This document shows positions 1 to 64,000 of a stretch of 64,000 nt of DNA, one piece after another (positions within the stretch are counted from its first letter, which is position 1; every line of letters begins with the position of its first letter). This DNA comes from an uncultured Gammaproteobacteria bacterium (GTDB taxonomy: Bacteria > Patescibacteriota > Patescibacteriia > JAHIZJ01). Location: positions 61,972-125,971 of the forward strand of contig CAZQLY010000004.1 in assembly GCA_964594455.1 (NCBI GenBank), written 5' to 3'. The translations under genes were made by a program, and so were the position numbers. The notes under the pieces are model-generated. The model saw nothing but the letters and a program-made list of their open reading frames with translations. It did not search any database and had not been told where the DNA came from.

Positions 1-193
1 GAGCTAATTCTTTTCTAGCAAAATTATAGAGCGTTTCAGTTGTTTTCAGCTTCTGGTCCATTTTCTGAGCCTGTTTGCTCAGGTTCAATACAAAACTTTC
101 TGGGGCACCCGAATCGATTAGAGATTGCTCAAATTTATTTCTGTCAAAAGACTGATATTCTCCAGAGGCTTTTTTTAATCTCTTTTCTTGCAT
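1..193 (-). CDS. partial CDS at the window edge (N-terminal 64 aa), hypothetical; possibly an ATP-cone-like domain
   Basis: Minus-strand ORF with an ATG at 193 that runs off the window start. Translates as MQEKRLKKASGEYQSFDRNKFEQSLIDSG... No clear RBS. Confidence 0.3.
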   Translation of the reverse strand, partial: MQEKRLKKASGEYQSFDRNKFEQSLIDSGAPESFVLNLSKQAQKMDQKLKTTETLYNFARKELA

Positions 194-273
194 ATATAAG
201 TATAATAGCCTGAAAGAGGATTTTTCACAAGAAAAAAAGACGGTCATGTACATGCCGTCTTGAACGTTTGTTC

Positions 274-618
274 TCATTGCCATTCCTCTTTGGGATAGGC
301 TTGACTGGGGTTAGGAATTCTCCTTGAGCTGTAGATAGAAAACTCTACTCTCAGCACAACCAGTGTGACGATGAAGCTTAAGGCGCCGAAAAGGAGCCAC
401 TTGGGTAGGTGATGCATCACAAAAACGTTCAGAATCACCGCGCCCACCGCTTGCATCACTCCAAAAAGCACCATTGCCAAAATCCGGTCTGTGCCAGCAA
501 TCCCAGAGTAGTAGTAATCGATGCCGTATCTGGTCTGCTTCCGAAGAGTCCGGAAGAAGAACAAGACGCAAACGATAGCCAGCGTTGGTAATGCCAGCAA
601 CACATTCAGTCCTACCAT
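274..618 (-). CDS. small integral membrane protein, hypothetical
   Basis: 114-aa ORF with 3-4 hydrophobic helices. The overlapping 311..694 ORF is low-complexity and reads as spurious. Confidence 0.5.
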   Translation of the reverse strand: MVGLNVLLALPTLAIVCVLFFFRTLRKQTRYGIDYYYSGIAGTDRILAMVLFGVMQAVGAVILNVFVMHHLPKWLLFGALSFIVTLVVLRVEFSIYSSRRIPNPSQAYPKEEWQ

Positions 619-683
619 TATCTTCCTCCAGTGTTAAAAAGAGCTTGTTCTGTCCAAACCTACGGGAGCTTATCAAATACAGG

Positions 684-1550
684 TTATTTGTCAATCATCA
701 ACTCGCAAGCAATACCATCTAAATCACTATCTATCAAATGAATGTCCTGCTGAGTTTTTTCTAAACAACAATCGTATAAGCCTTGAGCTTCCTCTGGGGT
801 GTTAAAGTCACGACAGTCATAGAAGTTGTAATCGCAAAAGCAAGTTGGAGCATCCTCCAATACCTCGGTATCATTCGTAGCCTGATATTCGGCTGTTTCG
901 GCCCGCTCAGGAGTATTTTGTTCCCAGATGCTCAATAACTTTTCATCACAACCGCCCCACAAACCGGCTCTAGATTCACGAGCCTGCTGTTCGGCTTTTA
1001 GCATTTCTTCTTCGTATTTTATATCAGGCGGAACCGTAAAGGCTCTAGCAAAGCCCTGGCTCACCAGTTCTAGGTTAATAAAAGTATTATCAACATAAAC
1101 ATAGCGCAACAGACGGCCATAGCGATCGGTGTCCCTGACATCTTTTATCAATCGAACTTCTTGCCCTTCAACCAATTCTTTATTCTTGGCCGTGGCTTCA
1201 GCCGCGTAGCAATCTGGAGGATTGTGTGTTAATTCGGGAGTGTCCATACCTAGGTACCGCACTGTTTCACCGCTTTCAATTTTAATTGTATCTCCATCAA
1301 CTACCTCAATTACCTTTACTAAATCACCGATGATTGATTTACCAGCCCCATTATTTTGTTCTTCAATATTTACTTCTGATTCATCTTCAATCGAATCAGC
1401 GTCTGAACTGTTGGTGTTTATTTCCGACCAAACTAAAAATAATGCAAAAATGATTAAAAAAACTACATCTCGTTTATTAATCGAGTTAATTTTCACTTTA
1501 GTTTCTAATATTATTGATGAATAAATACACCCGTGCCAACATAAGCCCAA
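684..1550 (-). CDS. secreted thermonuclease (SNase-like) with a C-terminal Excalibur Ca-binding domain
   Basis: N-terminal hydrophobic anchor. SNase motifs VVDGDTIKI...RYLGMDTPE...RLLRYVY. C-terminal DxDxDGxxCE Excalibur motif (DSDLDGIACE). The start may be GTG at about 1496 rather than the ATG at 1550. Confidence 0.8.
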   Translation of the reverse strand: MGLCWHGCIYSSIILETKVKINSINKRDVVFLIIFALFLVWSEINTNSSDADSIEDESEVNIEEQNNGAGKSIIGDLVKVIEVVDGDTIKIESGETVRYLGMDTPELTHNPPDCYAAEATAKNKELVEGQEVRLIKDVRDTDRYGRLLRYVYVDNTFINLELVSQGFARAFTVPPDIKYEEEMLKAEQQARESRAGLWGGCDEKLLSIWEQNTPERAETAEYQATNDTEVLEDAPTCFCDYNFYDCRDFNTPEEAQGLYDCCLEKTQQDIHLIDSDLDGIACELMIDK

Positions 1551-2941
1551 TTATAAAGCCACTCGGCGTTTTCGCGATTAATATTTACGCAGCCGTGGCT
1601 CATCTTGTGTCCCCAATTATTATGCCAATACGCGTAATGTAAATAATAGTTGGTTGTGAAACGTAAATTGAAATCCACATCTTCCAGATCATAATTATCC
1701 GGATGGTCCGGGCCATAGTCCCATTGATAGTCCATTTTATCTATCTTGGCGGAAACCTCATAATCTCCTTCCGGCGTGGGATATTTATCTATGCCAGTGG
1801 AAACTAGGAACGTTCTGACTAATTCACCGTTTTTATAAGCGTACAGCCTTTGTTCGCCGATAACGACATCAACATATTTATAATAATCAGTCCGACCCTG
1901 ATTAGTATCACGACCCGGTGCAGTAACTATTTCCGTCCGGCCATCGGAATCTATGTCACCTACAGCAATGTTAACTCCTCCTCGGAAATCAGATTCATAG
2001 GCGAAGAAGTTCTGGGGCATAACGTGGCCACTAGCTTCAAAGGCTCTGACCTGAGGTCCACCGCCGGCTGCCACCGCCACCAGAAGCTCATCAAAACCAT
2101 CATTATCTATATCACCAGAGGCGACATGAAAACCACTCTGAACCTGTTCTGGCCAGCCTTCAAACATACCGACTATGGTTCGAGCTTCGTTAGCTTTGTA
2201 AGTCTTGACCCTGGATCGGCCAAACCTATAAATAGAAGTAATGATTTCTGATTCTTCTCCTCCATCGACATTGCCCACGGCTACATCAACCCCGCCCTGA
2301 TCCCGTTCAGCAAATGGATATATATCCAGATTTTTCGTTACTCCAAATCTGGTAAAAATTCGCACATGTGGTTGAGCCCCAACCCCCACGCCCGTCACGA
2401 TCTCACCTTTGCTGTCACCATCGACATTGCCACAAGCGACATTTATTCCGCCTCGATAGTCCGGATGATAAGCATAAAAACCAGGCGTGAAAATCGACTC
2501 GCCCAAATAGTTTAAAGTTCTGACATGAGGCCCGCCGCCTGGTCCGGCTCCGGTAACAATTTCGTATATTCCATCATTATTAAGATCACAACTAGCCACC
2601 TTTACCCCACCGCGAAAACTTTCCGGATAGACAAAGAAGCTGGATATTTGAGTTCCATCTTGTTTTAGTACACGAATATTTGGTCCACCACCCGGTCCTG
2701 CTCCGACAATGATTTCGTTGGCCCCGTCACCGTTTACGTCGCCAATGGCCAGAGAAGCACCACCTTTGAAATCTTCGGCATAGGCCAGCCAAGAGTCTTC
2801 TTGATAAAGCTTTTTGCTGTCGTATATTTTTATTTCCGGCGAACGGTAACTTGTCGCTTCAACTTCTGTGCCACTAATAACTAACCCCCCTAGCGTAATA
2901 ATAAATACAAAAAGGCTTATTCTCATAAAATAAATTTTCAA
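1511..2941 (-). CDS. secreted FG-GAP/VCBS-like beta-propeller repeat protein fused to a C-terminal L,D-transpeptidase (YkuD) domain
   Basis: Signal peptide. About 7 repeats of GDxNGDGxxEIVxGxGPGGGPxVRxF. C-terminal YkuD catalytic motif HG...SHGCVNI. Confidence 0.8.
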   Translation of the reverse strand: MKIYFMRISLFVFIITLGGLVISGTEVEATSYRSPEIKIYDSKKLYQEDSWLAYAEDFKGGASLAIGDVNGDGANEIIVGAGPGGGPNIRVLKQDGTQISSFFVYPESFRGGVKVASCDLNNDGIYEIVTGAGPGGGPHVRTLNYLGESIFTPGFYAYHPDYRGGINVACGNVDGDSKGEIVTGVGVGAQPHVRIFTRFGVTKNLDIYPFAERDQGGVDVAVGNVDGGEESEIITSIYRFGRSRVKTYKANEARTIVGMFEGWPEQVQSGFHVASGDIDNDGFDELLVAVAAGGGPQVRAFEASGHVMPQNFFAYESDFRGGVNIAVGDIDSDGRTEIVTAPGRDTNQGRTDYYKYVDVVIGEQRLYAYKNGELVRTFLVSTGIDKYPTPEGDYEVSAKIDKMDYQWDYGPDHPDNYDLEDVDFNLRFTTNYYLHYAYWHNNWGHKMSHGCVNINRENAEWLYNWAYVGTGVFIHQ

Positions 2942-3175
2942 TTATTCTACTTACAGAATAACGTTTTTTAAATATGTAGTAAAGTAATTATAAGCACGTA
3001 AACCTTGTCAACTCGTGGGGGGTCCAGCCCGCTTCGCCGAAGCTTAGCGAGGCAAGGAGGGAAACCTGAGCGCCATAATATATGGTAATTAGTTGCTTTG
3101 TTAATGAGAGAAAATTTTACCCCCGGAGCTTTTGGTCCTTTTGGCTACAAAAGGACATAAAAATATGTAAAAAAA

Positions 3176-3196
3176 GTCTAGCCTTGTCGGCTAGAC
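3176..3196 (-). terminator. rho-independent terminator of the 3191..5245 gene
   Basis: Perfect hairpin gtctagcc-ttgtc-ggctagac followed by a T-run on the minus strand. Confidence 0.5.
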
Positions 3197-5245
3197 ATCC
3201 TCCTGATCACTCTCCTCATCCTCGAGTTCTGGAATCAAAGGAGCGGTAAATGCAATCTTCCCGTCACGAATTTCAAGGCCGAAACCCATCCTCCTGAGAT
3301 CAGCGGCATGGGATCGAATACCTGCCACGTGTTGTTGGCACCACTGAAGTGAGCCGGGTTGCGGCGTAACAGCGGCCTCATCGACATCCGACGAGATTGC
3401 TGGCGCTAAGGCTTCAGATACCGCAGCATCTTCCACTCCAGTCACACCGGAATCCGACCCACCAGAAGCTGGGGAAGGCTCTCCTGGAGAATCTGGACCA
3501 GCAACCGGTGCTTCCGTACCACCTACCCGCATCTTATCTACTGCGCCTTTGGGCCCACCATCAACCTCAGGTGTACCAGACAAGGCCGGCGGAACAGGTG
3601 GAGTGGAGGGACTTGCCGAAGCAGCAGGATCGTCAGGCTTACCAGCTGGGCCAGCTGGAGCCTTTGTCTCTCCAGGCCCTCTCTGGATGTAGCCAGACCC
3701 AACATCCTTGAACTGGATACTGCGTACCACGAACCGGCTAGATCTACTACCAGGAATCCTCTCAGCCCGAATCACAACCTTGGCAAAGACCAGGCTCTGC
3801 ACCCTGTTATGAGCATCTTGAGGCTTTCTAATCCCAGGCTTGTCCTTCAACCAGCTGGCCAGAGCATCAACAACCAGGTCTTGCTCTTTGAGAGCTGGAA
3901 AAAGCTCGAGCAACATACGATAGGTGTCGGCTTGCTGAGCTGAAAGCTCCACGGGTTGGCTGATCACGGGCAATGCCTTATATTCAGACGGGTCAAACAA
4001 CTTTACACCATCAGGCAAGGTCAGGCTGGTTGATGCGTCATCATCTTCACCGCCTTGACTGCCCTGACGAGTGTCGTCTCCAGTGCTCGGACCGGCCGAA
4101 GGCTCTGCAGGAGCTCTCCTGTCCTCGTCTTTTGAACCAGCGGGACGAGAATCAGACTTGCGTGCGAAAGGTACAGGATTCTTCTCCAAGAACTTGCGCA
4201 CTCTATCAGCCGCCGCATCTATGTCTCCATCAAAGGCCTCCAACCCAACAACCAGCTCCTGATAGGCAAGTTCTTCGTAGCAGACAACGATCACCTGATG
4301 TCTTTCACCCCGAACCTCGATTTTGCCCGCTCTGGGACTTGCCAAACGACGGATAATCCCAGGTTGAATTGACTCTACCAGGCCACGGCCGCTCAGCCCG
4401 TTCAAGCGCGAGGCCACCCTTCTGGTCCAGAAAAGGAATCGGTCATCCGACGCTCTAGGGGCAACGACCTCAGCTGTTCCCTCTTCTTGGATTGAGAAGT
4501 CGGGCGGATTACTCCTCAGCTGACCATTCAGTTGTCTGGTCAGAGGAGATATCCTCATTGTCCTCTTGCCCGGCTTGACCTGAAACTTGGCCAGTATTCC
4601 TCGGCCGAAGCAGGTAACTTCAGTATGGTCATCCATACTCTGGATTACCGGGTCCTTGGGTTCCTGAGGGACTGAACGTTGTATGATCTCCGGTCCCTCG
4701 ACTTCACCGACGATGGTAATACTGCTCAGCCAACTCTGCATACCTATGACCATCGCCTGGTCTTCCGGAGACACTTCTTGCGTCCCCGGCGCATCCTTCA
4801 TTACAGCACTGCCACTCATATTGGATCCCTCCTCCCACGGCTCACTGTAGATTGCCGAAGACGCATTGCGGTATAAGCCGCTTAGACAGAAATGTTCACC
4901 TGCTAATGCCAGTGTCAAATCCCAAACCGATGTTCCTCGATCTGGAATTATTCTGAATCGACGGATCGTCTCGTACCCCAACAACACCCCCTGAACAAAG
5001 CCACGCCCTTCAGTGAAACACAGGGTGGCTGCATCAATCGACGGTCTTTGCTGAAAGCCGTCAATTGTTTCGAGAAAATCTACGTTTGGGTACGACCCAA
5101 GCAACTGGACCACTTTTTTGAGAACACGTTCGTCAAGGTTGGCCCCGTCTAGCATATCACCTCCGTGAGTTATTAAAACGTGGACCAACCGATTGTACGG
5201 TTTATGATTGCATATATGAAAAGAACAGAAATCCCTCCTGTTCAA
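3191..5245 (-). CDS. large hypothetical protein (684 aa) with a Pro/Ala/Gly-rich segment; markedly GC-richer than its flanks
   Basis: Long uninterrupted ORF. Rho-independent terminator hairpin at the stop (gtctagcc...ggctagac followed by a T-run). I recognise no domain. Confidence 0.55.
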   Translation of the reverse strand: MNRRDFCSFHICNHKPYNRLVHVLITHGGDMLDGANLDERVLKKVVQLLGSYPNVDFLETIDGFQQRPSIDAATLCFTEGRGFVQGVLLGYETIRRFRIIPDRGTSVWDLTLALAGEHFCLSGLYRNASSAIYSEPWEEGSNMSGSAVMKDAPGTQEVSPEDQAMVIGMQSWLSSITIVGEVEGPEIIQRSVPQEPKDPVIQSMDDHTEVTCFGRGILAKFQVKPGKRTMRISPLTRQLNGQLRSNPPDFSIQEEGTAEVVAPRASDDRFLFWTRRVASRLNGLSGRGLVESIQPGIIRRLASPRAGKIEVRGERHQVIVVCYEELAYQELVVGLEAFDGDIDAAADRVRKFLEKNPVPFARKSDSRPAGSKDEDRRAPAEPSAGPSTGDDTRQGSQGGEDDDASTSLTLPDGVKLFDPSEYKALPVISQPVELSAQQADTYRMLLELFPALKEQDLVVDALASWLKDKPGIRKPQDAHNRVQSLVFAKVVIRAERIPGSRSSRFVVRSIQFKDVGSGYIQRGPGETKAPAGPAGKPDDPAASASPSTPPVPPALSGTPEVDGGPKGAVDKMRVGGTEAPVAGPDSPGEPSPASGGSDSGVTGVEDAAVSEALAPAISSDVDEAAVTPQPGSLQWCQQHVAGIRSHAADLRRMGFGLEIRDGKIAFTAPLIPELEDEESDQEDV

Positions 5246-5407
5246 AAAAAATACGTAAATTGAACAGTGAAATTTTATATTAAAAAAACCATATCGTCAA
5301 ATATGGGCCCCTCATCAAAAAAACTACTTAAATTCCGATGATAAAAACATGAACCACTACCGAATTATAAAATCCGATAGTGACTCATATGAAATATTAA
5401 AATCATT

Positions 5408-5674
5408 CTACTGTACTGGTGGTGGTGTTGTTGGTGGTGCTTCCATTTTTGGCTGAGCAGCAGCTGGTTTGGTCTTTTTGCCCACAGTAACTAAGACATA
5501 CAAGGCTGACAGTCCGACTAAAATATAGATGATCTTTGATAGAACTGATAAATCACCGAAAATTGTGGCTACTAAATCAAATTCAAAAGCTCCATATAAA
5601 CCCCAGTTTAAACCGCCAATAACTATTAAAATCCAAGCGATCCAATCAAGTGCGTTCATTTTCATATTTTTCAC
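5408..5674 (-). CDS. DUF378-family small membrane protein
   Basis: Motif ALDWIAWILIVIGGLNWGLYG is typical of DUF378. Two TM helices. Confidence 0.6.
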   Translation of the reverse strand: MKNMKMNALDWIAWILIVIGGLNWGLYGAFEFDLVATIFGDLSVLSKIIYILVGLSALYVLVTVGKKTKPAAAQPKMEAPPTTPPPVQ

Positions 5675-5829
5675 CTCCTTTCGTCTTTTGGTAGAAGTTA
5701 TTTTCTGATTATATTATACCATGAAAAAATTAAGTTATTAACACTTAATAATTCATTGACAGTTAGCCAAATTTTTGATAATAATACCAAGTCGTTCATT
5801 TTTTATTCTTTTCAGGAAGGAAAAGACCA

Positions 5830-6057
5830 ATGGCAAAAAAATCAGTTAATGTGCTCTGGACCGCGCCCAAAGGTAAGGGTGGGAAACCGCGCGCCAAACG
5901 TATTCAGGTTGCACACGACACTGTGTGGCCTACAGTCGAGATTCGAAGGACCAAATCAGGCACCACTCTGGTCAACCCACGCGGCTGCAGTCTGGTTCTC
6001 ATGCCCAACATGATCCCTCAACCCAGTTCGGTTGATGGAATCCGTCTTTCAAGATAA
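5830..6057 (+). CDS. hypothetical small basic protein
   Basis: RBS aggaagg 9 nt upstream. Bidirectional terminator hairpins at 6060-6130. GC-rich. Confidence 0.45.
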   Translation: MAKKSVNVLWTAPKGKGGKPRAKRIQVAHDTVWPTVEIRRTKSGTTLVNPRGCSLVLMPNMIPQPSSVDGIRLSR

Positions 6058-6151
6058 GCGTTTGATCAGCTCAAAGCGCTTTTTTTATATAAAAAAAAGA
6101 GGCCGACGACTCGTGTAGAATCGTCGGCCATAATGCGTTGAAAGTGCGGGA

Positions 6152-6447
6152 CTAGACCGTGGCGGTTGCGGGTTGGACCGGGTAGAACTGGCCGATCTCG
6201 TGGCCCTGCTGGCAGATGTCGTCACCGTCGCCGATCTGCGAGTGGCAGATGGAGCAACGGCTGCCACCTTCCTGCTGACACTTGACGACTTCCTTTATCC
6301 GGTTCAACCATCCCTCGCCGGTGGTCCAGCAATACGTATGGCCGACCTGGTGGCCTCTGGCGCAGACGCCGCTGGTGATCTCGGTGTTGCAGATGTCGCA
6401 ATGTCTTCCGGCCGTGCACGCACATACTTCAGTATGACCCATACTCA
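6152..6447 (-). CDS. Cys/His-rich small protein with an internal tandem duplication; putative metal binder
   Basis: RBS aggggggttgatc-ATG. 14 Cys and 7 His in 98 aa. Two copies of CxxC...C..GHxxG[HQ]xY. Terminator downstream. GC-rich. Confidence 0.5.
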
Positions 6448-6565
6448 TGATCAACCCCCCTATAGTTTCTGTCCGTGAAATGAACCAATCCCCATGGTTC
6501 GTTGCCCGCATTATATAGCAAAAAAAGGCTTTTGTCAAGCCTCACTGTTTCACCAACTAGAATTT

Positions 6566-7780
6566 TTATTCTTTAAACAGAACTCCTTCCTTCTGATAAA
6601 CCTGGCTGGCAATATAAATTGCTATCACGGAAAAAACGGCAAGCGATATTAAGGTAACAAGTATGTGTCCCAAGTCGTAAGTGCCTATCAATATCTCCTT
6701 GAAAAGCAAAACTGAGTTGACTGCCGGTAAAGCAAAAAACCAAAGCGCTGGCTCAAACCCGGGCAAAGAGTTTAGGATTGATACGGGCAATATGACCACT
6801 AGATATGATGGCCCGATATAACTCTGAGCTTCTTTGTAACTTTTTGCAAAAATTGCGATTGATAGAATCACGGCAGAGAACATTAACACCATTAAAACAC
6901 TCACAACAAACATCACAAATAGCGCCATTGGTTCGATAGAAAAGTCAGCACTGATTCCCAGGGCGCTAGTGGCGCCTCCATCTTCGCTTAAACCAAACGT
7001 GCCAAAGTATTTAACGGCAAAATACATGCTGGTTAACGAGACAACAACTGATATCAAAGCTGACGTGGCTACTGCAAAATATTTACCAAATACGATTTCT
7101 ATTCTTCTGGCTGGAGTAAGTAATAATGATTCTAAGGTTTTGCGCTCTTTTTCTCCAGCAGAGATGTCAGTAGCAATATACTGGCCACCAACAATAGACC
7201 ACATTACAATGAACAGCGGCAAGATAAATCCTAATCCAAAGCCTCCCAATTCCTTTTCAGTCGCTAATTCCTCTTCGTTAATCAAGACTGTCGATAAAAT
7301 TTTCTGATTAACATCTTCATTAACCAACCGGCTATTTATTAATTGCTGGTTATACTGCGCCACAATAACCTTTATACGATTAACCGCATAACTGGATTTT
7401 TCATTGACTGAGTGCTTAATTATCTTGATATCCACCGTTTGATAGGAATTTATTTTACTTTGATAATCTTTTGGTAAAACTAAACCGGCATCGACGCTTC
7501 TATCTTTAACGGCTTCATTTAAATTACCATCTACTTGAACCAAATCAATTGTTTCATTTTGATTGATTAGTTGGGCTAAATCAATTTCAGTACCATAAAC
7601 TATTCCAACTTTAACGGTCTGCTCCTCAGCTTTTTTAATCTGGGACTCAACTAACACAGACATGCCGATGACTATTATTGGCATAAGAATGATGGGCAAT
7701 ATAATCATTGCCATCAGCGTGCGCTTATCACGAATAGCGTCCATTAACTCCTTCTTCCAGATTGTGATTATATTGTTCAC
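6566..7780 (-). CDS. natB: ABC-2 family transporter permease (NatB-like)
   Basis: N-terminal TM helix, large extracytoplasmic domain, and a C-terminal 5-TM bundle. 4-bp overlap with the upstream ATPase gene. Confidence 0.8.
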   Translation of the reverse strand: MNNIITIWKKELMDAIRDKRTLMAMIILPIILMPIIVIGMSVLVESQIKKAEEQTVKVGIVYGTEIDLAQLINQNETIDLVQVDGNLNEAVKDRSVDAGLVLPKDYQSKINSYQTVDIKIIKHSVNEKSSYAVNRIKVIVAQYNQQLINSRLVNEDVNQKILSTVLINEEELATEKELGGFGLGFILPLFIVMWSIVGGQYIATDISAGEKERKTLESLLLTPARRIEIVFGKYFAVATSALISVVVSLTSMYFAVKYFGTFGLSEDGGATSALGISADFSIEPMALFVMFVVSVLMVLMFSAVILSIAIFAKSYKEAQSYIGPSYLVVILPVSILNSLPGFEPALWFFALPAVNSVLLFKEILIGTYDLGHILVTLISLAVFSVIAIYIASQVYQKEGVLFKE

Positions 7781-8745
7781 TTTTTCCCTTCTCCTTTTTC
7801 TGTAAAAAAGTATTTTCCGACAAACGAAACAACGATACCCAGAACGATCATGATGTAAAAAGCTGCCTGGCTGATTTCTAAAACGCTCAACAAAAATCCT
7901 ATTGCTATCAAAGCGATTCCACCGATTCTAAATATCCAGCTCATTTTCTTCGGGCTTATTTTTTTGACTGAAGTTTTTTCCCTTTCAACTTGGGTGCGTA
8001 TAGAATCATTGCGTCCTTGTACCAGTTTTACAAAAGCTTCTTCCAAATCATGGGCTTGAGCTTTTTCCTTGATCGCTTCAATAGTATCAACTGTGATAAT
8101 TTTACCTTGGTGTATAATAGCTACTCGATCGCAAAGTTTCTCCGCATCATTCATTTCGTGAGTGGAGAGAATAACGAGCTTGCCGTCTGTTTTTTCCTTT
8201 TGCATAAAACGCATGACTGTCTGAGAAGCTAAAACGTCCAGGCCAGCTGTCGGCTCATCAAAGATAATTACTTTTGGATTGTGAATTACTGACCGGGCAA
8301 TTGCCAGTTTTTGTTTCATGCCGGTGGAATACTTGCTGGTCCGGCGATCAATAAAATCATTCATATCCAAAAGCTGGGACACTTTTTCAATCCTGTCCTC
8401 CAATAAATTAGCATCTAAGTCGTTTAATCTCCCATAATACCTGAGGTTTTCTCGACCACTTAACCGTTCATAAACGCCAATATCAGTAGTTAAAACACCG
8501 ATATTTCTTCTGACTTTCTCGGGTTGTTTTTTTATATCAAATCCGGCCACCGAGGCTGTTCCTGCTGTAGCATTTAAGGTTGTAGCAATTACCCGTATGG
8601 TAGTTGTCTTACCAGCACCGTTCGGCCCCAATAAACCAAAAATTTCTCCGGGGTTGGCTTCGAAGCTAACATTATCAACAGCATTAAATCCGTTATATGA
8701 TTTCGATAAATTTTCTACCTTTAGTAGGCTCTGCATATTATGCAT
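7777..8745 (-). CDS. natA: ABC transporter ATP-binding protein (NatA-like) with a C-terminal TM extension
   Basis: Walker A GPNGAGKTT. Signature YSTGMKQKL. Walker B IIFDEPTAGLD. Confidence 0.85.
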   Translation of the reverse strand: MHNMQSLLKVENLSKSYNGFNAVDNVSFEANPGEIFGLLGPNGAGKTTTIRVIATTLNATAGTASVAGFDIKKQPEKVRRNIGVLTTDIGVYERLSGRENLRYYGRLNDLDANLLEDRIEKVSQLLDMNDFIDRRTSKYSTGMKQKLAIARSVIHNPKVIIFDEPTAGLDVLASQTVMRFMQKEKTDGKLVILSTHEMNDAEKLCDRVAIIHQGKIITVDTIEAIKEKAQAHDLEEAFVKLVQGRNDSIRTQVEREKTSVKKISPKKMSWIFRIGGIALIAIGFLLSVLEISQAAFYIMIVLGIVVSFVGKYFFTEKGEGKK

Positions 8746-8857
8746 TATATATCAAAAAACCCTTCTAAACAATTGACAGCCATTAAAATTAATATTAAGA
8801 TAACCAGCTCATTTCCGTTATTGGTAACAACCTTTTAACAAGTCGAAGGGGGGCAGC

Positions 8858-9109
8858 TTGGGAAGACAAGAGTCTTATAAGTTTCCACATGGTTTCAAGG
8901 TCATCGTTGATCGGAGACCGCGCCGATCTGGCCAGGGCTGCAGTCATTGCACAAGGTTCATTACCAAGGATCAGCCACTACACCGGATCACCAGAGATGG
9001 AAAACCGGTAGCTAACGTCTGCTCTGAACAATGTTCTCATGGCAAGGTTCATATCCTGACTCCGAGGAAGCCTGTCAAAAAGCGATACCGGGAAAAAGCC
9101 ACGGCTTGA
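8858..9109 (+). CDS. hypothetical protein
   Basis: ORF followed by a terminator hairpin (ccactgt...acagtgg plus a T-run). GC-rich. Confidence 0.35.
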   Translation: MGRQESYKFPHGFKVIVDRRPRRSGQGCSHCTRFITKDQPLHRITRDGKPVANVCSEQCSHGKVHILTPRKPVKKRYREKATA

Positions 9110-9229
9110 TCCTGATTTCTCTTCCACCACTGTACTCACACAGTGGTTTTTTTATTTGACAAAGAGGTTTTTTCAACTAAGCTCTTAGGCTGTTCTTTTA
9201 CTGTCATGGTTCAAAAAAAAGGAGGGGTA

Positions 9230-9829
9230 ATGAAGAAAGTCCTTTTGGTGGTATTTAGCCTCATTGGTCTGTTAGCCGGATCGGCCCAGGCCAGTGATTC
9301 GATCAACTGCCTCTTCGGCGAATTCATCAACGCTCGAGGTGGCGGTGGTTCCTGGGTACACAACACCCAGCACATAAAGAGCGTACCGTTCGCCCTGTTC
9401 GACGGAAGCGTGATTGAGTACTTGCTGCTCTATCACATCACCAAGAGTGATAACCTTACGGTTTCGATTGGTCCACCTCTGGGCGCACTCAACAACAGCG
9501 ATGGCGCCGAATTTTACGGCGGCATCGAATTCCGAACCAGTTTCAGATTCTGGGCGGTGAAGCCTTCGTTTCGCTACGCCCACCGAACGGCTGAACACAA
9601 CAGGCTGCACAACATATGCAACGTTGGCTTGATCACTGCTTCCGCTCCGATAGCCTACGGCGTATACTACCAGCCAATCCAACGGTGTGATCCGGAATGG
9701 GAACATCGTGTGGCCGGACGGATCAAGCTGTCCACCAGCCGGTTCTACTTCAGTCTGGAGGGAAGATACTCTCTCGACCGCGAAGTCGTGACTACAAACT
9801 TCGAGGTTGAAATTCCTTTCACCCTCTAG
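9230..9829 (+). CDS. secreted protein with a signal peptide, possibly a beta-barrel/OMP-like fold
   Basis: Signal peptide MKKVLLVVFSLIGLLAGSAQA. Alternating amphipathic strands. Ends with an aromatic-rich PFTL. Terminator at 9836-9866. GC-rich. Confidence 0.5.
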   Translation: MKKVLLVVFSLIGLLAGSAQASDSINCLFGEFINARGGGGSWVHNTQHIKSVPFALFDGSVIEYLLLYHITKSDNLTVSIGPPLGALNNSDGAEFYGGIEFRTSFRFWAVKPSFRYAHRTAEHNRLHNICNVGLITASAPIAYGVYYQPIQRCDPEWEHRVAGRIKLSTSRFYFSLEGRYSLDREVVTTNFEVEIPFTL

Positions 9830-10062
9830 CCCTAAGTCCAGAGTTTTCTACTGGACTTTTTTATTGATTATTAAAATTAAATACTATAACAGTAAGATGA
9901 TTATGTTTTATTGTTTTTGTTTAGGATTTTCTTAGCTTCTAATGTGATTGGTTCTGTTTTTTTCTTGTCTTTTCTTTTGTTTACATGCTTAGTAATTAAA
10001 TCCGCCAACTCTCCATCACTCATAGGGGTGTGGTTACCCTCTATAACAATGTCCAGTTTATC

Positions 10063-10425
10063 CTACCCTGCTGGCGGCAAATGAGCAATAAATGCATTTT
10101 TCATATAATCAGGAACGGATATAATTAATTCATCAATGTTTGTATGTTTAATATTATTTAAATTTCTTTCTAGTTTTCTATAATATTTTTTTCTTTTTTC
10201 CTTTGTACTATCTTCATATACAGCGCCACTGGGTCCAGATACATTGCCAGCTCGGGTCATAAAAAAACCCTCGCGATCTGAATAATATTTCTTATCAACT
10301 GAAAATTTATTTATAATTTTCATTTTACTGTTGGAAATTTTATATATTTTTCCTACATGAACACTCGACAATAAAAACAGAACAATTTTACCCTTAAATC
10401 TGGGGACCTTGTTTATTAGTGTCAT
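10063..10425 (-). CDS. hypothetical protein; possible toxin partner of the upstream Phd-like gene
   Basis: 15-nt gap to 10441..10677. Basic protein with no recognised motif. Confidence 0.35.
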   Translation of the reverse strand: MTLINKVPRFKGKIVLFLLSSVHVGKIYKISNSKMKIINKFSVDKKYYSDREGFFMTRAGNVSGPSGAVYEDSTKEKRKKYYRKLERNLNNIKHTNIDELIISVPDYMKNAFIAHLPPAG

Positions 10426-10440
10426 GTTTTTTTCAATTAT

Positions 10441-10677
10441 TTAAGATTTTTTTACAATCACCTCTTCGGCCGCTTCATTTTTTTCATCAAGCGGCTGTAT
10501 TATAACCCACGGCTTACGGTGCTTACTAATAATAACTGGCTGTTTTTTATAATGGACGGAATCAACAATTTCTTGAAAATGGCTTCTAACTTCAGTAGCC
10601 CCCGCTTCAATTATTTTTACATCTTTAGTTGATACTTCGGTTTTAATTTTTTTAGGAACTTGTTTACTCATAAACAT
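10441..10677 (-). CDS. Phd/YefM-like antitoxin
   Basis: The stretch HFQEIVDSVHYKKQPVIISKHRKPWVIIQPLDE matches the Phd/YefM core. Confidence 0.5.
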   Translation of the reverse strand: MFMSKQVPKKIKTEVSTKDVKIIEAGATEVRSHFQEIVDSVHYKKQPVIISKHRKPWVIIQPLDEKNEAAEEVIVKKS

Positions 10678-10899
10678 TATTAATTATTAAACCGTTATTC
10701 TTACTATGAATATTATCAAAAATATAATATTTTGTAAAGTGTAGAAAATGTACAAGTTATCCACATTGACAACAAAAAAAGAAACCTTTAGTCTTCAAAA
10801 TACAATTATGTACATTATTTATATTTTTTACTTTTTGCTAATATTTGCTAAACTATATATAAATTATGGTGTGTATAATAAACATTTTAATTTGAGGAG

Positions 10900-11193
10900 G
10901 TGTATATGTTAAAAAAATTAACTGAAAATCTAGAAAAAACAAAACAACAAATTAATAGTTTTATAGAAAAAACTGAAGCTAAACTTGAATCGTTTGACAC
11001 AAATTCACGACAACAATGGGAAGAAACAAAGAAAGACCTTGAACTCAAAAGTCAGGCAGCAGAACAAGAATTGGAATACTTAAAAAACACAGGCGAGAAT
11101 GTTGGCGATGAAATGCTGGCCGGAGCTCATGCTGCAGCTGAAGAGTTAAAATATAGGCTAAAACGAGCAAAAATAGAGATCTCGAAATTATAA
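10900..11193 (+). CDS. coiled-coil hypothetical protein
   Basis: Strong RBS gaggagg. Coiled-coil composition. Confidence 0.5.
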   Translation: MYMLKKLTENLEKTKQQINSFIEKTEAKLESFDTNSRQQWEETKKDLELKSQAAEQELEYLKNTGENVGDEMLAGAHAAAEELKYRLKRAKIEISKL

Positions 11194-11289
11194 ATTATTA
11201 ATTATTAGGAAAACATATGAATTTAAACCAAAAAGCCAATCAAGTGAAAGGTATGGTTTTTTAAAAAGATTGATGATAAATTACTCGAA

Positions 11290-11490
11290 TTGGATATAAA
11301 CCACGAGATTAAAAGCCATATCAAGGCTAATAAAGTCAATTCCTATATAAATGCTGAAGTGGCAAATAACATTGTTTATTTGAGGGGTAAAATAGATGAC
11401 AACAACGAATACAAAACAGTAATAAATAAAATATTAAGAATCACAAAAAACATGAGTATAAAAAATAACGTTGATCTCAATAACCAATAG
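11290..11490 (+). CDS. small BON-domain-like protein
   Basis: [10 protein letters not shown]...NVDLNN resembles a BON motif. Confidence 0.3.
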
Positions 11491-11521
11491 TTTAAAATGG
11501 TTAATTATTAAAAGAAAAAAT

Positions 11522-12145
11522 ATGTCAAATCAATACTCTACGCCTGACCTCCCCTACCCATATGATGCGTTAGAGCCGAATATAGATAAAGAGACTATGA
11601 AAATTCATCATGACAAGCATCATGTAAAATACACTTCAAAATTAAATGAAGCTATCAATAAGCATAGTGAGTTTTTTGACACACCACCCGATAAGCTTCT
11701 CCAGAACTTAGACGTTATCCCCCAGGACATTAGAGATGCTGTGAGGAATCATGGAGGAGGTCATGTAAATCACTCGCTGTTCTGGGAAATCATGAGTCCG
11801 GATGGTGGCGGAGAGCCTGGTGGCATTCTAGCAGAGGCACTGACTAATGAGTTTGGTTCTGTGGACGAATTCCGCAATAAATATGAAAAAACAGCCGCCA
11901 ACTTATTTGGGTCTGGATGGGCTTGGCTGGTAATCTCAAAAAACGGCAAGCTCGAAATAACACAGACTCAAAACCAAGACACTCCTTTATCGTTTGGAAA
12001 AAAACCGCTCTTACTGTTGGATTTATGGGAACACTCCTATTATCTTAAATACCAAAATAAACGACCTGAATATATAAAAGCTTGGTGGAACGTTGTTAAT
12101 TGGGACGCTATCCAAAAATCATATCAAGATTTTCAAAAGATTTAG
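11522..12145 (+). CDS. sodA: Fe/Mn superoxide dismutase
   Basis: HHDKHH, and [13 protein letters not shown]...AWWNVVNW are hallmark SOD motifs. Confidence 0.95.
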
Positions 12146-12456
12146 GCTATTTAGAGTCGTTAAAAAACTATTAATACAAAAAAATAGATCAAAATTTACA
12201 ATCTTGTTGATTATAAATCTATGTCTATAAATATTGTAATATACGTATTTTATTCTTTAATACAACAATTATGAAGAAAGATAAAAACAATTATTTTGAT
12301 GATAATTCTTTAGACATAAAGAGACGTTCAGGTAAAAAACCTAAGGTTTTACACAAAAAAGACGGTCTATCAGACAAAAACCTCGAAGTGAAAACCATCT
12401 TCAATGTTGAAAATCTTAACATAGTTTAGTCTTACAATTAATAAAGGAGGATTAAC

Positions 12457-12891
12457 ATGGAAAAAAAGTCAAATACAATAGCCTGGATGGCCCTTATCGT
12501 AGGTATTGGTTCTATCATACTGGGATGGTCTGCATATAATAGAAGTGGTGAGGACCTCGAAGCACAAATTGCAAATTTGAGCATGCAGGCCCAAAAAGAT
12601 ATTGAAGCACAAACTGCTTTGACTGAAGCAAGATTAAGGCTTTGGACGGTAAACAGTCGTTTGGAAATCAACGAAAATTATGATGAAGCAGCCGACGAAA
12701 TAAAGAAAATCAGGCAAGACACGGAAACTGCTATAGCCGACGCCGGTCAAGCAGTGCAAAACACATTTGATGATCTGGATCAAGACCTTGAACAGATAGA
12801 AAATGATCTCAGGTCTGGTAGCTCTGAAGCTATCCAAAACATACAAAATTTGCTTGAGAGTTGGCAACAGAATATTAATAACCAATCATAA
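12457..12891 (+). CDS. membrane-anchored coiled-coil protein
   Basis: RBS aaggagg. One TM helix plus a coiled coil. Confidence 0.55.
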   Translation: MEKKSNTIAWMALIVGIGSIILGWSAYNRSGEDLEAQIANLSMQAQKDIEAQTALTEARLRLWTVNSRLEINENYDEAADEIKKIRQDTETAIADAGQAVQNTFDDLDQDLEQIENDLRSGSSEAIQNIQNLLESWQQNINNQS

Positions 12892-12921
12892 TTAATATTA
12901 ACAAAACATAAAGGAGGAACT

Positions 12922-13197
12922 ATGAATATTATTCTTATGATTATCATAGGGCTAATAGCCGGCTGGTCTGCTGGAATGATTGTCCAGGGCAAAGGGTTTG
13001 GATTATTAGGAAATATTATAGTTGGTGTTTTAGGTGCTTTAATCGGCGGTTGGATGTTCACAATATTTGGGATAGATGTTTTCGCCGGTTTTGGCTGGGC
13101 TGTCCTATCAGCTGTTGTGGGATCGCTAATATTGCTTTCTGTGGTTATTATACTAATGCCCAAAAAAGAGGAAAAAGAGCAGGAAAAATTGAATTAA
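12922..13197 (+). CDS. GlsB/YeaQ/YmgE-family transglycosylase-associated membrane protein
   Basis: IGLIAGWSAGMIVQGKGFGLLGNIIVGVLGALIGGW is a family signature. RBS aaggagg. Confidence 0.8.
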   Translation: MNIILMIIIGLIAGWSAGMIVQGKGFGLLGNIIVGVLGALIGGWMFTIFGIDVFAGFGWAVLSAVVGSLILLSVVIILMPKKEEKEQEKLN

Positions 13198-13214
13198 GAA
13201 TATAATTGCTATTT

Positions 13215-13312
13215 CTTGAACTTAAGCTCGTTTTTCGGCACTTTGGCGCGCCCGAAGCCAGGTAAGTGTTGCTTTAACAAAGCTTCGGGCAGCGCAGTGC
13301 CGTATTTTACAA
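13215..13312. terminator. extended imperfect hairpin followed by a U-tract; terminator or structured RNA
   Basis: cggcac/gtgccg, ggcgc/gcgc and gcccgaagc/gcttcgggc nested stems. Confidence 0.35.
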
Positions 13313-14018
13313 GCATTTTTGACTTCCATGGCCATCTAATACTTACATAAAAGAAAAAACTTTGGCTATCTTTTAACGCCCATTTCAATACTGTCTATTG
13401 ATCAATAAAAAAATAACAAATAGCCACATGATAAATTATGTAAATGCAATAAATTTACAATACTGTTTTTAAATTATTTGTGAATTATATCCAACAAAAG
13501 GTAAAATCAAAACCCATAAAATAATAATCCTTTAATATAATTAAGTACCATAAATATGCCAAGAAACAATAAATCAGTGTACACCCCCTGGACCGCTATT
13601 AAAGAAATAGTAGGTGAAGAAGATAAAAACACCAAGCGCAGAAAAAACAGCCAAACCCCTTCCAAAAAAATCAGAGAGAGAAAGACAGACCCAGAAACAG
13701 CAAGTCAGTAAAACAACAAAACCAATAAACTAGATTCGCGGTTTTGGCGTCAGGATTAACGCCAGCTGGCTGGTTCTGACCTTGCTGATCACCTCGACAG
13801 CGGCCCAAGGGTTGTTTTTCCGGCCCTTGTCCTGGAATTATCGGGTACTGCTTAGTAGTGGATGGGCATGGCTGGGACAGTCGATATATTCATCTCGATT
13901 GTATTCGTTCTCAACTATTGTCTGCTTGCTAGCTGCTTATCCAGTGAATATCTATCTGGTAAAGGGGGAGCAAAGGCCGGCATGCATAACCCAAAAGAAA
14001 AGCATTAATTAAAAATAT

Positions 14019-14351
14019 ATGCAGTATCATAATATAATAAAAAAAATATTCGCCGCTGATATTAATATTAAGAATTACGGAGACGACATTGGGCTTCCTG
14101 GAAGCAGCAACAATAATTTACCTGAAATAATAGCCAATTTAGTGGGGTATGTTTTAAGCTTTATAGCTTTAATTGCTGTAATTATGATTATTTTTGGTGG
14201 CTTCCAATGGCTTACAGCCGCCGGCGACGATGAAAGAATAAGTTCGGCAAAACGCACAATATCAAGTGCAATAATAGGCTTGGTTATTGTATTTTTGGCT
14301 TGGAGTATAGTTAGTTTTGTTATTGGCGGAATCACTAATCAGTCAGCGTAA
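14019..14351 (+). CDS. TrbC/VirB2-family pilin-like protein
   Basis: The segment ...IIFGGFQWLTAAGDDERISSAKRTISSAIIGLVIVFLAW is typical of CPR TrbC/VirB2 pilins. Confidence 0.7.
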   Translation: MQYHNIIKKIFAADINIKNYGDDIGLPGSSNNNLPEIIANLVGYVLSFIALIAVIMIIFGGFQWLTAAGDDERISSAKRTISSAIIGLVIVFLAWSIVSFVIGGITNQSA

Positions 14352-14445
14352 AAGATTGCGTGACTGATTATTGCTCTAGCGACCAAGGCTAATAAAAATA
14401 TAATAAAACAAACCTTAAATAAACTTTAATTCATGAATTAGGTTT

Positions 14446-15042
14446 TTAAGCTTTTTTCTTCTGAACTATTGGTCTCAAGAAGTTTTTTAATTTGCTAAAT
14501 GATATTGATCTATGACTTATTTTATTTTTTTCTTCGTCGGTCATCTCAGCAAATGTTTTTGTCAGCCTCTCTGGAATAAAAAGTAAATCATAAGGCAGGC
14601 TCGGTCTGGGTTTACCTTTGGGTGCTAGAGAAAGATGCCCATTAACCCTGCCAATAAAACAATACTCCTTTCCCTCAGGTGAAACTAATACTGCAACAGT
14701 TTTAAAGTGCGCTCCTCTCTTTTCTTCAGGTACTCCTTTTAATTTATCCAAAGTATGGCGTACAATATTATCCCGATCTGTCCAACGAGCGCTATTAATT
14801 CCTGGAGCACCGTTTAAGAAATCAATAAATATTCCTGTATCATCGGCCACGGACCATTCGCCGGTTTGTTGATTGACTGACCTGGCCTTCTTCAACGAAT
14901 TTTCTTTGATAGTTTCACCATCTTCATCCACTTCATCCAGGTGCAAATCAATAGCACTAACAACTTTTATATCCAAATCAGACAAAAGGTCCTGCATCTC
15001 TTTTAATTTTCCTGGATTGTGGGTTGCAAATACTAATTTCAT
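14446..15042 (-). CDS. rdgB: RdgB/HAM1 non-canonical purine NTP pyrophosphatase
   Basis: MKLVFATHNPGKLKEM signature. Ham1 fold motifs. Confidence 0.9.
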   Translation of the reverse strand: MKLVFATHNPGKLKEMQDLLSDLDIKVVSAIDLHLDEVDEDGETIKENSLKKARSVNQQTGEWSVADDTGIFIDFLNGAPGINSARWTDRDNIVRHTLDKLKGVPEEKRGAHFKTVAVLVSPEGKEYCFIGRVNGHLSLAPKGKPRPSLPYDLLFIPERLTKTFAEMTDEEKNKISHRSISFSKLKNFLRPIVQKKKA

Positions 15043-15159
15043 GTTTATATCTTACCATAAAATAAAAACGGGCACCGAGCCGAAACGCGGCGCCCCCAGA
15101 GATGCCATGAATTTGTACGATCTGATGCCTTAGCCACCCTCGAAAGGGCTCATCCCCTA

Positions 15160-15350
15160 AAAGGAGGGAAGGATTCGAACCTCCCAGACATTAGACAGCC
15201 AATCTAACAGCCATGGGTTTTTAAGCCCTACTGCCAGCGAGGCTAGCCACAGACTCCTATTCTCCTGCAGTTGGCAGATTTGCCAACTAGCACCATCGTT
15301 TCCGTCTGCCCCAGGCTACTTACCTGGGTGAATTGCTGCGAACTCCCTCC
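15160..15350 (-). ncRNA. structured RNA candidate with a tRNA-like T-arm (GGTTCGAATCC) and 5'/3' end pairing; unclassified
   Basis: On the minus strand, a 5' GGAGGGA can pair with a 3' UCCCUCC. There is a perfect local hairpin CCCAGG-UAAGUAG-CCUGGG and a T-loop-like GGUUCGAAUCC. It sits in a 390-bp intergenic gap. I could not draw a canonical cloverleaf. Confidence 0.25.
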
Positions 15351-15431
15351 ACGCAGCATCTGAAGCATACAGCTCAAACTATTTTTGTCAATAAAAAAAC
15401 TAACTACTGAAAGCTAGTTTTTTAGAAAATA

Positions 15432-15785
15432 TTATTCTTCCATTCCATTGACAAGGGTCATCATCTCATCATAATGTTTCTTAATGACTTCTTGACTACG
15501 GTATTGCTGGGAAAAATCTTTCAAGGCATCCATTACTTTCATGATCGACTCTTTAGTCGGATTATCAAAATCACCACCAACTTTCTTGAAGGAGTTCTTA
15601 ACCATGATTTCAATGTTCGCACGAGTAAGTTTATAAGCTGCTCGCTCGGGCAAACTTTCTGTAATATCTTTTAATTCTTCTCGAGCCGCCTCTTCATGAG
15701 CCTCGACAAAACAAGTTAATAATGCCCTACGTACATCTAGGGCGGTATAGGGTTTTTCTGAGTCTACTCCATAGATAATTGGCAT
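15432..15785 (-). CDS. hypothetical protein
   Basis: 117-aa ORF in a compact minus-strand arrangement. Confidence 0.5.
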   Translation of the reverse strand: MPIIYGVDSEKPYTALDVRRALLTCFVEAHEEAAREELKDITESLPERAAYKLTRANIEIMVKNSFKKVGGDFDNPTKESIMKVMDALKDFSQQYRSQEVIKKHYDEMMTLVNGMEE

Positions 15786-15831
15786 GGTTAAAGAAATTTT
15801 AATTATTTTCCCCTTGTTATTGCCTCATTGG

Positions 15832-15908
15832 TGGTCGGGGTGGTGGGACTTGAACCCACGACCTCAGCGACCCGAACGCTGCGCGCTAGCCAACTGCGCC
15901 ACACCCCG
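15832..15908 (-). tRNA. tRNA-Pro (anticodon CGG), CCA encoded
   Basis: A cloverleaf can be drawn: acceptor CGGGGTG/CACCCCG, D arm GCGC-AGTTGGCTA-GCGC, anticodon loop UUCGGGU, T arm GTGGG-TTCAAGT-CCCAC, then ACCA. Confidence 0.9.
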
Positions 15909-16151
15909 TTATTTGAATAAATTATCTAAAAATTCCCGACCCTTTCCTGTTTTCAAAAACCTTTCTCTTCTTATAGCCTTAAGTTTACAATAATAGATCT
16001 CAGTATATACCACCTTAAATGGACGATGCCCTCTAGTCCATTTATTACTACCTCTATTATGCTCTAAAACTCGTTGCGCCACTGGCTTTTCAGTTAGTCC
16101 AACATATCTTTTTCTGGACTTTAGGCTTATAAGAACATATACCGTAAACAT
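15909..16151 (-). CDS. GIY-YIG nuclease family protein
   Basis: YVLISLKSRKRYVGLTEKPVAQRVLEHNRG...WTRGHRPFKVVYTEIY...RRERFLK matches the GIY-YIG core. It abuts the tRNA-Pro 5' end. Confidence 0.8.
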   Translation of the reverse strand: MFTVYVLISLKSRKRYVGLTEKPVAQRVLEHNRGSNKWTRGHRPFKVVYTEIYYCKLKAIRRERFLKTGKGREFLDNLFK

Positions 16152-16196
16152 GCTTTTTTTCTAGCCCCTGCCACAGGCGGGTCCGCCTTTAGCGGA

Positions 16197-16213
16197 AACT
16201 GCGCCACACCCCG
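16197..16213. repeat. 17-bp direct repeat of the tRNA-Pro 5' end (aactgcgccacaccccg), second copy
   Basis: Identical to 15892-15908. Together they flank the GIY-YIG gene. A third degenerate copy lies at about 16301-16315. Confidence 0.7.
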
Positions 16214-16509
16214 ATTAATTAATGATAGCTATTTTGGTACAAACTTACCATCCAGAGAACAGCACTTAGCCAACTTTTCTGTCTGACCACCGAAGCTTTG
16301 TGCAGGTGGTCGCCATACCCCGTACCACATTAATATACCTCTATTTTAGCAGATTTTCAAGCGGTGGATAAATGGTGGATTGACAGGTACTAATTTTGGA
16401 GTTAAAATTCCCCGCTCAGGAAAGAGCGGTTTACGTCCAGAACAAGGAATAGTTCCTTCATAGCTTGAACACACAGCTGAGTTAACTGCACCGAAGGGAA
16501 GTGATTGCC

Positions 16510-17007
16510 ATGACAAACCCCATCAGAAAAGTTGTAGAACTGATGGACCTGGATCGCCAGCCCAAGCAGTGGGAGATTGAGAGGGCCAATAAGAACGTTC
16601 AGTCGTTCTACATAGTCTTCTCGGTTTTCACGGGCCTGATGATCCTGATGTACTGGCTTGAGGCTTTGCGCTACTGGCCATTCCTCAAGCCACTCCACTC
16701 AGATGTCTGGATTGTCCCTTTTGTCGGCTTCAGCATGTACTCGTTCTTGTTGGCGATGTATATCTCTAGCAAGGAAGTCACACGGTGGTGTCGATTGAAG
16801 CGGACGACCCGGCGCGGCGGACGCTGGGTAGCGATATGGTGGAGCACCTTCATGGCAATCCTCCTGCTCTCGATGTTGATTGAATGCATCAAGATGCCTC
16901 GCTATCTGGCCGGACAAACTTTCATCGTTACTATTGCCTTCTTTGGCAGTCAGACGATGAAAAATCTCTTCGTCAAACGCATGATGAATAACCCCAACCC
17001 GCAGTAA
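16510..17007 (+). CDS. 4-TM membrane protein, hypothetical
   Basis: Hydrophobic helices. Two terminator hairpins at 17010-17100. GC-rich. Confidence 0.5.
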   Translation: MTNPIRKVVELMDLDRQPKQWEIERANKNVQSFYIVFSVFTGLMILMYWLEALRYWPFLKPLHSDVWIVPFVGFSMYSFLLAMYISSKEVTRWCRLKRTTRRGGRWVAIWWSTFMAILLLSMLIECIKMPRYLAGQTFIVTIAFFGSQTMKNLFVKRMMNNPNPQ

Positions 17008-17099
17008 CTCAGCAGTGTTCACTGAAAGGGGTGCTTCCCAAGCGCCCCTTTCTCATATAAAAAACCCGGTTGTCTGAATAGACTTCCGGGTTTTTTGAG

Positions 17100-18290
17100 T
17101 CAGGCTACTCTGTTATTCCCTTCAGAAAAGCCATCGCTCTCCCATTGGAGACGGATAACCTCGGAACCGAAGAGAATCTCAGAAGCGATCTGCCGCAGCA
17201 CCTGGTAGACCTCGTCTTGATCGTCGCTTGCACAATCGGTTGAACAGTAACCGGCCGCTGTCACCATGATTTGCTTGGGGTCCTGATCGTTCCAGATCTT
17301 CAGGTGGTGCAGTAAGCGATCTAGCTCAGTCGAATCTTCCAGGCCGCTTTGCTCCAGGATCTCGCTGAGGATCAGCCATTCACCGACCAGCTCAACCAGC
17401 TTATGGCAATGCAGCTGCCAGAAAGCCTGTTTGGCTCTCTGAGTCGTAGTAGCAGCAATCCAGAGCAGTGCCAGATAAACTGGGTCCTGCCCATGCCGCT
17501 TAATCCAATCAGGCATCTGGCGCGTCAACTCCTCAGCCTTGAGCACTCTGGCAATCGGCGGCTTGCTTCCCCAACCCTCCAGAATCCCCACCAGCCTCTC
17601 ATGCTGCTTGGGATCGCTTGGAATATCAAAGGCGTAAGCTACGTCCGCAAGCTCCTTCCAGCCACCCACCATTTCAGCAATATTGCTTAGCGGGTTGCTG
17701 TGCTCGGGCCAAGGAATCGTTTGTTGATCCTCGACCTCCTGATCAGTCGCTGAGAACCGGCTGCTTGGATCGAGATCCCTTACGAGTCGGGCACTCCTGA
17801 AATGAGCTACCGAAGAAGGTGGAATGGTCTGGCCACCGGAGGTGCTGCCTGTTCCCGGCTTCCTTACCAGAGATTGGCGCTCGTGACTGCTTACTCCACC
17901 GTCCGGTCCATAGAACCGCTGGTAGTAGTGAACTGCCCGGTTAACCAATAGCTGGAAAAAAGCTGGTTCAATCGGTCTAGGAACGAAGCCGTTGGCCCCG
18001 CATTTCGAAGCAGCTTGCCGGTAGCTTTCGAACTCGTTCGGATCATTGACTTCGCCCACCAGATAGATCATGACGATTCTCAGGTTGGGCATTCTTCTGA
18101 TTTCCGAGACCAGCCTTAAACAGTCCGGGTCGCTGTTCTCGATGAAAATCGCCGTCGGGATAACACCTTCGGTCACTTCGAAGACCTCGATCGAGCAAGT
18201 GGTCGAGTAGATCACTTCGTGCCCGATAAGAAGACTACGGTAAACTTCATGCCTGTTCACATCCGAGTCAAAGACCAACATCAGTGACAT
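17100..18290 (-). CDS. hypothetical protein with an N-terminal receiver (CheY-like)-type domain
   Basis: RBS gaggagg. The N-terminus MSLMLVFDSD...IFIENSDPD...RIVMIYLVGE is REC-like. The C-terminal ~270 aa are unknown. GC-rich. Confidence 0.5.
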   Translation of the reverse strand: MSLMLVFDSDVNRHEVYRSLLIGHEVIYSTTCSIEVFEVTEGVIPTAIFIENSDPDCLRLVSEIRRMPNLRIVMIYLVGEVNDPNEFESYRQAASKCGANGFVPRPIEPAFFQLLVNRAVHYYQRFYGPDGGVSSHERQSLVRKPGTGSTSGGQTIPPSSVAHFRSARLVRDLDPSSRFSATDQEVEDQQTIPWPEHSNPLSNIAEMVGGWKELADVAYAFDIPSDPKQHERLVGILEGWGSKPPIARVLKAEELTRQMPDWIKRHGQDPVYLALLWIAATTTQRAKQAFWQLHCHKLVELVGEWLILSEILEQSGLEDSTELDRLLHHLKIWNDQDPKQIMVTAAGYCSTDCASDDQDEVYQVLRQIASEILFGSEVIRLQWESDGFSEGNNRVA

Positions 18291-18707
18291 AGCATACCTC
18301 CTCTGCTGACTCAAATAAAAAGAGCCTCAAAGGAGGCGTCTGATATGGGCCATTCCTTGACCCAGAAGCTGTGGCGAAATTACCCGCAAGTTAATGCCGG
18401 TTACGCTACTGGCTCCCGATAGTCCGTTCTCCCGAGCTTATTCCAAGCTATTTGAGAGAAAAGCGTCCAAATTACAGACTATCGATCAGCGCCTCATTAA
18501 CACATCCTGGCGTTTCCAGAATGGTTCAGCGGGATTGTAGCACTAGACCAGTGGTTTGTCAAGGGGTTATTGTATTATTTCAATTGACTTAAAAATAACC
18601 TTTTGATTTCTTATCTTTGTAACCATTCCCTCCGACTACTGAACGACGGTAGAACCGCGGTATTGAGCGGAAAGTCCAATTTCTGCTTCCGTGAAGTAGC
18701 CCTGTAG

Positions 18708-19787
18708 TCAGATACCCGATTCGTCTTTCCCCGTTGCGTCACGTACCTGTTGTGCCAGCTTTTTCGTATTCCCGTGCCGTAACAGACCTAAATATGACTG
18801 AACGGTAGCTTCTGCCACCTGCTTGGCCTTGATGTTTTTGAACATTCTCCGCCTGGCCACGGTACGCAGTATGCGATGGTCGGGAAAATGCACCCAGCCC
18901 AGAAAATCCACTCCCGAAGCCACGGTCTCAATGGATACTTTGTCAGGGTGCAAATCCAGGTGCAGTCTGTCAGACAAAAAGTTCCTGATAAAAGACAAAA
19001 TACTTTCCAACCGCGCTTTATCTGACGAGAAATACACAAAATCGTCAGCATAGCGGATATAGTGCCGGGCTTTCAGTCCGTGCTTCACGTATTGGTCAAA
19101 CTCGTTCATGTAGACATTGACCAGAAGCTGGGAGGTAAGGTTGCCAAGTGGTAAGCCCTTTCCGTGTTCAATAGAAGAAAAACTGCTGATAATCTGGGCA
19201 AGCAGCCATTGAATGTCCGGGTCGGGAATGTAGCGGTTCACGATTTCAGAGAGAACAGAATGGTCTATCGAGGCAAAGAACTTCCTGATGTCGCATTTTA
19301 ATACCCAGCAGGTGCGGGTATGGTTGCGCGATACCTGGCAGGCGTATTTCCGAAACTGGTTAAGAGCTTTATGCGTTCCCTTGTTCACGCGGCAGGAATA
19401 TGAGTCGGCAATAATGGTGCGGTCAAAGAAAGGATAGAGTGCCCGGTACACAGCGTGGTGCAGCAGCCTGTCGCGGACGCTGGTCTTATGGATATTTCTG
19501 GGCTTGGGGTCGGAGATATTAAAAGCGTGGTAGGGCGAGTGCTTATAGGTTTTTCCTACTAAGTCTCGGTGCAGGGCAAGAATGTTAGCCATGAGATGTA
19601 ATTCAAAGAACTGCACGTCGGTGCGTGCCCGCTTGCCGCGCAAAAACTCCTGCCAGGCGTCGAGCAGATTCTCCACGGAAATGATATACTGAAAAGTGTT
19701 AAGAAACTGAATACGTCCCATGATGTCATATTCTACCCCCCCCCCCGCGATTTTGCCAGTGGCGCAAAAAGTAAAAAGCGCGTACAA
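18708..19787 (-). CDS. diversity-generating retroelement reverse transcriptase
   Basis: RT motifs are present, including LPLGNLTSQLLVNVYMNEF (the DGR-type [IL]GxxxSQ) and RYADDFV. There is no endonuclease or maturase domain. The true start may be the ATG at 19719. Confidence 0.85.
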   Translation of the reverse strand: MYALFTFCATGKIAGGGVEYDIMGRIQFLNTFQYIISVENLLDAWQEFLRGKRARTDVQFFELHLMANILALHRDLVGKTYKHSPYHAFNISDPKPRNIHKTSVRDRLLHHAVYRALYPFFDRTIIADSYSCRVNKGTHKALNQFRKYACQVSRNHTRTCWVLKCDIRKFFASIDHSVLSEIVNRYIPDPDIQWLLAQIISSFSSIEHGKGLPLGNLTSQLLVNVYMNEFDQYVKHGLKARHYIRYADDFVYFSSDKARLESILSFIRNFLSDRLHLDLHPDKVSIETVASGVDFLGWVHFPDHRILRTVARRRMFKNIKAKQVAEATVQSYLGLLRHGNTKKLAQQVRDATGKDESGI

Positions 19788-20118
19788 ACTCTGGTACGGC
19801 TACTATCAAACGCTTCCGAAAACGGCCCGTTATTCTCTGGGTCAGAAGGTTGACTGTTTGTTTGTGGACATTATCGAAGCCGTGGCCACGGCCAGCTTTT
19901 TGGCACGACAGGAAAAACTGCCTTACGTCAGGCGGGCTATCCAGAAACTGGACGCTATGAAGATTCTCCTTATGGTGCTTTGGGAGACCAAATCGCTCGA
20001 CAACAAGAAATATGCTGCCCTGTCCGGGCCTTTGGATGAAGTAGGTAGGATGTTAGGCGGCTGGAACGGACAGCTTACAAAACAAAACTCTCCCAGACAA
20101 GGGAGAGAAACGAGGTAA
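19720..20118 (+). CDS. avd: DGR accessory variability determinant (Avd); four-helix-bundle protein
   Basis: KSAYKLWYGYYQTLPKTARYSLGQKVD...FLARQEKL...KILLMVLW...EVGRMLGGW matches the four-helix-bundle/Avd family. Its stop sits immediately before the TR. The start may be GTG at about 19762. Confidence 0.75.
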   Translation: MMSYSTPPPAILPVAQKVKSAYKLWYGYYQTLPKTARYSLGQKVDCLFVDIIEAVATASFLARQEKLPYVRRAIQKLDAMKILLMVLWETKSLDNKKYAALSGPLDEVGRMLGGWNGQLTKQNSPRQGRETR

Positions 20119-20119
20119 G

Positions 20120-20242
20120 TTGCGCGAACCGCCGCAGGGTTGTTGTCATTCCAGTCGTTGTCGAGCCAGTTGTAGTTCCAGTTCCACCTGTCACCGTCCC
20201 AGTTGAGGTAGCGGACGTTGAGATTGCCGTCAGAGTTGCGGT
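20120..20242 (-). repeat. DGR template repeat (TR)
   Basis: 123-bp repeat of 20607..20729. On the minus strand it carries A at 11-12 positions where the VR copy differs. The shared GC-rich 3' segment ttgcgcgaaccgccgcagggttg looks IMH-like. Confidence 0.8.
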
Positions 20243-20598
20243 TCTGTACAGCGTGCCGTCTATGCCACTGCCCTTTGAATACTCTTGGGGCTGTATCGTA
20301 TACGGCATAATAAATGCCCTAGCACGCTATACCAAGTAACTTCGTTTTTTGAGCGCCGTATTCTATTCTACTCCAAACTATAGCCTGGAATACTCGAAGA
20401 AATATGGTCACTGGATTCGGTCGTCAGCAACAGTAGTCGCTGACTGATTAACCTAGTACCGTTATTTAGTTTACAAAAAAGAAAAGACCCGCGCCATCCC
20501 GGTTGCGTCAGCACACCGGGACCACGCGGGCCGAGCGGACAAAGCTCTAAGAACTGAAATCAAAGACCAAAGAGGTCTAGGAGTTCAAGCTCAAAGTG

Positions 20599-21162
20599 CT
20601 ACTTACTTGCGCGAACCGCCGCAGGGTTGCCGTCACCCCAGCCGTTGCCGAGCCAGTTGTAGTGCCAGTACCACCTGTCACCGCCCCAGTAGAGGTAGCG
20701 GACGCTGAGATTGCCGTAAGAGTTGCGGTAGATGGTGCCCCAGAAGAACACAGCCCTGCCCTTCCAGCTTTCGGGGATGAGCTGATGGTTGGCCAGCAGG
20801 TAGTCGAGGACGCAGGCGTTCAGGACGGGCTGACCTTCCAGCTTCTTGCGAAGCTCGTTGCCGACGATAGAGCCGTCCTTCTGCCCTTTATCGAGGTAGA
20901 GAGCGACGGCGTCGCTGCTCCACTCGAACTTGCCACCCTTCTTGTGCTCGAAGACTTCCCAGCCGTCGGGGATGAAGGGGTTGGCGTCACAGTCGATTAT
21001 TCGTCTCGTGACCGCGACCTCCAACTGGCCGCGAATGAGGCCCCGAATCAGGTCAAGGTGAGGCGAAGTGCGGAGCTTTGTCACATCGTCGGGAGTGTAA
21101 CCACTGGCCTCCAGCGCGTCGCCGAGCTGGTTCATCTGGCCGACCGAGTACAGCATTGACAT
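20599..21162 (-). CDS. DGR variable target protein with C-terminal VR (C-type-lectin/FGE-like variable region)
   Basis: RBS aaggag. C-terminus ...NLSVRYLYWGGDRWYWHYNWLGNGWGDGNPAAVRASK is encoded by the VR. Confidence 0.75.
   Translation of the reverse strand: MSMLYSVGQMNQLGDALEASGYTPDDVTKLRTSPHLDLIRGLIRGQLEVAVTRRIIDCDANPFIPDGWEVFEHKKGGKFEWSSDAVALYLDKGQKDGSIVGNELRKKLEGQPVLNACVLDYLLANHQLIPESWKGRAVFFWGTIYRNSYGNLSVRYLYWGGDRWYWHYNWLGNGWGDGNPAAVRASK
20607..20729 (-). repeat. DGR variable repeat (VR)
   Basis: See the TR feature. Mismatches against TR fall almost exclusively at TR adenines. Confidence 0.8.
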
Positions 21163-21565
21163 CGTCAACTCCTTTCGTTTGGACACGTTCTTGATTAGAA
21201 CCCGTCCTGCCTTTTGCTTATGGCTACACCGTGCAGCCATAGCTAGAAACCGCCCCTTGTCTGGAGAAGCTTGTAGCTATGGCCACAAACGCAAGTAAAA
21301 ATATCCTTGTAAAGTACAGACAGGGCAGAGTATCATATTTACTCGTTTACGTCAAGCCCCATTGTAAAAACTACAATTGACATCCAAACCCAGTTCTGAT
21401 ATCCTCATCTGAAGATCTTTACAACCATTCCCTCTGGTGAAAAGGCTAGAAAAGTTCCAGCTTTCTCGCTGGAGGGAATCTAAGGATGGTGGTCAAAAAA
21501 ACACCCGGATTGTAATAGTCGCACAATCCACCCTTTTTCCTTCTGGGCCGTATCCACTAAAGAAA

Positions 21566-21721
21566 CACAATGCGATTTCTACTCCTCCTGGTGTTGACCA
21601 TCATTCTTGCCAAACTGTTCATTCCCGAGATTGCCGGACCTCTCGTCGACATCTTCAGCAAGTTGCTAACTGCTCTGTCCGTCTTTCTCGAACACCTGAT
21701 TGCTTCTGTCCCTGTTACCTA
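21566..21721 (+). CDS. small (51 aa) membrane peptide, hypothetical
   Basis: MRFLLLLVLTIILAKLF... followed by a strong terminator at 21760-21790. Confidence 0.35.
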
Positions 21722-22252
21722 GAGTAACAGCGACAGACAACACCTTGCGCCCCAATTGACTACCTATAGTCAGGGGCGCTTTTTTTTATTTGCCTAAATC
21801 CAATCCATCTACTCTATATGTAAGCGAGCGTTAACGCTCGCTTACGAATAGGGCTATCTTTAGCCATTGCAAATAACCCGCCGCAGGATTTATACTGCAC
21901 CAAATGCAATAAAATACAAATCGGGGGCGGGTTTTTGATTTTAAAACAACGGCCTTAGTTTCCTAAGGCCGTTGAATATTTATGATCCGCAAGTGCAGGG
22001 ATCATTGCCACAAGTTGGACATGGTTCCAACATTTTGTAGTCTCCCATCTTTACGGTTTAGCTTTGTTTTTGAATTATATCATATATTATATCTAGGCAA
22101 AAAATTAATAAATTTAGCTAAAGTAAGATAAATTTCTAAAGAATAGCTAAACTCAAACGTTAAAATACTGTTATTTTATCCCCATTTTATTGCCTTTTTT
22201 TAAATTTCAGCTATAATAAGTGCAGAATGTTAATAACTTATTAAGGAGACGT

Positions 22253-22537
22253 ATGGCAAAAGGACTAAGTAAGTCTCAGCTGTTTGCTCTCTTGGCCGAG
22301 AAATCAGGCCGATCAAAAAAAGAGATCTCTGATTTCATGGACCTATTGGCTGAAACCGTCTACAGCGAATGCAAAACCAATGGCGAGTTCACCTTTCCAG
22401 GTCTAGGAAAAATGGTCAAGAAAAACAGAGCAGCTCGTCAAGGCCGCAACCCAGCCACTGGCGAAACCATTCAGATTCCGGCAAAGACCGTTCTGAAATT
22501 CCGCGTGGCCAAAGCAGCCAAAGACGCAATTCTCTAG
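22253..22537 (+). CDS. hup: HU-family DNA-binding protein
   Basis: RQGRNPATGETIQIPAKTVLKFRVAKAAKDA is an HU signature. Terminator at 22548-22577. Confidence 0.9.
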   Translation: MAKGLSKSQLFALLAEKSGRSKKEISDFMDLLAETVYSECKTNGEFTFPGLGKMVKKNRAARQGRNPATGETIQIPAKTVLKFRVAKAAKDAIL

Positions 22538-22587
22538 CATCTAACTAACAAAAAAGGCCGAACCAAGGCCTTTTTTGTTATATATAT

Positions 22588-24309
22588 TTATCTCGCTGCG
22601 AAGAAGTGTCCGGTGGCAATTTTTACGCCAGTCTGTACGTTGGCTGGAAAGGCTAAGAACTCATGATAAATCTGAGCACCATCTTCACGCAATATTCTCA
22701 CTAAAGCTTGGTCGCCCGATCGCACTGCTACTACCCACTCATCTCGGCCATTATAATTAAAGTCTCCACCGGCCACGCTAACCCCGCCCCGGAAGTCAGG
22801 ATGGAATACAAAATATCCCGGATGCTTCAAACCTGTGCTGCCATCTTCACGTCGACCGAACATTCTGACATGTGGTCCGCCCCTAGTTTCCGGTCCGGTC
22901 AATATTTCATACTGACCATCACCATTCCAATCCAACGTGCCAAAGCTCACGCCGCCTCTGAAATCCTGCTGATAGGCAAAGAAGCCTAATATTCTTTCCT
23001 GAAATCTTCCATCAATAATATTAAACATGCGAACGTGCGGTCCCCCGCTATTGACCGAAGGAACAGTTAGCAGTTCATCCTTACCCATACCGTCAACGTT
23101 TGCTACTGTGATGCTTACACCTCCTCGGAGCTGAGGGCTGTAAGCAAAAAAGTTTTCGATCACCGGAGTATATTTTCCGTTCCGATAACCAAAGGTACGA
23201 ATATTTGGACCACCGTTGGAAGCTGGGGCTGTAACTATTTCCGCGCCCTGCCGGCCATCTAATTCTCCTAAGGCAACGTTTACTCCGCCAGTAAACCCAT
23301 CGTCATAAGCCAAGAAGCTATTTATTAAAATACCCTGGTAATTAAAAACTCTAATCTCTGGGATGCGTCCAGGGCCAGGACCTACGACTATTTCATCAAT
23401 GCCGTCATTCCCCAGATCACCCACCGCAACATTTACTCCTCCACGGAACGCTTCTTCATAGGCAAAAAACTGTGATAATAATTCTCCCTCTTTGTTGAAT
23501 ACTCTGATCTGGGGTCCTCCGCCCTGGTTTGCCGCCGCTACCACGTAGGTTTCTTGCAGCAATATTTGTTCTCCTCCTTCCGCGGTGCACTCACGACTTT
23601 CACCGGGTTTATACTCTTCTGTTCCACAGGAATTTTGGTCGGTGCATTCTCTGGTTTGTTGACCTTGGCTGCATTCTAACCAATCAGTACAAGTCCAATT
23701 CTCTTCACAGATATCTTGATTTTCTTCACAAGACTGGCTCTCAGACGGCTTATCTTGATAAGTACCGCAAGCGTTCAAGTCAACACAGGTTCGAGTTTGC
23801 TCCCCATCTATGCATTCGGTCCAAGTAGAACAAGACCAGCTTTCAAAACAGGCTGTTGTTTTTGCTGCCACGTTTGATAACAACGATTCATTGTCTTCGT
23901 CATCATATGTTTTGATGGCAAAATAATATGTAGTTTTGGGATTCAGTCCTGTGATCAAAAATGTTTCAGTAGAATTAGCTGACTTTGGTGTGGGAGGGTT
24001 TTGAACAACTGTGGCTTGACTCCAATTATTATTGGTAATGGAAAAGGTGGCGTAACGGATATCATAACGCACTGCTTGGCCAATATAGCTGTCATCTCCT
24101 GGAGCAGTCCAAGACATTGTCACAGAGTTTGAAGCATCCGCGGCTAAAACAGAAGGGAAAGAAACTGCCGCCGTTGTTACCACATTACCCGCAAAGACAA
24201 TTACCAACATTTTCAAAAACACCCAAAGCATTCCCATAAATAAAGGATAAGCAACTAATCTACTGGTAATGGTTTTGGTAGAAGTGGCCGTCGGAATATA
24301 CATAATCAT
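22588..24309 (-). CDS. surface protein: TM anchor, FN3 domain, two Cys-rich modules, FG-GAP-like beta-propeller repeats
   Basis: Repeats GDxxGDGxxEIxxGPGxGGGPxIRxF. Cys module CxxxWxCxxWxxCxxGxQTRxCxDxNxCG. 4-bp overlap with the upstream giant gene. Confidence 0.8.
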   Translation of the reverse strand: MIMYIPTATSTKTITSRLVAYPLFMGMLWVFLKMLVIVFAGNVVTTAAVSFPSVLAADASNSVTMSWTAPGDDSYIGQAVRYDIRYATFSITNNNWSQATVVQNPPTPKSANSTETFLITGLNPKTTYYFAIKTYDDEDNESLLSNVAAKTTACFESWSCSTWTECIDGEQTRTCVDLNACGTYQDKPSESQSCEENQDICEENWTCTDWLECSQGQQTRECTDQNSCGTEEYKPGESRECTAEGGEQILLQETYVVAAANQGGGPQIRVFNKEGELLSQFFAYEEAFRGGVNVAVGDLGNDGIDEIVVGPGPGRIPEIRVFNYQGILINSFLAYDDGFTGGVNVALGELDGRQGAEIVTAPASNGGPNIRTFGYRNGKYTPVIENFFAYSPQLRGGVSITVANVDGMGKDELLTVPSVNSGGPHVRMFNIIDGRFQERILGFFAYQQDFRGGVSFGTLDWNGDGQYEILTGPETRGGPHVRMFGRREDGSTGLKHPGYFVFHPDFRGGVSVAGGDFNYNGRDEWVVAVRSGDQALVRILREDGAQIYHEFLAFPANVQTGVKIATGHFFAAR

Positions 24310-27300
24310 AGTGTTTCTAGATCGGTTATTCGTCCCGGGGGTGTCGAATCACAGCTTTGTATTTCGTCCGGTTTGTTGGAGTCAGCACCGCAATTATTTT
24401 GGTCAGAGCACTGCCTGGTCTGATAGCTGTCAACACAAATAGACCATTCAGTACATTGCCATTCTGGAGTACAATCACTAATCCCGTCCATAACCGTGAT
24501 AGTTATCGAATCAGTATCAATACCTTCATAATCATCCGTAACAGTAAAGACGATATCGGTATATACGCCTGACTGTTCAGTGTCGGGCTGCCAAGAAAAT
24601 GATCCCGTTCTATCACCATTATCAATAAATGCTGCGCCTTCGGGCAGATTATCTGCCGTTAAAACTAAGGTGTCTGCTACATCATCGTCTGTGGCAATAA
24701 TAGTAAACTCCAAACTGTCCATCTCATGAATGTTTTTGTCCTCAGCGTCAACCAGGCTTGGCTGTCTATTGGTATTAGCAATAGTGATAGTGATAAATTC
24801 AGCGTCAGTAGTAAGACTATCAGTCACACTGAAACTAACAAAAGGATAATTGGCAGCTTGGTCATAATCCGGCGTCCAAGAAAATGTCGCTGTCTTATCA
24901 CCATGGTCCTGAAGGTCTGAGCCGGCCGGACCATTATACATAGTGAATACCAGCGTATCGCTATCGCTGTCAGTGGCGCTAAGATCAAACGTTAAAAGCT
25001 CTCCTTCTGATCCCTCTTGTGATCCAATAGGGGCGAGGACTGGGCGGAAACTAAACTCTAAGGCTGTTGAATACTCGGAGGGTGTGGTTTCAAAATCGGT
25101 CCCCTCTTCGACAGCTGAAACTCTATACTTCCAAGTACCTGTGGTTGGCTCATCCAGATAAGAGATGATTGAGCCATCAGTTTGATCGACCGTATCCACC
25201 AAGATTTCTTCTTCTGTATTAACATTCTTTCTGTAAACATTATAATAATTTATGTCATCTTCAGAATTTGGCGTCCATTCGACTCTGACATAATCACCAT
25301 TATGCCTGGTAGCTGTAGGCTGGGCTGGACTATTGGGCCGATTCTGATCCAAGGCCTGGATTAATTCTGCTACTGTCATGCCCGAGTGGCCAATTATATA
25401 AATCGGCGCCATATCTATATCAACATCAAAACTACTGCCTGAACCGACATCAATCGGGTTTCCTTCGATATCAATGACATCAACATTATCTGTATTAACA
25501 GGCACTCCTTCCAAACCCGCCCCGCTGTATTCCTGGTCATAATTAAAGATTGTGGCAATAGGCACGGTTTGATCTGGAAGATTCAAATCAGGAGCCTCAA
25601 AAATAAATGCTCGACTATAATCGTCAAGGATCCCATTGGTTCTCAGGTCTTCGGTTTCTACACGTCGAATATACTCGGAATTTTCCAGCAAAGTCGTCAT
25701 CTGAGCGTAAGCAGTGGCAGTAATCATGGGAGTATTGTCGTATTCAAAAAAGCTATAACCTAAATACGTCGGTGCGTAGGTATTGAATAGTCCAAAGAAA
25801 AATCCTTTATCAATCCCATTAGCTATTAAATATAAGTGAACACGAATACTATCTGATGTAACCTTCCGAGCCATGGGTATTGATCCACTCATATTCTTCC
25901 ATTGCTGCCAATCTGAATCGCCTACCCAGCCAGGCACACCATTAACCATGGCTGTATCAGGATAAATTCTTGGATGGTTGTAGCCAAACTCGCTATTCCA
26001 GTTTGGCTTTGTATTCTCGCCATCCGGTGAAGAATCATCCAAACGCCCCATCCAGGTGTTTATTCCATCATCAATATCGGTCCGGCTCGTTCCTGAACCA
26101 TCTTCGGGTATTTGACGAAATCCATGTTGGAATCGATCATAATGATGTGGTGCAAAAATATCAAACAACCCATATCCAGAACCATGGATACCATCATCAT
26201 ATGTCAGCATTTCATTTAACCAATCATCACCACGGCTAGGGCCAACAACTTTGTTTTCAATCGTATCTTGGTTGGCGTGGATAGCCTCTTCGGCCCGCCA
26301 AAGATAAGCATAATATTCTTCCGCTTCTAAGGTGTTTGGTTCATTCAATACTTCATAAGCATTTATATCATCACCGTAATGTTCAACTGCAGTCCCGACA
26401 AATTGCTGCCAAGTTCCCGCTGGCCCCTCTTCTCTACCGATCACCGGCATCAAAGAAATATGATGGTTGGCTGCTGCCTCTACATAATCATCTAAGTAAG
26501 GGTCTTCATCAATGCCGTCTTCAATATTATCTTTAACAATCATCGGGAATTCTCGGGAGTACTTTATGCCCAGATCACGGGCTATTTCTAAATACTCATT
26601 GAGCGGACGGTTAGCAGAAAAATAGTAATGATCATAGGTACTGCTGATATCCAACAAACCTAACGATACATGGTTTCCAAAAAATGAATCAGTTATATCC
26701 TGATCCCGATAAGGAGATTTCTCCGCAATTCCCAGGACTAAAAACTCTTTATCCAGCATCTTTGATTCATCGGGTGTCCAGAGTTCATAAGCCAGGGTAA
26801 ACCACCCCTTGGATTTTAATGGCGCTGCCGCGGCTATCAGGCTGGATAAATCTTGGGTTATAGTCTGACGGTTAGAAGCATCATGTGAAACCAATACCTC
26901 TCCCTGGTCCAAAGCCGTATTTGTATCAAAATAATCCCCTAAGCTGTCATACAGCTGCCATTTTATTTTCGAATCGTTATCTAACGAGGTTTTTTCCAAA
27001 ATTTCTAACTGGGTATATATATTCTCACCATCATCCAACCAATAAAAATTACCGTTTTTGGGATTCGCGCCTTCTGCATCGGTAGAAGTGTAGGCAAATA
27101 GTTCTTGCTGAGAAGTTTGATAGATATAATCAGTTGGTGCGGGATTACTCTGGTTGGAAGCATACTCAAACTGTATAGCGTCAACTAAAAGAACTCCCAT
27201 GCCCCAACACTGGGGCTGGAGAGTACTACTAACTAATAATTCCGGATGAAATATCTCCCCAGCCTGGATCATGGGGTCGCTAGTGGTTGCAACATACACT

Positions 27301-28010
27301 CGTTTCCAGCCCTCAGCTGGTGTAACACTAAATTGACCAGACCCTTCAGTATAGTTATCCCAGATATCGTTATAAATCCTCAAACGAACTCCAATAGCTG
27401 TGTTGGAGCAAGAATCATTGTCATCAACTTGTCCTCCAACCTCTGTGGCCTTTAGCCAAACAGAAAAAACATATCGGCCAGTTTCTGGTGCTGTAATATA
27501 ATTGAGATCAATAGAGGCTCCTCCGGCATTACGATTATCAAATTTTAAACTGTATTCTCCATCGTAAGAATCTTCATCAGTTAGACTTGTCATAACTAGG
27601 CCTCGAACCGGATCGTCAGCAAAAATATCACCACTACCAGGGTTGTAATAGTCATAATGAAGCCTCTGAGTAACGCTGATGGAATCGTAGACCCCATTAA
27701 CGCCAAACTCAAAACTCGAGTCCTCGGAAATCAAATTTCTAGTCTGATACTCACCGCATAATTCACCCTCAGACACGTCACCACGATAAGTGCAATGATT
27801 CTCATAGGTCTCCGAATAAGGATATGAAACGCCTTTTACCTCTCCTGAGGCACCCGTCGAATCATTTAGGTTCAATGAATAAAAAAAACCGACCAGCAAA
27901 ACCAGTCCGAGATATAGCACGATTAAAGCGTTTGTAGCCGATTTGCTCAGCCACACCCACAGTTCGTTCTTCTGTTTTACTTTCTTTTTCTTGGAACGCA
28001 TTGCGCTCAA
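24306..28010 (-). CDS. giant (1234 aa) membrane-anchored surface glycoside hydrolase (clan GH-A/GH5-like) with putative-Ig (He_PIG-like) repeats and a C-terminal Cys-rich module
   Basis: N-terminal TM helix. AYEVLNEPN contains the GH5 acid/base NEP motif. Tandem Ig-like repeats. C-terminal CTPEWQCTEWSICVDSYQTRQCSDQNNCG. Confidence 0.7.
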   Translation of the reverse strand: MSAMRSKKKKVKQKNELWVWLSKSATNALIVLYLGLVLLVGFFYSLNLNDSTGASGEVKGVSYPYSETYENHCTYRGDVSEGELCGEYQTRNLISEDSSFEFGVNGVYDSISVTQRLHYDYYNPGSGDIFADDPVRGLVMTSLTDEDSYDGEYSLKFDNRNAGGASIDLNYITAPETGRYVFSVWLKATEVGGQVDDNDSCSNTAIGVRLRIYNDIWDNYTEGSGQFSVTPAEGWKRVYVATTSDPMIQAGEIFHPELLVSSTLQPQCWGMGVLLVDAIQFEYASNQSNPAPTDYIYQTSQQELFAYTSTDAEGANPKNGNFYWLDDGENIYTQLEILEKTSLDNDSKIKWQLYDSLGDYFDTNTALDQGEVLVSHDASNRQTITQDLSSLIAAAAPLKSKGWFTLAYELWTPDESKMLDKEFLVLGIAEKSPYRDQDITDSFFGNHVSLGLLDISSTYDHYYFSANRPLNEYLEIARDLGIKYSREFPMIVKDNIEDGIDEDPYLDDYVEAAANHHISLMPVIGREEGPAGTWQQFVGTAVEHYGDDINAYEVLNEPNTLEAEEYYAYLWRAEEAIHANQDTIENKVVGPSRGDDWLNEMLTYDDGIHGSGYGLFDIFAPHHYDRFQHGFRQIPEDGSGTSRTDIDDGINTWMGRLDDSSPDGENTKPNWNSEFGYNHPRIYPDTAMVNGVPGWVGDSDWQQWKNMSGSIPMARKVTSDSIRVHLYLIANGIDKGFFFGLFNTYAPTYLGYSFFEYDNTPMITATAYAQMTTLLENSEYIRRVETEDLRTNGILDDYSRAFIFEAPDLNLPDQTVPIATIFNYDQEYSGAGLEGVPVNTDNVDVIDIEGNPIDVGSGSSFDVDIDMAPIYIIGHSGMTVAELIQALDQNRPNSPAQPTATRHNGDYVRVEWTPNSEDDINYYNVYRKNVNTEEEILVDTVDQTDGSIISYLDEPTTGTWKYRVSAVEEGTDFETTPSEYSTALEFSFRPVLAPIGSQEGSEGELLTFDLSATDSDSDTLVFTMYNGPAGSDLQDHGDKTATFSWTPDYDQAANYPFVSFSVTDSLTTDAEFITITIANTNRQPSLVDAEDKNIHEMDSLEFTIIATDDDVADTLVLTADNLPEGAAFIDNGDRTGSFSWQPDTEQSGVYTDIVFTVTDDYEGIDTDSITITVMDGISDCTPEWQCTEWSICVDSYQTRQCSDQNNCGADSNKPDEIQSCDSTPPGRITDLETL

Positions 28011-28116
28011 ATAATGAATAAATTATAACCTTTTTTATTGTTTCAGTCAATTAAAAAAATCCCGCTTAGCGCACTAAGCGGGACTCGAGAGGAATGAACC
28101 ATGAAGCGAGCTGACA

Positions 28117-29109
28117 TCAGCGCCAGTGTGGATCGCGATCGTTCTCGTCGCCATCCGTCTTCTGGGCCAAAGTCATATCGTCCAGATTCAGGATCCAGAG
28201 GTGATAGATCTGCCTTCCGTAGTCCGGCAGATAGCGTCTCGCAAACACGATCTGGTCGCCCATTGGCGAGAAGCAGGCGTCGAAATCCTTGACCGTTGTA
28301 TCGTCGGTCAGCTGCCTCCGATTGCCGGTCCGGATGTCCATAAGCCAGAGATTAGTCGCGTAACGATTATCGCGATGCTCCTCGGAGTAGACGATCTGAC
28401 GGCTGTCGGGTGAAAAGGCCGGGGAACCGCTATCAATGTCCGTCAGCAACCTCGCCTCACCCGTGCTGGTGTCGATCAAGCATACCCGGCTCCCAGTCAT
28501 AGTACAGGCGATATATTTTCCGTTGGGCGAGATCTTGGCCGTCATCGGTAAGCCGTAATCACCCAGTTCGTACTCGGTGAAAGATCCGGCTTCAACGTCA
28601 TAGACAACCACCCACCTATATGAGCCGCTTGGCCTCCCACACCTGATGAAACAGATCTGCCTGCCGTCCCAAGTCAGACTCGGGCCGATATAGTCAGAGG
28701 TGTTGGGCAAACCGGGGAACAGCTCCGTTGACATTCCACCGTCGGTGCACACCAATTCCAGATAGTAATGGTAATAGTCGCGAGTGACATTAATGAAGAC
28801 ATTCTCGAACGGCACCCAAACCGGGGTATCGTTCCTGACCTCATTATGGGTCACCCGAACCACCAGACTGTCCGACAGCATATGAACTTCGGTTCGGCCG
28901 CCGGTCTCGAGCAACTCATCCAGGTAGCGGGTAAACAAGATACCCTCGGCCTGGCAATCCGAGCAACTGAACCGGTCGATCACACAGTCAACATCAGAAT
29001 AGATGTTAGGCGTGACTTCCGGTTTGGTCGTCGTAGAGTCCTCGGAACATCCGGCTGCCAGGAGCACGCAGAGCGCCCCTAGACTTAAAATGGAAAAGAT
29101 CGACTTCAT
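28117..29109 (-). CDS. TolB-like beta-propeller lipoprotein (PD40 repeats)
   Basis: Lipobox LLAAGC. Repeats such as SPNGKYIA, SPDSRQIVYS and FSPMGDQIVFA. GC-rich. Confidence 0.7.
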   Translation of the reverse strand: MKSIFSILSLGALCVLLAAGCSEDSTTTKPEVTPNIYSDVDCVIDRFSCSDCQAEGILFTRYLDELLETGGRTEVHMLSDSLVVRVTHNEVRNDTPVWVPFENVFINVTRDYYHYYLELVCTDGGMSTELFPGLPNTSDYIGPSLTWDGRQICFIRCGRPSGSYRWVVVYDVEAGSFTEYELGDYGLPMTAKISPNGKYIACTMTGSRVCLIDTSTGEARLLTDIDSGSPAFSPDSRQIVYSEEHRDNRYATNLWLMDIRTGNRRQLTDDTTVKDFDACFSPMGDQIVFARRYLPDYGRQIYHLWILNLDDMTLAQKTDGDENDRDPHWR

Positions 29110-29233
29110 GGCCGTTACCTCCTTTGAAACCGTCTATTCACCGCAAAAAGCGGCAGTAACCGTAAATCCAAAAGGACTGTCCTTATACCATAAGAACAGA
29201 CCATTATACGTTTTTTGTCAAGTCTGTCAAGAG

Positions 29234-29671
29234 TTAGTGTCTTTGATACAAGCCAATCAGCTCCGCTGAATCAAGGGCGTGAAGCTGTACCTCTTGTAAG
29301 AAATTTTCACTTGTTAGGCCTTCGAGTTTAGCAACATCCAGGGCGTAAACCTTAAAAACATACTGATGTTTCCCTGATGGCGGGCAAGGACCACCGTAAG
29401 ATTCCTTACCAAAATCGTTTTTGACCTCAACCGCTCCTTCTGGGCATCCGCTTTTTTCCTTCAACTCATTGGTAGCAACAGGTATGTTGGCTACAAACCA
29501 ATGATTGAAATCGCCCATCGGGGCATCAGGGTCTATACAAGAAACAGCGAAGCTTTTTGTCTCTTCCGGGAATTCAGACCAGAAGAGTTGCGGAGAAATG
29601 TCATCGCCATCACAAGTATACATAACCGGGATGTCTCCTTGATCGTTAAAGGCTTGGGATTCTAATTTCAT
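29234..29671 (-). CDS. YbhB/YbcL-family PEBP (Raf kinase inhibitor-like) protein
   Basis: DPDAP...GDFNHW...GGPCPPSGKHQYVFKVYALD are PEBP motifs. Confidence 0.85.
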   Translation of the reverse strand: MKLESQAFNDQGDIPVMYTCDGDDISPQLFWSEFPEETKSFAVSCIDPDAPMGDFNHWFVANIPVATNELKEKSGCPEGAVEVKNDFGKESYGGPCPPSGKHQYVFKVYALDVAKLEGLTSENFLQEVQLHALDSAELIGLYQRH

Positions 29672-29683
29672 AAATTTTTCTTA

Positions 29684-30406
29684 TTAATCAAATTCATTTA
29701 AACTATGGTTCCAACTACAGTATTCGCAGCTAGTATGCCTTTTAGGTAACGGCCCATGTAATAATTCTACGGCGTCTTCAAATGTTTTCTTGGCCCGTTT
29801 AAGATCAGTAGGCACTTTTACTACCGCTGTATTAAATACTACTTGGCCATTTTGCTTCACTGTCTTGGGATAATAATAAAGCAGATAAGCGAAGCTGGCC
29901 GTTTCATACCCGTTGGCTGAGAGCAGTAGAGCGTAGGTGTCCAGTTGAGTCTGGTAGTACCTCTCCGAGTCCCCTGGTCTAGGAGCACTACCTCTGGTTT
30001 TATAATCCAAAGGGATATATTTCTTGCCACTCGATAAGCAATCGTCCAGCGCTCCAAACAAAGTGGCTTTGATTTTTTTATCTTCATATTCCAATCCAGT
30101 ACGCCAGTTGCGCCATAGATCCATCAATTTCAAATCAGGCATCAATTTGCCCACAATCTTGCCCTCAAGCTCAGGCGGCATAGCATCTTTTTTTCTAAAC
30201 ACATCCATATAGTCTTTGATCACCAAATCCATGCCTCCCGGAAGCGAAGGAAAAATTCCCCTCGGGCGATGGATTCTCTCGTTATAATGCAGCCAAAAAC
30301 AACGTGGGCATTCTCTGAACAAATTCAGCCCGGTTGTAGGTGATAATCTGACAGGTTTGTAATTCATATCTTTTTTTATAATATCAAATATGTCAGTTTG
30401 TGTCAT
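29684..30406 (-). CDS. PD-(D/E)XK nuclease superfamily protein (Cas4/DUF83-like Cys cluster)
   Basis: N-terminal CPRCFW and C-terminal CEYCSW Cys pairs. IPLDYKT looks like a D-x-K core. Confidence 0.5.
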   Translation of the reverse strand: MTQTDIFDIIKKDMNYKPVRLSPTTGLNLFRECPRCFWLHYNERIHRPRGIFPSLPGGMDLVIKDYMDVFRKKDAMPPELEGKIVGKLMPDLKLMDLWRNWRTGLEYEDKKIKATLFGALDDCLSSGKKYIPLDYKTRGSAPRPGDSERYYQTQLDTYALLLSANGYETASFAYLLYYYPKTVKQNGQVVFNTAVVKVPTDLKRAKKTFEDAVELLHGPLPKRHTSCEYCSWNHSLNEFD

Positions 30407-31058
30407 TTACATTACTCTTTTTTAATTTATCAATGTTAAACGAATCAGCTAAAGTATAATTCCCTACTCTGGTTCTCTCCAAACTCTTTAGATAACCGCC
30501 TACTTCAAGTGTTTTTCCGATATCACGTGCCAACGAACGTATATAGACGCCGGGGCCTGTGACTACTCTCAATTTTAAGTCCGGCCAGCGATAACTCAAC
30601 AATTCTATCTGCTCTATTTTAACTGTTCGAGGTTTTATTTCTACTTTCTGTCCTTTTCTGGCATATTTATAGGCCACTCGGCCTTTTATATTTACAGCAC
30701 TGTAGATGGGTGGGGTTTGTTTAATATTACCACAAAAATGTTTTATCGCTTGCAATACTTCATTTTCGCTTGGGATAGAGTTAATTTCTATCTCTTCCTT
30801 GTCTCCTTCTTGATCATCAGTAGTACTATACTCACCCAATCGAACCATAGCGATATACTCTTTTTCTTTTTGCACTACTGTACTAAGCTGTCTAGTGGCC
30901 TCACGTCCCACGCCCACAACCAATACACCGCTGGCTAAAGGATCTAAGGTTCCAGCATGCCCAACTCTTTTAACTCCTGTGATTTTCTTGACCTGCTGAA
31001 CCACATCATTTGAAGTAGGGCCGATTGGTTTGTTTACAGAAATAATATTTTTCATCAA
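30393..31058 (-). CDS. truB: tRNA pseudouridine(55) synthase
   Basis: VNKPIGPTSNDVV...GHAGTLDPLASGVLVVGVG is the TruB signature. Confidence 0.9.
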   Translation of the reverse strand: MMKNIISVNKPIGPTSNDVVQQVKKITGVKRVGHAGTLDPLASGVLVVGVGREATRQLSTVVQKEKEYIAMVRLGEYSTTDDQEGDKEEIEINSIPSENEVLQAIKHFCGNIKQTPPIYSAVNIKGRVAYKYARKGQKVEIKPRTVKIEQIELLSYRWPDLKLRVVTGPGVYIRSLARDIGKTLEVGGYLKSLERTRVGNYTLADSFNIDKLKKSNVNDTN

Positions 31059-31129
31059 ATTAATTATACACTGGTTTTTGAAATAAAAAAATTCGCCGCT
31101 GTTGAGCGACGAACCAAGACCTGGCTGAT

Positions 31130-31393
31130 CTACTCCTCCGGAAGAGTGGCGATGGATGTCTTTTCCAGATCGATCATCTCAACTTCCGTGCTAGGCATGC
31201 CAAAGAGCTGCCCGGAATCGGTGATGATTGTTATGGTGTCAAGGCTAATCACATGGATTTTGCCTTGGATCATCTCACCGCAGGCGATTCTCATGGATGC
31301 CCTACCACCCATGGTAATTATGTTGCCTTTGCGATCAAAGACAAACGACCTGTCCACGGTTACCTCCTTGTTGAGATGCAAAATATTGAACAA
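31130..31393 (-). CDS. small hypothetical protein, possibly SpoVS-like
   Basis: 87 aa with weak resemblance to the SpoVS family. Confidence 0.35.
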   Translation of the reverse strand: MFNILHLNKEVTVDRSFVFDRKGNIITMGGRASMRIACGEMIQGKIHVISLDTITIITDSGQLFGMPSTEVEMIDLEKTSIATLPEE

Positions 31394-31470
31394 AAATAAC
31401 CCAAAACGGGTTATATAACCAGATTACTATTTATATATATATTCCGTCAAGCTAATTTATACACAATGAA

Positions 31471-31836
31471 TCAGAGATCAACTCCACCTCTTCTTTGGTT
31501 GTTTTTCTCTATTTGCAAGAAAAGTAAAAACGATGATACCACCAATGGCACCCCGGTGATAGAAGCCGCTAACAAATGACTGCTGCCGGCCCGGAAGTAT
31601 GAATCCAGGCCAAAAGCTATCCCGAATATCAATAACAGCCAAGCTCCGAGTCTTATTTCAAACCAGGATACAATAATGGAAAAACAAACCAAAATAAATA
31701 TTATTACCATCAGCGTCGGTATCTCGGCCCACTCTGACTCGGTGATTCCTGAGCCGACAAACATTGCACCAAAAAACAAGCCAAAGGCCGTGGCCAAACT
31801 ACGTCCGATTATTGAAAAGACGTTGCTTTTGTTCAT
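31471..31836 (-). CDS. membrane protein, hypothetical
   Basis: 3-4 TM helices. Confidence 0.5.
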   Translation of the reverse strand: MNKSNVFSIIGRSLATAFGLFFGAMFVGSGITESEWAEIPTLMVIIFILVCFSIIVSWFEIRLGAWLLLIFGIAFGLDSYFRAGSSHLLAASITGVPLVVSSFLLFLQIEKNNQRRGGVDL

Positions 31837-31841
31837 CTGAA

Positions 31842-32060
31842 CTAAATCTGCTCTAAAATATCAATCACCCCGGCTACCATGCGCTCATGCCGGCGTTCGT
31901 CCTCGATAATTCCTTTAACAATAATTCGATCTTCCTCATTTTTCAAAATAAGTAAAAGCATTCTCTCGTAGTAATCGCCTGATTGAGCTTCCAGTGATTT
32001 CAACATTTTGAAATCACTGATCATTGTTCCAATATCTTTTGTCATATTAGTATTTGGCAA
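31842..32060 (-). CDS. small hypothetical protein
   Basis: 14-nt overlap with the upstream small gene suggests a two-gene module. Confidence 0.4.
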   Translation of the reverse strand: MPNTNMTKDIGTMISDFKMLKSLEAQSGDYYERMLLLILKNEEDRIIVKGIIEDERRHERMVAGVIDILEQI

Positions 32061-32292
32061 TTATTTTCTTAAATAACTCCTCATGCTTCTGTGAATCCCG
32101 GACCAAGGCGTCTAAAACCGTCTTAATAGATTTTTTGTCGCTCTCGGGAATTTTCTCACTATCAATAACTTCGTTGACACGCTGAGATATTACGCTGACG
32201 AATTTTTCTTCGAGCAAGACGCCTTGTTTAATAATGTCTCGGGTGCCTTCCTCATCTATCTTTTCAATTACTTTCCTGCTTAGATTGGTCAT
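32047..32292 (-). CDS. small hypothetical protein
   Basis: Compact pairing with 31842..32060. Confidence 0.4.
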   Translation of the reverse strand: MTNLSRKVIEKIDEEGTRDIIKQGVLLEEKFVSVISQRVNEVIDSEKIPESDKKSIKTVLDALVRDSQKHEELFKKIIAKY

Positions 32293-32355
32293 AAAGTTAG
32301 TTATAATTATTAGCTTAACAAAAACCCCAGAAACATTCTGGAGTTTTTGATATAT

Positions 32356-32436
32356 TTACTCTTTTTTACAATCGCATTGGCATTCGGGGCCACAAGCACA
32401 GTTGTTTTTTGTGGCGCCACAGCCACAAAAGCACAT
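32356..32436 (-). CDS. metallothionein-like Cys-rich mini-protein (26 aa: MCFCGCGATKNNCACGPECQCDCKKE)
   Basis: RBS aaggagg 8 nt upstream of the ATG. 9 Cys in 26 aa. Absent from the ORF track because it is under 60 aa. Confidence 0.35.
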   Translation of the reverse strand: MCFCGCGATKNNCACGPECQCDCKKE

Positions 32437-32523
32437 TTCTTTTTCCTCCTTCATATCTAATTCATTATTTATTAGATATCCTTAATTATAATGCAACGCG
32501 CCATATCTGACAAGCACTCCAAA

Positions 32524-33297
32524 CTAAAGCACAGAATCTATCATCTGTTTGATCTGAGCATAAGGCAGAGCTCCCGATACCGGTATGGTTTCACTGCCGG
32601 CCAACAGTATCGAGTAGGGCGTGCCTGTTCCGCCAGCGGCCGTGGCCTGACCAAGTTGTTCATCAACCTTATTACTGTATTTACCAGAGTTCAAGCAGGA
32701 TTCAAAGGCGGTTTTATCCAATCCTACTGCTGCTGCAATCTCGGGCAACTGATCTGCGCTTAATCCGTTGTTGGATGGCGTAGTCTCAAACAGCTCATCC
32801 AAGAAAGCCCAGAATCCGTCATTACCACCTAATTCTCCAGCACACTCGGCAGCCTCAGCTTCTTTGGGCGCTTTGGAGTGCAAGGAGGCTAACGGAAAAT
32901 GACGATAGACCCAATTAACTTGGCCATCGTATTCTTCTATCACCTGCAGCATGGTTTCGTGAAAGCGCTTGCAGTAAGGGCATTCCGTATCAGAGAATTC
33001 GATAATCGTCACTGGGGCATTAAGATCCCCTCTCACCCAATCTGAATCTGAAACCGGTTGGACTGTTATATCGCCACTGCCGGTTGGACTGGGGGCGGTT
33101 GGAGCCGCTGCTACATTGTTGGTATTGGCTGTTTTGGCACTACCCGAGGCTTCGACACTTGACTCATCAAGACCGAAGACCAAGGCTAACATTATGAAGA
33201 AGCCGATCGTAGTCAAACCAAAGAATGTTACTATCATGCCAGCCAAAAAGGACTTCTTGGGACCCAGCAGTGATAGCATGTTTTTATCTTCTGACAT
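32524..33297 (-). CDS. membrane-anchored DsbA/thioredoxin-fold thiol:disulfide oxidoreductase
   Basis: N-terminal TM helix. CPYC active site in FSDTECPYCKRFHE. Confidence 0.8.
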   Translation of the reverse strand: MSEDKNMLSLLGPKKSFLAGMIVTFFGLTTIGFFIMLALVFGLDESSVEASGSAKTANTNNVAAAPTAPSPTGSGDITVQPVSDSDWVRGDLNAPVTIIEFSDTECPYCKRFHETMLQVIEEYDGQVNWVYRHFPLASLHSKAPKEAEAAECAGELGGNDGFWAFLDELFETTPSNNGLSADQLPEIAAAVGLDKTAFESCLNSGKYSNKVDEQLGQATAAGGTGTPYSILLAGSETIPVSGALPYAQIKQMIDSVL

Positions 33298-33316
33298 ATC
33301 ATTTCTTAATTAATAA

Positions 33317-34261
33317 TTAGTCGATGTGTTCTTGTTGTTTGAATGCTTCCGGACCCAGATCAAGATCTATTTCCGCCCAGATTTTTATTTCTGGGATAAT
33401 AGTTTGAGCGGGTTCGGTCAAAATTGAGACTGTTTTGTAGAATTTTCCTTCCGGCTCTTCATGCAGATTTGGGTCAAAGGTCACGGTTAACACGCCCTGA
33501 GACTCTTTTTCCAACTGGGCAGTGTCTATCTCAGCCGTAGTGCAGGCACAACTTCCAGGAACGCCCGACACTTTTACTGGTTCTATCCCAGTATAGGTGA
33601 ATTCAAAATCATGACTTACTGTACCTCCGCTTTGCTTCAAGGTTCCAAAATCATATTCTCGTTCCGCAAAACTGAAGTCGCCCTGCTTCACTGGATAGGA
33701 ATTCATAGCCATCTGGTCGTTATAATCAGTTTCGGACAAAACCCTACCAAATACTCTGAGTATAAGCTTGGATCCGCTGGCAGCCGACTGATCAGCAATT
33801 GTAACAGTGTCGTCGGGAGCCGCACTAGTTATGACTTGCGCTTGACGGTCGATCGGGCCTACTTCGTTAGGACCGTGCGCTAACGGATCAAAGATTACTT
33901 TTACTTCAAATTCTTCTCCAGCCGGCACAATCTTGTTCCATTTCGACGGATTATTGTGCATACCGAAGATCTGAGTGTTGCTTTCACCGGGTATGACTAT
34001 TCTGGCCGTAGTACACATACAAGATGTCGAGGCTGTTTTTATCACTAGTGGCTCAGTGGAATTGTTTCTCAGCCGAAAACTGTGCTCCACGTTTCCACCC
34101 TGAATATTAATCATCTCCCAATCATGGACTAGCGAATCCACCGCTGTGATCGAACCACTTGGCCACTCCACGTCAGAAGCAGGTGATCCACCCGTTGCTT
34201 GCACTACCAGAAAAACAACCGCTGCCAGCGTTAATCCTGATATAACCAAAAATTTTTTCAT
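33317..34261 (-). CDS. secreted protein with two DUF1573-like domains
   Basis: Signal peptide. Duplicated motif HxFxF...G..PLxI...SCxCTTA (SCMCTTA and SCACTTA). Confidence 0.55.
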   Translation of the reverse strand: MKKFLVISGLTLAAVVFLVVQATGGSPASDVEWPSGSITAVDSLVHDWEMINIQGGNVEHSFRLRNNSTEPLVIKTASTSCMCTTARIVIPGESNTQIFGMHNNPSKWNKIVPAGEEFEVKVIFDPLAHGPNEVGPIDRQAQVITSAAPDDTVTIADQSAASGSKLILRVFGRVLSETDYNDQMAMNSYPVKQGDFSFAEREYDFGTLKQSGGTVSHDFEFTYTGIEPVKVSGVPGSCACTTAEIDTAQLEKESQGVLTVTFDPNLHEEPEGKFYKTVSILTEPAQTIIPEIKIWAEIDLDLGPEAFKQQEHID

Positions 34262-34312
34262 AAGAATAACACAAATTAATGATACGATAATAATCAGGTA
34301 TTATCGTTTGTG

Positions 34313-34654
34313 CTACTCCAAAAGTATTATACTATCGAAAATATATCGTTGTTGGAATTGAACTAGTTGATCACGCAATAACTTGTAGATAGGCTGGATA
34401 AACCAATATCCCAAGGCAATAAATACGGCAATTAAAAGATAGAAAAATTCGACCGTCACCTCTTCAGTCTTCATCAAATTGCCAGTGATTAAACAATGTA
34501 AAGCGCAGGCTGACTTATCTATTTCACCGGCTGAGTTGTTATGAGCGGCCATATTGCTTTCTGGAGTCATCTGATGTACTTCACCACCACTAAATATAAA
34601 AGCGGATATGCCAAATATTATAATAAATATAGTTAAGATAGCAAAATGTTTCAT
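34313..34654 (-). CDS. membrane protein, hypothetical
   Basis: Hydrophobic helices. Confidence 0.45.
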   Translation of the reverse strand: MKHFAILTIFIIIFGISAFIFSGGEVHQMTPESNMAAHNNSAGEIDKSACALHCLITGNLMKTEEVTVEFFYLLIAVFIALGYWFIQPIYKLLRDQLVQFQQRYIFDSIILLE

Positions 34655-34693
34655 TAGGGTTAATTATACAATATATCGTAATAATGTCGAATA

Positions 34694-35491
34694 TTATACA
34701 TCAATCCAAGATTTAAAATATGGATGAAATATGCGCCAACCGCCTTTTTTACCTAATTCTTCTTTAATATAAGAATCTTTTATCTCAACCATCCGGGCAT
34801 TGAGAGGAATTTTTGCCTTATCTTCGAACCACCAAACTCCGATATCTTTTTCATAAAACGGTATTTGGAATATCTTGGCGTAGGTTGGAATCTTATACTC
34901 TAACATACCTAGTTTATTGTCTGGCAAAGTAGAAAACTTCTCCCAGAATATCCTGGGAAATATTTCAAAGATGAAAAGGCAGCACAACAATTGATCCTGG
35001 TAGTCATACTTTTCGCTGAGGTATTTTTTGAATTCTAAATATTGTTTTCGTCCCTCTTTCTCTCTTTTAAGGTTGTCTTTTTTAGTCCAACTCCATTTAC
35101 TTTCAATGTCAGGGGTTAGTAACCTGGTTCCAGAAAGAAAAATCTGGTCTTTTTTTAATCCGCAAAAAACATTTTTTAAGGAATCAAAAACTAACATGTC
35201 CCATTGGACAATAGCAATGCTGTCCCATTCCAAACTCTTACCTCTCTGTTCGTACCAATCTAACAAGGCCAAATCCCCTTCCAGCCATTTCCAATGGGTA
35301 TCGTCACTCGGGCAGATATAGAAATCGTCCAGCAAACCGTTTAATCCATTACGGAAGTCTGCCGCATCCTTTTTATCACCACCAAACAACCCATAAACCT
35401 TAAGGTCGGGGTTGGTTTTCTTGATCAATTCTAAGTGATTGCGAGTAACCTCCAGCTCTTTGTAAAACCAGTAAAGAATGGCTATTTTCAT
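34694..35491 (-). CDS. hypothetical protein
   Basis: 265-aa ORF with a 4-bp overlap to the upstream AlkD-like gene. Confidence 0.5.
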   Translation of the reverse strand: MKIAILYWFYKELEVTRNHLELIKKTNPDLKVYGLFGGDKKDAADFRNGLNGLLDDFYICPSDDTHWKWLEGDLALLDWYEQRGKSLEWDSIAIVQWDMLVFDSLKNVFCGLKKDQIFLSGTRLLTPDIESKWSWTKKDNLKREKEGRKQYLEFKKYLSEKYDYQDQLLCCLFIFEIFPRIFWEKFSTLPDNKLGMLEYKIPTYAKIFQIPFYEKDIGVWWFEDKAKIPLNARMVEIKDSYIKEELGKKGGWRIFHPYFKSWIDV

Positions 35492-36189
35492 TTCTGCATG
35501 TAGAATTTTCTCTTGGCTTCGGGGAATTTCTCTATAGCGTAACGCAACATAGTACGAGGCATTTTTTTGTAACGCGGTTTTAGAAATTTTTCTTCGGTGG
35601 CCAAATCACGGTTACCTACTTCTCGCAACATCCAGCCTACCGCCTTGTGTATTAAATCATGATCTTCCTGCCAAAGTATTTCCGACAATTTCAATGTACC
35701 CTGAAAATCATTATTCCTAATAAAAGTATAGGAGGCCAAAATGGCAATGCGTTTCTCCCAGAGACTTTTTGATCGAGCCAGCTGGTACAAGATCTTTCTG
35801 GGTTTATCCAACAAGTAGTGTCCGACAATATTTGGCGCTGATAAATCCACCAAATCCCAATTATTAATATGTTGAGTGTTCTTCAGGTATAGATCAAATA
35901 TCTTCTTTTTTGTAGCAGCATCTCCGGCTTTGTAATGAAATATCAGAATGAATAAACCGATCATGCGATGTTCGTGAATTGGGTTTTGGATAAGCTTAAC
36001 CGCGTCAGCCAAGGGCAATTGCTTATACTTCTTGAAGAGTGAGCGCAGAACCGGCACCTTGATCCCAATAAACCTGTCGCCTTCTCCGTATTGACCTTTA
36101 CCAGTCTTAAAAAACCTCTGATATTGTTCGGCCTGTTTCTTATTCGAACGTTTTTTTAACTCCTTAGTAATATTATTATAATCACTCAT
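35488..36189 (-). CDS. DNA alkylation repair enzyme (AlkD/AlkC HEAT-like repeat family)
   Basis: WDLVDLSAP...LARSKSLWEKRIAILAS...HKAVGWMLREVG are family motifs. Confidence 0.75.
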   Translation of the reverse strand: MSDYNNITKELKKRSNKKQAEQYQRFFKTGKGQYGEGDRFIGIKVPVLRSLFKKYKQLPLADAVKLIQNPIHEHRMIGLFILIFHYKAGDAATKKKIFDLYLKNTQHINNWDLVDLSAPNIVGHYLLDKPRKILYQLARSKSLWEKRIAILASYTFIRNNDFQGTLKLSEILWQEDHDLIHKAVGWMLREVGNRDLATEEKFLKPRYKKMPRTMLRYAIEKFPEAKRKFYMQK

Positions 36190-36352
36190 TTTTCAACTTT
36201 TACTAGTAAAGAATTCCTTAACATTATAGCATTTTAAAGACTTTAACCAAAACACATTATCTTGACAGGAAGGTTGGTCGTGCGGTAAGTTTATTAACTT
36301 TATAGATAAAGGAAGCACATTCAAAAAAATCCTCAAGCCAAAGGAGGGGTAT

Positions 36353-37504
36353 ATGCAGGGCATTGAACGAGGTTATTGCAATGTCTGCATTGGGGCTCTA
36401 GTTACTGCTTGGCGCTCGCTCATGGAGGTACCGGCGGCTGAGGCGCTTGAGCAGACTCGTTACGGCCACAAAGCAGACACAATGGGCTTGGATGCTATTC
36501 CCGAGATTATCATCGGTGATCGCATCCGTCAGCACGATCGGCACTCGATCCTAGTGACCGAGGAGCTGGAAGAAACTGACATCCGCCGCTGGCCGACCGA
36601 TTCCGATCGCGTTCGCCAGCCTCTGATGTTCTTCTCTGATCCGACTGATCGGTCAATCCAGCTTGGTCAGTTCATTCGTGAGGTTTCCAAAGATAGACCG
36701 CTGGCCAAGGTCGGAATCTTGATGGGACGCGACAAGGGAGTCCGTGCCTGGGAAGAGCAGTTCGAGAAACCGGCTTCGATCACCGGAGCAACCACCTCAA
36801 TCACCTGCGTGCGTAAGGGCGAGATCATCTTCGCCGTGATGGTGAACTACGTCACTCAGCAGATCATCGTAGCCTGCTCCGAAGGTGTATTCATTATGAA
36901 ACTGCCGCGGTTCACCGATCCTGTTCTGGATTCCATCAACTTGGCTTTTATCACGAGCCACGGCAGGTCCCTAATCTTCCCGCCGGTAGGTACGGTTTGC
37001 ACAACGGCTGATGACTGCCGTCGTTTCGTCACCTATCTGGGCAAGACCGGCTATCCGGAGAATTTCCGGGACAGCATGATCTTCATGGAGGAGCCGGGCA
37101 ATTTCCTCCACCACACTGAACCGGGTGGCCCAGCCAGGATTCTCTATCTTTCGAATCTCCAACTAGGTCATGGCCCTATCGGTTTCGTTATGGCCAACGG
37201 TGAGAAGATCGGTGAGTGGATCCACTGGCTGGCCTTTGCCAAATTCTCACCCAAACGGCTGCGCGTCTTCGAGATCTCGATCGACCGGCCCTACATCAAG
37301 GCTGGAGTTCTGATGTCTACCGCCCCGGCTTACAGTATCTTCCGGGACGAAGACGGAATCACCTATCTTGATGTCAGCCGCCTGCGCAACTTCACCATGC
37401 CCAGCAAGTTCCGTTCCATGCTGGTAGTTACCCAGTTTGATAACGAGCGGATCGTTCACATCATGCGTCAGCATGACTATCGGGAAATCACTTTGACCCG
37501 ATAA
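36353..37504 (+). CDS. divergent FIG/IMPase-fold-like protein, hypothetical
   Basis: TEELEETD and SDPTDRS resemble IMPase motifs. Terminator at 37505-37545. GC-rich. Confidence 0.4.
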   Translation: MQGIERGYCNVCIGALVTAWRSLMEVPAAEALEQTRYGHKADTMGLDAIPEIIIGDRIRQHDRHSILVTEELEETDIRRWPTDSDRVRQPLMFFSDPTDRSIQLGQFIREVSKDRPLAKVGILMGRDKGVRAWEEQFEKPASITGATTSITCVRKGEIIFAVMVNYVTQQIIVACSEGVFIMKLPRFTDPVLDSINLAFITSHGRSLIFPPVGTVCTTADDCRRFVTYLGKTGYPENFRDSMIFMEEPGNFLHHTEPGGPARILYLSNLQLGHGPIGFVMANGEKIGEWIHWLAFAKFSPKRLRVFEISIDRPYIKAGVLMSTAPAYSIFRDEDGITYLDVSRLRNFTMPSKFRSMLVVTQFDNERIVHIMRQHDYREITLTR

Positions 37505-37550
37505 CAAAAAACCCTCGTCTTGAGATGACGAGGGTGTTTTTTTGTCTTAT

Positions 37551-38339
37551 TTAAACCGGTCTTAATGTCCCAGCCCATACTTGCCAAGCAAGTAATGACT
37601 TGGCCACAAGACTTAGAATTATGTAGACAGTTTCGCCATAAAGATAATCGCGCCACTTGCCTACTTTCTTGTATTGCAGAATCATGTTAATGGCAAAGAC
37701 ATTAAAGAATATGAAAATTGACAGGAATATCCAATAGACAAAGTCCGGAGCTCTATTTTCACCACTGCCGGCGTTGAACAAATAAAATGCGATTGCTACC
37801 CACGGTATAGCTCCGGCAATACAGCCAAAAATGTATGAAGTCCAATCAGTTTTGGTGGTTGTTTGATTATGCAGTTCCATCACCCAGCCGAATAAAATCA
37901 TCATGGCGTTCAAGAAAAACATTAGCATCAAACTAATTCCATCGTACATACCAGTCAGCATGGCAATAACCACAATCATAATTGAAGAGCTGAATGAATA
38001 TTCAATCCAGCGGGCATAATTAGCGCCTTTGCCCAAATTCCTGACATACCACTGATAAATTCCAGGCAGTGAGATCATAAGATGGGCCAAAGCGGATAGG
38101 AATAAAAACAAAGCCACAATCGGTCCGATCTTCAGGTCAAAAAGCGTTTCCATGACCGGTGTTAGTTTGTTCTGACTAGCATCAAAATCCACAAACGAGC
38201 TAGTGACCGGCAGGGCAAAATCGCTGCTTAAAACCAGCATCAAAACAGCCTGCACCAAGTGCAGGGCGCCCATAAATAAATTAAATACTCTAAGTTTTCT
38301 AAATTTGTTTTCGCTGCTGGGTTGAATTTGTTCCTCCAT
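37551..38339 (-). CDS. heliorhodopsin
   Basis: Strong similarity along the whole length to heliorhodopsin 48C12. Examples are RWIEYSFSSSIMIV, MMILFGWVME, FGCIAGAIPW and the retinal Lys in YIILSLVAKSLLAWQ. Conserved His/Glu counterion positions are present. Confidence 0.9.
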   Translation of the reverse strand: MEEQIQPSSENKFRKLRVFNLFMGALHLVQAVLMLVLSSDFALPVTSSFVDFDASQNKLTPVMETLFDLKIGPIVALFLFLSALAHLMISLPGIYQWYVRNLGKGANYARWIEYSFSSSIMIVVIAMLTGMYDGISLMLMFFLNAMMILFGWVMELHNQTTTKTDWTSYIFGCIAGAIPWVAIAFYLFNAGSGENRAPDFVYWIFLSIFIFFNVFAINMILQYKKVGKWRDYLYGETVYIILSLVAKSLLAWQVWAGTLRPV

Positions 38340-38382
38340 ATTTTTATAAATAATAGTTATTTTCTACATTATAACATATTTT

Positions 38383-38874
38383 CTATTTTGTTCTAGGGGG
38401 CAAGAAATTTTCCAACCTGGTTTTATAATAATATTTGTGCCAGATCGTATGGTTGATCGAGAAAATTCTCAAAATCGGGATCAGAAATCCGATATACTGC
38501 TGAGCGTTTTTTCTGCCCTGCCACTCATAAATACCCAAGTAATTCTTGGCGTTTGGATCAACCATCCATAGTTTTGTTTTTAACCCGCTCAGCCCGCTCC
38601 AAAACGGGGTGGTCAAAATGCAAATGCGCTGAAACAACCAGTGCATAAAAACATTTGAATCTATCAGCTTCAAACGAAATCCAATCACCAGAACTGTCGG
38701 TTCAGTCACGTCACGATGCAGCCTTTTGGTTTCACGAAACACAACGAAACTTCCAGCCTGATCCAGATCAACGATCTTTCCCAAACGATCTCTTTTTAAT
38801 CGCAACCAAAAAACATTCCACGGAAAACGGAATATGGAAACAAGAATGAGATAAATAATTCTATATGCTTTCAA
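38383..38874 (-). CDS. hypothetical protein
   Basis: 163-aa ORF immediately upstream of the heliorhodopsin gene in the same operon. Confidence 0.45.
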   Translation of the reverse strand: MKAYRIIYLILVSIFRFPWNVFWLRLKRDRLGKIVDLDQAGSFVVFRETKRLHRDVTEPTVLVIGFRLKLIDSNVFMHWLFQRICILTTPFWSGLSGLKTKLWMVDPNAKNYLGIYEWQGRKNAQQYIGFLIPILRIFSINHTIWHKYYYKTRLENFLPPRTK

Positions 38875-38879
38875 CTTTT

Positions 38880-39257
38880 TTAGATGGTCTCCCCTAATTC
38901 ACCCAAATAATAAGTACTTAAGGTTGCTTCAGCTTCGGCTGTGTGAGTGTCCTCTCCTCCCTGCGTAGAAAATTCCTGAGTAGCATCAGTACCGCAATTC
39001 GGTATGATTCTGTCGCTACCACCGGGATGTTGATCAATAAAATCAGTAACATCATAAACTCCACTATCAATTAATAACCAGCAATCGCTGGCAGAATCAT
39101 GTTTTGATAATTCACCCATAGTTAATTGCGTACCGGCAAAATTCTCTACATTTGAATTCGTATTGCTGTTAGCCTCATTGCTTGGAGAATTGGAACTCAT
39201 CCACCAAAGCCCAGCTACAGCTATAACGATAATGCCGATTATTATGGCTGTTCTCAT
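38880..39257 (-). CDS. membrane-anchored cytochrome b5-like heme-binding domain protein
   Basis: N-terminal TM helix. HPGG heme motif in DFIDQHPGGSDRI. Confidence 0.8.
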   Translation of the reverse strand: MRTAIIIGIIVIAVAGLWWMSSNSPSNEANSNTNSNVENFAGTQLTMGELSKHDSASDCWLLIDSGVYDVTDFIDQHPGGSDRIIPNCGTDATQEFSTQGGEDTHTAEAEATLSTYYLGELGETI

Positions 39258-39267
39258 AAAATATCAG

Positions 39268-39600
39268 TTAGAAATAATATTCTAAGACTACTATTAATAT
39301 AGATAAAGAGTTCAGCACTATCGTGGCAATGCTTAAATTGCGGTATCGCTTGGACAATCTTCGTCTAATAATTACAGCAACTATGGCCGGGATCATCAAC
39401 ACCGCTGAAACCCAGAAATAACCGACAAACGCTATAATATACTCACCGGTTTCGATAGACAAATTCATGGTCATCAACAGAGAAAAATATGGGATCAGGC
39501 TTAAAATAAAGGCTGGGTAAACAAGCAAAGTATGGGCTACTTTTTCCTTTGGTTTATTGCTGTCCTTGGGTTTGAGCCGATAAGTTACATCTTTCAACAT
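39268..39600 (-). CDS. 3-TM membrane protein
   Basis: Hydrophobic helices. 10-nt spacing to both neighbours. Confidence 0.5.
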   Translation of the reverse strand: MLKDVTYRLKPKDSNKPKEKVAHTLLVYPAFILSLIPYFSLLMTMNLSIETGEYIIAFVGYFWVSAVLMIPAIVAVIIRRRLSKRYRNLSIATIVLNSLSILIVVLEYYF

Positions 39601-39610
39601 AAAACGTCTC

Positions 39611-40189
39611 TCACTTATTTAGGGTACCTTCTAATACATGGTCTGCGGGCGCTGGATCACCATCGTCCGGCTCCAGAGTCAAAACGTAGAAATCATGATC
39701 GGTTAGATCCTGAGTCGAACTGTAAGTGTTTGTATAAACTCCGTCTTTCTTTTCCACCACGCCCGTACTGATAACATCCAGGGGAGAATTTCTGACAATC
39801 CAGCCTTCGTAGAAGTCAGATCCTTCGGGATCATCTAAATCTTCAAAAGTGGCTAATAGCATATACTGACCCGCATCATATGTGGCCTGAGCAATACCGC
39901 TACTAATACCGCCAGTGACATCAAACAAAGTTCCAACGTATTCATAGACCATCTCGCCAGCTTGCTCTTCCATAGCTTCAGTCATTTCTACAGCATTATT
40001 ATCTTCGGTAGCCTCAACGTTTGTTATGTTTAGATTGGTGTTAGTGTTCAAACTCACCCCTTCATCGGTTTCGTCATCACGAGCAGCTGGCAATATGACA
40101 AAAAATATCAAGGCTACAACTAGAAACGGCAACACTACAACTATCACCGTATTAGTTATATTGTTCTTGGGTCCGTTTTGTTGGTCCAT
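39611..40189 (-). CDS. membrane-anchored extracytoplasmic acidic protein
   Basis: N-terminal TM helix and an acidic ectodomain. Confidence 0.5.
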   Translation of the reverse strand: MDQQNGPKNNITNTVIVVVLPFLVVALIFFVILPAARDDETDEGVSLNTNTNLNITNVEATEDNNAVEMTEAMEEQAGEMVYEYVGTLFDVTGGISSGIAQATYDAGQYMLLATFEDLDDPEGSDFYEGWIVRNSPLDVISTGVVEKKDGVYTNTYSSTQDLTDHDFYVLTLEPDDGDPAPADHVLEGTLNK

Positions 40190-40206
40190 GGGTTTAAAAT
40201 AATTGC

Positions 40207-40701
40207 TTAGTTAAATTTAAATCCAATCAAAAATCTGACAGTCCGGATCACGATCGCAATAGCTGTGCCAATTATTCCGATCCAGAGTACTATTTGCAAA
40301 ACTATATCCAGCCAATCCCAGCCTGGCCAGACTGAGAAATCAAATGGAAAAACCGACAGCGTTACCCACATGCCCCAGATATTCAGGCCGTCAATCAGGG
40401 TCTTGCCAGTAAAAAAGATTGGCCGGATGTGCAGGATTATCAAAACCACCCAAGCAATTATTGTGGCCGTAGCCGTTATATTAACCACTCGCAAAACTTG
40501 GTCCCAATTATCAGTCAAAATCGGAAAACCCCACTTCACTAGATTGTTGGCTATGAAAAGCCAGATGGCGGAACCAATGATCCCGCCAAAAGCATCAGAA
40601 TATTTGAATCCCTTTTTCTTTTTCTTATTGGGTTTTTCTTCGGCCGATTTTACCTCGGGTGTTGATTCTTCCATAACTGCTTCTAAATTGCTATTTAACA
40701 A
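40207..40701 (-). CDS. polytopic membrane protein
   Basis: 4 TM helices and a K-rich N-terminus. Confidence 0.5.
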   Translation of the reverse strand: MLNSNLEAVMEESTPEVKSAEEKPNKKKKKGFKYSDAFGGIIGSAIWLFIANNLVKWGFPILTDNWDQVLRVVNITATATIIAWVVLIILHIRPIFFTGKTLIDGLNIWGMWVTLSVFPFDFSVWPGWDWLDIVLQIVLWIGIIGTAIAIVIRTVRFLIGFKFN

Positions 40702-40833
40702 AACTAAAAATTATATATAAATTATACCATTATTTATCTGGTTTCAGAAATAAGCTGGTCACAAACCAGGTAGAATGTATCAGCTAGACAAAAATCAAAA
40801 TGCTAGCTTTTTGCTTCAAATAATGGTGATTTT

Positions 40834-42729
40834 CTAATAGGCAAACGCACCGACCGCCACGTCAACCCCGCCGCGGAAACTTTCATCATAGGCAAAGAAG
40901 TGGTCAATGAATTCTCCTGCGCCATCAAAAACTCTGACGTGCGGCCCGCCGCCCTCTTCCACGCCGGTAATTATCTCATCCACTCCGTCACCATCGACAT
41001 CACCTGAGACAACCTTGATACCGCCGGAAAAAGTTTCAGCGTATGGCATGAAAGAATTAGTTTCCACGCCATAACGAGTGAATACTTTAATCTCCGGTGG
41101 CGTCTTGCCCGGACCGGAAGCAGTGATTATCTCATCTCTGCCATCACCGTTAATGTCTCCGGCCGCTACCTTGATGCCGGTTCTTTCGGTTTCTGATCCG
41201 ACGAAGAATCCGGGTGTAAATATCATCTCGCCCGTACCAGTGAAGGTTCGGACATGGGTACCGGCTCCATTGCCTGTACCGCAAATTATCTCATCTGTTC
41301 CATCACCATCCAGATCGCCAGTAGCCACTCTAATACCTGTTCTGAGATTAGACGCATACGCAAAGAATCCTGCGGTTACGTCAGGTTCACCCGTAACTCC
41401 GTCAAAAACCCTGACATGAGGCCCGAATCCTTCTGGAACGCCAGTGACTATTTCACCCTTGCCGTCACCGTCTACATCACCGCAAGCTACATAAACTCCG
41501 CCCTGAATGTTGTCAGCATAGGCCTTGAATTCGGTTACATCATGTCCCTCTCGATCAAACACTTTTACCCATGGTTCTTGGCCAGGGCCAGTGGCTGTAA
41601 TTATTTCGTCTATGCCATCACCGTCTACATCACAAGCTGAAACATGAGCTCCACCTCTAAAATTTTGATCAAAGGCGAAAAAGCCACCAAGTTGCATATA
41701 GGGAGGTGCTGTTGAAACAGCCTCACCATGATAATTAAATAATCTAATTTGAGGACCACCACCTAATCCCGGTGAGGTAATAATATTATGTACAGGTGAA
41801 TAAACTGCAGCAAAATAAGAAGCATGATCTACGGTAAAAGTACATAAAGAATAATTATTAGGATCATCTTCCAGGGGTCCAACCCACCATCCGTTTGCTA
41901 CGCAAGTTGTTTCATTGGCCCAGGAATCTTCGCCTTCTTCCAGCGACTGGATCAAAAGCCTCTGGCCGCGATAGGCCCAATCAATGGTCAGGGTCACTGT
42001 AACATTTTTACTAAAATCAAGATTTAAGCCAGGAATACCGATCCGCATAGTATAAATCGGTTCATCATTCAAGCCTCTGCTAGTTAGTTCCTCAATATCA
42101 AATTCTTGGTTTACCATCTTATAAAAAGCAAAGCTGCCGCCGTCTTGTCTGGTAACTTTAGTTCCTTCTGGAAAAGTAACCGAGGTCGTATCAGAAACTA
42201 ATGTCCAATCAGCCTCAACCAAAACAGAGGATTCTTCAGTGGTGTTTCTGATGGTTAAATCCTCGGCTCCAGGAAACATGGTGTTTAAACTAGTAGAATC
42301 ATAGCCAGCGCAGTTACCGATATTGTCATAAATAGCTAAAGTTTCAACAATCCAGATTCCGGTTTTGGACCATCTGGGCATGGTAAAAGTAGCTTGATAA
42401 GTACCATCTAAAGAATTACCAGATACCCGCGTAAAATCATAACCGCCGATTGATTGCGTACCTATTAAAGGAGTTAAAGCCATATATATACCCGATCCTC
42501 CGTCGCAACCCTCGTCTTCCGGCGAACAGACTCCAGTCAAGTCATCAGTTACTTTCACAGTGACAGTAATCTCCTGATCTTCGTCGGCTGTATTGACCCT
42601 AATCGGAGTGATGTTGAAATCGGTCAATACTGGCGGATCAGCGTCTTCCAGAGCCGAGGTTGTTGCAGGATAAGTTAATAATAACAAACCAAAAAGGAGC
42701 ATTGATAAATACATTCTTTTCGTCATCAT
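40834..42729 (-). CDS. secreted FG-GAP-like beta-propeller repeat protein (third paralog)
   Basis: Signal peptide. N-terminal beta-rich domain. C-terminal repeats GDxDGDGxDEIIxxxGPGxxPxVxVF. Confidence 0.8.
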   Translation of the reverse strand: MMTKRMYLSMLLFGLLLLTYPATTSALEDADPPVLTDFNITPIRVNTADEDQEITVTVKVTDDLTGVCSPEDEGCDGGSGIYMALTPLIGTQSIGGYDFTRVSGNSLDGTYQATFTMPRWSKTGIWIVETLAIYDNIGNCAGYDSTSLNTMFPGAEDLTIRNTTEESSVLVEADWTLVSDTTSVTFPEGTKVTRQDGGSFAFYKMVNQEFDIEELTSRGLNDEPIYTMRIGIPGLNLDFSKNVTVTLTIDWAYRGQRLLIQSLEEGEDSWANETTCVANGWWVGPLEDDPNNYSLCTFTVDHASYFAAVYSPVHNIITSPGLGGGPQIRLFNYHGEAVSTAPPYMQLGGFFAFDQNFRGGAHVSACDVDGDGIDEIITATGPGQEPWVKVFDREGHDVTEFKAYADNIQGGVYVACGDVDGDGKGEIVTGVPEGFGPHVRVFDGVTGEPDVTAGFFAYASNLRTGIRVATGDLDGDGTDEIICGTGNGAGTHVRTFTGTGEMIFTPGFFVGSETERTGIKVAAGDINGDGRDEIITASGPGKTPPEIKVFTRYGVETNSFMPYAETFSGGIKVVSGDVDGDGVDEIITGVEEGGGPHVRVFDGAGEFIDHFFAYDESFRGGVDVAVGAFAY

Positions 42730-42811
42730 TTTCTATTAATTTTTAGGTAATTTAATTATACCAGATTACAAAGAATCATCCCAGCCGCCTCTCTAACTAG
42801 TATACTGTTTA

Positions 42812-43843
42812 TTAACGCGGTTTGACGGCACGCTTAATCATATGAGCCACATTTTGGTTCATATTTTTTGGTATTAATTTGGTTGTCGGTTTCTTTTCCT
42901 GAAATATGCGAAAAATTTCATCGGCAAAAGCTTGGCCCACAGTCTTAACATTTTTGAAATCAAAAATTATACTGCTAAATTTTTCCAATCCAGCTGTCAC
43001 CCGACGTGCTTGAGAACGCGATAAGTAATCTGAATTCATATCATGCAGACGGATTGATACCTTTGTCTTGGAAAAACTATAAGCTGAATCGCCATATTCT
43101 TGAAACACCTTATCTAACGAGCGTTTCGATCTCTCACTGATTAAAAACGAGACTCTGGTGCCGGAAGTTCTTTTGACATCCCGGATAAAAAAATCATCAA
43201 TTTCATTATTTACTACTAGCTTCTTCCGTCCGCTCTGCAGAGTATATAAATCGCCGACTTTTGAAGTAAAAAATATTCCCTCGCCGCTGTGGTTTTTTGG
43301 CGCGGTAGTCTGCTTTCCCTTCAGGATAAAATCAACCGCTGCCAGCTCAGAATCCAATTTGTGCTGACGCATGATGTTGTTAAAAACACCAATACCCTTA
43401 TCGTTTATCTCGAATCGCACATTACCGGCCATCCTGAAGATGCTAAGATTTATCTCTCTGGACCGGGAGTGTTCTATGGCATTATTAAGCATTTCAGTAA
43501 AAGCATAATCCAAAATCGCAGATACATTTTCAGTCAAACCGATATATATCCCGGTCGAGCGCTTAATCTCTTCCAAGACTAAATCTTCATCCAGTCCTCG
43601 GTTAATCAGTCTTTTACGAATGCTCGTTATTTTCTTCCGAGCGCTTAAAACAGCCTGGGGCTTAGCCAGGACATAACGAATTTTATTAGTCCGCCCCACC
43701 GGCACTATCTCGCCCCGATCAACCAGTTCCCGGAAAAACTTATTGACATAGACTCTGGAAAAACCCGATTTATGCACCATCTCAGAGGGCCGCAGACTGC
43801 CACGTTTTTTAATTATTTCTAGTATTTCTTTACTTAAATCCAT
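42812..43843 (-). CDS. wHTH + GHKL ATPase-like + DUF4325 (STAS-like) regulatory protein
   Basis: N-terminal wHTH. N-box EMLNNAIEHS. C-terminal IIFDFKNVKTVGQAFADEIF resembles DUF4325. Confidence 0.55.
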   Translation of the reverse strand: MDLSKEILEIIKKRGSLRPSEMVHKSGFSRVYVNKFFRELVDRGEIVPVGRTNKIRYVLAKPQAVLSARKKITSIRKRLINRGLDEDLVLEEIKRSTGIYIGLTENVSAILDYAFTEMLNNAIEHSRSREINLSIFRMAGNVRFEINDKGIGVFNNIMRQHKLDSELAAVDFILKGKQTTAPKNHSGEGIFFTSKVGDLYTLQSGRKKLVVNNEIDDFFIRDVKRTSGTRVSFLISERSKRSLDKVFQEYGDSAYSFSKTKVSIRLHDMNSDYLSRSQARRVTAGLEKFSSIIFDFKNVKTVGQAFADEIFRIFQEKKPTTKLIPKNMNQNVAHMIKRAVKPR

Positions 43844-44032
43844 ATATTTAGTTTACAAGTGTATTTTATCATATAATAAAAAACTTGTAAACTAATTATT
43901 AATTAATCAACCAATATACTTATCAACTGAAAATCACAGCCACACCCCCCAGCCAATCCAGAATCTTGTCCAGCTGGTTTTGGAAATAGTTGTAGCTTTC
44001 AAACCGATGCTGGGGCTTAGACAAAAACTATT

Positions 44033-44437
44033 TTAGCTTATATCTATAATATAAGTGCTGATAAATTTCTTTGCGGCGGCAATGGTTTCGTCTTTCAACT
44101 TTGGGTTGCTTTCCGTTACCCACTTGGTAAAGTTATACAGCTCATGAGTATCTACTCGCAGCCATCTATTATTCTTATACAAAAAATAAAAAAGCGTAGT
44201 CATGGCAATCCTCTTATTGCCGTTGCGAAAAGGATGATTCTTAATCATGAAATACAATAGTACAGCCGCTTTACCCTCTAGCCCTTTGTAAAGTTCTCGA
44301 CGGCTAAAGGTTTGAAACGGTGATTTAATGCAAGATTCCAGGATGCCCGGGAATCTAGTATTAAATTCTGGAATTGTTTCATTCCAGGTCATTGTCTCCC
44401 GGGCCAACCGGTGACCAACATACTCGATCTCTTCCAA
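44033..44437 (-). CDS. doc: Doc/Fic-family toxin (death-on-curing)
   Basis: HPFRNGNKRIA matches the Doc motif HxFx(D/N)GNKR. Confidence 0.8.
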   Translation of the reverse strand: MEEIEYVGHRLARETMTWNETIPEFNTRFPGILESCIKSPFQTFSRRELYKGLEGKAAVLLYFMIKNHPFRNGNKRIAMTTLFYFLYKNNRWLRVDTHELYNFTKWVTESNPKLKDETIAAAKKFISTYIIDIS

Positions 44438-44448
44438 ACTAATGGTTT

Positions 44449-44697
44449 TTATTCTTGTCCGAGCAATTTTAACGTCTCCCCGTATTCCTTAACCGTTTTT
44501 TTTACCGCCTTTTCAATATTCTTCTTGCCTTCTTCAGTTAGCTCCAATTCCGAACTCGCTATTTCTGAAGCCGGAATAACATAATTCCTGCCAACTTTTT
44601 CCGCTTTGATAACACCGCTTTTTATTTTCTTAAATACAGCAATACGGCTAATTCCCAGCATATTAGCAGCTTCTGTTGTTGAGTAGTATTTTTTCAT
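44449..44697 (-). CDS. HTH antitoxin partner of Doc
   Basis: YSTTEAANMLGISRIAVFKKIKSG is an HTH. It sits 11 nt upstream of doc. Confidence 0.6.
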   Translation of the reverse strand: MKKYYSTTEAANMLGISRIAVFKKIKSGVIKAEKVGRNYVIPASEIASSELELTEEGKKNIEKAVKKTVKEYGETLKLLGQE

Positions 44698-44704
44698 ATA
44701 TCCT

Positions 44705-44742
44705 ATGTTAACCTTTATATTTATATGTTAACATATGTTAAC
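44705..44742. promoter_or_regulatory. three ATGTTAAC repeats; putative operator of the HTH-Doc operon
   Basis: atgttaac at 44705, 44725 and 44735, directly upstream of the antitoxin start. Confidence 0.4.
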
Positions 44743-44951
44743 TTAACTGTCAATATCACAAAAACCGACTACAGCCACTTCCCTAGCCATTATGACATCT
44801 GTCTATATAAGTCTGTTTTTATTTTTTTAATTCTTAATTCTTAATTTTTAATTTAATTTCATTTCCCCACGCAGAGATATAGCTGACTATTTAATAGACT
44901 AGAATAAGGGCGGCTAGGATTGTGAGGAGGGTGGGCATATTTTATTTAATG

Positions 44952-45767
44952 CTAGGCATCAATTATCCCTCTAGGATTAGCAATATATTTCTTTTTATTT
45001 TCTTCTAATTTGAAACTTATTTTATAATTATTTTTATTATCCGGTTCGTATTTATAAACAAATTCATCTCTATTTAACGGATCGTATGGCATTTTATTTA
45101 TATAGGAATTATTATTAACCAAATAATCATATAAATCATTCCAATGCTTTGCATTAGGGTATTCGTTTTTATCACTATAAAATAGTTCTAAAGCTGATTG
45201 CATGGTTCTAATATCTGCCAATCTCTTTGCATCTCTCGCTTTCAACCTCGCTTTATTTAAAGATACTATTGCTATTATAGTTAACAATAATATAAAAGCA
45301 GCAAAAATTAATATCACATATAAAGTCGAGCTAATATTTTTCAAAAATGGAAACGCTCTGTACAATAAAAAAATAAAATTAAATATTATCATCCAACTTA
45401 TCAGAGAATAGAATGGCTTAAAAGGACTATATAATAATTTATAGTCATTTTTTATTGATCCAAATCTAAAAAATTCTCCAACTTGATTTTTTACATGTTC
45501 CAAATATTCATATTCGCTCATTAGTCTTTGTAACGTAATGAAGACAACAATACCAAAAAATAATAATGGTAACAACAAAAACCAGGTTATTAGAACATCG
45601 GTTCTTTCATATATTTTATAATTAATCAATGCTATTGCTACTGTGATCAAAGAAAAAACTGTCGTAAAATAAAATTTTATTAAATTTAAATAAATATCAT
45701 CAATCTTCTTCATCCGATCGGTGCTTTGTTTAAATTCTTCTAACAAATATTTTTTAAAATCATCCAT
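44952..45767 (-). CDS. 4-TM membrane protein with a C-terminal type IV pilin-like segment
   Basis: After the last TM helix, ARLKARDAKRLADIRTMQSALELFYSDKNEYP resembles the pilin/pseudopilin conserved region. Confidence 0.45.
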   Translation of the reverse strand: MDDFKKYLLEEFKQSTDRMKKIDDIYLNLIKFYFTTVFSLITVAIALINYKIYERTDVLITWFLLLPLLFFGIVVFITLQRLMSEYEYLEHVKNQVGEFFRFGSIKNDYKLLYSPFKPFYSLISWMIIFNFIFLLYRAFPFLKNISSTLYVILIFAAFILLLTIIAIVSLNKARLKARDAKRLADIRTMQSALELFYSDKNEYPNAKHWNDLYDYLVNNNSYINKMPYDPLNRDEFVYKYEPDNKNNYKISFKLEENKKKYIANPRGIIDA

Positions 45768-45805
45768 ATTTTATAATCCTCTAGCCAGTTTTCTAATAAT
45801 ATTTT

Positions 45806-45945
45806 TACTGATTCTACTCATTAATAATGAAAGTGTGGAAAATGCGGCTTGACATTGTAAACACTATATGATATAGTCTACTCGGATGACTTCCGTCTGA
45901 ACTGTGGCGTTTATCGCCGCGTTCCCGCAAGGGATAGGACGGGAG
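45806..45945 (+). ncRNA. candidate small RNA with its own promoter and intrinsic terminator
   Basis: TTGACA, then 17 nt, then TATAGT. The downstream transcript can fold into a three-way junction: P1 cuuccguc/gacgggag, P2 ggcg-uuuau-cgcc, P3 uccc-gcaa-ggga. A U-tract follows. Convergent with the DUF3800 gene. Confidence 0.3.
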
Positions 45946-45947
45946 TT

Positions 45948-46580
45948 TTATTTTGGCCAAACTTGAATATTCATTTCCCTATGTGCAATCATCCTATGAT
46001 ACTTTTCATGATTCCTTTTCTTTTTTAGACAATATCTATTAATCATACCCGCAATATAATCAGCAAGTTGTAGTAAATTATTACTATTTGATCTTTGCAT
46101 TTTCACTTTTCCAATACATTTTTTACCTTCATTGTTTATTTTTCTTCTTAAATAAGTGGCTAGCTGATTTCTGAATTCTTGATTACCGCTCTTGTCAATA
46201 ACAACCGTAGCTTTCTCCAGATCATCGTGAGCATTTTGGAAAACTAGATTACATGCATATTTATAAAAAGAATGCTTGTCTTTAAAGCCGTCTCCCCATA
46301 ATTTTTTTGGATCTTTATTAATAACAATTCCGTAATAAAAAAATTCATAAGGAGACACCGCTTGTAAAAAAGCACTCCTTACTCTGTTAGAGTTCCTTTT
46401 GAAATGGAATTCTTCATTATTATCCCAACCTAATTCATGTTTTAGCAGAGCAATTCTCCGATCGCAGGCTTGGGCTTCCTCATTATCAGAAAACAACACT
46501 AAAGCAACAGTAAAATACCTGCTTGATCCTTCTTTTATTTTTAAACCGGAATCACCGGATTCATCAATAAATACCAACAT
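45948..46580 (-). CDS. DUF3800 family protein
   Basis: The N-terminus MLVFIDESGDSG is the DUF3800 signature. Confidence 0.7.
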   Translation of the reverse strand: MLVFIDESGDSGLKIKEGSSRYFTVALVLFSDNEEAQACDRRIALLKHELGWDNNEEFHFKRNSNRVRSAFLQAVSPYEFFYYGIVINKDPKKLWGDGFKDKHSFYKYACNLVFQNAHDDLEKATVVIDKSGNQEFRNQLATYLRRKINNEGKKCIGKVKMQRSNSNNLLQLADYIAGMINRYCLKKKRNHEKYHRMIAHREMNIQVWPK

Positions 46581-46639
46581 ATATTTTGTTCTTCACCCTA
46601 ATCCTAACAACAACCCAGATTCTTTACAATATATAATAA

Positions 46640-46828
46640 CTAAACATGCCATAACTGAAACTGCGGGTATGCTTCATTGTCTATGAAATCTAAGTGTTTA
46701 TCATCTTCCCAGACTAACTCTGTGAAGTTCGTATAATCCTCACCATAGCCACGACACATTACTTTTAATCTGATAAATGGATTAAAACGTAATATAAATT
46801 TTGCTGCTAATGGTGATAGGTTAATAGC
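46640..46828 (-). CDS. small hypothetical protein (62 aa) between the DpnI and DUF3800 genes
   Basis: Internal Met of ORF 46640..46981 that avoids overlap with DpnI. Confidence 0.3.
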   Translation of the reverse strand, partial: AINLSPLAAKFILRFNPFIRLKVMCRGYGEDYTNFTELVWEDDKHLDFIDNEAYPQFQLWHV

Positions 46829-46832
46829 CATA

Positions 46833-47603
46833 TTAAGTGAGCTGATAATATCCGCGTTTAATAAAATCAAGATATCCTTTATCACGAAGTATTTGCAGCT
46901 GCTGACGTATTTTATCTTTAATATGTTTGTTATCAGGATGAAGATTAGATAACTCTTTTTCAAATTTATACATATCCTCAAGACAAAATTCTTGCTTGTT
47001 GAGTTTTTCTATACATCTCATGATATCAAGTAGCCAACCTTTCGCTGATATTTCTTTTTCGTCTCGTAGAAATAAAGATTTCTTCCAGCTGGCAAGCACT
47101 TTTTCTGTCGGCTCAATTTGTTTATCTCTAACAAAAAAGATTTTCCCTGTTTGTGGAATACTCTTTAAGAGTATATTACAACCCACCCAACCTGCTCGGC
47201 GCGCCGTGGACAAAAGTGGTTTTCTCTTTTCGATAATATCTGGAACAAAGAAGTGTTTTGGAATAACCAAAAAATTTACTACCTCAAAATTCGTTAGGTC
47301 ATAATTCAGCAGGAAAAAGTTTGGATTGTTACTACTCGTAAGCCGTTCAAGCATTGTATGGTAAGCACCATCTACAATCTTTGTGCCAACAGTATTGTGT
47401 TTGCTTTTTAATTCATAATCCTCTCGGCAATTTGAACAGTAAAAATCGGCAACAGGCTGGTTGTTGGGATACTTATCAATATTGTATTGCCCACAATTTG
47501 GACAGAAGGCGGAATTATCAACCCAATTTTCAGTTAACACGCGTGCTTTTTGGGAATTACTTTTATACTTATCGGCAATTGATGCGCCCAGTTTTAATCT
47601 CAT
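46833..47603 (-). CDS. dpnI: DpnI-family Type IIM (methyl-directed, Gm6ATC) restriction endonuclease
   Basis: Near-collinear with S. pneumoniae DpnI as I recall it: YKSNSQKARVLTENWV, CPNCG...FYCSNC...ELKSK (PD-(D/E)XK plus Zn), and a winged-helix C-terminus KIRQQLQILRDK. Confidence 0.8.
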   Translation of the reverse strand: MRLKLGASIADKYKSNSQKARVLTENWVDNSAFCPNCGQYNIDKYPNNQPVADFYCSNCREDYELKSKHNTVGTKIVDGAYHTMLERLTSSNNPNFFLLNYDLTNFEVVNFLVIPKHFFVPDIIEKRKPLLSTARRAGWVGCNILLKSIPQTGKIFFVRDKQIEPTEKVLASWKKSLFLRDEKEISAKGWLLDIMRCIEKLNKQEFCLEDMYKFEKELSNLHPDNKHIKDKIRQQLQILRDKGYLDFIKRGYYQLT

Positions 47604-47745
47604 AAAATCTTATTATTCAACCTCACCTTTTGTCTTCCCTGCCTTCTTTTTCATATTCAAATCATACCTCCAAACCACAACAAAATCAAGTAATAATTAA
47701 CAATTAATAAATAACGAAAAAACCGCCTGGGTTGGCTGGGCTTAG

Positions 47746-47765
47746 AACCTTTTAACTAAAAGGTT
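47746..47765. repeat. REP-like 20-bp palindrome AACCTTTTAACTAAAAGGTT (copy 1 of 4)
   Basis: The other copies are at 48481-48500, 48990-49009 and 49426-49445, all in intergenic spacers. A conserved left flank gggttgNctggg is shared between copies 1 and 4. Confidence 0.7.
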
Positions 47766-47883
47766 TAGTCATTTGACGAATGATTGGTGGAGGGGTTGAC
47801 AAATCGATATCTTTACCTTATTATTACTGGTTGTTCTTTCTTGGAATTCAGGCCTGTCACATATAAACACAGGAGGGGTGTAA

Positions 47884-48395
47884 TGACAGCCAAACCGCAG
47901 TTAAAGGAATTCGAAATCCGTAACTGGGCTGGCAGTGGTTCTTGCCAATATGTGTATGCCAAGTTCGAGGATGGCTGGATAGTCTTCTCCGGATCTGGAC
48001 GAGGAACTACGTCCATCAGCAATGCCGAGAGAGTGATCCTGGCAATTGCTAAGTTGGAGCACATCAAACCGCTTGAGTGTCGCTGGTTTGACCTTCAGAC
48101 CCATCGTATGTATGGCCATCGCCGTCACTGGGGAGAACCGAGTGAATTCATGTTTAATGAACTTCAGATAGTAGAAGCTCCACCCGCTCAGGTGCCAGCT
48201 GGCGCCACTGTCATAACCAATGGAACAGGCATCAGTGTGAGCCACTGGGTCTTCGTCGAATGCCCTTCAGAAGTCATTGAACTGTTCTCGGATGTGATTG
48301 GTCCCAATCCTTACCAAAAAAAGAACCGTGATGACCACCGTCCTGGCAGTGAAGCACACCTTGACCAACTTGCCAACAATGCACCGTGCAACTAA
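47884..48395 (+). CDS. hypothetical protein
   Basis: RBS aggagggg. GC-rich. Flanked by REP-like palindromes. Confidence 0.5.
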
Positions 48396-48480
48396 GGTTG
48401 GTTGGGTTCAGCGATCGAAACTACCGTGATTCGGTCGCTTTTTTTTGACCAAAAACAACTCAAACGTGAAGAGTGTATAT

Positions 48481-48500
48481 AACCTTTTAACTAAAAGGTC
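48481..48500. repeat. REP-like palindrome copy 2
   Basis: aaccttttaactaaaaggtc. Confidence 0.65.
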
Positions 48501-48561
48501 CAATGTAGAAGTAAAAAAAGAACCCCATTCCTGGAGTTCATGACGGGTAGGACATACTGGG

Positions 48562-48897
48562 TCAGGGCTGGGGCTCTTCGTCATAGTCGCTGGTACCCGC
48601 ATCACGCGAGTAGGGCTTGCCAGTGACCGGGCTCCTGGGCACATGCCTTTGGGTGTCACTGGCATCGATAGCTTCATGATAAAGAGGGTCCTGGTTTTCG
48701 TTGACAAACTGCTTGACCATACTCTGGCATTGCCGACAGACCTTATTGTGCGGGGTCATGGGATTGCCGCAACGCGGGCAGGACTTGACGCACTGCTGGC
48801 AGATGGGCACATTGTGGAGCACCTGAATGCTCACACTCTTACCCTCTGTTGTCTGGCAGAAAGCGCATTCCCTCTTTTTACGCACCTGTGTCTTCAT
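48562..48897 (-). CDS. Cys-rich zinc-ribbon protein
   Basis: CAFCQ...C..C plus CPRCG...CRQCQ. GC-rich. Confidence 0.45.
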   Translation of the reverse strand: MKTQVRKKRECAFCQTTEGKSVSIQVLHNVPICQQCVKSCPRCGNPMTPHNKVCRQCQSMVKQFVNENQDPLYHEAIDASDTQRHVPRSPVTGKPYSRDAGTSDYDEEPQP

Positions 48898-48989
48898 ATG
48901 ACCTCCTTATGGCAAAGAACGGTTAACATGGTAAATATATGATATATAAAATCAGTATTTTGTCAATACTATAACAGTTTAGTATATCT

Positions 48990-49009
48990 AACCTTTTAAC
49001 CAAAAGGTT
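48990..49009. repeat. REP-like palindrome copy 3
   Basis: aaccttttaaccaaaaggtt. Confidence 0.65.
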
Positions 49010-49016
49010 TGATCAT

Positions 49017-49301
49017 TTATTTTTCTATCTTTCTGGTATACCTACAATTGGGATAGTTACTACAGCCCAGGAATGGCCCATACTTTCCATGCTTTTTTAC
49101 CAGCTTGCCATCACAGTCCGGGCATTTCGGGAATTTCCTTGTGCTTAAAATAAATCTGGTTAGCTTCTTTTCTAATTTGATCCTGAAAAATAAAACGATC
49201 AGACTCACTATTCCAATAACTGCAATCGCTGGAATAACATACTTGGCTATCTGCCAAACTAGTGTTTCACTACCTTCAACTATGTTCGGATCTGCTGCCA
49301 T
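49017..49301 (-). CDS. membrane-anchored protein with a topoisomerase-type C4 zinc finger
   Basis: TM helix. CPDCDGKLVKKHGKYGPFLGCSNYPNCRY is a zf-C4-Topoisom-like motif. Confidence 0.55.
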   Translation of the reverse strand: MAADPNIVEGSETLVWQIAKYVIPAIAVIGIVSLIVLFFRIKLEKKLTRFILSTRKFPKCPDCDGKLVKKHGKYGPFLGCSNYPNCRYTRKIEK

Positions 49302-49370
49302 GTTCTAACTTAATTATTTATTAATGCTTTAATTATACTTACCTTCTCATTACTTTTCAACACAAAAAAA

Positions 49371-49445
49371 CTACAGCCCACTGGGTAGCAGGCTGTAGAA
49401 ATTATTTGGGTTGTCTGGGAGTTACAACCTTTTAACTAAAAGGTT
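49371..49445. repeat. composite repeat: hairpin ctacagcc-N12-ggctgtag + spacer + REP-like palindrome copy 4
   Basis: The left hairpin plus aaattatttgggt is duplicated at 53160-53200. Confidence 0.65.
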
Positions 49446-49999
49446 TAATCTTTTGCTATATCGCCTTTCTCTTGATACTTTTTTAGTTTTTCATACTCCC
49501 CTAATATTTTCTTTTTTCCCTCTTCATTACTGAACCAGCTATTTTTGTCAAAACCCAATAATGAATATGTTACCGGATGAAAGGTTATGTTATTGGGAAA
49601 ATATTTTTTCAATGTCAAGAAAGCTCTTTTGGCGTGATAGTGCTTTGTTATATAGATGATGTGTTTGATGTTTTGGAATCCGATTTTCTCTTCGATAACG
49701 TTTTTTGAAAAGACTACATTTTCCAAAGAATTTGTTGATGTCTTTTCTAGAATTATATCGTCGTGATCAACACCTCTTGCTTTTAATTCTTTCGAAAGAT
49801 CATCTGCTTCGTTCCTGCCCGTTATCCTATTTATCCCACCGGTTATTAAAACCTTGCGAACCAGGCCTCTATTATACAAGTTAACAAACACATCAACGGG
49901 CTCTTTATGACGGGTACCAAAAATAATGGCTAGATCCGATTTACACGGATCAGAATCCATAAATAAATATTCGGTAATGGCTTGTATATTTGAATCCAT
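49445..49999 (-). CDS. DUF218/YdcF-family protein
   Basis: DLAIIFG...VLITGG...TSTNSLENV follows the DUF218 pattern. Confidence 0.7.
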   Translation of the reverse strand: MDSNIQAITEYLFMDSDPCKSDLAIIFGTRHKEPVDVFVNLYNRGLVRKVLITGGINRITGRNEADDLSKELKARGVDHDDIILEKTSTNSLENVVFSKNVIEEKIGFQNIKHIIYITKHYHAKRAFLTLKKYFPNNITFHPVTYSLLGFDKNSWFSNEEGKKKILGEYEKLKKYQEKGDIAKD

Positions 50000-50052
50000 A
50001 TATGTATTTTAGCATAAAAAAGAGTGCCCAGAAACAACATGAGCACTCAACT

Positions 50053-50265
50053 CTAATCCTCCTTCCATCGGTATTGTTCAGGAAACGTCCTGAATACCTT
50101 GGTTTTTAGGATGGAATGCACCCTATTAGCCATATCTTTCACAGAAAACGAACTGACGCCAAGCCTAGCTTTAGCGAGACCGCTTTCGGTTACGACTAAC
50201 TGCTCCAGACTCGACAAGCGTTCTCTGACTTCTGTTACCAGGTCGATTACGTCTTGCAACGACAT
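50053..50265 (-). CDS. small hypothetical protein downstream of the radical SAM gene
   Basis: 19-nt overlap with the rSAM gene. Confidence 0.3.
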   Translation of the reverse strand: MSLQDVIDLVTEVRERLSSLEQLVVTESGLAKARLGVSSFSVKDMANRVHSILKTKVFRTFPEQYRWKED

Positions 50266-51704
50266 CCATGTTCAGTCCAGCTGATCAGGGCACGAAGGGT
50301 CCTAGCCTCAACTTGAAACAACAGACGGCTCAATCTCTCAAAAGACTTCCGTTGATTGAACGCCGGGGCTTTTTTGATCCCCCAGAATTCATCTTGGTAT
50401 GCCTTCTTTAGGCTATCAATCCATTCTACAGATATTGTCTTGAGTGCCATGTAGGTCGCAGCAAGAACTGGATCCATTAAATACTCATGATATCCTTCAA
50501 GCGGATTGCGCCTAATTAAGCGTCCTTCGGATGAAAGCAGGGCCTGGATTGGTGTACCGTCGAATACACGAAGCGCCTTGGATAGGGTGGGCGTAAAGCC
50601 GAACCTCTCCAAGAAGTCCAAATCACATACAACCGAACCAATCGTACTGTAGGGATTGAAGATCATGAATCCAGGAACGATGTCAATCACTGCGTTGCGC
50701 AACACTTCAATCATGTGCAGTATGGTTGCCAGTGATTCGCCCTTACGGAAAACCCGCAAGATTTCAGGATCAACGCTCTCAATACCAACCAGTAAACGCT
50801 CAAATCCGGCTCTTCTCATGAGCAATGCCACTTCCTCATCTACGTCATTGGATCGACAGAAGCCCATGAGGTGGAGATCGTCGAGTTGGCGGCGGATGAC
50901 TTCACGACACAGATCGACAACGTGTCTTCGTCCAGCGCGTCCCGGCCCAAAAAGATTGGCGTCGTTGAACTTAAACACAGTCACGTTGTAATCACGTCTC
51001 AGTTGTTCAATCTCGTCCACTACTTCAGCCGGATTCCTGGGCCTCCAGTTTGGACCAAGCGACATGCGCTCAAAACTGCAATTGCTGCAGAAGGTACAAA
51101 CTCCGTAACAGCCGCGGCTAGCCAAGACTGTTGCATAATTTGTCATCTGCAGGCAATGGGGCAGTAGATCGCGAGACGCTCGAGGTAATGTGTCTAGATC
51201 AGGCTTTGATGAGGGGGCGTTGGTTATTACAGAAGCACCCATATAGGACAGGCCTGGCAAATCATGCCAATCGTGTCCCCCAATAACCCTCTCGACCAAG
51301 ATTCTGAACGATACGTCACCCTCACCCAGAACGATAGAATCAATGCCTGAGATGTGAGTTAGCAACTGTTCGGTGCTCAATGTCGCCGTGATACCACCAC
51401 AGCATATATGCGCCGAGCATTGATTCTCGCGTAACCCTTCAACCAGTTGCTTAACTGACGGCAGTGCGCGTTGCATAACCGTAAAGCCGATCACCTTCGC
51501 CTGACGCTCGTATATCTGAGAGATTGTCTCTTGGATCGTCAGAGCGAATACGTCAGCATCAAGAATCTCAACATCAATACCGACTTCACGCAAGCTTGCC
51601 GTCAGGTACATCAGACCCATTGGTTCTTTCGGATTGTAATCCGGTATGCGTCCCGACTGATACATCGGTGGGACTACCAGCAAAACATCTCTGGTTGTCT
51701 TCAT
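50247..51704 (-). CDS. B12-binding domain-containing radical SAM protein
   Basis: N-terminal cobalamin-binding-like domain. CYGVCTFCS is a CxxxCxxC cluster. GC-rich. Confidence 0.8.
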   Translation of the reverse strand: MKTTRDVLLVVPPMYQSGRIPDYNPKEPMGLMYLTASLREVGIDVEILDADVFALTIQETISQIYERQAKVIGFTVMQRALPSVKQLVEGLRENQCSAHICCGGITATLSTEQLLTHISGIDSIVLGEGDVSFRILVERVIGGHDWHDLPGLSYMGASVITNAPSSKPDLDTLPRASRDLLPHCLQMTNYATVLASRGCYGVCTFCSNCSFERMSLGPNWRPRNPAEVVDEIEQLRRDYNVTVFKFNDANLFGPGRAGRRHVVDLCREVIRRQLDDLHLMGFCRSNDVDEEVALLMRRAGFERLLVGIESVDPEILRVFRKGESLATILHMIEVLRNAVIDIVPGFMIFNPYSTIGSVVCDLDFLERFGFTPTLSKALRVFDGTPIQALLSSEGRLIRRNPLEGYHEYLMDPVLAATYMALKTISVEWIDSLKKAYQDEFWGIKKAPAFNQRKSFERLSRLLFQVEARTLRALISWTEHGCRCKT

Positions 51705-51716
51705 CGCAACCTCCCG

Positions 51717-52991
51717 TTATGTATCTGTAGGGTTGATCCTCAGAATGTCAGCACCAAGGCTGGTCAGTCTTTCTTCTAGAAATTCATAGCCGCGATCAAT
51801 GTGATATACACGATCAACCACGGTTATCCCTTCTGCTGCTAATCCGGCCAGCACCAACCCGGCACCAGCCTGCAGATCACTCGCCATTACCGGAGCACCG
51901 TTCAAGCGAGGAACTCCGGTAACAACAGCTTCATCAAAACGGGTCTTCACATCAGCTCCCATACGGTTCAGCTCATCAACGTGCATTAGGCGTTTCTCAA
52001 AAACAGTCTCCTTCACAATCCCCACACCGTCGGCAACAGTCAGCAGAGCCATCATTTGAGGCTGGAAGTCTGTAGGAAATCCAGGAAACGGCCAGGTGGT
52101 AATGTTAACAGGCCTCAAACGACCGTTACATATAACCCTCAGGGCATCATCACCAACCTCCGTGACCTCGATTCCCATTTGTTGCATTTTGCTTATGACG
52201 ATACTGAGATTCTGTTGGACCGCATTTTTCACAACCACATCGCCGCCAGTAATTGCTGCGGCAGCAAGAAAGAAGGCTGTCTCAATTCGCGAGGGGATGG
52301 GAGTGAACTCAATAGCAGACAAACGAGAGACTCCTTCAATGGTAATTGTTGGAGTACCCGCACCATAGACCCTGGCTCCCATAGAGTTGAGAAAGTCAGC
52401 CAGACAAACTACTTCGGGTTCACATGCTGCGTTCACTAGGGTAGTGGTTCCTTTGGCTAGCACTGCGGCCATCATGATGTTTTCCGTACCCGTATGAGTC
52501 GGAAAATCGAAATGATAAGTCGCCCCGCGCAAACCAGATGTCGTCGCTACGACAAAACCACTGTCCTGTGTAACTGAAGCGCCAAGATGCTGTAACGCCT
52601 CAATATGCATATCAACCCTACGTTCACCAATAGCACAGCCTCCTGGTAGAGACACACGGGCCTCATGGAAGCGGGCCACCAATGGCCCAATTACCAAAAA
52701 AGAGGCTCTCATCTTACTTACCCATTCATAAGGTGCTTCAAGGCTGCTTATTCGAGTGCAATCAATACAGAGAGTCCTCGAAGCCCCGTCATACCCAATC
52801 TTAGCTCCTAGTCCTTCAAGGACCTTGGAAATAACATGCACATCACTAAGATTGGGCACATTTCTAATGACTGTCTGCCCCCTGTCTGCTAGTAATGATG
52901 CGGCGATTAACGGCAGTATGCCATTCTTTACGCCTAGGACTTCGATTTCGCCATGCAACTTCTTCCCGCCTCTTATTTTGAACTGATCCAT
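51717..52991 (-). CDS. murA: UDP-N-acetylglucosamine 1-carboxyvinyltransferase
   Basis: Full-length EPSP-synthase-fold MurA beginning MDQFKIRGGKKLHGEIEV...LPLIAASLLA. GC-rich. Confidence 0.9.
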   Translation of the reverse strand: MDQFKIRGGKKLHGEIEVLGVKNGILPLIAASLLADRGQTVIRNVPNLSDVHVISKVLEGLGAKIGYDGASRTLCIDCTRISSLEAPYEWVSKMRASFLVIGPLVARFHEARVSLPGGCAIGERRVDMHIEALQHLGASVTQDSGFVVATTSGLRGATYHFDFPTHTGTENIMMAAVLAKGTTTLVNAACEPEVVCLADFLNSMGARVYGAGTPTITIEGVSRLSAIEFTPIPSRIETAFFLAAAAITGGDVVVKNAVQQNLSIVISKMQQMGIEVTEVGDDALRVICNGRLRPVNITTWPFPGFPTDFQPQMMALLTVADGVGIVKETVFEKRLMHVDELNRMGADVKTRFDEAVVTGVPRLNGAPVMASDLQAGAGLVLAGLAAEGITVVDRVYHIDRGYEFLEERLTSLGADILRINPTDT

Positions 52992-53159
52992 TTCGAACCT
53001 CTCTTTCTATACTGTGATAGGCTAATTGTCAATGAACGACTGTAAACAATATCATTAATTGTGTTATATAGTCAACTAAATCTGTCTCAGTCTATAAATA
53101 AAAAAAGTATGTCTCCCTCTGTGTTCATAATCCAATCCTACCAACATTAACAATATTAA

Positions 53160-53200
53160 CTACAGCCCACCAATCAGCAGGCTGTAGAAACTATTTGGGT
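53160..53200. repeat. second copy of the hairpin ctacagcc...ggctgtag + aaactatttgggt
   Basis: Matches 49371-49410. Confidence 0.6.
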
Positions 53201-53214
53201 CGTGTTGTTTTGCT

Positions 53215-53613
53215 TTACTCAGTCGTAGTGCCGTCGAAATCCTCTTCGTTGGCTTCGGCTTCGGCCTTGGTGGCACGGACTATGCCATCCTTGTGATGGG
53301 CTGGTGAGTAGATGGTGTACATCTTTAGCATTTCTGAGTCTGAGGTATTGATGACATTGTGTTCGGATCCGGCTGGGACCACGATGGCTGATCCGTCCCC
53401 TACTTCATACTCATTGCCATCGATGACTACTTTTCCTTTACCGACTTCAAATCGGAAAAACTGATCATTGTCCGGATGGGTTTCCAGACCGATATCTTCG
53501 TTGGGCTGGAGTGCCATCAAGACTAATTGGCTGTGCTTTGAGGTGTAGAGCACTTGGCGGAAGTTTTCGTTGGCCAGAGTGGCTTTTTCGATGTTGTCAG
53601 AAAAACCTTTCAT
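53215..53613 (-). CDS. cupin domain protein
   Basis: Spacing between ETHPDNDQFF and AGSEHNVIN matches the cupin motifs. Confidence 0.75.
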   Translation of the reverse strand: MKGFSDNIEKATLANENFRQVLYTSKHSQLVLMALQPNEDIGLETHPDNDQFFRFEVGKGKVVIDGNEYEVGDGSAIVVPAGSEHNVINTSDSEMLKMYTIYSPAHHKDGIVRATKAEAEANEEDFDGTTTE

Positions 53614-53650
53614 ATTTTTTAATTTAGTGATTAGCTACTGTCTTATTATA

Positions 53651-54181
53651 CTAACAGCATGATTGATTTCTTTCAAGAAATAGATACGGATAGAGCTCAC
53701 CCTCTTTTATCAAACCATGTTTTATGGGGTTGTATTTGAGATACTCCATGTAGGCATTGAAATCGTCTTGATCCCGGATTATGTGGTCGTGATAGGAACC
53801 ATGCCAGGCGAAACGCTTCGCGGTTGTGTTTCTAGAATCTACGTACTCCCGTAAGCGGGCAAACGTTTGCCCGCTTGCGTGGGTGGGAAACTCCACCCCA
53901 CCACGTAAGCGAGGATGGCCATCCTCGCCTACGGGAAAAACAGTGTTTCTCATAAGAATATTGATATTCCGTGAAGAGTGCCTTTTGGCAAAATGCATGT
54001 AATCTGAGATGGAATATTTTCCATGGGGTTTTAACAATATATGAACATGGTCGGGGATAATTACATATCCGAATAATCTGCATTTTTTGAAATCACAGCC
54101 CATTTTTATTACCTCGGCCATATATTTTGCCAACTCTTTATCCCGAAAGTAAGGATACCCGTCTTTTGTGCGCGTAGTCAC
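53651..54181 (-). mobile_element. rayT: REP-associated tyrosine transposase (RayT; IS200/Y1-HUH family)
   Basis: HUH motif IPDHVHILL. Catalytic Tyr region WHGSYHDHIIRD...YLKYNPIKHGLI is typical of COG1943. Confidence 0.8.
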
Positions 54182-54368
54182 AAATATATGGCATTGTCTA
54201 GATATATCCTTTTTTGGCTGTTTTTGTGATACATAAAAACAGGGCTTTGGATCTCCCTGTGTCTCAGCTTCATCCTACCAAAAACCGTGGTTGTTTTCAA
54301 TGATAAAAAGAGGCGGAGTGGAGCTTATGCTCACTCCGCCGTATTTGCGAACTGGCCGCTAGTCGTGG

Positions 54369-54695
54369 CTAGGCCGGCTTCTCGGTAGCCTGGCCTTCCT
54401 CGGTCGCGCCGGCATCGGCACCCTCGCCGCCCTGGGCCTCGTCTTCGTCGTCCTCGTCGTCGACTTCCTCGAGCTTCGGCACCACGAAGATCTTATTGTC
54501 CTCATCGAGAACCGTGTCCGGAGTGACGTCGCCGTTGACTTCGTCGACAAGCTCATGCGTCTCGGGATCGTATTTGACCTCGGCCTCCTTGAGCGCATCA
54601 GCCACGGTGTATTTGTCTTCCGCTTCGTCCGGCTTGTCCAGCGTCACTCCTTCGGGAACCACGAACACGCGAATCTTCATCTCTTCCACCTCCAT
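54369..54695 (-). CDS. acidic hypothetical protein
   Basis: 108 aa, D/E-rich, GC-rich. The overlapping 54359..54598 frame is a K/R-rich artefact. Confidence 0.45.
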   Translation of the reverse strand: MEVEEMKIRVFVVPEGVTLDKPDEAEDKYTVADALKEAEVKYDPETHELVDEVNGDVTPDTVLDEDNKIFVVPKLEEVDDEDDEDEAQGGEGADAGATEEGQATEKPA

Positions 54696-54942
54696 GTTTC
54701 ACTGGTCATCTACCTAAAAAGGCCGACTCTCGGCCAGGTACTACAAAAAACATGTTATTTTATTTTCCTTTTATTGTCAAGGCTGGTGCTGTGTACTAAT
54801 TTAAAAAAACCCTCTTTTTGCCTTGAAGGCTCTTTGTTGTTGAAATCATCATCTGGCAAGGGACGAAAATAACCCCGCAATAATTCATTTCGTTGAAGTT
54901 CTGGGCGGTGCCGAACCCTTTAGCGCGTTTTTATATGCTCAG

Positions 54943-55013
54943 CAGGCCCTGAGAGAATCGAACTCCCGACTACGGTTTTGGAGACCGTCGTTATACCATT
55001 TAACTAAGGGCCC
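54943..55013 (-). tRNA. tRNA-Trp (anticodon CCA)
   Basis: Cloverleaf GGGCCCT-TA-GTTA-AATGGTA-TAAC-G-ACGGT-CTCCAAA-ACCGT-AGTC-GGGAG-TTCGATT-CTCTC-AGGGCCT-G. Confidence 0.85.
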
Positions 55014-55029
55014 GTTGAGCATACAAATT

Positions 55030-55085
55030 TATTATGCTTTCTCGGTACGGGGTTGGGAGACCTAATTCTACCATTGAACTACGCC
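55030..55085 (-). pseudogene. tRNA-Gly(CCC)-like 5' fragment (no T-arm); tRNA remnant
   Basis: GGGGGCG-TA-GTTC-AATGGTA-GAAT...CTCCCAA resembles the glyU 5' half but lacks the T arm and 3' acceptor. Confidence 0.4.
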
Positions 55086-55096
55086 CCCACGAATAT

Positions 55097-55519
55097 CTAT
55101 TTTTTCAAATATAACCACTCCTTTGCTAAATCCTTTTGTTCAAAAAACTTTAGCTTCCCGATTACCTTCATCTTAATAAGTATTTTTCGAATAGCGACTT
55201 GGAAAGTTCTGGCTGATTGGATGACTGCGGCTGATTTTATTTTGTCATTTTTTAGAATATCAGTAAACAGCTCCTGCAGGGCAATAGCCTGGTTCTGGCT
55301 GACCGGCACTTTGCTCATATCAATCAAGACTGACCAGCTCTGATTAGGCATTGATTGTGAAAGTTCAGCCAAACGCTCTTGGAACCAGATCAGCTCAGCT
55401 GCCGCACTGTCCCGGCCAGATCGTTCGGAACCAAGTTTCAGATCTATAATACCAGGCGGCTCAATCTTCCAGCTGGTCTGAGTCTGAGGACACGTGTACT
55501 GAATCGAAACCTGAGCCAT
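55097..55519 (-). CDS. hypothetical protein
   Basis: 140-aa ORF. A distant STAS-like fold is possible. Confidence 0.45.
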   Translation of the reverse strand: MAQVSIQYTCPQTQTSWKIEPPGIIDLKLGSERSGRDSAAAELIWFQERLAELSQSMPNQSWSVLIDMSKVPVSQNQAIALQELFTDILKNDKIKSAAVIQSARTFQVAIRKILIKMKVIGKLKFFEQKDLAKEWLYLKK

Positions 55520-55520
55520 A

Positions 55521-55676
55521 TTACTTAGTCTCTTTGTGCGGAGTGTGTTTCTTACAGCTTGGGCAATACTTTTTCAATTCCAATCTGTTCTTGAGTATTT
55601 TTTTGTTCTTCTTTGAATGGTAATTCACCTTTTTGCACTCGGTGCATTCCATCTTGATCAAATTGTCTTGAGACAT
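55521..55676 (-). CDS. rpmG: 50S ribosomal protein L33
   Basis: 51 aa: [51 protein letters not shown]. Absent from the ORF track because it is under 60 aa. Confidence 0.85.
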
Positions 55677-55703
55677 GATAATCCTTTCTTACAGTATTAA
55701 TTG

Positions 55704-55778
55704 TGGAGCCACCCGTCGGATTCGAACCGACGACCTACTGTTTACAAAACAGTTGCTCTACCACTGAGCTAGGGTGGC
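55704..55778 (-). tRNA. tRNA-Thr (anticodon UGU), CCA encoded
   Basis: GCCACCC-TA-GCTC-AGTGGTA-GAGC-A-ACTGT-TTTGTAA-ACAGT-AGGTC-GTCGG-TTCGAAT-CCGAC-GGGTGGC-T-CCA. Confidence 0.9.
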
Positions 55779-55798
55779 GTGGTTATTAATTTAATTGA

Positions 55799-55894
55799 AC
55801 AGTTGCTCTACCCGCCTCGACTCGCTGATGCTTGTCTCAGCGAGGCGGGCCACTGAGCTAGGGTGGCGTGGTTATTAATTTAATTGAACAGTTG
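55799..55894 (-). pseudogene. tandem duplicate of the tRNA-Thr 5' half interrupted by a 37-nt hairpin insertion
   Basis: gaacagttgctctac[cgcctcg...cgaggcg]ccactgagctagggtggcg together with the repeated flank tggttattaatttaattgaacagttgc. Confidence 0.5.
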
Positions 55895-56008
55895 CGTAAT
55901 TTATCCCATACCTGAAGTGAAACGCAGTTGTACGGGCCGCTGCTTGCCCCGCGAAGCTTTAGCGAAGCGGGGAGCTATCCCAGCAGGTTTTTTAATTATT
56001 TAACCTAC

Positions 56009-56344
56009 CTACTCTACCTCAAACCTTTTTAATATGTCAATCGGCGGTTCTTCATAAGGATGAGCCTGCTTTAACGCCCGGACTACTTCTTCGATTTTAT
56101 CCTTGTGGCAAAGCATTTCTACCGTCTCTTCCTCAACCTCTTCCGGCTGGCCTATTTTTCCAATGGCTGGCTGGGCGCCTTCTTGGGGAGTGAATCGCCC
56201 CACTGTTTTATGCGAACCGCTGCAGTGGGAATAATTGCCTTGCACACCCGCTCCAGCGTCACCCATAGCTTGCCGAACTTTGGCCACGTATTGGACTGGA
56301 ACCGCGGTCATTATTTTGTAATAATCTGATTTTTTCAACATCAT
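56009..56344 (-). CDS. hypothetical protein (PII-like/YqfO-C-terminal-like?)
   Basis: 111-aa ORF. Weak resemblance only. Confidence 0.4.
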   Translation of the reverse strand: MMLKKSDYYKIMTAVPVQYVAKVRQAMGDAGAGVQGNYSHCSGSHKTVGRFTPQEGAQPAIGKIGQPEEVEEETVEMLCHKDKIEEVVRALKQAHPYEEPPIDILKRFEVE

Positions 56345-56369
56345 CGTTACTAAATATTATCAAAAATTC

Positions 56370-57566
56370 TCAAATATTTCTAGGCGAATCAAATTTCTTT
56401 ATTTCATTCATCATTGTCTCAACCCGCACAGTCCAGGAATGGGGTTTCACGGCATTACGCCTCTGGAGCCTGAGATCACTATTGTCTAGTTCTAATGCCT
56501 CATTGATATGCTGGCTGAAATATTCCGGATCAGAAGCTATCTTGACCAAGCCAGTAAACATTTCCGTGCCGGCAATTGGTGTGGAAACCACAGGCAATCC
56601 GCAAGCCAAGTATTCGTACAATTTCAAGGGATTCATTGATTTGGTAAAGGGATCAACCTTGTGCGGGATAATGCCTACGTGGAAATGAGACAGATATTTT
56701 GGCAAATCAGAATAGGACTTCTGGCCCAAGAAAAAAACGTTTTTATTATCAGCGAATTCCCCTTTGTTCACTTCCGGCCAAACCATACCTACAAAAACAA
56801 AAGACTTATCCGGGTTCATTTCGGCCAGCTGTTTGATCAGATCCAAATCAATTCTATTCTGAATGACTCCGACATACCCGATAATCGGACCGGGAATATC
56901 TTTCATGTCTTCTGGGAAATCAAACTTTCCTTGCAAACGATCGAAGTTAACACCGTTGGGTATCCAGTGAACATTTGGCTGGTTATTAAATAAAAGTTTC
57001 AAATCCTCGGCTACTGTAAAAATTAGATCGGCTTTGCCAGAAATAACTTTATAGTTCTCATCCAGTTTGTCCCGCTGATCCTGGTAGGCTGAATGATTTC
57101 GCCAGTCGTCCACTGCATCAAATATTTTCAGAGGTGAATCCATGGCCTCAAAGGGCTTGACAAACATGGGCAGATATGACCAGAGAATAAAATCTTGGAA
57201 CTTAATTTTCTTAAGCATACGTTTCATCGTTCTGATGGCGATAGCCTCAGAAGCTACTGAATCGACAGTTGATAATACAAAAAGCTTCCCCGCGTGATTA
57301 CCTAATCGGGAATAGTCCACTTGGATTAAGCGGTTGGTAAAATCCCGATACAGCACTTTGCCTTTGGGGCCAAAAGTTTGAGACTCCAGATATGACTTCA
57401 AACCTTTTCTCAAATTGAATGGTAAATAATCCACGGCTAGAATCTTGCCTACTTCCGGACGTCTCAACAAATATTTCAAAATGTGAAAATTGCGATTGAC
57501 AATACCGTTTTCCCATTCCTGAAAACTGGACATGTTCAGCATTAAAATGTTGTAGGGCTGATTCAT
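56370..57566 (-). CDS. glycosyltransferase (GT1/GT4-like)
   Basis: C-terminal GT-B motifs: GLPVVSTPIAGTEMF. 4-bp overlap with the upstream GT gene. Confidence 0.75.
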   Translation of the reverse strand: MNQPYNILMLNMSSFQEWENGIVNRNFHILKYLLRRPEVGKILAVDYLPFNLRKGLKSYLESQTFGPKGKVLYRDFTNRLIQVDYSRLGNHAGKLFVLSTVDSVASEAIAIRTMKRMLKKIKFQDFILWSYLPMFVKPFEAMDSPLKIFDAVDDWRNHSAYQDQRDKLDENYKVISGKADLIFTVAEDLKLLFNNQPNVHWIPNGVNFDRLQGKFDFPEDMKDIPGPIIGYVGVIQNRIDLDLIKQLAEMNPDKSFVFVGMVWPEVNKGEFADNKNVFFLGQKSYSDLPKYLSHFHVGIIPHKVDPFTKSMNPLKLYEYLACGLPVVSTPIAGTEMFTGLVKIASDPEYFSQHINEALELDNSDLRLQRRNAVKPHSWTVRVETMMNEIKKFDSPRNI

Positions 57567-58705
57567 GATTGCTTGATAATATCTTCTAATTCTTTGGCTC
57601 GGCTGCTCCAGCGAAAATCTTTTAACACTCTTTGCTGGCCGGCTAAACCCAAGCGCTCAGCATAAGACTTATCAGTAAATAATCGGTTGATAGCAGTGGC
57701 GATATCCTCCAGGCAATTTGGATCAACTAACAGTCCGGTCTGGCCATCTACTATCGCCTCGCCCACCCCTCCGCTATGTCCACCAACAACGGGAATAGCA
57801 AAACTGTTAGCCTCAAGATAAACAATGCCAAATCCTTCTACGTCGCGATTGGACAGCTCGCGTGAAGGCATAATAAATACGTCAGCTAATTGATAGTAGG
57901 CGGGCAAATCTTCATCTGAAACGGATCCGACAAATACTACTCGATCCGCAACGCCCAATTTATCAGCCAGGGAGCGCAATGCAGATTCATATTCACCTGA
58001 ACCCACAACTACGTATTTTAAATCACTCAGCTTATCCTTGAGCTGAGCCAAAGCCTTGATCACCATATCGTGGCCTTTGCGCTCTTTTAATCGGCTAACA
58101 GTCAGTAAAATCCTGGACCCGGCCAGATGGTATTTATTTTTTATAGAGTCTAATCGCCCTTCGCTGACTGATCGGCCCACCATATTACAACCCGGAGTCA
58201 AAACGACAATTTTGTCTTGCGGTATTCCTAGTTTGATTAACTCTTTCTTGGTGTATTCACTATTGGCCACCACCTGGTGAGCCCCTGCTAAAACCCTTAG
58301 CATCATTCTTTTTTTGCGCGGATAAGCCTGAGGATAAGTGATATCCAGGCCGTGGGTAAAAATTATATATGGTATTTTTCTAAAACGATTTACAATATAG
58401 GCCGCACTGCCCACGGGCAATACTTGTCCCACTAGGAGAACTTCGATTTTCTCTTCTTGAATTATCCTAAAAAGTTCAAAAACCAACCGGATCCATTTTG
58501 GCCAGAGCAGCGGTGAATTAAATAGAAACTGTCTCCTGACAACTTTACACTCCTGGCACTGATCAAAAGCCTGACTCTCTGCGGCCAGAGGAGCTAACAC
58601 CGTAACCTGAGCCGGATCCCAACGACGTATCAAATTGTGATAATAACGCGCCACTCCGCCATGGGCTGGTGGATAATCAAGTGTGACAAATAGTGATTTC
58701 TTCAT
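57563..58705 (-). CDS. glycosyltransferase family 4
   Basis: EGFGIVYLEANSFAIPVVGGHSGGVGEAIVDGQTGLLVDP contains the EX7E motif region. Confidence 0.85.
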   Translation of the reverse strand: MKKSLFVTLDYPPAHGGVARYYHNLIRRWDPAQVTVLAPLAAESQAFDQCQECKVVRRQFLFNSPLLWPKWIRLVFELFRIIQEEKIEVLLVGQVLPVGSAAYIVNRFRKIPYIIFTHGLDITYPQAYPRKKRMMLRVLAGAHQVVANSEYTKKELIKLGIPQDKIVVLTPGCNMVGRSVSEGRLDSIKNKYHLAGSRILLTVSRLKERKGHDMVIKALAQLKDKLSDLKYVVVGSGEYESALRSLADKLGVADRVVFVGSVSDEDLPAYYQLADVFIMPSRELSNRDVEGFGIVYLEANSFAIPVVGGHSGGVGEAIVDGQTGLLVDPNCLEDIATAINRLFTDKSYAERLGLAGQQRVLKDFRWSSRAKELEDIIKQS

Positions 58706-60165
58706 TTTACTTTTCTCATTACTGATTGGTAGAGCCTGATATATTCACTCTGGCCAAATCCTCGTATGATAAAAAGTATGACAAAATAAATTACTATACC
58801 AATAGGAACCAATAGAAACAAGGATAGACTCTCCTTTAAAAGCACGAGTGAAAAATACATTATCAATGCTGAAACTAAAGTTTTGGCCGCAGTGGTGATA
58901 ATAAACTTCTTGTTGTAGTTAGTGATCTGTCGAACAACATAGAAACCCAAACTCATCAACACAACAATCGAAACCAACGAAGCAATGCTGGTACCGACAA
59001 AAGTGTATTTGGGTATTAACAGCAAATTCAATACAATATTTACCACCATAGCGATTCCAAAATGAATAGTGTTTCTCATTTGCCGATCGCAGGCATTGAG
59101 CAAAGAACCGATTGGGTAATTAATAAATAGAAATATCAAACTAAAAATCAATATTTGAAGCGGCAAGATAGATGCTTCAAAAGCTTCTCCCCAAATCGTG
59201 ATGATAAGCTCATCGGCAATGGCAAAAACTCCGAAAGCGATCGGTACTGAAATTATAGTTAGATAATAAACCGCTCTTTCAAATGTTCGGGCCAACATTT
59301 CTTTGGAAGCCACGAAGTAAGAACTCATAGCCGGAAATACTGCGGCAGCCACAGCAATAGGAATAAACTGAAACGCATAAGTCAGCTTATAAGCGGTACC
59401 GTACCAGCCGGTATAGCTATCACCTTTATCACCGCCCATAATATTTAAAAGCACTGTATCAACGTATCCAAACACCGTTACAAAAATACTGGCTATGGCA
59501 AAAGGCAGCGTGATTTTTAACATGGTTTTAAGTACCGCTTTGTTTAGATAAAACTTGGGCCGCCACTTCAGTTTCTTGAATAGTAAGGCAAAAGTATAAA
59601 TCGCGTTAAACAAACTACCGCATAAAATTGCCAGAACCAGATATTTAATTCCATAACCCAAATGAAGAGCCACCACACCCACTGCAATCACGACGACTTT
59701 GTTGATAATTACTCCAATCGCTTCATATTTAAGCACCTGATACCCTCTGAATATGGCGTAAAAACTAAGAGTAAAAGAATCTAATATCATTATCAATCCG
59801 GAGAAATACACCAACTGTCGCGTTAGATCAGGCTTGCCTAAAAGAGAAATAGTAACAAGCACCGCAGCATATGATAGAACCGCGGTGATTAATTTTATGG
59901 TAAATGCGGTATTAAGATAGAGATATGTCTTCTGCCTGTCTTTGGCTATCTCCCGAGTCAGGATAGAGCTCAAGCCAATATCAATAAAAATACCAAAGAT
60001 GGTAGTCAGGGATAAGGCAAATAGGTATTTACCGATATCCTCATGTCCAACTGATCGTGAAATGTAAATAAAGTAAGCAAAAGACAGCACTTTCTGAAAA
60101 GCCAGTGCAATCGTCAAATATGAAGTATTCCGGGCTATTCTATCTGGATGGTAGCTGGCAGTCAC
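58702..60165 (-). CDS. wzx: oligosaccharide/polysaccharide flippase (Wzx/MOP family)
   Basis: About 14 TM helices. 4-bp overlap with the downstream GT gene. Confidence 0.8.
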   Translation of the reverse strand: MTASYHPDRIARNTSYLTIALAFQKVLSFAYFIYISRSVGHEDIGKYLFALSLTTIFGIFIDIGLSSILTREIAKDRQKTYLYLNTAFTIKLITAVLSYAAVLVTISLLGKPDLTRQLVYFSGLIMILDSFTLSFYAIFRGYQVLKYEAIGVIINKVVVIAVGVVALHLGYGIKYLVLAILCGSLFNAIYTFALLFKKLKWRPKFYLNKAVLKTMLKITLPFAIASIFVTVFGYVDTVLLNIMGGDKGDSYTGWYGTAYKLTYAFQFIPIAVAAAVFPAMSSYFVASKEMLARTFERAVYYLTIISVPIAFGVFAIADELIITIWGEAFEASILPLQILIFSLIFLFINYPIGSLLNACDRQMRNTIHFGIAMVVNIVLNLLLIPKYTFVGTSIASLVSIVVLMSLGFYVVRQITNYNKKFIITTAAKTLVSALIMYFSLVLLKESLSLFLLVPIGIVIYFVILFIIRGFGQSEYIRLYQSVMRKVK

Positions 60166-60262
60166 GATTTAATGTAGAATTAACAAATAAGAATGTAAAA
60201 CGTGAAGAACTTAGTTATCTCAAGACATTTTACATTCTTCATTTTACATTTTGAGTTACTTT

Positions 60263-60805
60263 CTAGCGTTTCTGCCACTGTGGAGCTCGACGTGCCCGTT
60301 TTAATCCAAATTTTTTCCTTTCTTTAACTCGGGCGTCCCGTTTCAGAAATCCAAGCCGTTTGAGTTGTGGTCGATAAGACTTATCAACCAAGATCAACAC
60401 TCTAGACAATCCATGTCGGACTGCCTCGGCTTGACCTTTTATCCCACCGCCAGCAACCCTGATCGTAATATCCGCATCTATCTTGAGACTGAGTGCCGTT
60501 AACGGATCTTTGGCAATTTGTTGCAGCTCTATGGTAGAAAAATATTTTTCAACCGGTTTATTGTTTACAATAAATTGGCCTGTGCCTTTTTTATGATAGC
60601 GTACCCGGGCAATAGCTGATTTGCGTCGTCCAACCGCAAAAAGATATGTTCGACGTTTAGTCTTCTGCTTCTCTGTCTTGGCTATCTTGGGTTCAGTCTG
60701 AGCAACCTTTTTCTCGGCTTCGGTTTTTTTGGGCCGCCCGCGTTTCTTCTTTGGCTCGGCTGTCTTCTTCGGTTCTTTTTTTGTGGTCGAATTCTCTTGT
60801 TTCAT
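60263..60805 (-). CDS. rpsI: 30S ribosomal protein S9 with a Lys-rich N-terminal extension containing an AT-hook-like KKRGRPKK
   Basis: C-terminus GGGIKGQAEAVRHGLSRVL...KRDARVKERKKFGLKRARRAPQWQKR. Confidence 0.9.
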   Translation of the reverse strand: MKQENSTTKKEPKKTAEPKKKRGRPKKTEAEKKVAQTEPKIAKTEKQKTKRRTYLFAVGRRKSAIARVRYHKKGTGQFIVNNKPVEKYFSTIELQQIAKDPLTALSLKIDADITIRVAGGGIKGQAEAVRHGLSRVLILVDKSYRPQLKRLGFLKRDARVKERKKFGLKRARRAPQWQKR

Positions 60806-60807
60806 AT

Positions 60808-61170
60808 TTATACAAATATTAATCGGCGCATACGTCGGGATTGCAAGCGATTCTTTGGCAGCATGTTCTGTACGGCCTTCATTAAAATGACATGAGGTTT
60901 TTTATCTATATATTCACTCATCTTTACCGTTTTTAACCCGCCCGGATAGCCGGTATAGCGATAATAGAGTTTTTGCTCGGCTTTCTTGCCGGTTATTTTC
61001 ATTTCACCAATATTTGATACTTCAACCCTGATGGGAAAATCAATATTTGGAGCATAATCAGCCCGATGTTTACCTTGGAGCAAGCCAGCTATCTCAGAAG
61101 CTAAACGTCCAAATGACTTATCCTTGGCATCAAGTTTATGTAGTTCGTTTTTATCCTTACTTTTGGCCAT
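60808..61170 (-). CDS. rplM: 50S ribosomal protein L13
   Basis: LGRLASEIAGLLQGKH...KMSEYIDKKPHVILMKAVQNMLPKN. The ORF track extends to 61251 through a Lys-rich overlapping frame, so the likely start is the ATG at 61170. Confidence 0.85.
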   Translation of the reverse strand: MAKSKDKNELHKLDAKDKSFGRLASEIAGLLQGKHRADYAPNIDFPIRVEVSNIGEMKITGKKAEQKLYYRYTGYPGGLKTVKMSEYIDKKPHVILMKAVQNMLPKNRLQSRRMRRLIFV

Positions 61171-61606
61171 TTTCTTTCTCCTTCTCCTTTTCTTTCTTCT
61201 TTTCATCTTTGTCGGACTTCTTGGCTGTGGTTTTTTCTGAGCTCTGCTCAATTCTATTTACAAACTCCACCATAGCCATTTCCGCACCATCGCCTTGCCG
61301 ACGACCAGCTTTTGTCACGCGGGTGTAACCACTGGTGCGATCCTGGAAACGTTTACTCAAATCGTTAAATAACTTATTAACTGCCGGCTTGTTGTTCAAC
61401 AAGCTCAAGAGCTGCCGGCGAGCGGGTAAATTTTTCTTCTTAGCTATAGTAATGCATTTCTCGACAAATGGTCTGAGCCATTTGGCTTTAGCTTGGGTCG
61501 TTTTTATTCTTTCGGCTGAAATCAAACTCACCGCCAAACTTCTTTTCAACATTCGACGCTGATAGCTGGGACGACCTAATATTTTAGTTTTCTTCCTGTG
61601 ACGCAT
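61157..61606 (-). CDS. rplQ: 50S ribosomal protein L17 with a Lys/Glu-rich C-terminal tail
   Basis: MRHRKKTKILGRPSYQRRMLKRSLAVSLI...TGYTRVTKAGRRQGDGAEMA. Confidence 0.9.
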   Translation of the reverse strand: MRHRKKTKILGRPSYQRRMLKRSLAVSLISAERIKTTQAKAKWLRPFVEKCITIAKKKNLPARRQLLSLLNNKPAVNKLFNDLSKRFQDRTSGYTRVTKAGRRQGDGAEMAMVEFVNRIEQSSEKTTAKKSDKDEKKKEKEKEKENGQK

Positions 61607-61625
61607 TTTAATTTACGATATCTTC

Positions 61626-62411
61626 TTATTCACCAGTTTCATCTTTCTTTTCGGTCTTTTTCGGACGACCGCGCTTTTTCTTGGTGTCAACAGCGGTGGT
61701 GGTTTTCTTTTCCGCTTTTTCCTCTCCCACGCTCTTCAATAAATGGTTGAAGTGTTCCTGTAAGATAATATTAGTTTGGTGGAAGGCTTCTTCTGGACTG
61801 ATGGTACCATCAGTAGTAACTTCCAAAACCAGCTTGTCATAATTGGTCATCTGACCGACACGGACATTCTCTATTTCGAAATTAACGTTCCTAACTGGTG
61901 TGTAGACGGCATCTATCGAGATCAAACCAATCTCATTCTTTTCTTTTTCTCGGCTTTCTACCGGAACATAACCACGTCCTTTTTCTACCCGCAGTTCCAT
62001 TTCTATTTCGGCTTTTTTATCAGTCAGAGTAGCGATTACCTGATCAGGGTTAGCCACTTCCACGTCACTGCTAACCTTTATGTCTTTGGCCGTTACTTTC
62101 TTTTCGCCTTTTTCTTTGATAGTAACAGTAACCGGCTCGTTGGAATGCGACTTCAGTCTGACTGTCTTCAGGTTTAAAATAATGTCGACAATATCTTCTT
62201 TGACATTCGGTAAAGTCGAAAATTCATGACTGACATCTTTAATCTTCACCGCGGTTATAGCGGCGCCTTCCATGGACGACAGGAGTACGCGACGTAAAGC
62301 ATTACCCAAAGTTACTCCATAACCCGGGTAACACGGTTCAATAATAAACTTAGAATAATTTTCTTCGATTTTTTTTACCTCTATTTTTTCTGGAAGTGGA
62401 ATCGGGTTCAT
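61626..62411 (-). CDS. rpoA: DNA-directed RNA polymerase alpha subunit lacking the alpha-CTD; C-terminus replaced by a short AT-hook-like tail (KKKRGRPKKTEKK)
   Basis: The N-terminal domain and dimerisation region are conserved. The product is only 261 aa. Confidence 0.9.
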   Translation of the reverse strand: MNPIPLPEKIEVKKIEENYSKFIIEPCYPGYGVTLGNALRRVLLSSMEGAAITAVKIKDVSHEFSTLPNVKEDIVDIILNLKTVRLKSHSNEPVTVTIKEKGEKKVTAKDIKVSSDVEVANPDQVIATLTDKKAEIEMELRVEKGRGYVPVESREKEKNEIGLISIDAVYTPVRNVNFEIENVRVGQMTNYDKLVLEVTTDGTISPEEAFHQTNIILQEHFNHLLKSVGEEKAEKKTTTAVDTKKKRGRPKKTEKKDETGE

Positions 62412-62437
62412 AAATATTCGCTAAATTATTTATATAA

Positions 62438-63070
62438 TTATCTGGAATAAAACTCGATAATAGGCTGGGATTGGAAGTTCTGTTTCAGCTCTTCTGGAGT
62501 CGGCTCGCCAGTCACTTTGCCCTTCAGGGTCTTTTTATCCAATGATAGCCAGGAAGGTATTTCTTTTTTTTCAATCTTCTTTAACAACTCTTTGAAATAT
62601 TTCTTATCCATTCGAGCTTCTTTTACGGCAATTTCGTCGCCAACTTTAACTTGATAAGAAGGAATGTTAACCGTTCGGCCATTCACCAAAACGTGGCTAT
62701 GATTTACAACCTGACGGGCCTGACTTCGGGAGTCTCCCAGGCCTAAGCGATAAACTGCATTATCTAAACGTTTTTCTAACAACCGACTGAGATTTTCACC
62801 GGTTTCGCCTTTTTGGGTCAGAGCTTTTTGGAAATAATTATAGAATTGAGTTTCCCCCAGACCATACAGACGTTTAGCCTTCTGCTTTTCTCTGAGCTGG
62901 ATCCCATAATTAGAAGTTCGGCCCCGGCGTTGAGATTGACCGTGGATTCCCGGTGGGTAGTTACGTTTTACTAATGGACATTTATTGGTAAAACACTTCT
63001 CACCTTTTAAGAAAAGCTTTTCACCCTCTCTTCGACATTTTTTACATTTTGAATCTAGGCTTCTTCCCAT
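62438..63070 (-). CDS. rpsD: 30S ribosomal protein S4
   Basis: MGRSLDSKCKKCRREGEKLFLKGEKC...S4 domain. Confidence 0.9.
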   Translation of the reverse strand: MGRSLDSKCKKCRREGEKLFLKGEKCFTNKCPLVKRNYPPGIHGQSQRRGRTSNYGIQLREKQKAKRLYGLGETQFYNYFQKALTQKGETGENLSRLLEKRLDNAVYRLGLGDSRSQARQVVNHSHVLVNGRTVNIPSYQVKVGDEIAVKEARMDKKYFKELLKKIEKKEIPSWLSLDKKTLKGKVTGEPTPEELKQNFQSQPIIEFYSR

Positions 63071-63084
63071 TGTATTATCTAAGG

Positions 63085-63555
63085 TTAAACTCGACGTACC
63101 TTTCGCGGCCGTGGTCCATTATGTGGAATAGGAGTTACGTCTTTGATAGATAAAATATTGATACCTTGGGCGTTCAAGGCTCGGATAGCGGCTTCCCGAC
63201 CAGAGCCAACACCCTTCAAGCGTACATCAGCTTCTTTAACACCATAATCTTTCATTTTTTCCATAGCTGATCGAACAATTACTCCGGCAGCATAAGGAGT
63301 GGCCTTTTTGGGTCCGGCAAATCCGCACTGTCCAGCTGATGATTGAGCGATCACTCCGCCATCTGGGTCAGTAAAAGTAACTATAGTATTGTTATAGGTC
63401 GCCTGGACGTGAACAATAGCTCGGGTAACGAACTTTTTCACCTTCTTTTTCTTGCGTGAAGCTGTCTTGGTTTTTTTCTCAGACTTAGGCTTCTCTGTAG
63501 TTGCAGATTCCTCTGGTTTCTTATCTTCTGGTTGTTTTTTTACTTCTTCAGTCAT
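63085..63555 (-). CDS. rpsK: 30S ribosomal protein S11 with an N-terminal Lys-rich extension
   Basis: ...AIVHVQATYNNTIVTFTD...GSGREAAIRALNAQGINILSIKDVTPIPHNGPRPRKVRRV. Confidence 0.9.
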   Translation of the reverse strand: MTEEVKKQPEDKKPEESATTEKPKSEKKTKTASRKKKKVKKFVTRAIVHVQATYNNTIVTFTDPDGGVIAQSSAGQCGFAGPKKATPYAAGVIVRSAMEKMKDYGVKEADVRLKGVGSGREAAIRALNAQGINILSIKDVTPIPHNGPRPRKVRRV

Positions 63556-63566
63556 TATTCTAAATA

Positions 63567-63959
63567 TTATGTCTTTTCAGCTGCCGGGCGACGACCAGAA
63601 CCCATAGTTCTACGTACGTTTCCGCGAACTGTTCTATTATTAGTCTTGGTGCGCTGCCCGCGAACAGGCAGTCCTTTGGCATGTCGGGATCCGCGATAGC
63701 TGCTGATTTCTTTCAAACGCTTCACATTTGAAAGCATTTCCCGTCGCAATTCACCTTCTACCCTAATGCTTTTTTCAATATGAGTATTTAACTGTCGGAT
63801 TTGATCCTCAGTTAAGTCCTGAGTCCTGGTATTGGGATCAATTTTTAATTCTTTTAAAATTCTACCGGCTAAAACTCGGCCTATTCCGTAAACATAGGTT
63901 AAACCGATCTCGATGCGTTTGTTTTGGGGTAAGGTTACACCAATAATTCTAGCTGCCAT
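63567..63959 (-). CDS. rpsM: 30S ribosomal protein S13
   Basis: MAARIIGVTLPQNKRIEIGLTYVYGIG...GLPVRGQRTKTNNRT. Confidence 0.9.
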   Translation of the reverse strand: MAARIIGVTLPQNKRIEIGLTYVYGIGRVLAGRILKELKIDPNTRTQDLTEDQIRQLNTHIEKSIRVEGELRREMLSNVKRLKEISSYRGSRHAKGLPVRGQRTKTNNRTVRGNVRRTMGSGRRPAAEKT

Positions 63960-63964
63960 GAATT

Positions 63965-64000
63965 CAATTAATAATTAACAATTAACAATTAACAATTAAC
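63965..64000. repeat. tandem heptamer repeat (CAATTAA)n at the window edge
   Basis: caattaacaattaacaattaacaattaac. Confidence 0.5.

Follow-up and report, generated by a model that had tools for sequence, protein, structure and literature searches.

A candidate selfish cassette of a GIY-YIG nuclease gene and a double-hairpin module at a bacterial tRNA-Pro gene

Integrative elements that target tRNA genes use att sites and carry a replacement tRNA segment, and mobile endonuclease open reading frames (ORFs) of fungal mitochondria, such as that at atp6 of Allomyces, arrive with a duplicate end of the host gene. Among GIY-YIG homing endonucleases, those of the SegB type belong to the I-TevI branch and have DNA-binding domains. 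Short hairpin elements form another group of comparable systems: the IS200/IS605 hairpin MITEs and the REP/RAYT systems have hairpin ends, cause no target duplication, and show a T-rich motif 5' of the insertion, with many short non-autonomous copies per enzyme gene; the IS200/IS605 and RAYT enzymes are HUH (Y1) proteins that act through covalent intermediates. For the double-hairpin elements (DHEs) of fungal mitochondria, compensatory stem changes were reportedly described by Paquin et al. in 2000. DHEs are presented in two reports as short G+C-rich elements with two stem-loops, thought to be mobile by an unknown mechanism and found also inside RNA genes (PMC10085805, PMC3787672). Rickettsia palindromic elements (RPEs) are palindromic repeats that have spread through a reduced genome, where they lie inside protein genes and keep the reading frame (PMC1779305). 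Phage T4 SegB, finally, is a free-standing GIY-YIG homing endonuclease whose gene sits in a tRNA gene cluster (PMC2330249).

The locus described here lies on the minus strand of the window, by which we mean the whole 64-kb (64,000-nucleotide) stretch of bacterial DNA that was analyzed. Its MurA relatives, among them metagenome relatives at 92-96%, place the window in Patescibacteria. ARAGORN and Rfam (RF00005, 64.6 bits) confirm an intact working tRNA-Pro(CGG) gene with an encoded CCA at 15832..15908(-), as an earlier note on this DNA had stated. The nuclease gene that the note had placed next to it without a gap is also there: the sole ORF at 15909..16151(-) in the ORF list encodes a stand-alone 80-aa GIY-YIG protein (Pfam PF01541, E=9.3e-13), and its TAA stop (15909-15911) touches tRNA base 1 (15908), leaving a gap of 0. 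A repeat search likewise found the first 17 nt of the tRNA, AACTGCGCCACACCCCG, to recur exactly, at 15892-15908 and at 16197-16213; by our estimate, chance alone would repeat a 17-mer exactly over such a distance (about 300 nt) with a probability of ~2e-8.

The upstream copy (pseudo-copy 2, 16197..16213, minus strand) matches tRNA-Pro bases 1-17 with 100% identity and appears in the BLAST map as well. It leads into a part that was absent from the earlier note, a GC-rich double-hairpin module of 30 nt (16167..16196, no strand assigned; TCCGCTAAAGGCGGA-CCCGCCTGTGGCAGG on the minus strand) recognized by pattern search and family consensus. The tRNA then resumes in register for 6 nt, as a patch of bases 18-23 (GGCTAG) at 16161..16166(-). 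Since the tRNA sequence goes on beyond the hairpin, the upstream repeat is a pseudo-copy of the tRNA that has been split in the D-loop, at position 17/18. A 9-nt A-rich linker (AAAAAAAGC, 16152..16160, minus strand) runs from the patch to the ATG of the nuclease gene.

Farther upstream, beyond a 53-nt spacer (16214..16266, minus strand; BLAST map), lies a third, degenerate copy. This copy (tcgccataccccgta) is real, but its position is 16310-16324 and not, as had been proposed, 16301-16315, a displacement of 9 nt. Its proximal part (16311..16322, minus strand) matches tRNA-Pro bases 1-12 except for a single G7-to-A change (92% identity in the repeat search), and its distal part (16267..16275, minus strand) is an exact run of bases 14-22 (AGTTGGCTA) found in the BLAST map and in the sequence. 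Between the two, at about position 12/13, is a 35-nt insertion (16276..16310, minus strand), and since exact tRNA bases follow it, the degenerate copy is not a chance match. The insertion contains a 6-bp hairpin (ACCACC...GGTGGT), and canonical modules are inserted at the same 12/13 site in four related loci (L003, L004, L005, and L014); from this resemblance we read it as a putative decayed or variant hairpin element. The 53-nt spacer showed no similarity to tRNA or GIY-YIG sequences in the BLAST map or in a tblastn search over the whole window. Units that lack a nuclease gene in L006 and L037 have 38-66 nt at the equivalent position, and the spacer may be the remnant of an older unit after loss of its nuclease gene.

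The order on the minus strand is therefore promoter, pseudo-copy 3, pseudo-copy 2, hairpin, patch, linker, nuclease gene, and tRNA-Pro. The promoter is a sigma-70-like site (TTGAAA, 17 nt, TATATT; 16332..16360, minus strand) with 10/12 consensus matches in the promoter scan. Its position fits a tRNA gene starting at 16322, and, going by this consensus match, it was probably the promoter of the original tRNA-Pro gene and is now likely to drive the entire array. The scan revealed no other promoter-like site on the minus strand of 15700-16520, so there is none between this promoter and the intact tRNA. Rfam at a permissive threshold detected tRNA and no other RNA in the repeats of 15700-16550, and 16152-16330, when folded as a single strand, showed no sign of an overall structure (z = -0.31).

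The nuclease itself is minimal. Residues 2-69 align with positions 2-71 of the 78 in the PF01541 profile at 48.7 bits (cutoff, 22.6), and this full-length domain match, together with the conserved residues, places the protein in the GIY-YIG superfamily. Y5, Y16, G18, R27, H31, E51, and E63 do not vary among 25 family members, one of them the window protein, and they presumably have the catalytic roles generally known for the superfamily. The nearest solved relatives in a profile search of structures were UPF0213 BH0048 (1zg2, E=7e-14) and 1ywl (E=1e-11), with Slx1 chains behind UPF0213 (E=1.6e-6 to 1.9e-4); as judged by profile similarity, the window nuclease belongs to the UPF0213/Slx1 branch. 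It is not an Slx1 proper, being 80 aa of nuclease domain only, whereas Slx1 has a C-terminal zinc finger and ~300 aa. Nor is it a homing endonuclease of the I-TevI type, since it scores 19 bits against TIGR01453 (cutoff, 56) and has nothing beyond the catalytic domain. A phage origin was rejected, as 2.9 million viral contigs held only 3 relatives, no PHROG family matched, and the single PADLOC match was marginal (E=0.0064).

Contigs from one genome per species were scanned by pattern, and the best 80 loci were analyzed; among the matches listed, 554 of 599 pattern-matched stretches encoded a relative of the nuclease. The order of tRNA fragment, hairpin, GIY-YIG gene, and intact tRNA is recurrent in these loci; the earlier note had called the adjacency of GIY-YIG genes and tRNAs common, and the layout is found here at a wide range of tRNA genes in hundreds of genomes. 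Of 86 GIY-YIG copies, 48 adjoin a tRNA on the same strand whose start lies -110 to +60 nt from the nuclease stop, compared with 10 of 788 control ORFs (1.3%) in the same loci; next to a further 16 copies, a tRNA ends 100 nt or less upstream. An exact copy of the tRNA start, at least 10 nt long and within 200 nt upstream, was present in 31/47 loci versus 0/47 in each of two controls. The loci represent at least 11 tRNA identities (Asn, Gln, Pro, Ala, Val, Met, Ile, Ser, Phe, Tyr, Arg, and Cys). At the place equivalent to that in the window are AT-rich linkers of 5-60 nt, and resumption of the tRNA in register after the hairpin is also seen in related loci. The tRNA-Cys loci are mirrored, with the tRNA and the nuclease gene followed by a hairpin-split 3' fragment. 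Nuclease clades track both tRNA identity and hairpin variant.

Besides this recurrence, identical tandem units (L018 and L027), decayed nuclease copies (L053, L047, and L055), and loci in which fragment and intact tRNA are of different lineages, with compensatory stem differences (L015, L024, L084, and L056), suggest selfish behavior. The nuclease genes of L006 and L012 are 92.5% identical in DNA and share their left flank, and L006 has one extra unit, the only occupancy-type polymorphism seen. An all-against-all comparison of 107 nuclease genes revealed no near-identical genes in different contexts that would indicate recent transposition; the near-identical pairs were same-genome duplicates and L006/L012 only. 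For the window genome, neither relatives of a neighboring gene nor a flank scan disclosed an empty site or a presence/absence polymorphism: relatives of the 117-aa neighbor were 46-63% identical and lay in other contexts or on short contigs, with no tRNA-Pro synteny, and a 30-mer taken from the 3' flank of the tRNA had 0 exact metagenome matches. Repeats without a GIY-YIG gene, which the earlier note had regarded as evidence against a cassette, do exist in L006, L025, L037, and L063; however, these units, which consist of a fragment and a hairpin, seem to derive from the same system and do not resemble a conserved tRNA array.

Insertion of the hairpin was precise, with 30 nt added and the tRNA continuous across the junction, for 54/70 modules, and the insertion points in tRNA genes were 8, 12, 17, 21, 28, 34, 45, and 54. 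The 17/18 site at tRNA-Pro, where the window module follows TT, is also used in L006, L012, and L037, the module of L012 being perfect. The target is a sharp TT|VA with no duplicated target bases; in a logo from a scan that was not anchored on the nuclease, T occurs at -2 in 93% and at -1 in 79%, followed by not-T. In a set chosen by complementarity, 7/12 stem pairs were changed on both sides; the variation was in the outer pairs, and GCC/GGC was constant. The idea that the hairpin is a "scar" of flanking bases was rejected, the hairpin sequence being conserved whatever the flank, as was a tRNA intron, the downstream tRNA being complete.

In metagenomes, modules lie mostly in frame inside essential protein genes, again after TT. 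A single reading frame is preferred (65/92), and in frame the module amounts to 10 codons, with residues S-A-x-G-G-P-A-x-G-W. Proteins that carry modules include MurA, Mur ligases, UvrD, DnaG, and tRNA synthetases, and the module-bearing domains were identified as Mur ligase, UvrD, MurA, and class I aaRS. One module variant had 126 occurrences in at least 120 metagenome contigs, and 4 of these adjoin a nuclease gene. The nuclease gene is the only protein gene consistently found beside modules, at a distance of 8-68 nt. Some cassettes have hairpins on both sides, and these are different variants.

Each of the systems introduced above shares part of this anatomy. Like MITE-like or palindromic elements of the RPE or DHE kind, the module is short, non-coding by itself, dispersed, and of a conserved fold with compensatory changes, but its precise insertion without target duplication is not that of a classical MITE. 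Hairpin ends, precise junctions, the absence of target duplication, insertion at a T motif (TT|), and copies outnumbering the enzyme gene are features of the IS200/IS605 type; in contrast, the only linked gene here encodes a GIY-YIG hydrolase, and both hairpins lie on one side of it. DHEs share with the module a small size, a high G+C content, two stem-loops, and an occurrence in RNA genes. They are mitochondrial, and in the part of their literature considered here neither a sharp TT| target, such as the bacterial module has, nor in-frame colonization of protein genes nor a linked nuclease gene is reported. The module resembles RPEs in sitting in protein genes without breaking the frame, although RPEs are 100-150 bp long and have no enzyme gene, whereas the module is 30 bp long and has a defined target and one preferred frame. 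At Allomyces atp6, too, an endonuclease gene brings a replacement piece and the displaced original stays as a fragment, but there the 3' end of a protein gene in mitochondria is involved, and here the 5' end of a tRNA gene in bacteria, with a hairpin at the junction. SegB is likewise a GIY-YIG gene among tRNA genes, and it spreads selfishly, through cleavage of DNA without the gene and a repair in which the gene and its flanks are copied (PMC2330249). It is a phage gene without a hairpin module or partial tRNA copies, while the window nuclease is cellular and is an 80-aa catalytic domain of the UPF0213/Slx1 branch.

We consider it fairly probable that the region is a tRNA-resident selfish cassette, made up of the GIY-YIG nuclease gene and the hairpin, that spreads in a homing-like manner and rebuilds the tRNA. 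A full-text literature search returned no description of tRNA-resident cassettes of nuclease and hairpin, and the family is apparently undescribed. The earlier note had suggested a small mobile or homing cassette, and a small selfish one that is associated with the 5' end of the tRNA and leaves a functional tRNA in place is supported. In such a cycle, the nuclease would introduce a break into a tRNA gene, at a TT|R site or close to one, and the break would be repaired by copying from a cassette-bearing template, with the tRNA sequence itself as the homology. One end of the cassette, the hairpin, would come to lie against the old 5' piece that had been displaced, and the opposite end would contribute tRNA sequence from which a full gene is rebuilt, the intact copy thus being the incoming one. 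The host would retain a functional tRNA, with the old copy plugged by the hairpin. The nuclease gene would be expressed from the tRNA promoter and cotranscribed with the tRNA, and RNase P, by cutting at tRNA base 1, would release the mRNA from the tRNA. Repeated rounds would build a stack of pseudo-copies, the oldest nearest the promoter.

Several observations sit less easily with homing. The intact tRNA retains the TT|GG sequence of the split copy, so destruction of the target by insertion does not explain immunity. The protein has 80 aa, lacks a DNA-binding domain, and falls outside the I-TevI branch, so it cannot be taken for granted that it cleaves tRNA genes in a sequence-specific manner. 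The in-register patch and the two-sided hairpins of differing variants are not simple consequences of a homing model, and most modules are in protein genes, where insertion cannot be explained by tRNA homology. A role for a nearby reverse transcriptase was set aside, none having been noticed in passing at related loci.

Another possibility, which we hold only tentatively, is that the GIY-YIG protein is no tRNA-homing enzyme but a trans-acting mobilizer of 30-bp double-hairpin elements, with the tRNA-resident copy as the autonomous master. Enzyme and elements would then be related much as RAYT is to REP, or the IS200/IS605 TnpA to its hairpin MITEs. The modules are scattered and far more numerous than the nuclease genes, insertion without duplication at TT|VA is typical of transposition, hairpin variants follow nuclease clades, the nuclease gene is the sole consistent neighbor, and the protein is kin to the structure-specific Slx1 nucleases. 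The 80-aa protein could then conceivably be a GIY-YIG "transposase" or a hairpin-specific nuclease with the 30-bp elements as its substrates, and the elements might enter TT|VA sites of tRNA and essential protein genes in Patescibacteria and neighboring phyla. The master unit, on the same tentative footing, might survive only by rebuilding the tRNA that it disrupts, and the partial tRNA copies could be by-products of breaks at tRNA-borne hairpins that are repaired by unequal recombination. However, GIY-YIG enzymes are DNA hydrolases with no known strand-joining activity, and insertion would accordingly depend on ligation or repair by the host. Specificity would also have to be loose, because several hairpin variants coexist within one contig (L024 and L036), and the restriction of nuclease genes to tRNA sites is not explained by mobilization alone. 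This reading overlaps with that of a homing-like cassette, and both may hold.

Two further readings we regard as very unlikely. Serial tandem duplication and decay of tRNA-Pro, with an unrelated GIY-YIG gene between the copies by chance, was the alternative offered in the earlier note. Tandem tRNA arrays are common in bacteria, and three tRNA-derived pieces do stand in a row with decay rising towards the promoter. Chance placement is nevertheless at odds with the order of fragment, hairpin, nuclease gene, and tRNA at no fewer than 11 tRNA identities against the control frequencies of 1.3% and 0/47, with a hairpin that is a precise insertion of conserved sequence, and with the tandem units, decayed nuclease genes, and unrelated tRNA lineage pairs of several loci; serial duplication is already largely refuted. 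Site-specific integration of the att type, in which a recombinase encoded at another place would act and the nuclease gene would be cargo, is similarly doubtful. The layout matches formally, as a displaced tRNA piece, an element, and a rebuilt working tRNA with flanking tRNA direct repeats are what tRNA-targeting integrative elements leave, and the mirrored tRNA-Cys loci have a displaced 3' fragment downstream, as in islands. Yet the cassette is only ~0.3 kb long, its only ORF is that of the nuclease, no integrase was found among the Pfam-scanned neighboring ORFs, a hairpin marks the junction, and there are many insertion points and not one att core. The tRNA 5' end is used here, as in most clades of the cassette, whereas islands use the 3' end.

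The direct repeats consist of incomplete copies of the tRNA and are not a target-site duplication. A classical transposon insertion with a 17-bp duplication, which the earlier note preferred, is most improbable despite the exact 17-nt repeat on both sides of the nuclease gene, since the repeated length varies from 8 to 54 nt by locus, the upstream repeat continues as a hairpin and then as more in-register tRNA, fragment and intact tRNA come from different tRNA lineages in several loci, there are neither terminal inverted repeats at the ends nor a transposase, and solo modules insert without any duplication.

If the homing-like cassette reading is correct, a widespread class of selfish elements would inhabit the small genomes of Patescibacteria and other phyla, and this would account for the numerous partial tRNA genes of such genomes and for their "GIY-YIG next to tRNA" annotations. 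Its nuclease would be a minimal, domain-only GIY-YIG enzyme that probably recognizes DNA structure over sequence. The 30-bp element would add 10 residues to essential proteins, a matter of consequence for annotation and protein alignments, and the system would bear on how streamlined genomes tolerate parasites. The stack of pseudo-copies would preserve, in legible form, the history of one invasion after another of a tRNA gene. In the window, the pattern search gave 2 matches, the module and 6353-6376, against 0.07 expected, and no tandem pair of hairpins with this motif other than the module occurs in the 64 kb. The module fits the family consensus and shows slight decay, each hairpin having one imperfect pair; because of this decay and its being the sole one in 64 kb, the window copy of the cassette may be inactive.

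The tRNA-Pro(CGG) gene in the window (15832-15908, minus strand; ARAGORN and Rfam) is followed without a gap by a GIY-YIG gene, as the earlier note had reported: the TAA stop of the 80-aa ORF (15909-16151, minus strand; Pfam GIY-YIG, E=9.3e-13) adjoins tRNA base 1. A repeat search likewise recovered the exact 17-mer AACTGCGCCACACCCCG at both 15892-15908 and 16197-16213, the two copies of the tRNA 5' end that the note had proposed to bracket a cassette. The upstream "repeat" is in fact a pseudo-copy of the tRNA, split by a 30-nt insertion at D-loop bases 17/18, since the 17-nt copy runs directly into a hairpin module, which the first reading had overlooked (TCCGCTAAAGGCGGA-CCCGCCTGTGGCAGG, 16196-16167, minus strand; two adjoining 15-nt hairpins), and the module is followed by a patch of resumed tRNA, GGCTAG (16166-16161), corresponding to bases 18-23. 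Nine A-rich bases lie between this patch and the ATG of the GIY-YIG ORF. The degenerate third copy described earlier does exist, but its true site is 16310-16324, 9 nt from where it had been placed. It comprises bases 1-12 of the tRNA (16322-16311; one mismatch), a 35-nt insertion, and an exact match to bases 14-22 (16275-16267); two matches to one tRNA, in order, make a chance origin very unlikely. Just upstream is a sigma-70-like promoter by consensus match (TTGAAA, 17 nt, TATATT; 16360-16332, minus strand), and a promoter scan of 15700-16520 found no other such site on the minus strand. This lone site fits a reading in which the third copy would be the original gene start and the whole array one transcript.

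The hairpin-pair pattern matched twice in the window, once at this module, versus 0.07 matches expected; the second match, at 6353-6376 (GCCTCTGGCGCAGACGCCGCTGGT), is weak, with one mismatch, and was assumed to be due to chance. The pattern search found no further module in the 64 kb, and each stem of the tRNA-Pro hairpin has one imperfect pair; this copy of the cassette may be old. The encoded protein is a bare catalytic domain whose closest solved relatives in a profile search were UPF0213 proteins (1zg2, E=7e-14), followed by the Slx1 structure-specific endonucleases; its score against the I-TevI-type model stayed below threshold. Because the residues invariant in the family (Y5, Y16, G18, R27, H31, E51, and E63) are all kept, the gene looks intact. 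Viral contigs almost entirely lack the family, with three loci found.

This layout is characteristic of the family. When one genome per species was scanned, at least 554 nuclease relatives emerged among the 599 candidate stretches listed, of which the best 80 loci, with 86 nuclease copies, were studied. A same-strand tRNA starts between -110 and +60 nt from the stop codon, often overlapping it, in 48 of the 86 copies, and a tRNA ends within 100 nt upstream in 16 more; the control value for other ORFs of the same loci was 10/788 (1.3%). In 31 of 47 loci, the 200 nt preceding the nuclease gene contain an exact copy of the tRNA start, 10 nt or longer, and both controls gave 0/47. The tRNAs concerned are Asn, Gln, Pro, Ala, Val, Met, Ile, Ser, Phe, Tyr, Arg, and Cys. 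In almost all these loci, a hairpin pair of the same kind (consensus TCCGCC-NNN-GGCGGA / CCAGCC-NNN-GGCTGG) follows the fragment, after which the tRNA picks up again for 6 to 14 nt; an AT-rich linker then leads to the ATG. The 17/18 insertion site at tRNA-Pro is common to the window and loci L006, L012, and L037. Near relatives of the nuclease occur in bins labelled Woesearchaeota (L010), Gammaproteobacteria (L003, L012, and L016), and Planctomycetia (L001 and L018); their presence in bins of archaea, or of phyla distant from Patescibacteria, could stem either from broad transfer of the cassette or from contigs binned wrongly. The host of the window itself is, from its MurA relatives, a Patescibacteria genome.

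The hairpin pair forms an insertion element in its own right. In the best 80 loci, 54 of 70 modules are precise 30-nt insertions whose excision gives back a continuous tRNA sequence, with insertion points clustered after positions 8, 12, 17, 21, 28-30, 34, 45, and 54-55 and, in long-arm tRNAs, also at the T-loop. Each stem varies on both sides in its three outer base pairs, with GCC/GGC constant; the stem set was chosen by a complementarity filter, so the share of pairing within it does not count as independent evidence. When metagenomes were scanned for one module variant, with no nuclease anchor, at least 120 contigs and 126 occurrences were returned. Among the occurrences listed, 92 fall inside an open frame of at least 150 codons that reads through the module, and 11 in tRNA-like sequence; a nuclease gene follows within 30 nt in 4, all in a tRNA context. 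By our estimate, tRNA genes account for far less than 1% of such a genome, so the 9% found in tRNA-like sequence represents strong enrichment: the module is tRNA-enriched, yet not tRNA-specific. Its target is sharp, with T at -2 (93%) and at -1 (79%) and a base other than T at +1, and target duplication is absent. Within essential protein genes, the module follows TT and adds 10 codons in frame; 65 of the 92 open frames read it as S-A-x-G-G-P-A-x-G-W. These frames are real genes, since in metagenome loci (L089-L208) the insertion lies within Pfam domains of a Mur ligase, UvrD, MurA, and a class I tRNA synthetase; modules also lie in DnaG-like (L024, 1248-1277), UvrC-like (L036, 1024-1053), and AlaRS-like (L068, 879-~940) ORFs.

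Several features of the family are signs of selfish, mobile spread, among them the units and lineages described below. Both tRNA identity and hairpin variant are tracked by nuclease clade. The Gln clade has TGCGCC/CTCGCC stems and the Ile clade a single hairpin, GTCGCCTAAGGCGAC. The Cys clade (L011, L027, L038, L044, L047, L049, L052, and L065, mostly in Ignavibacteria- and Melioribacter-type genomes) has the mirror order, with intact tRNA-Cys, linker, and GIY-YIG gene preceding a hairpin-split 3' fragment, in which bases 20-36 are joined to bases 57-75 by a single hairpin, CCCGCCTTAGGCGGG. The simplest model to cover the 5' type as well as this mirrored type is that a cassette bounded on one side by the hairpin and on the other by tRNA sequence would insert into a tRNA gene at TT|R, its hairpin end coming to lie against the displaced tRNA piece and its tRNA end rebuilding the gene. 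The nuclease would make the break, and repair would copy the occupied template, using the tRNA as homology; this would also account for copying of the hairpin alone into a tRNA by way of the short patch. Several observations do not fit this model easily: the TT|GG site persists in the intact tRNA, the model gives no reason for the patch, differing hairpin variants flank some cassettes on both sides, and tRNA homology would be unusable for insertion into protein genes. The main rival, in which the nuclease is a trans-acting mobiliser of hairpin elements, is compatible with much of the same evidence and can be held together with cassette repair.

Serial tRNA duplication followed by decay, the alternative raised in the earlier note, is contradicted at L015, L024, L056, and L084, where fragment and intact tRNA belong to different lineages of one isoacceptor, with compensatory stem differences, which rules out local duplication and decay at these loci. 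L006 and L012 have nuclease DNA that is 92.5% identical and a common left flank, and one has one unit more. L018 and L027 carry identical tandem units, and L006, L025, L037, and L063 carry units lacking the nuclease. Exact tandem arrays of 62 to 137 nt (L050, 3372-3740; L075, 3351-3576; L080, 3321-3512; L063, 2340-2635) consist of hairpin-split tRNA pieces plus tRNA downstream flank, without a nuclease gene; some of these contigs contain runs of N, and assembly effects are possible. Nuclease genes have decayed in L053, L047, and L055. L053 is a decaying cassette copy: its GIY-YIG gene (3001-3243), beside tRNA-Ile, has an internal stop codon, and fragment and hairpin are intact.

We regard the cassette as a selfish endonuclease cassette plus a hairpin MITE. 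Its parts resemble free-standing homing genes of the GIY-YIG family (for example T4 segB, which lies among tRNA genes; PMC2330249), tRNA integration of the att type, Rickettsia palindromic elements (PMC1779305), hairpin elements of the IS200/IS605 type, and the double-hairpin elements of fungal mitochondria (PMC10085805 and PMC3787672). None of these five systems is known to bring together an Slx1-like nuclease reduced to its domain, a double hairpin of 30 bp with a TT| target, and tRNA rebuilding. Full-text literature searches, which spanned part of the journals, found no published description of such a cassette, and there is a real chance that the relationship between enzyme and element is new in kind.

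Elsewhere in the window, a c-di-GMP-II riboswitch (18386-18505, minus strand; 60.2 bits) closely precedes a 404-aa ORF that has no Pfam match (17100-18314, minus strand), and is itself directly preceded on that strand by a reverse-transcriptase ORF (PF00078; 18708-19787). Several very large surface-type ORFs (FG-GAP, Ig-like, and fn3) are present, e.g., 24306-28010 (1234 aa). Per-kb GC across positions 1-64000 ranges from 0.28 to 0.54, and the most AT-rich part (0.28) is the site of a DUF3800-IX RNA match (45888-45951, plus strand; 56.3 bits, above the gathering score).

Follow-up and report, generated by a model that had tools for sequence, protein, structure and literature searches.

Diversity-generating retroelements of CPR bacteria

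The closest described relatives of the element reported here are the diversity-generating retroelements (DGRs) of CPR bacteria. Wu et al. (2018, Nucleic Acids Res 46:11; PMC5758913) designated the layout TR-(avd)-RT as architecture B3, which constitutes 90% of the CPR DGRs and is nearly absent elsewhere. The corresponding clade 2 of Roux et al. (2021; PMC8144416) groups cell-encoded DGRs that are restricted to Patescibacteria and whose targets carry no recognisable domains. With respect to RNA, a preprint by Handa et al. (10.1101/2023.10.23.563531) reports that in 207 of 278 DGRs a putative Avd-binding stem-loop follows closely on TR; CPR are among the lineages that it names as having such RNA elements.

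The stretch of DNA analysed in this work (64,000 nucleotides, hereafter the window) contains a complete and apparently intact DGR, which confirms an observation made in an earlier note on the same DNA. Order and strands are those of the CPR-type B3 and clade 2 elements (target with VR, TR, reversed avd, RT), and the gene layout is no different. The element is likewise chromosomal, those of its RT kin that bear a source name are mostly Patescibacteria, and its target is small and carries no recognisable or transmembrane domain. The surroundings are those of a chromosome and not of a phage, since they include genes for SOD, Ham1, an ABC transporter and HU as well as tRNAs. The features discussed below are the following:

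18708-19721, minus strand: DGR RT gene, 337 aa, with LPLGNLTSQ and YADD motifs; start taken from homologue alignment
19730-19735, minus strand: -10-like hexamer TAGAAT, right after the G tract and 8 nt before the RT ATG; promoter scan CTGGCA-18-TAGAAT
19736-19746, no strand assigned: homopolymer that separates the avd and RT starts, C11 on the plus strand and G11 on that of RT
19753-20118, plus strand: avd gene, four-helix bundle, found with the Pfam bAvd and NCBIfam DivGenRetAVD profiles; start uncertain
20079-20109, minus strand: stem-loop (CUCUCCC/GGGAGAG) followed by UUUUGUUUU, starting 10 nt after TR, within the last avd codons of the other strand; terminator-like scan match
20120-20242, minus strand: TR, with 34 adenines; 20120-20142 is the IMH*-like segment
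20243-20463, minus strand: structured 5′ leader of the template RNA, 8 helices, from nhmmer and covariation
20468-20475, minus strand: extended -10 box (TG-TAAACT), promoter-like, for the template RNA, from the clade comparison
20473-20532, minus strand: intrinsic-terminator-like element of the target gene, with a GC-rich stem of about 20 bp (20486-20532) and then UUUUCUUUUUU on the coding strand
20540-20596, minus strand: CTTNG array of five pentamers and one CTTGA variant, 7-13 nt apart, directly 3′ of the target stop codon
20599-21162, minus strand: target (variable protein) gene, 187 aa; homologues start with MSM or MST
20607-20729, minus strand: VR, encoding the last ~40 target residues, from a gapless alignment with a table of mismatches; the GC-rich, IMH-like part that matches TR exactly is 20607-20629

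The TR/VR pair

The repeats proposed in the earlier note at 20120-20242 and 20607-20729 were upheld by an ungapped alignment: with an offset of 487 nt they match over their 123 bp, and the homology breaks off sharply at either end. TR and VR differ at 12 positions. Eleven of these are T in TR and C, G or A in VR on the plus strand, that is, A to N on the minus strand, and the sole exception is position 20231 (C to A on the plus strand, G to T on the minus strand). For a TR with 27.6% A on the minus strand, the probability that at least 11 of 12 mismatches fall on adenine is 6.5e-6 (binomial), so that the recount agrees with the adenine bias that had been described for all mismatches but one. 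In the VR frame, 33 of the 34 TR adenines occupy the first or second codon position, there are eight in-frame AAC codons, and only 11 of the 34 adenines differ in VR.

The first 23 bp are the same in both repeats (20120-20142 and 20607-20629) and have a GC content of about 70%, as previously remarked for this 3′ segment. With TR and VR indistinguishable over these 23 nt of their 3′ ends, any distinction between donor and recipient must lie downstream of the repeats. A second VR was sought across the whole 64-kb window and none was found.

The reverse transcriptase gene

The RT reading frame is open over 18708-19787, an extent that had been taken as the gene; the homologues, however, begin at ATG 19721, which reduces the product to 337 aa. 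The LGNLTSQ motif, earlier regarded as diagnostic of DGRs, is present alongside the catalytic YADD. The closest solved structure is that of the Bordetella phage bRT (8ub7, E 2.4e-47), whose IGSLTSQ aligns with LGNLTSQ, while a group II intron RT reaches 7.7e-23; Pfam RVT_1 also matches the protein. Its relatives run to thousands. Among the matches listed identity is 63-73%, and those listed with a source name belong mostly to Patescibacteria or Parcubacteria lineages. By sequence similarity, the RT of the window groups with the DGR RTs of Patescibacteria.

The RT could in principle belong to a group II intron or a retron, the 123-bp repeat being then an ordinary duplication. The best NCBIfam model for this protein is indeed named group II intron RT/maturase (TIGR04416, E 2.6e-42), but its 145 bits are far under the family cut-off of 300, and the best retron model reaches 65 bits against a cut-off of 235. 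Among solved structures, the DGR RT of Bordetella leads by 24 orders of magnitude in E-value. Rfam searches detected neither a group II intron RNA family (positions 18000-22000, E up to 1) nor a retron RNA (msr/msd). Moreover, an Avd gene and adenine-specific mismatches are compatible with a DGR alone. On these grounds an intron or retron identity is refuted, and the chance left to it is negligible.

The avd gene and the arrangement of the element

The avd reading frame extends from 19720 to 20118 and its stop codon finishes 1 nt short of TR. There are two candidate starts: TTG 19753, at which the family profile begins, and ATG 19720, from which the poly-C tract would be read as Pro codons. 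The product scores 40.2 bits with Pfam bAvd (cut-off 40) and 63 bits (E 2e-17) with NCBIfam DivGenRetAVD, the latter below the curated cut-off of 80, and PF22296 is carried by all the Avd homologues listed. Comparison with 4DWL-type structures, which had been suggested as a check, gave a divided result. Searches of the solved PDB structures by sequence and by a 29-sequence profile returned no matches, whereas the predicted model consists of four helices and its best PDB matches are the Bordetella Avd structures 4dwl and 8ub7, albeit weak ones (E about 0.6). The identification as Avd relies on the Pfam and NCBIfam profiles together with this weak structural match, and the proposal of an Avd-like four-helix-bundle gene ending 1 nt before TR is thus supported. 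The tail of Avd that lies opposite the stem-loop following TR is predicted to be disordered.

The earlier note correctly placed avd on the strand opposite to RT, TR and target, but considered this unusual. It is not, since in 74 of the 74 related genome loci with enough upstream flank avd sits immediately upstream of RT and on the other strand. TR is found on the RT strand, close behind the avd stop, in all 57 related loci for which a TR/VR pair was called. From this comparison of loci, a backwards avd is the normal layout for the DGRs of Patescibacteria. The overlap of RT and avd that had been contemplated around 19720-19787 disappears because the starts are reset to 19721 (RT) and 19753 (avd), the two genes being back to back and about 31 bp apart.

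The target gene and its 3′ flank

The target reading frame is open to ATG 21240, and the homologues begin at ATG 21162. With this start the protein has the 187 aa previously attributed to it, and VR spans its last ~40 codons. Searches of the target against Pfam, NCBIfam and PDB sequences returned nothing meaningful; matches to S13 and sigma proteins were discarded as weak (E 0.08 or more). The predicted model of the protein weakly resembles a C-type lectin fold.

The CTTNG array is a property of the VR side of these elements. Across 58 loci the density of the pentamer per 70 nt is 3.34 behind VR, 0.22 behind TR and 0.30 in the background, and its spacing peaks at 7-8 nt.

The RNA of 20455-20606 folds with -63.5 kcal/mol (z = -6.2). 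The GC-rich inverted repeat that had been described at 20468-20515 is real, although its coordinates are now 20486-20532. It looks like the intrinsic terminator of the target gene, a reading based on the hairpin, on the U-run that follows it on the coding strand, on its start 74 nt beyond the VR end and on the presence of a non-homologous hairpin with a T-run at the equivalent place in about two thirds of the related loci. The repeat had instead been compared with the stem-loop that acts in homing in the Bordetella phage. An equivalent of this hairpin or cruciform, in place of the terminator or in addition to it, would agree with the strength and GC-richness of an inverted repeat downstream of VR, and Wu et al. 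(PMC5758913) reported such repeats downstream of IMH in 34% of DGRs. However, the repeat of the window does not adjoin the IMH and is followed by the U-run. In the relatives the hairpins are non-homologous, lie at variable distance and usually carry T-runs, so that neither sequence nor distance is kept, and what is conserved beside VR in the clade is the CTTNG array and not a hairpin. A homing function of the inverted repeat is accordingly considered improbable, and the terminator reading is followed below.

The template RNA

An extended -10 motif (TGnTAnnnT) ends 1-3 nt before the conserved leader in 39 of 48 related leaders, compared to 3% of background windows. The box of the window itself is a weaker match than those of most relatives and is shifted by 1 nt. 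The leader, of about 215 nt, lies directly 5′ of TR, and a 12-bp helix (P5) closes a few nt before TR. In nhmmer searches a single match per DGR, always abutting TR, was obtained in 71 of the 71 related loci that retain the region, and one in the window (E 8e-55). Compensatory changes were found in 45 of the 56 predicted pairs, and 96.3% of the cells are paired, in contrast to 35-48% in slid controls. No Rfam family matched the leader or any DGR RNA.

In 58 of 58 loci TR is followed by a stem-loop, with 54 distinct arm sequences. For a MAFFT alignment of 49 sequences of the TR 3′ region, RNAalifold gave no structure, since the arms differ in length. With 22 sequences it returned an alternative helix, AACUCUCUU:GGGAGAGUU, abutting the TR end, 91% paired and with zero covariation. 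Since covariation is absent, pairing of the 3′ arm of the stem-loop with the nucleotides that abut the TR end is regarded as a mere possibility.

Whether the template RNA ends at this stem-loop can be disputed. TR and RT share a strand and could belong to one long transcript running antisense through avd, in the manner of the Bordetella TR-spacer-brt, the stem-loop being then only a protein-binding element. The stem has a mere 7 bp in the window, its sequence is more conserved than a terminator would require, and Handa et al. interpret the stem-loops just downstream of TR as Avd-binding. Nevertheless, the stem is followed by a U4-G-U4 run of the sort typical for intrinsic terminators, and in many loci the RT ATG is preceded at a constant 13 nt (box plus 7 nt) by a -10-like TAnnnT, which is consistent with a separate, leaderless RT mRNA. 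We consider a single transcript somewhat unlikely and favour a separate template RNA.

The homopolymer tract between avd and RT

The C11/G11 tract is the only G/C run of at least 8 nt in the 64-kb window. Tracts of G6 to G14 (mode 9-11) occupy the equivalent position in 70 of 75 loci and occur almost nowhere else in those loci. The tract is 13 nt from the ATG in 23 loci, and TAnnnT follows it in 26 of 44; this spacing suggests that the RT mRNA is leaderless or near-leaderless. The putative promoter spacer measures 15-22 nt (mode 17-19), and its non-G part is anticorrelated with the length of the G run (rho = -0.60).

A tract of this kind could have arisen in the assembly, or could simply serve ribosome binding or RNA or DNA structure, instead of being a length-variable promoter spacer. 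G homopolymers are error-prone on Illumina, and a Logan contig of the same locus ends 20 nt before the tract; a G-run could also pair with the anti-Shine-Dalgarno sequence, and the avd frame of the window continues without a stop from ATG 19720 across the tract, giving Pro codons. That 70 of 75 independent assemblies have the tract in this place shows that it is not an artefact. A ribosome-binding role has to contend with its end 13 nt before the RT ATG, beyond the normal SD distance. The tract is flanked by TGGCA and TAnnnT boxes whose total spacing centres on 17-19 nt, and the compensation between G length and remaining spacer likewise points to a promoter. As for translation into poly-proline from an upstream avd start, it was rejected as a general feature: a canonical in-frame start upstream exists in only 24 of the 66 loci with the tract inside the avd ORF, and 21 loci have no canonical avd start upstream of the tract or up to 12 nt downstream. 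Taken together, these alternatives to a promoter spacer are on balance quite possible, with a chance somewhat short of even, and the tract is treated below as a promoter spacer.

Homopolymer spacers are known from phase-variable promoters, such as those of Neisseria meningitidis porA and opc and of Bordetella fim. By an analogy that is speculative, the elements studied here share with them a G/C tract of 9-13 nt, of slippage-prone length, between -35-like and -10-like boxes. A difference is that the -35-like box here overlaps conserved avd codons, so that the conservation of the box may be protein-driven.

Working model and activity

We regard it as very probable that the locus is a chromosomal CPR-type (B3) DGR that diversifies the C-terminal ~40 residues of a 187-aa protein with no recognisable domain, operating along the lines proposed here. 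The DGR reading relies on an intact RT, an intact Avd, differences at TR adenines in codon positions 1 and 2, and the stereotyped layout of the clade. In the model, the target would be transcribed from its own promoter up to the intrinsic terminator at 20486-20532. Right after it, the extended -10 promoter would direct a separate non-coding RNA of about 390 nt, composed of the ~215-nt structured leader, the 123-nt TR and the stem-loop with its U-run, antisense to the last avd codons. RT (ATG 19721) and avd (about 19753) would be expressed from a back-to-back start region that holds only the -10-like box and the 11-nt poly-G/C tract. The RT-Avd complex would bind the template RNA, with the stem-loop after TR as the likely Avd-binding element. 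Synthesis of cDNA would begin in the GC-rich 3′ end of TR, adenines being misread, and would halt where the 12-bp leader helix abuts the 5′ end of TR, by analogy with the Bordetella "cPRT Stop" duplex (the RNA logic behind this analogy is described in 10.1101/2023.10.23.563531). The cDNA would finally replace VR, and donor and recipient would be told apart downstream by the stem-loop after TR and the CTTNG array after VR. The model takes the ends of the transcripts, the site of priming, the stop helix and the function of the CTTNG array from conservation only.

A bolder reading is that the DGR of this clade has been rewired in three ways. The template RNA would be a self-contained molecule of ~390 nt whose docking and stop scaffold resides in the 215-nt 5′ leader, by analogy the Bordetella avd-TR-spacer RNA in permuted form; donor and recipient would be distinguished by the CTTNG heptad array that follows VR, in place of IMH/IMH* differences plus a cruciform; and the poly-G tract would gate expression. 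That all three hold together is doubtful. If they do, a slippage-prone poly-G in the back-to-back promoter gates both RT and avd, and hypermutation would itself be phase-variable.

The element might also be decayed or dormant, its TR/VR differences being the remains of past activity with no homing at present. The only other assembly of the locus (Logan, SRR7048224; one contig with the exact target protein) is 100% identical, VR included, and consequently adds nothing on VR variation; no copy of the IMH 23-mer turned up in the metagenome contigs scanned, nor was the exact RT protein found in sequence records. The non-adenine mismatch at 20231 and the small share of TR adenines that differ in VR fit the same view. 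However, the RT, avd and target reading frames are all intact, YADD and LGNLTSQ are kept, the window has every conserved cis element of the clade, and the 11/12 adenine bias would be blurred by ordinary drift. Dormancy appears quite improbable, and we retain the reading of an apparently intact DGR.

Since the gene layout is already catalogued, the window being an ordinary DGR of the CPR type, one more example of such a large class changes little. The value resides in the clade comparison, which reveals a shared compact set of cis elements: terminator, extended -10, leader RNA, TR, stem-loop antisense to the avd tail, poly-G and CTTNG. They offer testable handles on how cDNA is primed, stopped and targeted with a reversed avd and identical IMH and IMH*, and on the on-off switching of hypermutation. 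In the CPR DGR literature examined there was no mention of the leader RNA, the poly-G tract or the CTTNG array, although an earlier description in CPR DGRs is possible; literature on DGRs with homopolymers, phase variation or CPR non-coding RNA yielded nothing relevant.

Comparison with the Bordetella phage element

Knowledge of the DGR mechanism rests almost wholly on the Bordetella phage element, and a second, differently wired RNA would for this reason be useful to specialists. The DGR of BPP-1 (mtd-avd-TR-brt; 4dwl, 8ub7) and that of the window are alike in RT class and motifs, in the four-helix Avd protein and in the adenine-specific pattern from TR to VR. In both, VR closes the target gene at its 3′ end, TR and VR share a GC-rich 3′ segment, and a stem-loop follows TR.

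Unlike in BPP-1, avd of the window is on the other strand, downstream of TR, the equivalents of IMH and IMH* are identical, and no hairpin adjoins VR. The conserved structured RNA comprises ~215 nt on the 5′ side of TR in the window, whereas in BPP-1 it is located in the 140-nt 3′ spacer. Similarly, the duplex that abuts the 5′ end of TR would be formed within the leader in the window, and is formed between avd and the spacer in BPP-1. Finally, the element of the window is cellular while that of BPP-1 is phage-borne.

Repeat Pair and Reverse Transcriptase

The locus is a real and complete diversity-generating retroelement (DGR), typical of its lineage. The earlier note was right on this main point: all four parts of a DGR are there in intact form, together with the adenine-specific pattern. 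The template repeat (TR, 20120-20242) and the variable repeat (VR, 20607-20729), whose coordinates stand as first reported, align without gaps at an offset of 487 nt, with homology stopping abruptly on both sides. They differ at 12 positions, 11 of which are T in the TR and C, G or A in the VR on the plus strand, that is, minus-strand adenine changed to any base; the other one, at 20231, is a minus-strand G to T. The proposed bias towards TR adenines thus holds on recount (P = 6.5e-6, given that 27.6% of the TR is adenine on the minus strand). Read in the minus-strand frame of the target gene, the TR contains eight AAC codons, and of its 34 adenines 33 occupy codon positions 1 or 2. The GC-rich initial 23 bp, which form an IMH-like 3' segment, are identical in both copies. 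There are no additional VR copies within the 64-kb window. No VR variants were found either: a scan of metagenome contigs with the IMH 23-mer was empty, and the only other assembly of the locus is identical.

The listed open reading frame of the reverse transcriptase (RT) begins at a TTG (19787). However, the start was placed at the ATG at 19721, which gives a protein of 337 aa, because 21 homologues all begin at that position. Among solved structures, the reverse transcriptase of the Bordetella phage DGR (8ub7) is the best match, with E 2.4e-47; its IGSLTSQ is aligned to the LGNLTSQ motif of the window RT. Group II intron RTs come next (7.7e-23). The models of both the group II intron and the retron families score far under their cut-offs, in agreement with the earlier reading of the motif.

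Avd and the Layout of the Locus

The plus-strand avd open reading frame matches the Pfam bAvd model with 40.2 bits (cut-off 40) and the NCBIfam DGR Avd model with E 2e-17 and 63 bits, which is under the curated 80. The bAvd domain is present in all Avd homologues among the matches listed. The predicted structure consists of four helices and a disordered tail, and its best PDB matches are Bordetella Avd chains, at a weak E of about 0.6. Searches of the PDB by sequence and by profile gave no matches. The proposed Avd identity is therefore upheld by the family profiles and the weak structural likeness, but not by these PDB searches.

RT relatives number in the thousands, with 63-73% identity among the matches listed, and most of those with a source name are Patescibacteria. 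A set of 80 loci from species-representative genomes was used for comparison. The location of avd on the strand opposite to the RT had been considered unusual, but it is the rule in this group: avd lies directly upstream of the RT gene on the opposite strand in all 74 loci with enough upstream flank, and the layout already has a class of its own, architecture B3, TR-(avd)-RT, which makes up 90% of CPR DGRs and is scarcely found elsewhere (Wu et al. 2018, PMC5758913). In all 57 related loci with a called TR/VR pair, TR and RT share a strand, the TR end is close to the stop codon of avd, and the VR lies about 360-570 nt upstream of the TR.

Elements Flanking the Repeats

The conserved elements between the VR and the TR include:
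20540-20596, minus strand, array of CTTNG pentamers immediately after the VR and the stop codon
20463-20243, minus strand, structured leader of about 215 nt directly 5' of the TR, recognized by conservation and covariation

CTTNG pentamers reach a density of 3.34 per 70 nt after the VR, in contrast to 0.22 after the TR and 0.30 in the background (58 related loci). They are spaced 7-8 nt apart, and the array is absent after the TR. The same motif occurs in the leader RNA as an invariant ACUUGG.

The earlier note likened an inverted repeat after the VR to the homing hairpin of the Bordetella type. The repeat exists, but its coordinates had to be corrected, the true stem being 20486-20532. On the minus strand, which is the coding one, this stem begins 74 nt past the VR end, and UUUUCUUUUUU comes after it. 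In about two thirds of the related loci, a hairpin with a T-run sits roughly as far from the VR, at a distance that varies, and its sequence is not conserved. These features argue against a homing hairpin, and the stem is read instead as the putative intrinsic terminator of the target gene.

After this putative terminator, an extended -10 box (TGnTAnnnT) ends 1-3 nt before the conserved leader in 39 of 48 loci, against 3% of background windows. The box of the window itself, TG-TAAACT (20468-20475), is a weaker match. The leader occurs once per DGR and abuts the TR 5' end in all 71 related loci retaining the region. RNAalifold assigns to it 56 pairs in eight helices, 45 of them with compensatory changes; 96.3% of cells are paired, compared with 35-48% when the partners are slid, and double-change cells number 290, compared with 27-70 in the slid controls. 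One of the helices, P5, has 12 bp and closes within a few nt of the TR. An Rfam search of the leader matched no family.

On the other side of the TR, a stem-loop starts within about 10 nt in 58 of 58 loci; its arms come in 54 distinct sequences, with UUUUGUUUU after the stem-loop. That of the window is at 20088-20107. It sits in the final avd codons of the opposite strand, and the corresponding part of Avd is predicted to be disordered. The 3' part of the RNA could alternatively form a helix that abuts the end of the TR; its pairing is good, but covariation is absent.

The Poly-G Tract between avd and RT

A tract of 6 to 14 G residues (mode 9-11) separates avd from the RT gene in 70 of 75 related loci; in the window the tract occupies 19736-19746, and no other G/C run reaches 8 nt. 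Downstream of the tract there is a TAnnnT box, and the RT ATG typically lies 13 nt past the tract. A TGGCA box precedes the -10-like box at a spacing of 15-22 nt (mode 17-19), and longer G tracts are accompanied by a shorter non-G part of this spacer (rho = -0.60). More speculatively, the tract may be a slippage-prone promoter spacer.

The start of avd next to the tract is ambiguous. A TTG no more than 12 nt after the tract is a candidate start in about half of the loci, and in 21 loci neither the region before the tract nor the first 12 nt after it contains a canonical start. This ambiguity explains why gene-caller lengths of Avd homologues range from 101 to 175 aa.

Genetic Neighbourhood

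Just downstream of the RT gene there is a cyclic-di-GMP-II riboswitch aptamer (RF01786; 18386-18505, minus strand; 60.2 bits versus a gathering threshold of 53.5, E 4e-12). It is preceded by a near-consensus promoter, TTGACA-17-TACAAT (18562-18534), and followed by an open reading frame of 404 aa (17100-18314) that matches no Pfam family. Next to the DGR, the minus strand (22588-28010) codes for two putative surface proteins of large size: one, of 573 aa, carries fn3 and FG-GAP repeats, and the other, of 1234 aa, has Ig-like domains.

A direct repeat of about 100 nt flanks the entire cassette (18554-18654 and 21345-21451, both minus strand), with a local alignment score of 44 versus 21.6 +/- 2.9 in shuffles. 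Its core 20-mer, GAGGGAATGGTTRYAAAGAT, is found only at these two sites within the window. Both copies lead into promoter-like -35 boxes, that of one copy preceding the target gene and that of the other preceding the riboswitch. Flanking direct repeats are also present in three of 52 other loci (L002, L045 and L048). The repeat could be either the footprint of cassette insertion or a common regulatory module.

The related locus L050 (JAJXVV010000002.1, about 5.2-7.0 kb and 11.2-11.9 kb) contains leader, TR and avd a second time, some 6 kb further downstream. Since the second TR matches the same VR as the first (82% versus 84% identity), one target appears to be served by two template cassettes.

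Proposed Mechanism and Comparison with Known DGRs

Judging from conservation across the related loci, the template would be a non-coding RNA in its own right, about 390 nt long and composed of leader, TR and stem-loop, with ends at about 20461 and about 20079-20087. The target mRNA would end near 20473-20485, and the RT would be translated from a leaderless or near-leaderless mRNA with its 5' end at 19721 or 1-2 nt ahead of it. Donor and recipient would be told apart by their downstream flanks, the stem-loop for the TR and the CTTNG array for the VR; this role is assigned to the flanks because the 23-nt 3' segments of both repeats are identical. The accessible literature holds no description of the leader, the poly-G tract or the CTTNG array; Paul et al. 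2017, the main paper on CPR DGRs, lies outside that scope.

The stem-loop after the TR is a putative Avd-binding site. Handa et al. reported putative Avd-binding stem-loops just downstream of the TR in 207 of 278 DGRs and counted CPR as one of the lineages possessing RNA elements of this kind; their analysis upstream of the TR was limited to 40 nt (10.1101/2023.10.23.563531). The conserved leader helix adjacent to the TR may act as a stop for cDNA synthesis, analogous to the 'cPRT Stop' of Bordetella. The predicted cDNA, mutagenised at adenines, would start within 20120-20142 and end a short way ahead of this helix, near 20243-20250. The neighbourhood of the window DGR is chromosomal (SOD, Ham1, ABC transporter, HU and tRNAs), and Roux et al. 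2021 described a DGR clade that is confined to Patescibacteria, is encoded by cells, and has targets without recognisable domains (PMC8144416).

Follow-up and report, generated by a model that had tools for sequence, protein, structure and literature searches.

A heliorhodopsin (HeR) gene closes a run of tightly spaced genes in the 64,000-nucleotide stretch of DNA from an uncultured bacterium that is referred to here as the window. The same run encodes a membrane-anchored cytochrome b5-like protein, and the question raised by this arrangement is whether the two proteins are functional partners. An earlier note on this DNA had read the genes as a single six-gene operon and had proposed that a conserved partnership of HeR with the b5-type haem protein could be a clue to function, for example in light-gated redox chemistry or signalling. 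Such a link, if conserved, would represent a new and testable class of partner for a photoreceptor family with few functions known.

The gene block and the identity of the heliorhodopsin

Six ORFs, all encoded on the minus strand between positions 37551 and 40701, were present as described previously, with intergenic gaps of 43, 5, 10, 10 and 17 nt, counted from the HeR end (Table 1). The 43-nt gap ahead of HeR is short. Hydropathy analysis bore out the membrane proteins that had been assigned to the block.

Table 1. Genes, key codons and transcription signals of the block and its flanks
Feature	Position	Strand	Remarks
Heliorhodopsin (HeR), 262 aa	37551-38339	-	last gene of block
HeR Schiff-base Lys, K247 codon	37601-37599	-	
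HeR Glu counterion, E113 codon	38003-38001	-	
163-aa protein (p163)	38383-38874	-	basic, probably cytoplasmic; predicted ABM/YdhR-like ferredoxin fold
Cytochrome b5-like protein, 125 aa	38880-39257	-	third from block end; PF00173
b5 H77 codon (HPGG)	39029-39027	-	
110-aa membrane protein	39268-39600	-	3 predicted TM segments (hydropathy); familyless
192-aa protein	39611-40189	-	one N-terminal TM anchor and acidic RskA_C-like extracytoplasmic domain (predicted)
164-aa membrane protein	40207-40701	-	about 4 TM segments (hydropathy); familyless; alternative ATG start at 40673
Extended -10 box TGTTATAAT	38368-38376	-	28 nt upstream of HeR ATG, inside 43-nt gap
Extended -10 box TGGTATAAT	40721-40729	-	head of five-gene block, 20 nt upstream of TTG 40701
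Bidirectional hairpin terminator	37511-37535	both	common to HeR (-) and convergent 383-aa ORF (+)
DNA_alkylation-repair gene	35488-36189		downstream of HeR

The HeR ORF matched the Pfam Heliorhodopsin profile PF18761 over its entire length (1-242 of 242, E=1e-103, 346 bits with a cutoff of 26.7) and likewise NCBIfam NF038020 (1-244 of 244, 357 bits with a cutoff of 100), while the Pfam scan gave no match to the type-1 family Bac_rhodopsin at E<=0.01, confirming that the protein had been rightly assigned to the heliorhodopsins and not to the type-1 rhodopsins. All PDB matches at E<=0.001 were heliorhodopsins. The near-collinearity with heliorhodopsin 48C12 that had been remarked upon was upheld, although 48C12 (6su3, E=8e-64) was not the nearest solved structure, TaHeR (6is6, E=3e-88) being closer. 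In the alignment to 48C12, residues H27, H86, E113 and K247 corresponded to H23, H80, E107 and K241, so the Schiff-base lysine, the glutamate counterion and both histidines were all where they were said to be. E113, H86 and K247 were unchanged across 37 relatives. The predicted topology places the N-terminus inside, with the K/R-rich N-terminus and the loops 90-111 and 222-237 sharing one side of the membrane.

The presence of HeR in a CPR bacterium had been considered worthy of note. However, the best 120 of 7,787 homologues found at E<=1e-20 carried, where they were named, Patescibacteria names with few exceptions, and published surveys of HeR neighbourhoods already take in Patescibacteria HeRs, so that the occurrence of HeR in this group is unremarkable. 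Judged by its sequence, the window gene is a genuine, ordinary heliorhodopsin of a kind common in Patescibacteria. The window itself is placed in Patescibacteria by synteny and by the names that the best homologues of HeR and of the 163-aa protein carry. Run SRR7048224 yielded an assembly of the HeR contig as well. No member of the blh/crt families was detected among the 40 window ORFs scanned with Pfam, in agreement with the reported lack of a retinal-biosynthesis gene, but this is not a special feature of the locus, since a missing blh near HeR is the general pattern in a published survey.

Neighbours of heliorhodopsin and cytochrome b5 in related genomes

The b5 ORF, too, was what it had been taken for, a true b5-type domain on a membrane anchor. 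It matched Pfam Cyt-b5 PF00173 (76.4 bits with a cutoff of 23.7) over positions 2-73 of the 74-position profile, and H77, in the HPGG motif, and H105 aligned to the axial haem-ligand histidines of b5 structures that include microsomal b5, relative to which four residues were inserted between the two. An N-terminal TM anchor (residues 3-21) was followed by an Asn/Ser-rich linker and an acidic b5 domain. The region past the anchor had 18 D/E and 2 K/R, and this acidic bias predicts a location outside the cell. Only four other homologues, 40-46% identical, were found at E<=1e-5.

The neighbourhoods of 84 related HeR loci were compared, 80 of them from species-representative genomes and the others being loci L002, L112, L113 and L114. 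The HeRs of these loci were 58-82% identical to that of the window. Upstream sequence extended for at least 1.5 kb in 71 and for at least 3 kb in 59 of the loci, and the window b5 lies 0.5-0.9 kb upstream of HeR. No b5 was found in the flanks of HeR at any of the 84 loci by tblastn, phmmer, a b5 HMM or a search for the HPGG motif; the HPGG-bearing ORFs near the relatives' HeR were all spurious reading frames or unrelated proteins. Conversely, HeR was absent within 8 kb of the closest b5 relatives at all three loci, where the neighbours were DoxX, in two of the three, and otherwise glycosyltransferases. Clustering of the ORFs within 4 kb of HeR at 81 loci gave no conserved neighbour, the top cluster, an ABC ATPase, being represented at eight. 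In three published HeR neighbourhood surveys, the word 'cytochrome' does not occur in the main texts and the frequent neighbours belong to other families. The accessible portion of the neighbour table of Chazan et al. has no entry for PF00173, which is weak evidence, and in one published survey 275 of 448 helR genes were alone in their operon.

The conserved partnership did not survive this comparison, by the standard that the earlier note had itself set. With the b5 adjacency found in none of the relatives compared, HeR and b5 seem to have become neighbours by chance, as far as sequence can tell, and their pairing does not look like a functional clue. The opposing view is that HeR and the anchored b5 are co-transcribed in this lineage and that HeR light-gates, or signals to, a b5 redox step in the membrane. 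Several observations are consistent with such a role, 1) the six genes are co-oriented and closely spaced, with no terminator before HeR, 2) both proteins are membrane-bound, 3) published HeRs are reported to regulate proteins of the same operon, namely glutamine synthetase, photolyase and an ABC transporter, and 4) HeR neighbourhoods are reportedly enriched in redox and oxidative-stress genes. Against these stand the missing adjacency in both sets of relatives, the extended -10 box that HeR has to itself, the terminator before HeR in L002 and the position of the b5 domain, which is predicted to be outside the cell, whereas the partner-contact residues of one characterised HeR were mapped to a surface marked as bearing intracellular loops. 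Glutamine synthetase and photolyase are cytoplasmic enzymes. We regard a light-gated b5 step as very improbable. A very recent, lineage-specific recruitment may have taken place, since relatives more than 82% identical to the window HeR are few and mostly on short contigs. The practical value of the locus lies in negative evidence: the HeR-b5 pairing is no argument for light-gated redox chemistry.

Transcription units and flanking genes

The hairpin terminator starts 15 nt past the HeR stop codon. Six of the base pairs in its 9-bp stem are GC, and a T-run comes after the stem on either strand. Six copies of TGNTATAAT were present in the window, all on the coding (minus) strand, and four of them were 20-35 nt upstream of starts, those of the DNA_alkylation gene, HeR, the head of the block and an FG-GAP gene. 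The count of six, with 3.4 expected, is not significantly above chance and only the strand and position of the copies are telling; the promoter call for HeR is that of a 9-nt motif without a -35 element. In L002, the closest relative on a long contig, a hairpin terminator is located upstream of HeR, as is a TATAAT box, and the upstream genes encode a 294-aa membrane protein, the homologue of p163 and a PsbP_2 protein with an anchor; b5 is not among them. With the TGTTATAAT box in the gap and these signals in L002, a single six-gene operon was not established, and HeR appears, on sequence motifs, to be a transcription unit of its own, apart from the upstream block. However, HeR is not separated from the 163-aa gene by a terminator, and transcripts initiated at the upstream promoter could therefore still run through all six genes. 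One could imagine that, in this one lineage, HeR recently landed behind the envelope block and that read-through couples it to the extracytoplasmic b5 and the ABM-fold protein in a light-linked surface unit for redox chemistry or haem handling, in an organism whose group usually lacks haem synthesis, but we consider the chances of this to be slim indeed.

A partner might also be sought downstream, where HeR would be tied to the DNA_alkylation-repair gene and light sensing to DNA repair, by analogy with HeR and photolyase. A DNA_alkylation gene follows HeR not only in the window but also in L002 (66% identical), with one small gene between the two, and in L011 (53% identical), at a distance of about 2 kb, and there is a precedent in a HeR that is reported to boost photolyase activity (PMC9769723). 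Nevertheless, it is near HeR at only two of the 84 relatives' loci, it is separated from HeR in the window by the convergent 383-aa ORF and the terminator, and it is equipped with a TGCTATAAT box of its own. Because TruB, PDDEXK and PBP are shared as well, the common order agrees with synteny inherited among close relatives. A repair function for this HeR is accordingly rated as highly unlikely.

Of the other block genes, that of the 163-aa protein belongs to a family of 166 homologues, all hypothetical proteins. The protein scored 24 bits with Pfam ydhR, under the cutoff of 27.1. Foldseek matched its AF2 model (pLDDT 91.7) best to ABM-fold proteins, among them LmHde and HmoB, at TM scores of only 0.4-0.5 and E of about 1e-3, and a ferredoxin-like alpha+beta fold is predicted with confidence. 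The protein was also considered as the true conserved partner of HeR and was rejected, as a homologue was near HeR in L002 only and 26 loci of the family from metagenomes were without HeR. In one genome a p163 homologue and HeR are on the same 312-kb contig (L005 and L087), about 265 kb apart.

The 110-aa and 164-aa membrane proteins had no Pfam or NCBIfam match. Either might have been a diverged DoxX, in view of the b5-DoxX pairs elsewhere, but similarity was absent. No homologue of the 110-aa protein was found in the fetched loci, and the 164-aa protein had one, in L086, where a p163 homologue is 5 kb away and there is no HeR nearby. The 192-aa protein matched PF10099 RskA_C (37.9 bits with a cutoff of 29.4); it has 14 residues ahead of the TM segment and 35 D/E versus 5 K/R behind it. 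No sigma-factor gene was found among the flanking ORFs scanned.

The five upstream genes could constitute a surface haem or redox module that is independent of HeR, in which the extracytoplasmic b5 domain binds or captures haem and the 163-aa protein acts, in the cytoplasm, on haem or on another substrate. The b5 keeps both histidine ligands, the ABM proteins that the 163-aa fold resembles include the haem-degrading LmHde and HmoB, and a separate promoter box is present at the head of the block. Moreover, a p163-family gene in L086 starts before the preceding flavodoxin gene has ended, an overlap suggestive of a redox partner. The fold matches are weak, however, b5 is absent from the 26 p163-family loci and its adjacency to p163 is thus unconserved, the two proteins are predicted to be on opposite sides of the membrane and the two polytopic membrane proteins are of no recognisable transporter family. 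A haem module is therefore judged unlikely, if somewhat less so than a role for HeR in redox chemistry or repair.

Proposed explanation and comparison with known systems

Very probably, the locus consists of an ordinary HeR of the Patescibacteria clade, transcribed as its own unit, beside an unrelated, lineage-specific envelope block. The explanation is built on the observations that the protein belongs to the family and keeps its key residues, that promoter and terminator motifs are present and that the neighbours are unconserved; an analysis of neighbourhoods is blind to partners encoded elsewhere in the genome. K247 of the HeR would bind all-trans retinal, E113 would serve as the counterion and the protein would be inserted with its N-terminus in the cytoplasm. 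As is the case for its family, it would pump no ions and would probably be a light sensor with a slow cycle, modulating a lineage-dependent partner protein. As there is no blh/crt gene in the vicinity, the retinal is likely to be imported from outside. The extended -10 promoter inside the 43-nt gap would drive HeR, and transcription would end at the hairpin terminator. The five upstream genes would be a separate block, specific to the lineage and with its own promoter, that makes small envelope proteins, two polytopic, one anchored and RskA_C-like and the anchored extracytoplasmic b5, together with a cytoplasmic ABM-fold protein. The proximity of the block to HeR would then reflect the local gene order of one lineage and not a functional partnership.

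The 192-aa protein resembles the anti-sigma-K factor RskA in having one TM segment followed by a C-terminal, extracytoplasmic RskA_C domain, but differs in that it has no N-terminal anti-sigma domain and no sigma gene among the scanned neighbours. The 163-aa protein is most like YdhR, SnoaB and HmoB/LmHde in its predicted fold, although its sequence similarity to ABM proteins is below the cutoff and the TM scores are low. The b5 protein shares the Cyt-b5 domain, the HPGG motif and the second axial histidine with microsomal b5 and Ectothiorhodospira b558 (1cxy). The anchor of microsomal b5 is a C-terminal tail, whereas that of the window b5 is N-terminal. The window protein also departs from the cytochrome b5 family in the predicted extracytoplasmic location of its domain and in the insertion ahead of the second histidine, and its nearest relatives are paired with DoxX.

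The window HeR is collinear over its full length with both TaHeR (Thermoplasmatales archaeon SG8-52-1; 6is6 and 7clj) and 48C12 and has the same Schiff-base lysine, glutamate counterion, pair of histidines and predicted N-in topology; as a member of the Patescibacteria clade, it has no notable difference from either. Since the HeR-b5 link is unconserved, the locus is one more example of the established picture, in which HeRs of Patescibacteria and other monoderms are mostly alone, with variable neighbours and no retinal-synthesis genes. In the published survey of HeR partners, ten named partner families recur beside helR in many genomes, in contrast to the b5 of the window, which recurs in none of the relatives. 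Like the HeRs of the experimentally demonstrated AbHeR-glutamine synthetase, TfHeR-photolyase and OcHeR-OmrDE ABC transporter operons, the window HeR is co-oriented with, and close to, other genes, but it differs from them in having a promoter box of its own.

The heliorhodopsin gene

The last open reading frame of the minus-strand run (HeR) was correctly recognized in the earlier note as a heliorhodopsin. It matched the Pfam Heliorhodopsin family end to end (E=1e-103) and scored 357 bits against the NCBIfam HeR equivalog (cutoff 100), and the profile search found no type-1 rhodopsin family at E≤0.01. All six solved structures that matched at E≤0.001 were heliorhodopsins. The protein had been compared with 48C12; the two were collinear, with H27, H86, E113 and K247 aligned to H23, H80, E107 and K241, respectively, but the nearest characterised relative was TaHeR (6is6; E=3e-88, 48C12 following at 8e-64). 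E113, H86 and K247 were invariant in 37 relatives. By hydropathy and a positive-inside count, the N-terminus is predicted to lie on the same side as the K/R-rich loops, matching the inverted topology expected of heliorhodopsins. There were 7,787 homologues at E≤1e-20, the best 120 of which, where they carried a name, were almost all labelled Patescibacteria. As had been claimed, no blh/crt gene was found among the 40 window ORFs by Pfam scans.

Transcription and gene order

HeR and the five-gene block upstream of it are consecutive minus-strand ORFs separated, from HeR upward, by 43, 5, 10, 10 and 17 nt, exactly as the earlier note stated. The tight spacing suited its description of one six-gene block ending in HeR, but HeR has its own extended -10 box, TGTTATAAT. 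The pattern TGNTATAAT occurred six times in the window versus 3.4 expected, overall not above chance. All six copies were on the coding strand, and in four cases a start codon followed 20-35 nt downstream: at DNA_alkylation, at HeR, at the head of the five-gene block and at the FG-GAP gene. This placement suggests that the source organism commonly relies on extended -10 promoters and very short leaders. In L002, the closest long-contig relative (GCA_016294925.1; HeR 86% identical over the called gene), both a terminator hairpin and a TATAAT box lie ahead of HeR. In the window, transcripts from the upstream promoter could read through into HeR, since there is no terminator ahead of the TGTTATAAT box. 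Because of the extended -10 box, the placement of TGNTATAAT and the L002 signals, HeR is best read, from the sequence, as its own transcription unit.

Features of the window
Feature	Position	Strand	Basis or location
Fe/Mn superoxide dismutase	11471-12145	+	
404-aa ORF	17100-18314	-	no Pfam family
c-di-GMP-II riboswitch	18386-18505	-	60 bits, above gathering score
Reverse transcriptase	18708-19787	-	RVT_1
DsbA-like thioredoxin	32524-33297	-	
DUF1573 protein	33317-34261	-	
383-aa ORF	36353-37504	+	no family
Hairpin, T-runs on both strands	37511-37535	both	downstream of HeR
HeR, 262 aa	37551-38339	-	Pfam and NCBIfam profiles
TGTTATAAT, extended -10 consensus	38368-38376	-	43-nt gap, 28 nt before HeR ATG
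163-aa protein	38383-38874	-	~166-member hypothetical family
Cyt-b5 domain protein (b5)	38880-39257	-	Pfam, 76 bits
Polytopic membrane protein	39268-39600	-	no Pfam/NCBIfam family; hydropathy
Anchored RskA_C-like protein	39611-40189	-	Pfam RskA_C, 37.9 bits
Polytopic membrane protein, 164 aa	40207-40701	-	no Pfam/NCBIfam family; hydropathy
TGNTATAAT matches	5713, 22074, 36223, 38368, 40721, 42755	all -	pattern search
Small HTH protein and 134-aa gene	44033-44697	-	
DUF3800-IX RNA motif	45888-45951	+	56 bits
DUF3800 gene	45948-46580	-	
RpoA	61626-62411	-	N-terminal and insert domains

On the far side of HeR, the window and L002 had a common gene order (DNA_alkylation, TruB, PDDEXK, PBP, PD40 and a large Ig-repeat protein). 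The near side differed, L002 having an anchored PsbP_2 protein where the window has b5. The 383-aa ORF, the sole plus-strand gene of its stretch, lies between HeR and DNA_alkylation in a 2-kb bin with a G+C of 0.477 versus 0.38-0.41 in adjacent bins; L002 carries a different, 166-aa gene at this place, and the ORF is probably a local insertion. The HTH and 134-aa genes resembled, by eye, a pair at locus L086 (10603-11287), where the 163-aa and 164-aa proteins also have homologues, ordered differently; this suggests a related genome region that lacks HeR and has been rearranged.

Elsewhere in the window, the riboswitch lies directly upstream of the 404-aa ORF, with the reverse-transcriptase gene directly upstream of the riboswitch. 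The DUF3800-IX motif abuts the start of the opposite-strand DUF3800 gene. RpoA has only 261 aa, and the Pfam scan reported no alpha C-terminal domain family for it.

HeR and the cytochrome b5-like protein in relatives

Flanks of up to 10 kb were taken at 84 HeR loci: 80 in species-representative genomes (58-75% identity), one in L002 and three in further close relatives, L112, L113 and L114 (74-77% identity). Upstream sequence extended at least 1.5 kb in 71 loci and at least 3 kb in 59; in the window, b5 is 0.5-0.9 kb upstream of HeR. Searches of all 84 loci with tblastn, phmmer, an HMM made from the b5 homologues and an HPGG scan detected no b5 domain. Only four other b5 homologues were found at E≤1e-5 (40-46% identical), and none of the three placed loci had HeR within 8 kb; the neighbours were DoxX in two and glycosyltransferases in the other. 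The earlier note, which raised a conserved partnership as a possible functional clue, was right in its observation, but its functional reading of the pair is not supported because the adjacency was not conserved, the result that it had itself named in advance as refuting. A real partnership specific to the source lineage is conceivable but very improbable.

A DoxX membrane-protein gene directly followed the b5 relative at two loci (L083, 8001-8867, 12-nt gap; L084, 8001-8832, 1-nt gap), suggesting that b5 and DoxX recur as a pair among bacteria with small genomes.

The other four upstream genes were conserved no better than b5. Only the 163-aa protein had a homologue near HeR, and this at L002 alone, with the gene for a 294-aa membrane protein separating them; neither HeR nor b5 occurred at 26 metagenomic loci of the 163-aa family.

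The b5 protein is membrane-anchored, as claimed, with one N-terminal TM segment, an Asn/Ser-rich linker and the Cyt-b5 domain. Both HPGG (H77) and the second axial histidine (H105) could be aligned to b5 structures; four extra residues are inserted between the two. The domain is predicted to be extracellular because it is very acidic (18 D/E versus 2 K/R). The RskA_C-like protein is built similarly, one anchor preceding an acidic domain, and Pfam and hydropathy gave no anti-sigma N-terminal part.

The 163-aa protein is basic and probably cytoplasmic. Its AF2 model, which is confident (pLDDT 91.7), weakly resembled the ABM/ferredoxin-like superfamily (TM 0.4-0.5), the haem-degrading LmHde and HmoB being among the matches. 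The protein may be an enzyme of a so far uncharacterised, oxygenase-like kind that works with a redox partner. The family is well conserved (FRET, GFRLK, HWxFQRxCIxTTPFWSG, KLWMV; His78 and Cys85 invariant). In L086 (7773-8761), a flavodoxin gene ends inside the start of a family member's gene, so that the two overlap. Given b5 and these fold matches, the five-gene block could serve haem or redox handling without involving HeR, which we consider unlikely; two of its members match no family.

Comparison with published heliorhodopsin neighbourhoods

HeR is most likely a standard Patescibacteria heliorhodopsin, a retinal-dependent, non-pumping photosensor that would obtain retinal from outside and be expressed from its own promoter. 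Its position downstream of the five-gene block, which is lineage-specific and encodes small envelope proteins, is most likely a historical accident. Features of this kind are already known. Chazan et al. (bioRxiv 10.1101/2021.02.16.431466) included Patescibacteria HeRs, among them the 'Patescibacteria'-labelled group B AHB42135.1, whose conserved TM7 and C-terminal motif are visibly common to the window HeR; they found DegV and DUF2177 near HeR and blh rare there, and PF00173 had no entry among the rows of their neighbour table examined. The word 'cytochrome' was absent from the main texts of the three neighbourhood surveys compared here, that of Chazan et al. and the two cited below.

When every ORF lying up to 4 kb from HeR was clustered across 81 loci, no neighbour proved conserved. 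The largest cluster was an ABC ATPase (8/81), and smaller ones comprised response regulators, MerR/B12-type regulators, a pyrimidine-dimer-glycosylase-like protein and a DUF2177-like membrane protein. This variability matches the published picture, in which helR was alone in its operon in 275 of 448 cases and its ten frequent partners were GS, NAD+ synthetase, photolyase, MerR, TerC, ABC transporter, SDR, alpha/beta hydrolase, DUF2177 and DUF2238 (Nat Commun 2024, PMC11109279). Two-component and oxidative-stress genes are reported near HeR, Patescibacteria included (Bulzu et al. 2021, PMC8612252), and the superoxide dismutase, DsbA-like and DUF1573 genes of the window fit the published oxidative-stress and redox genes in the wider surroundings of HeR.
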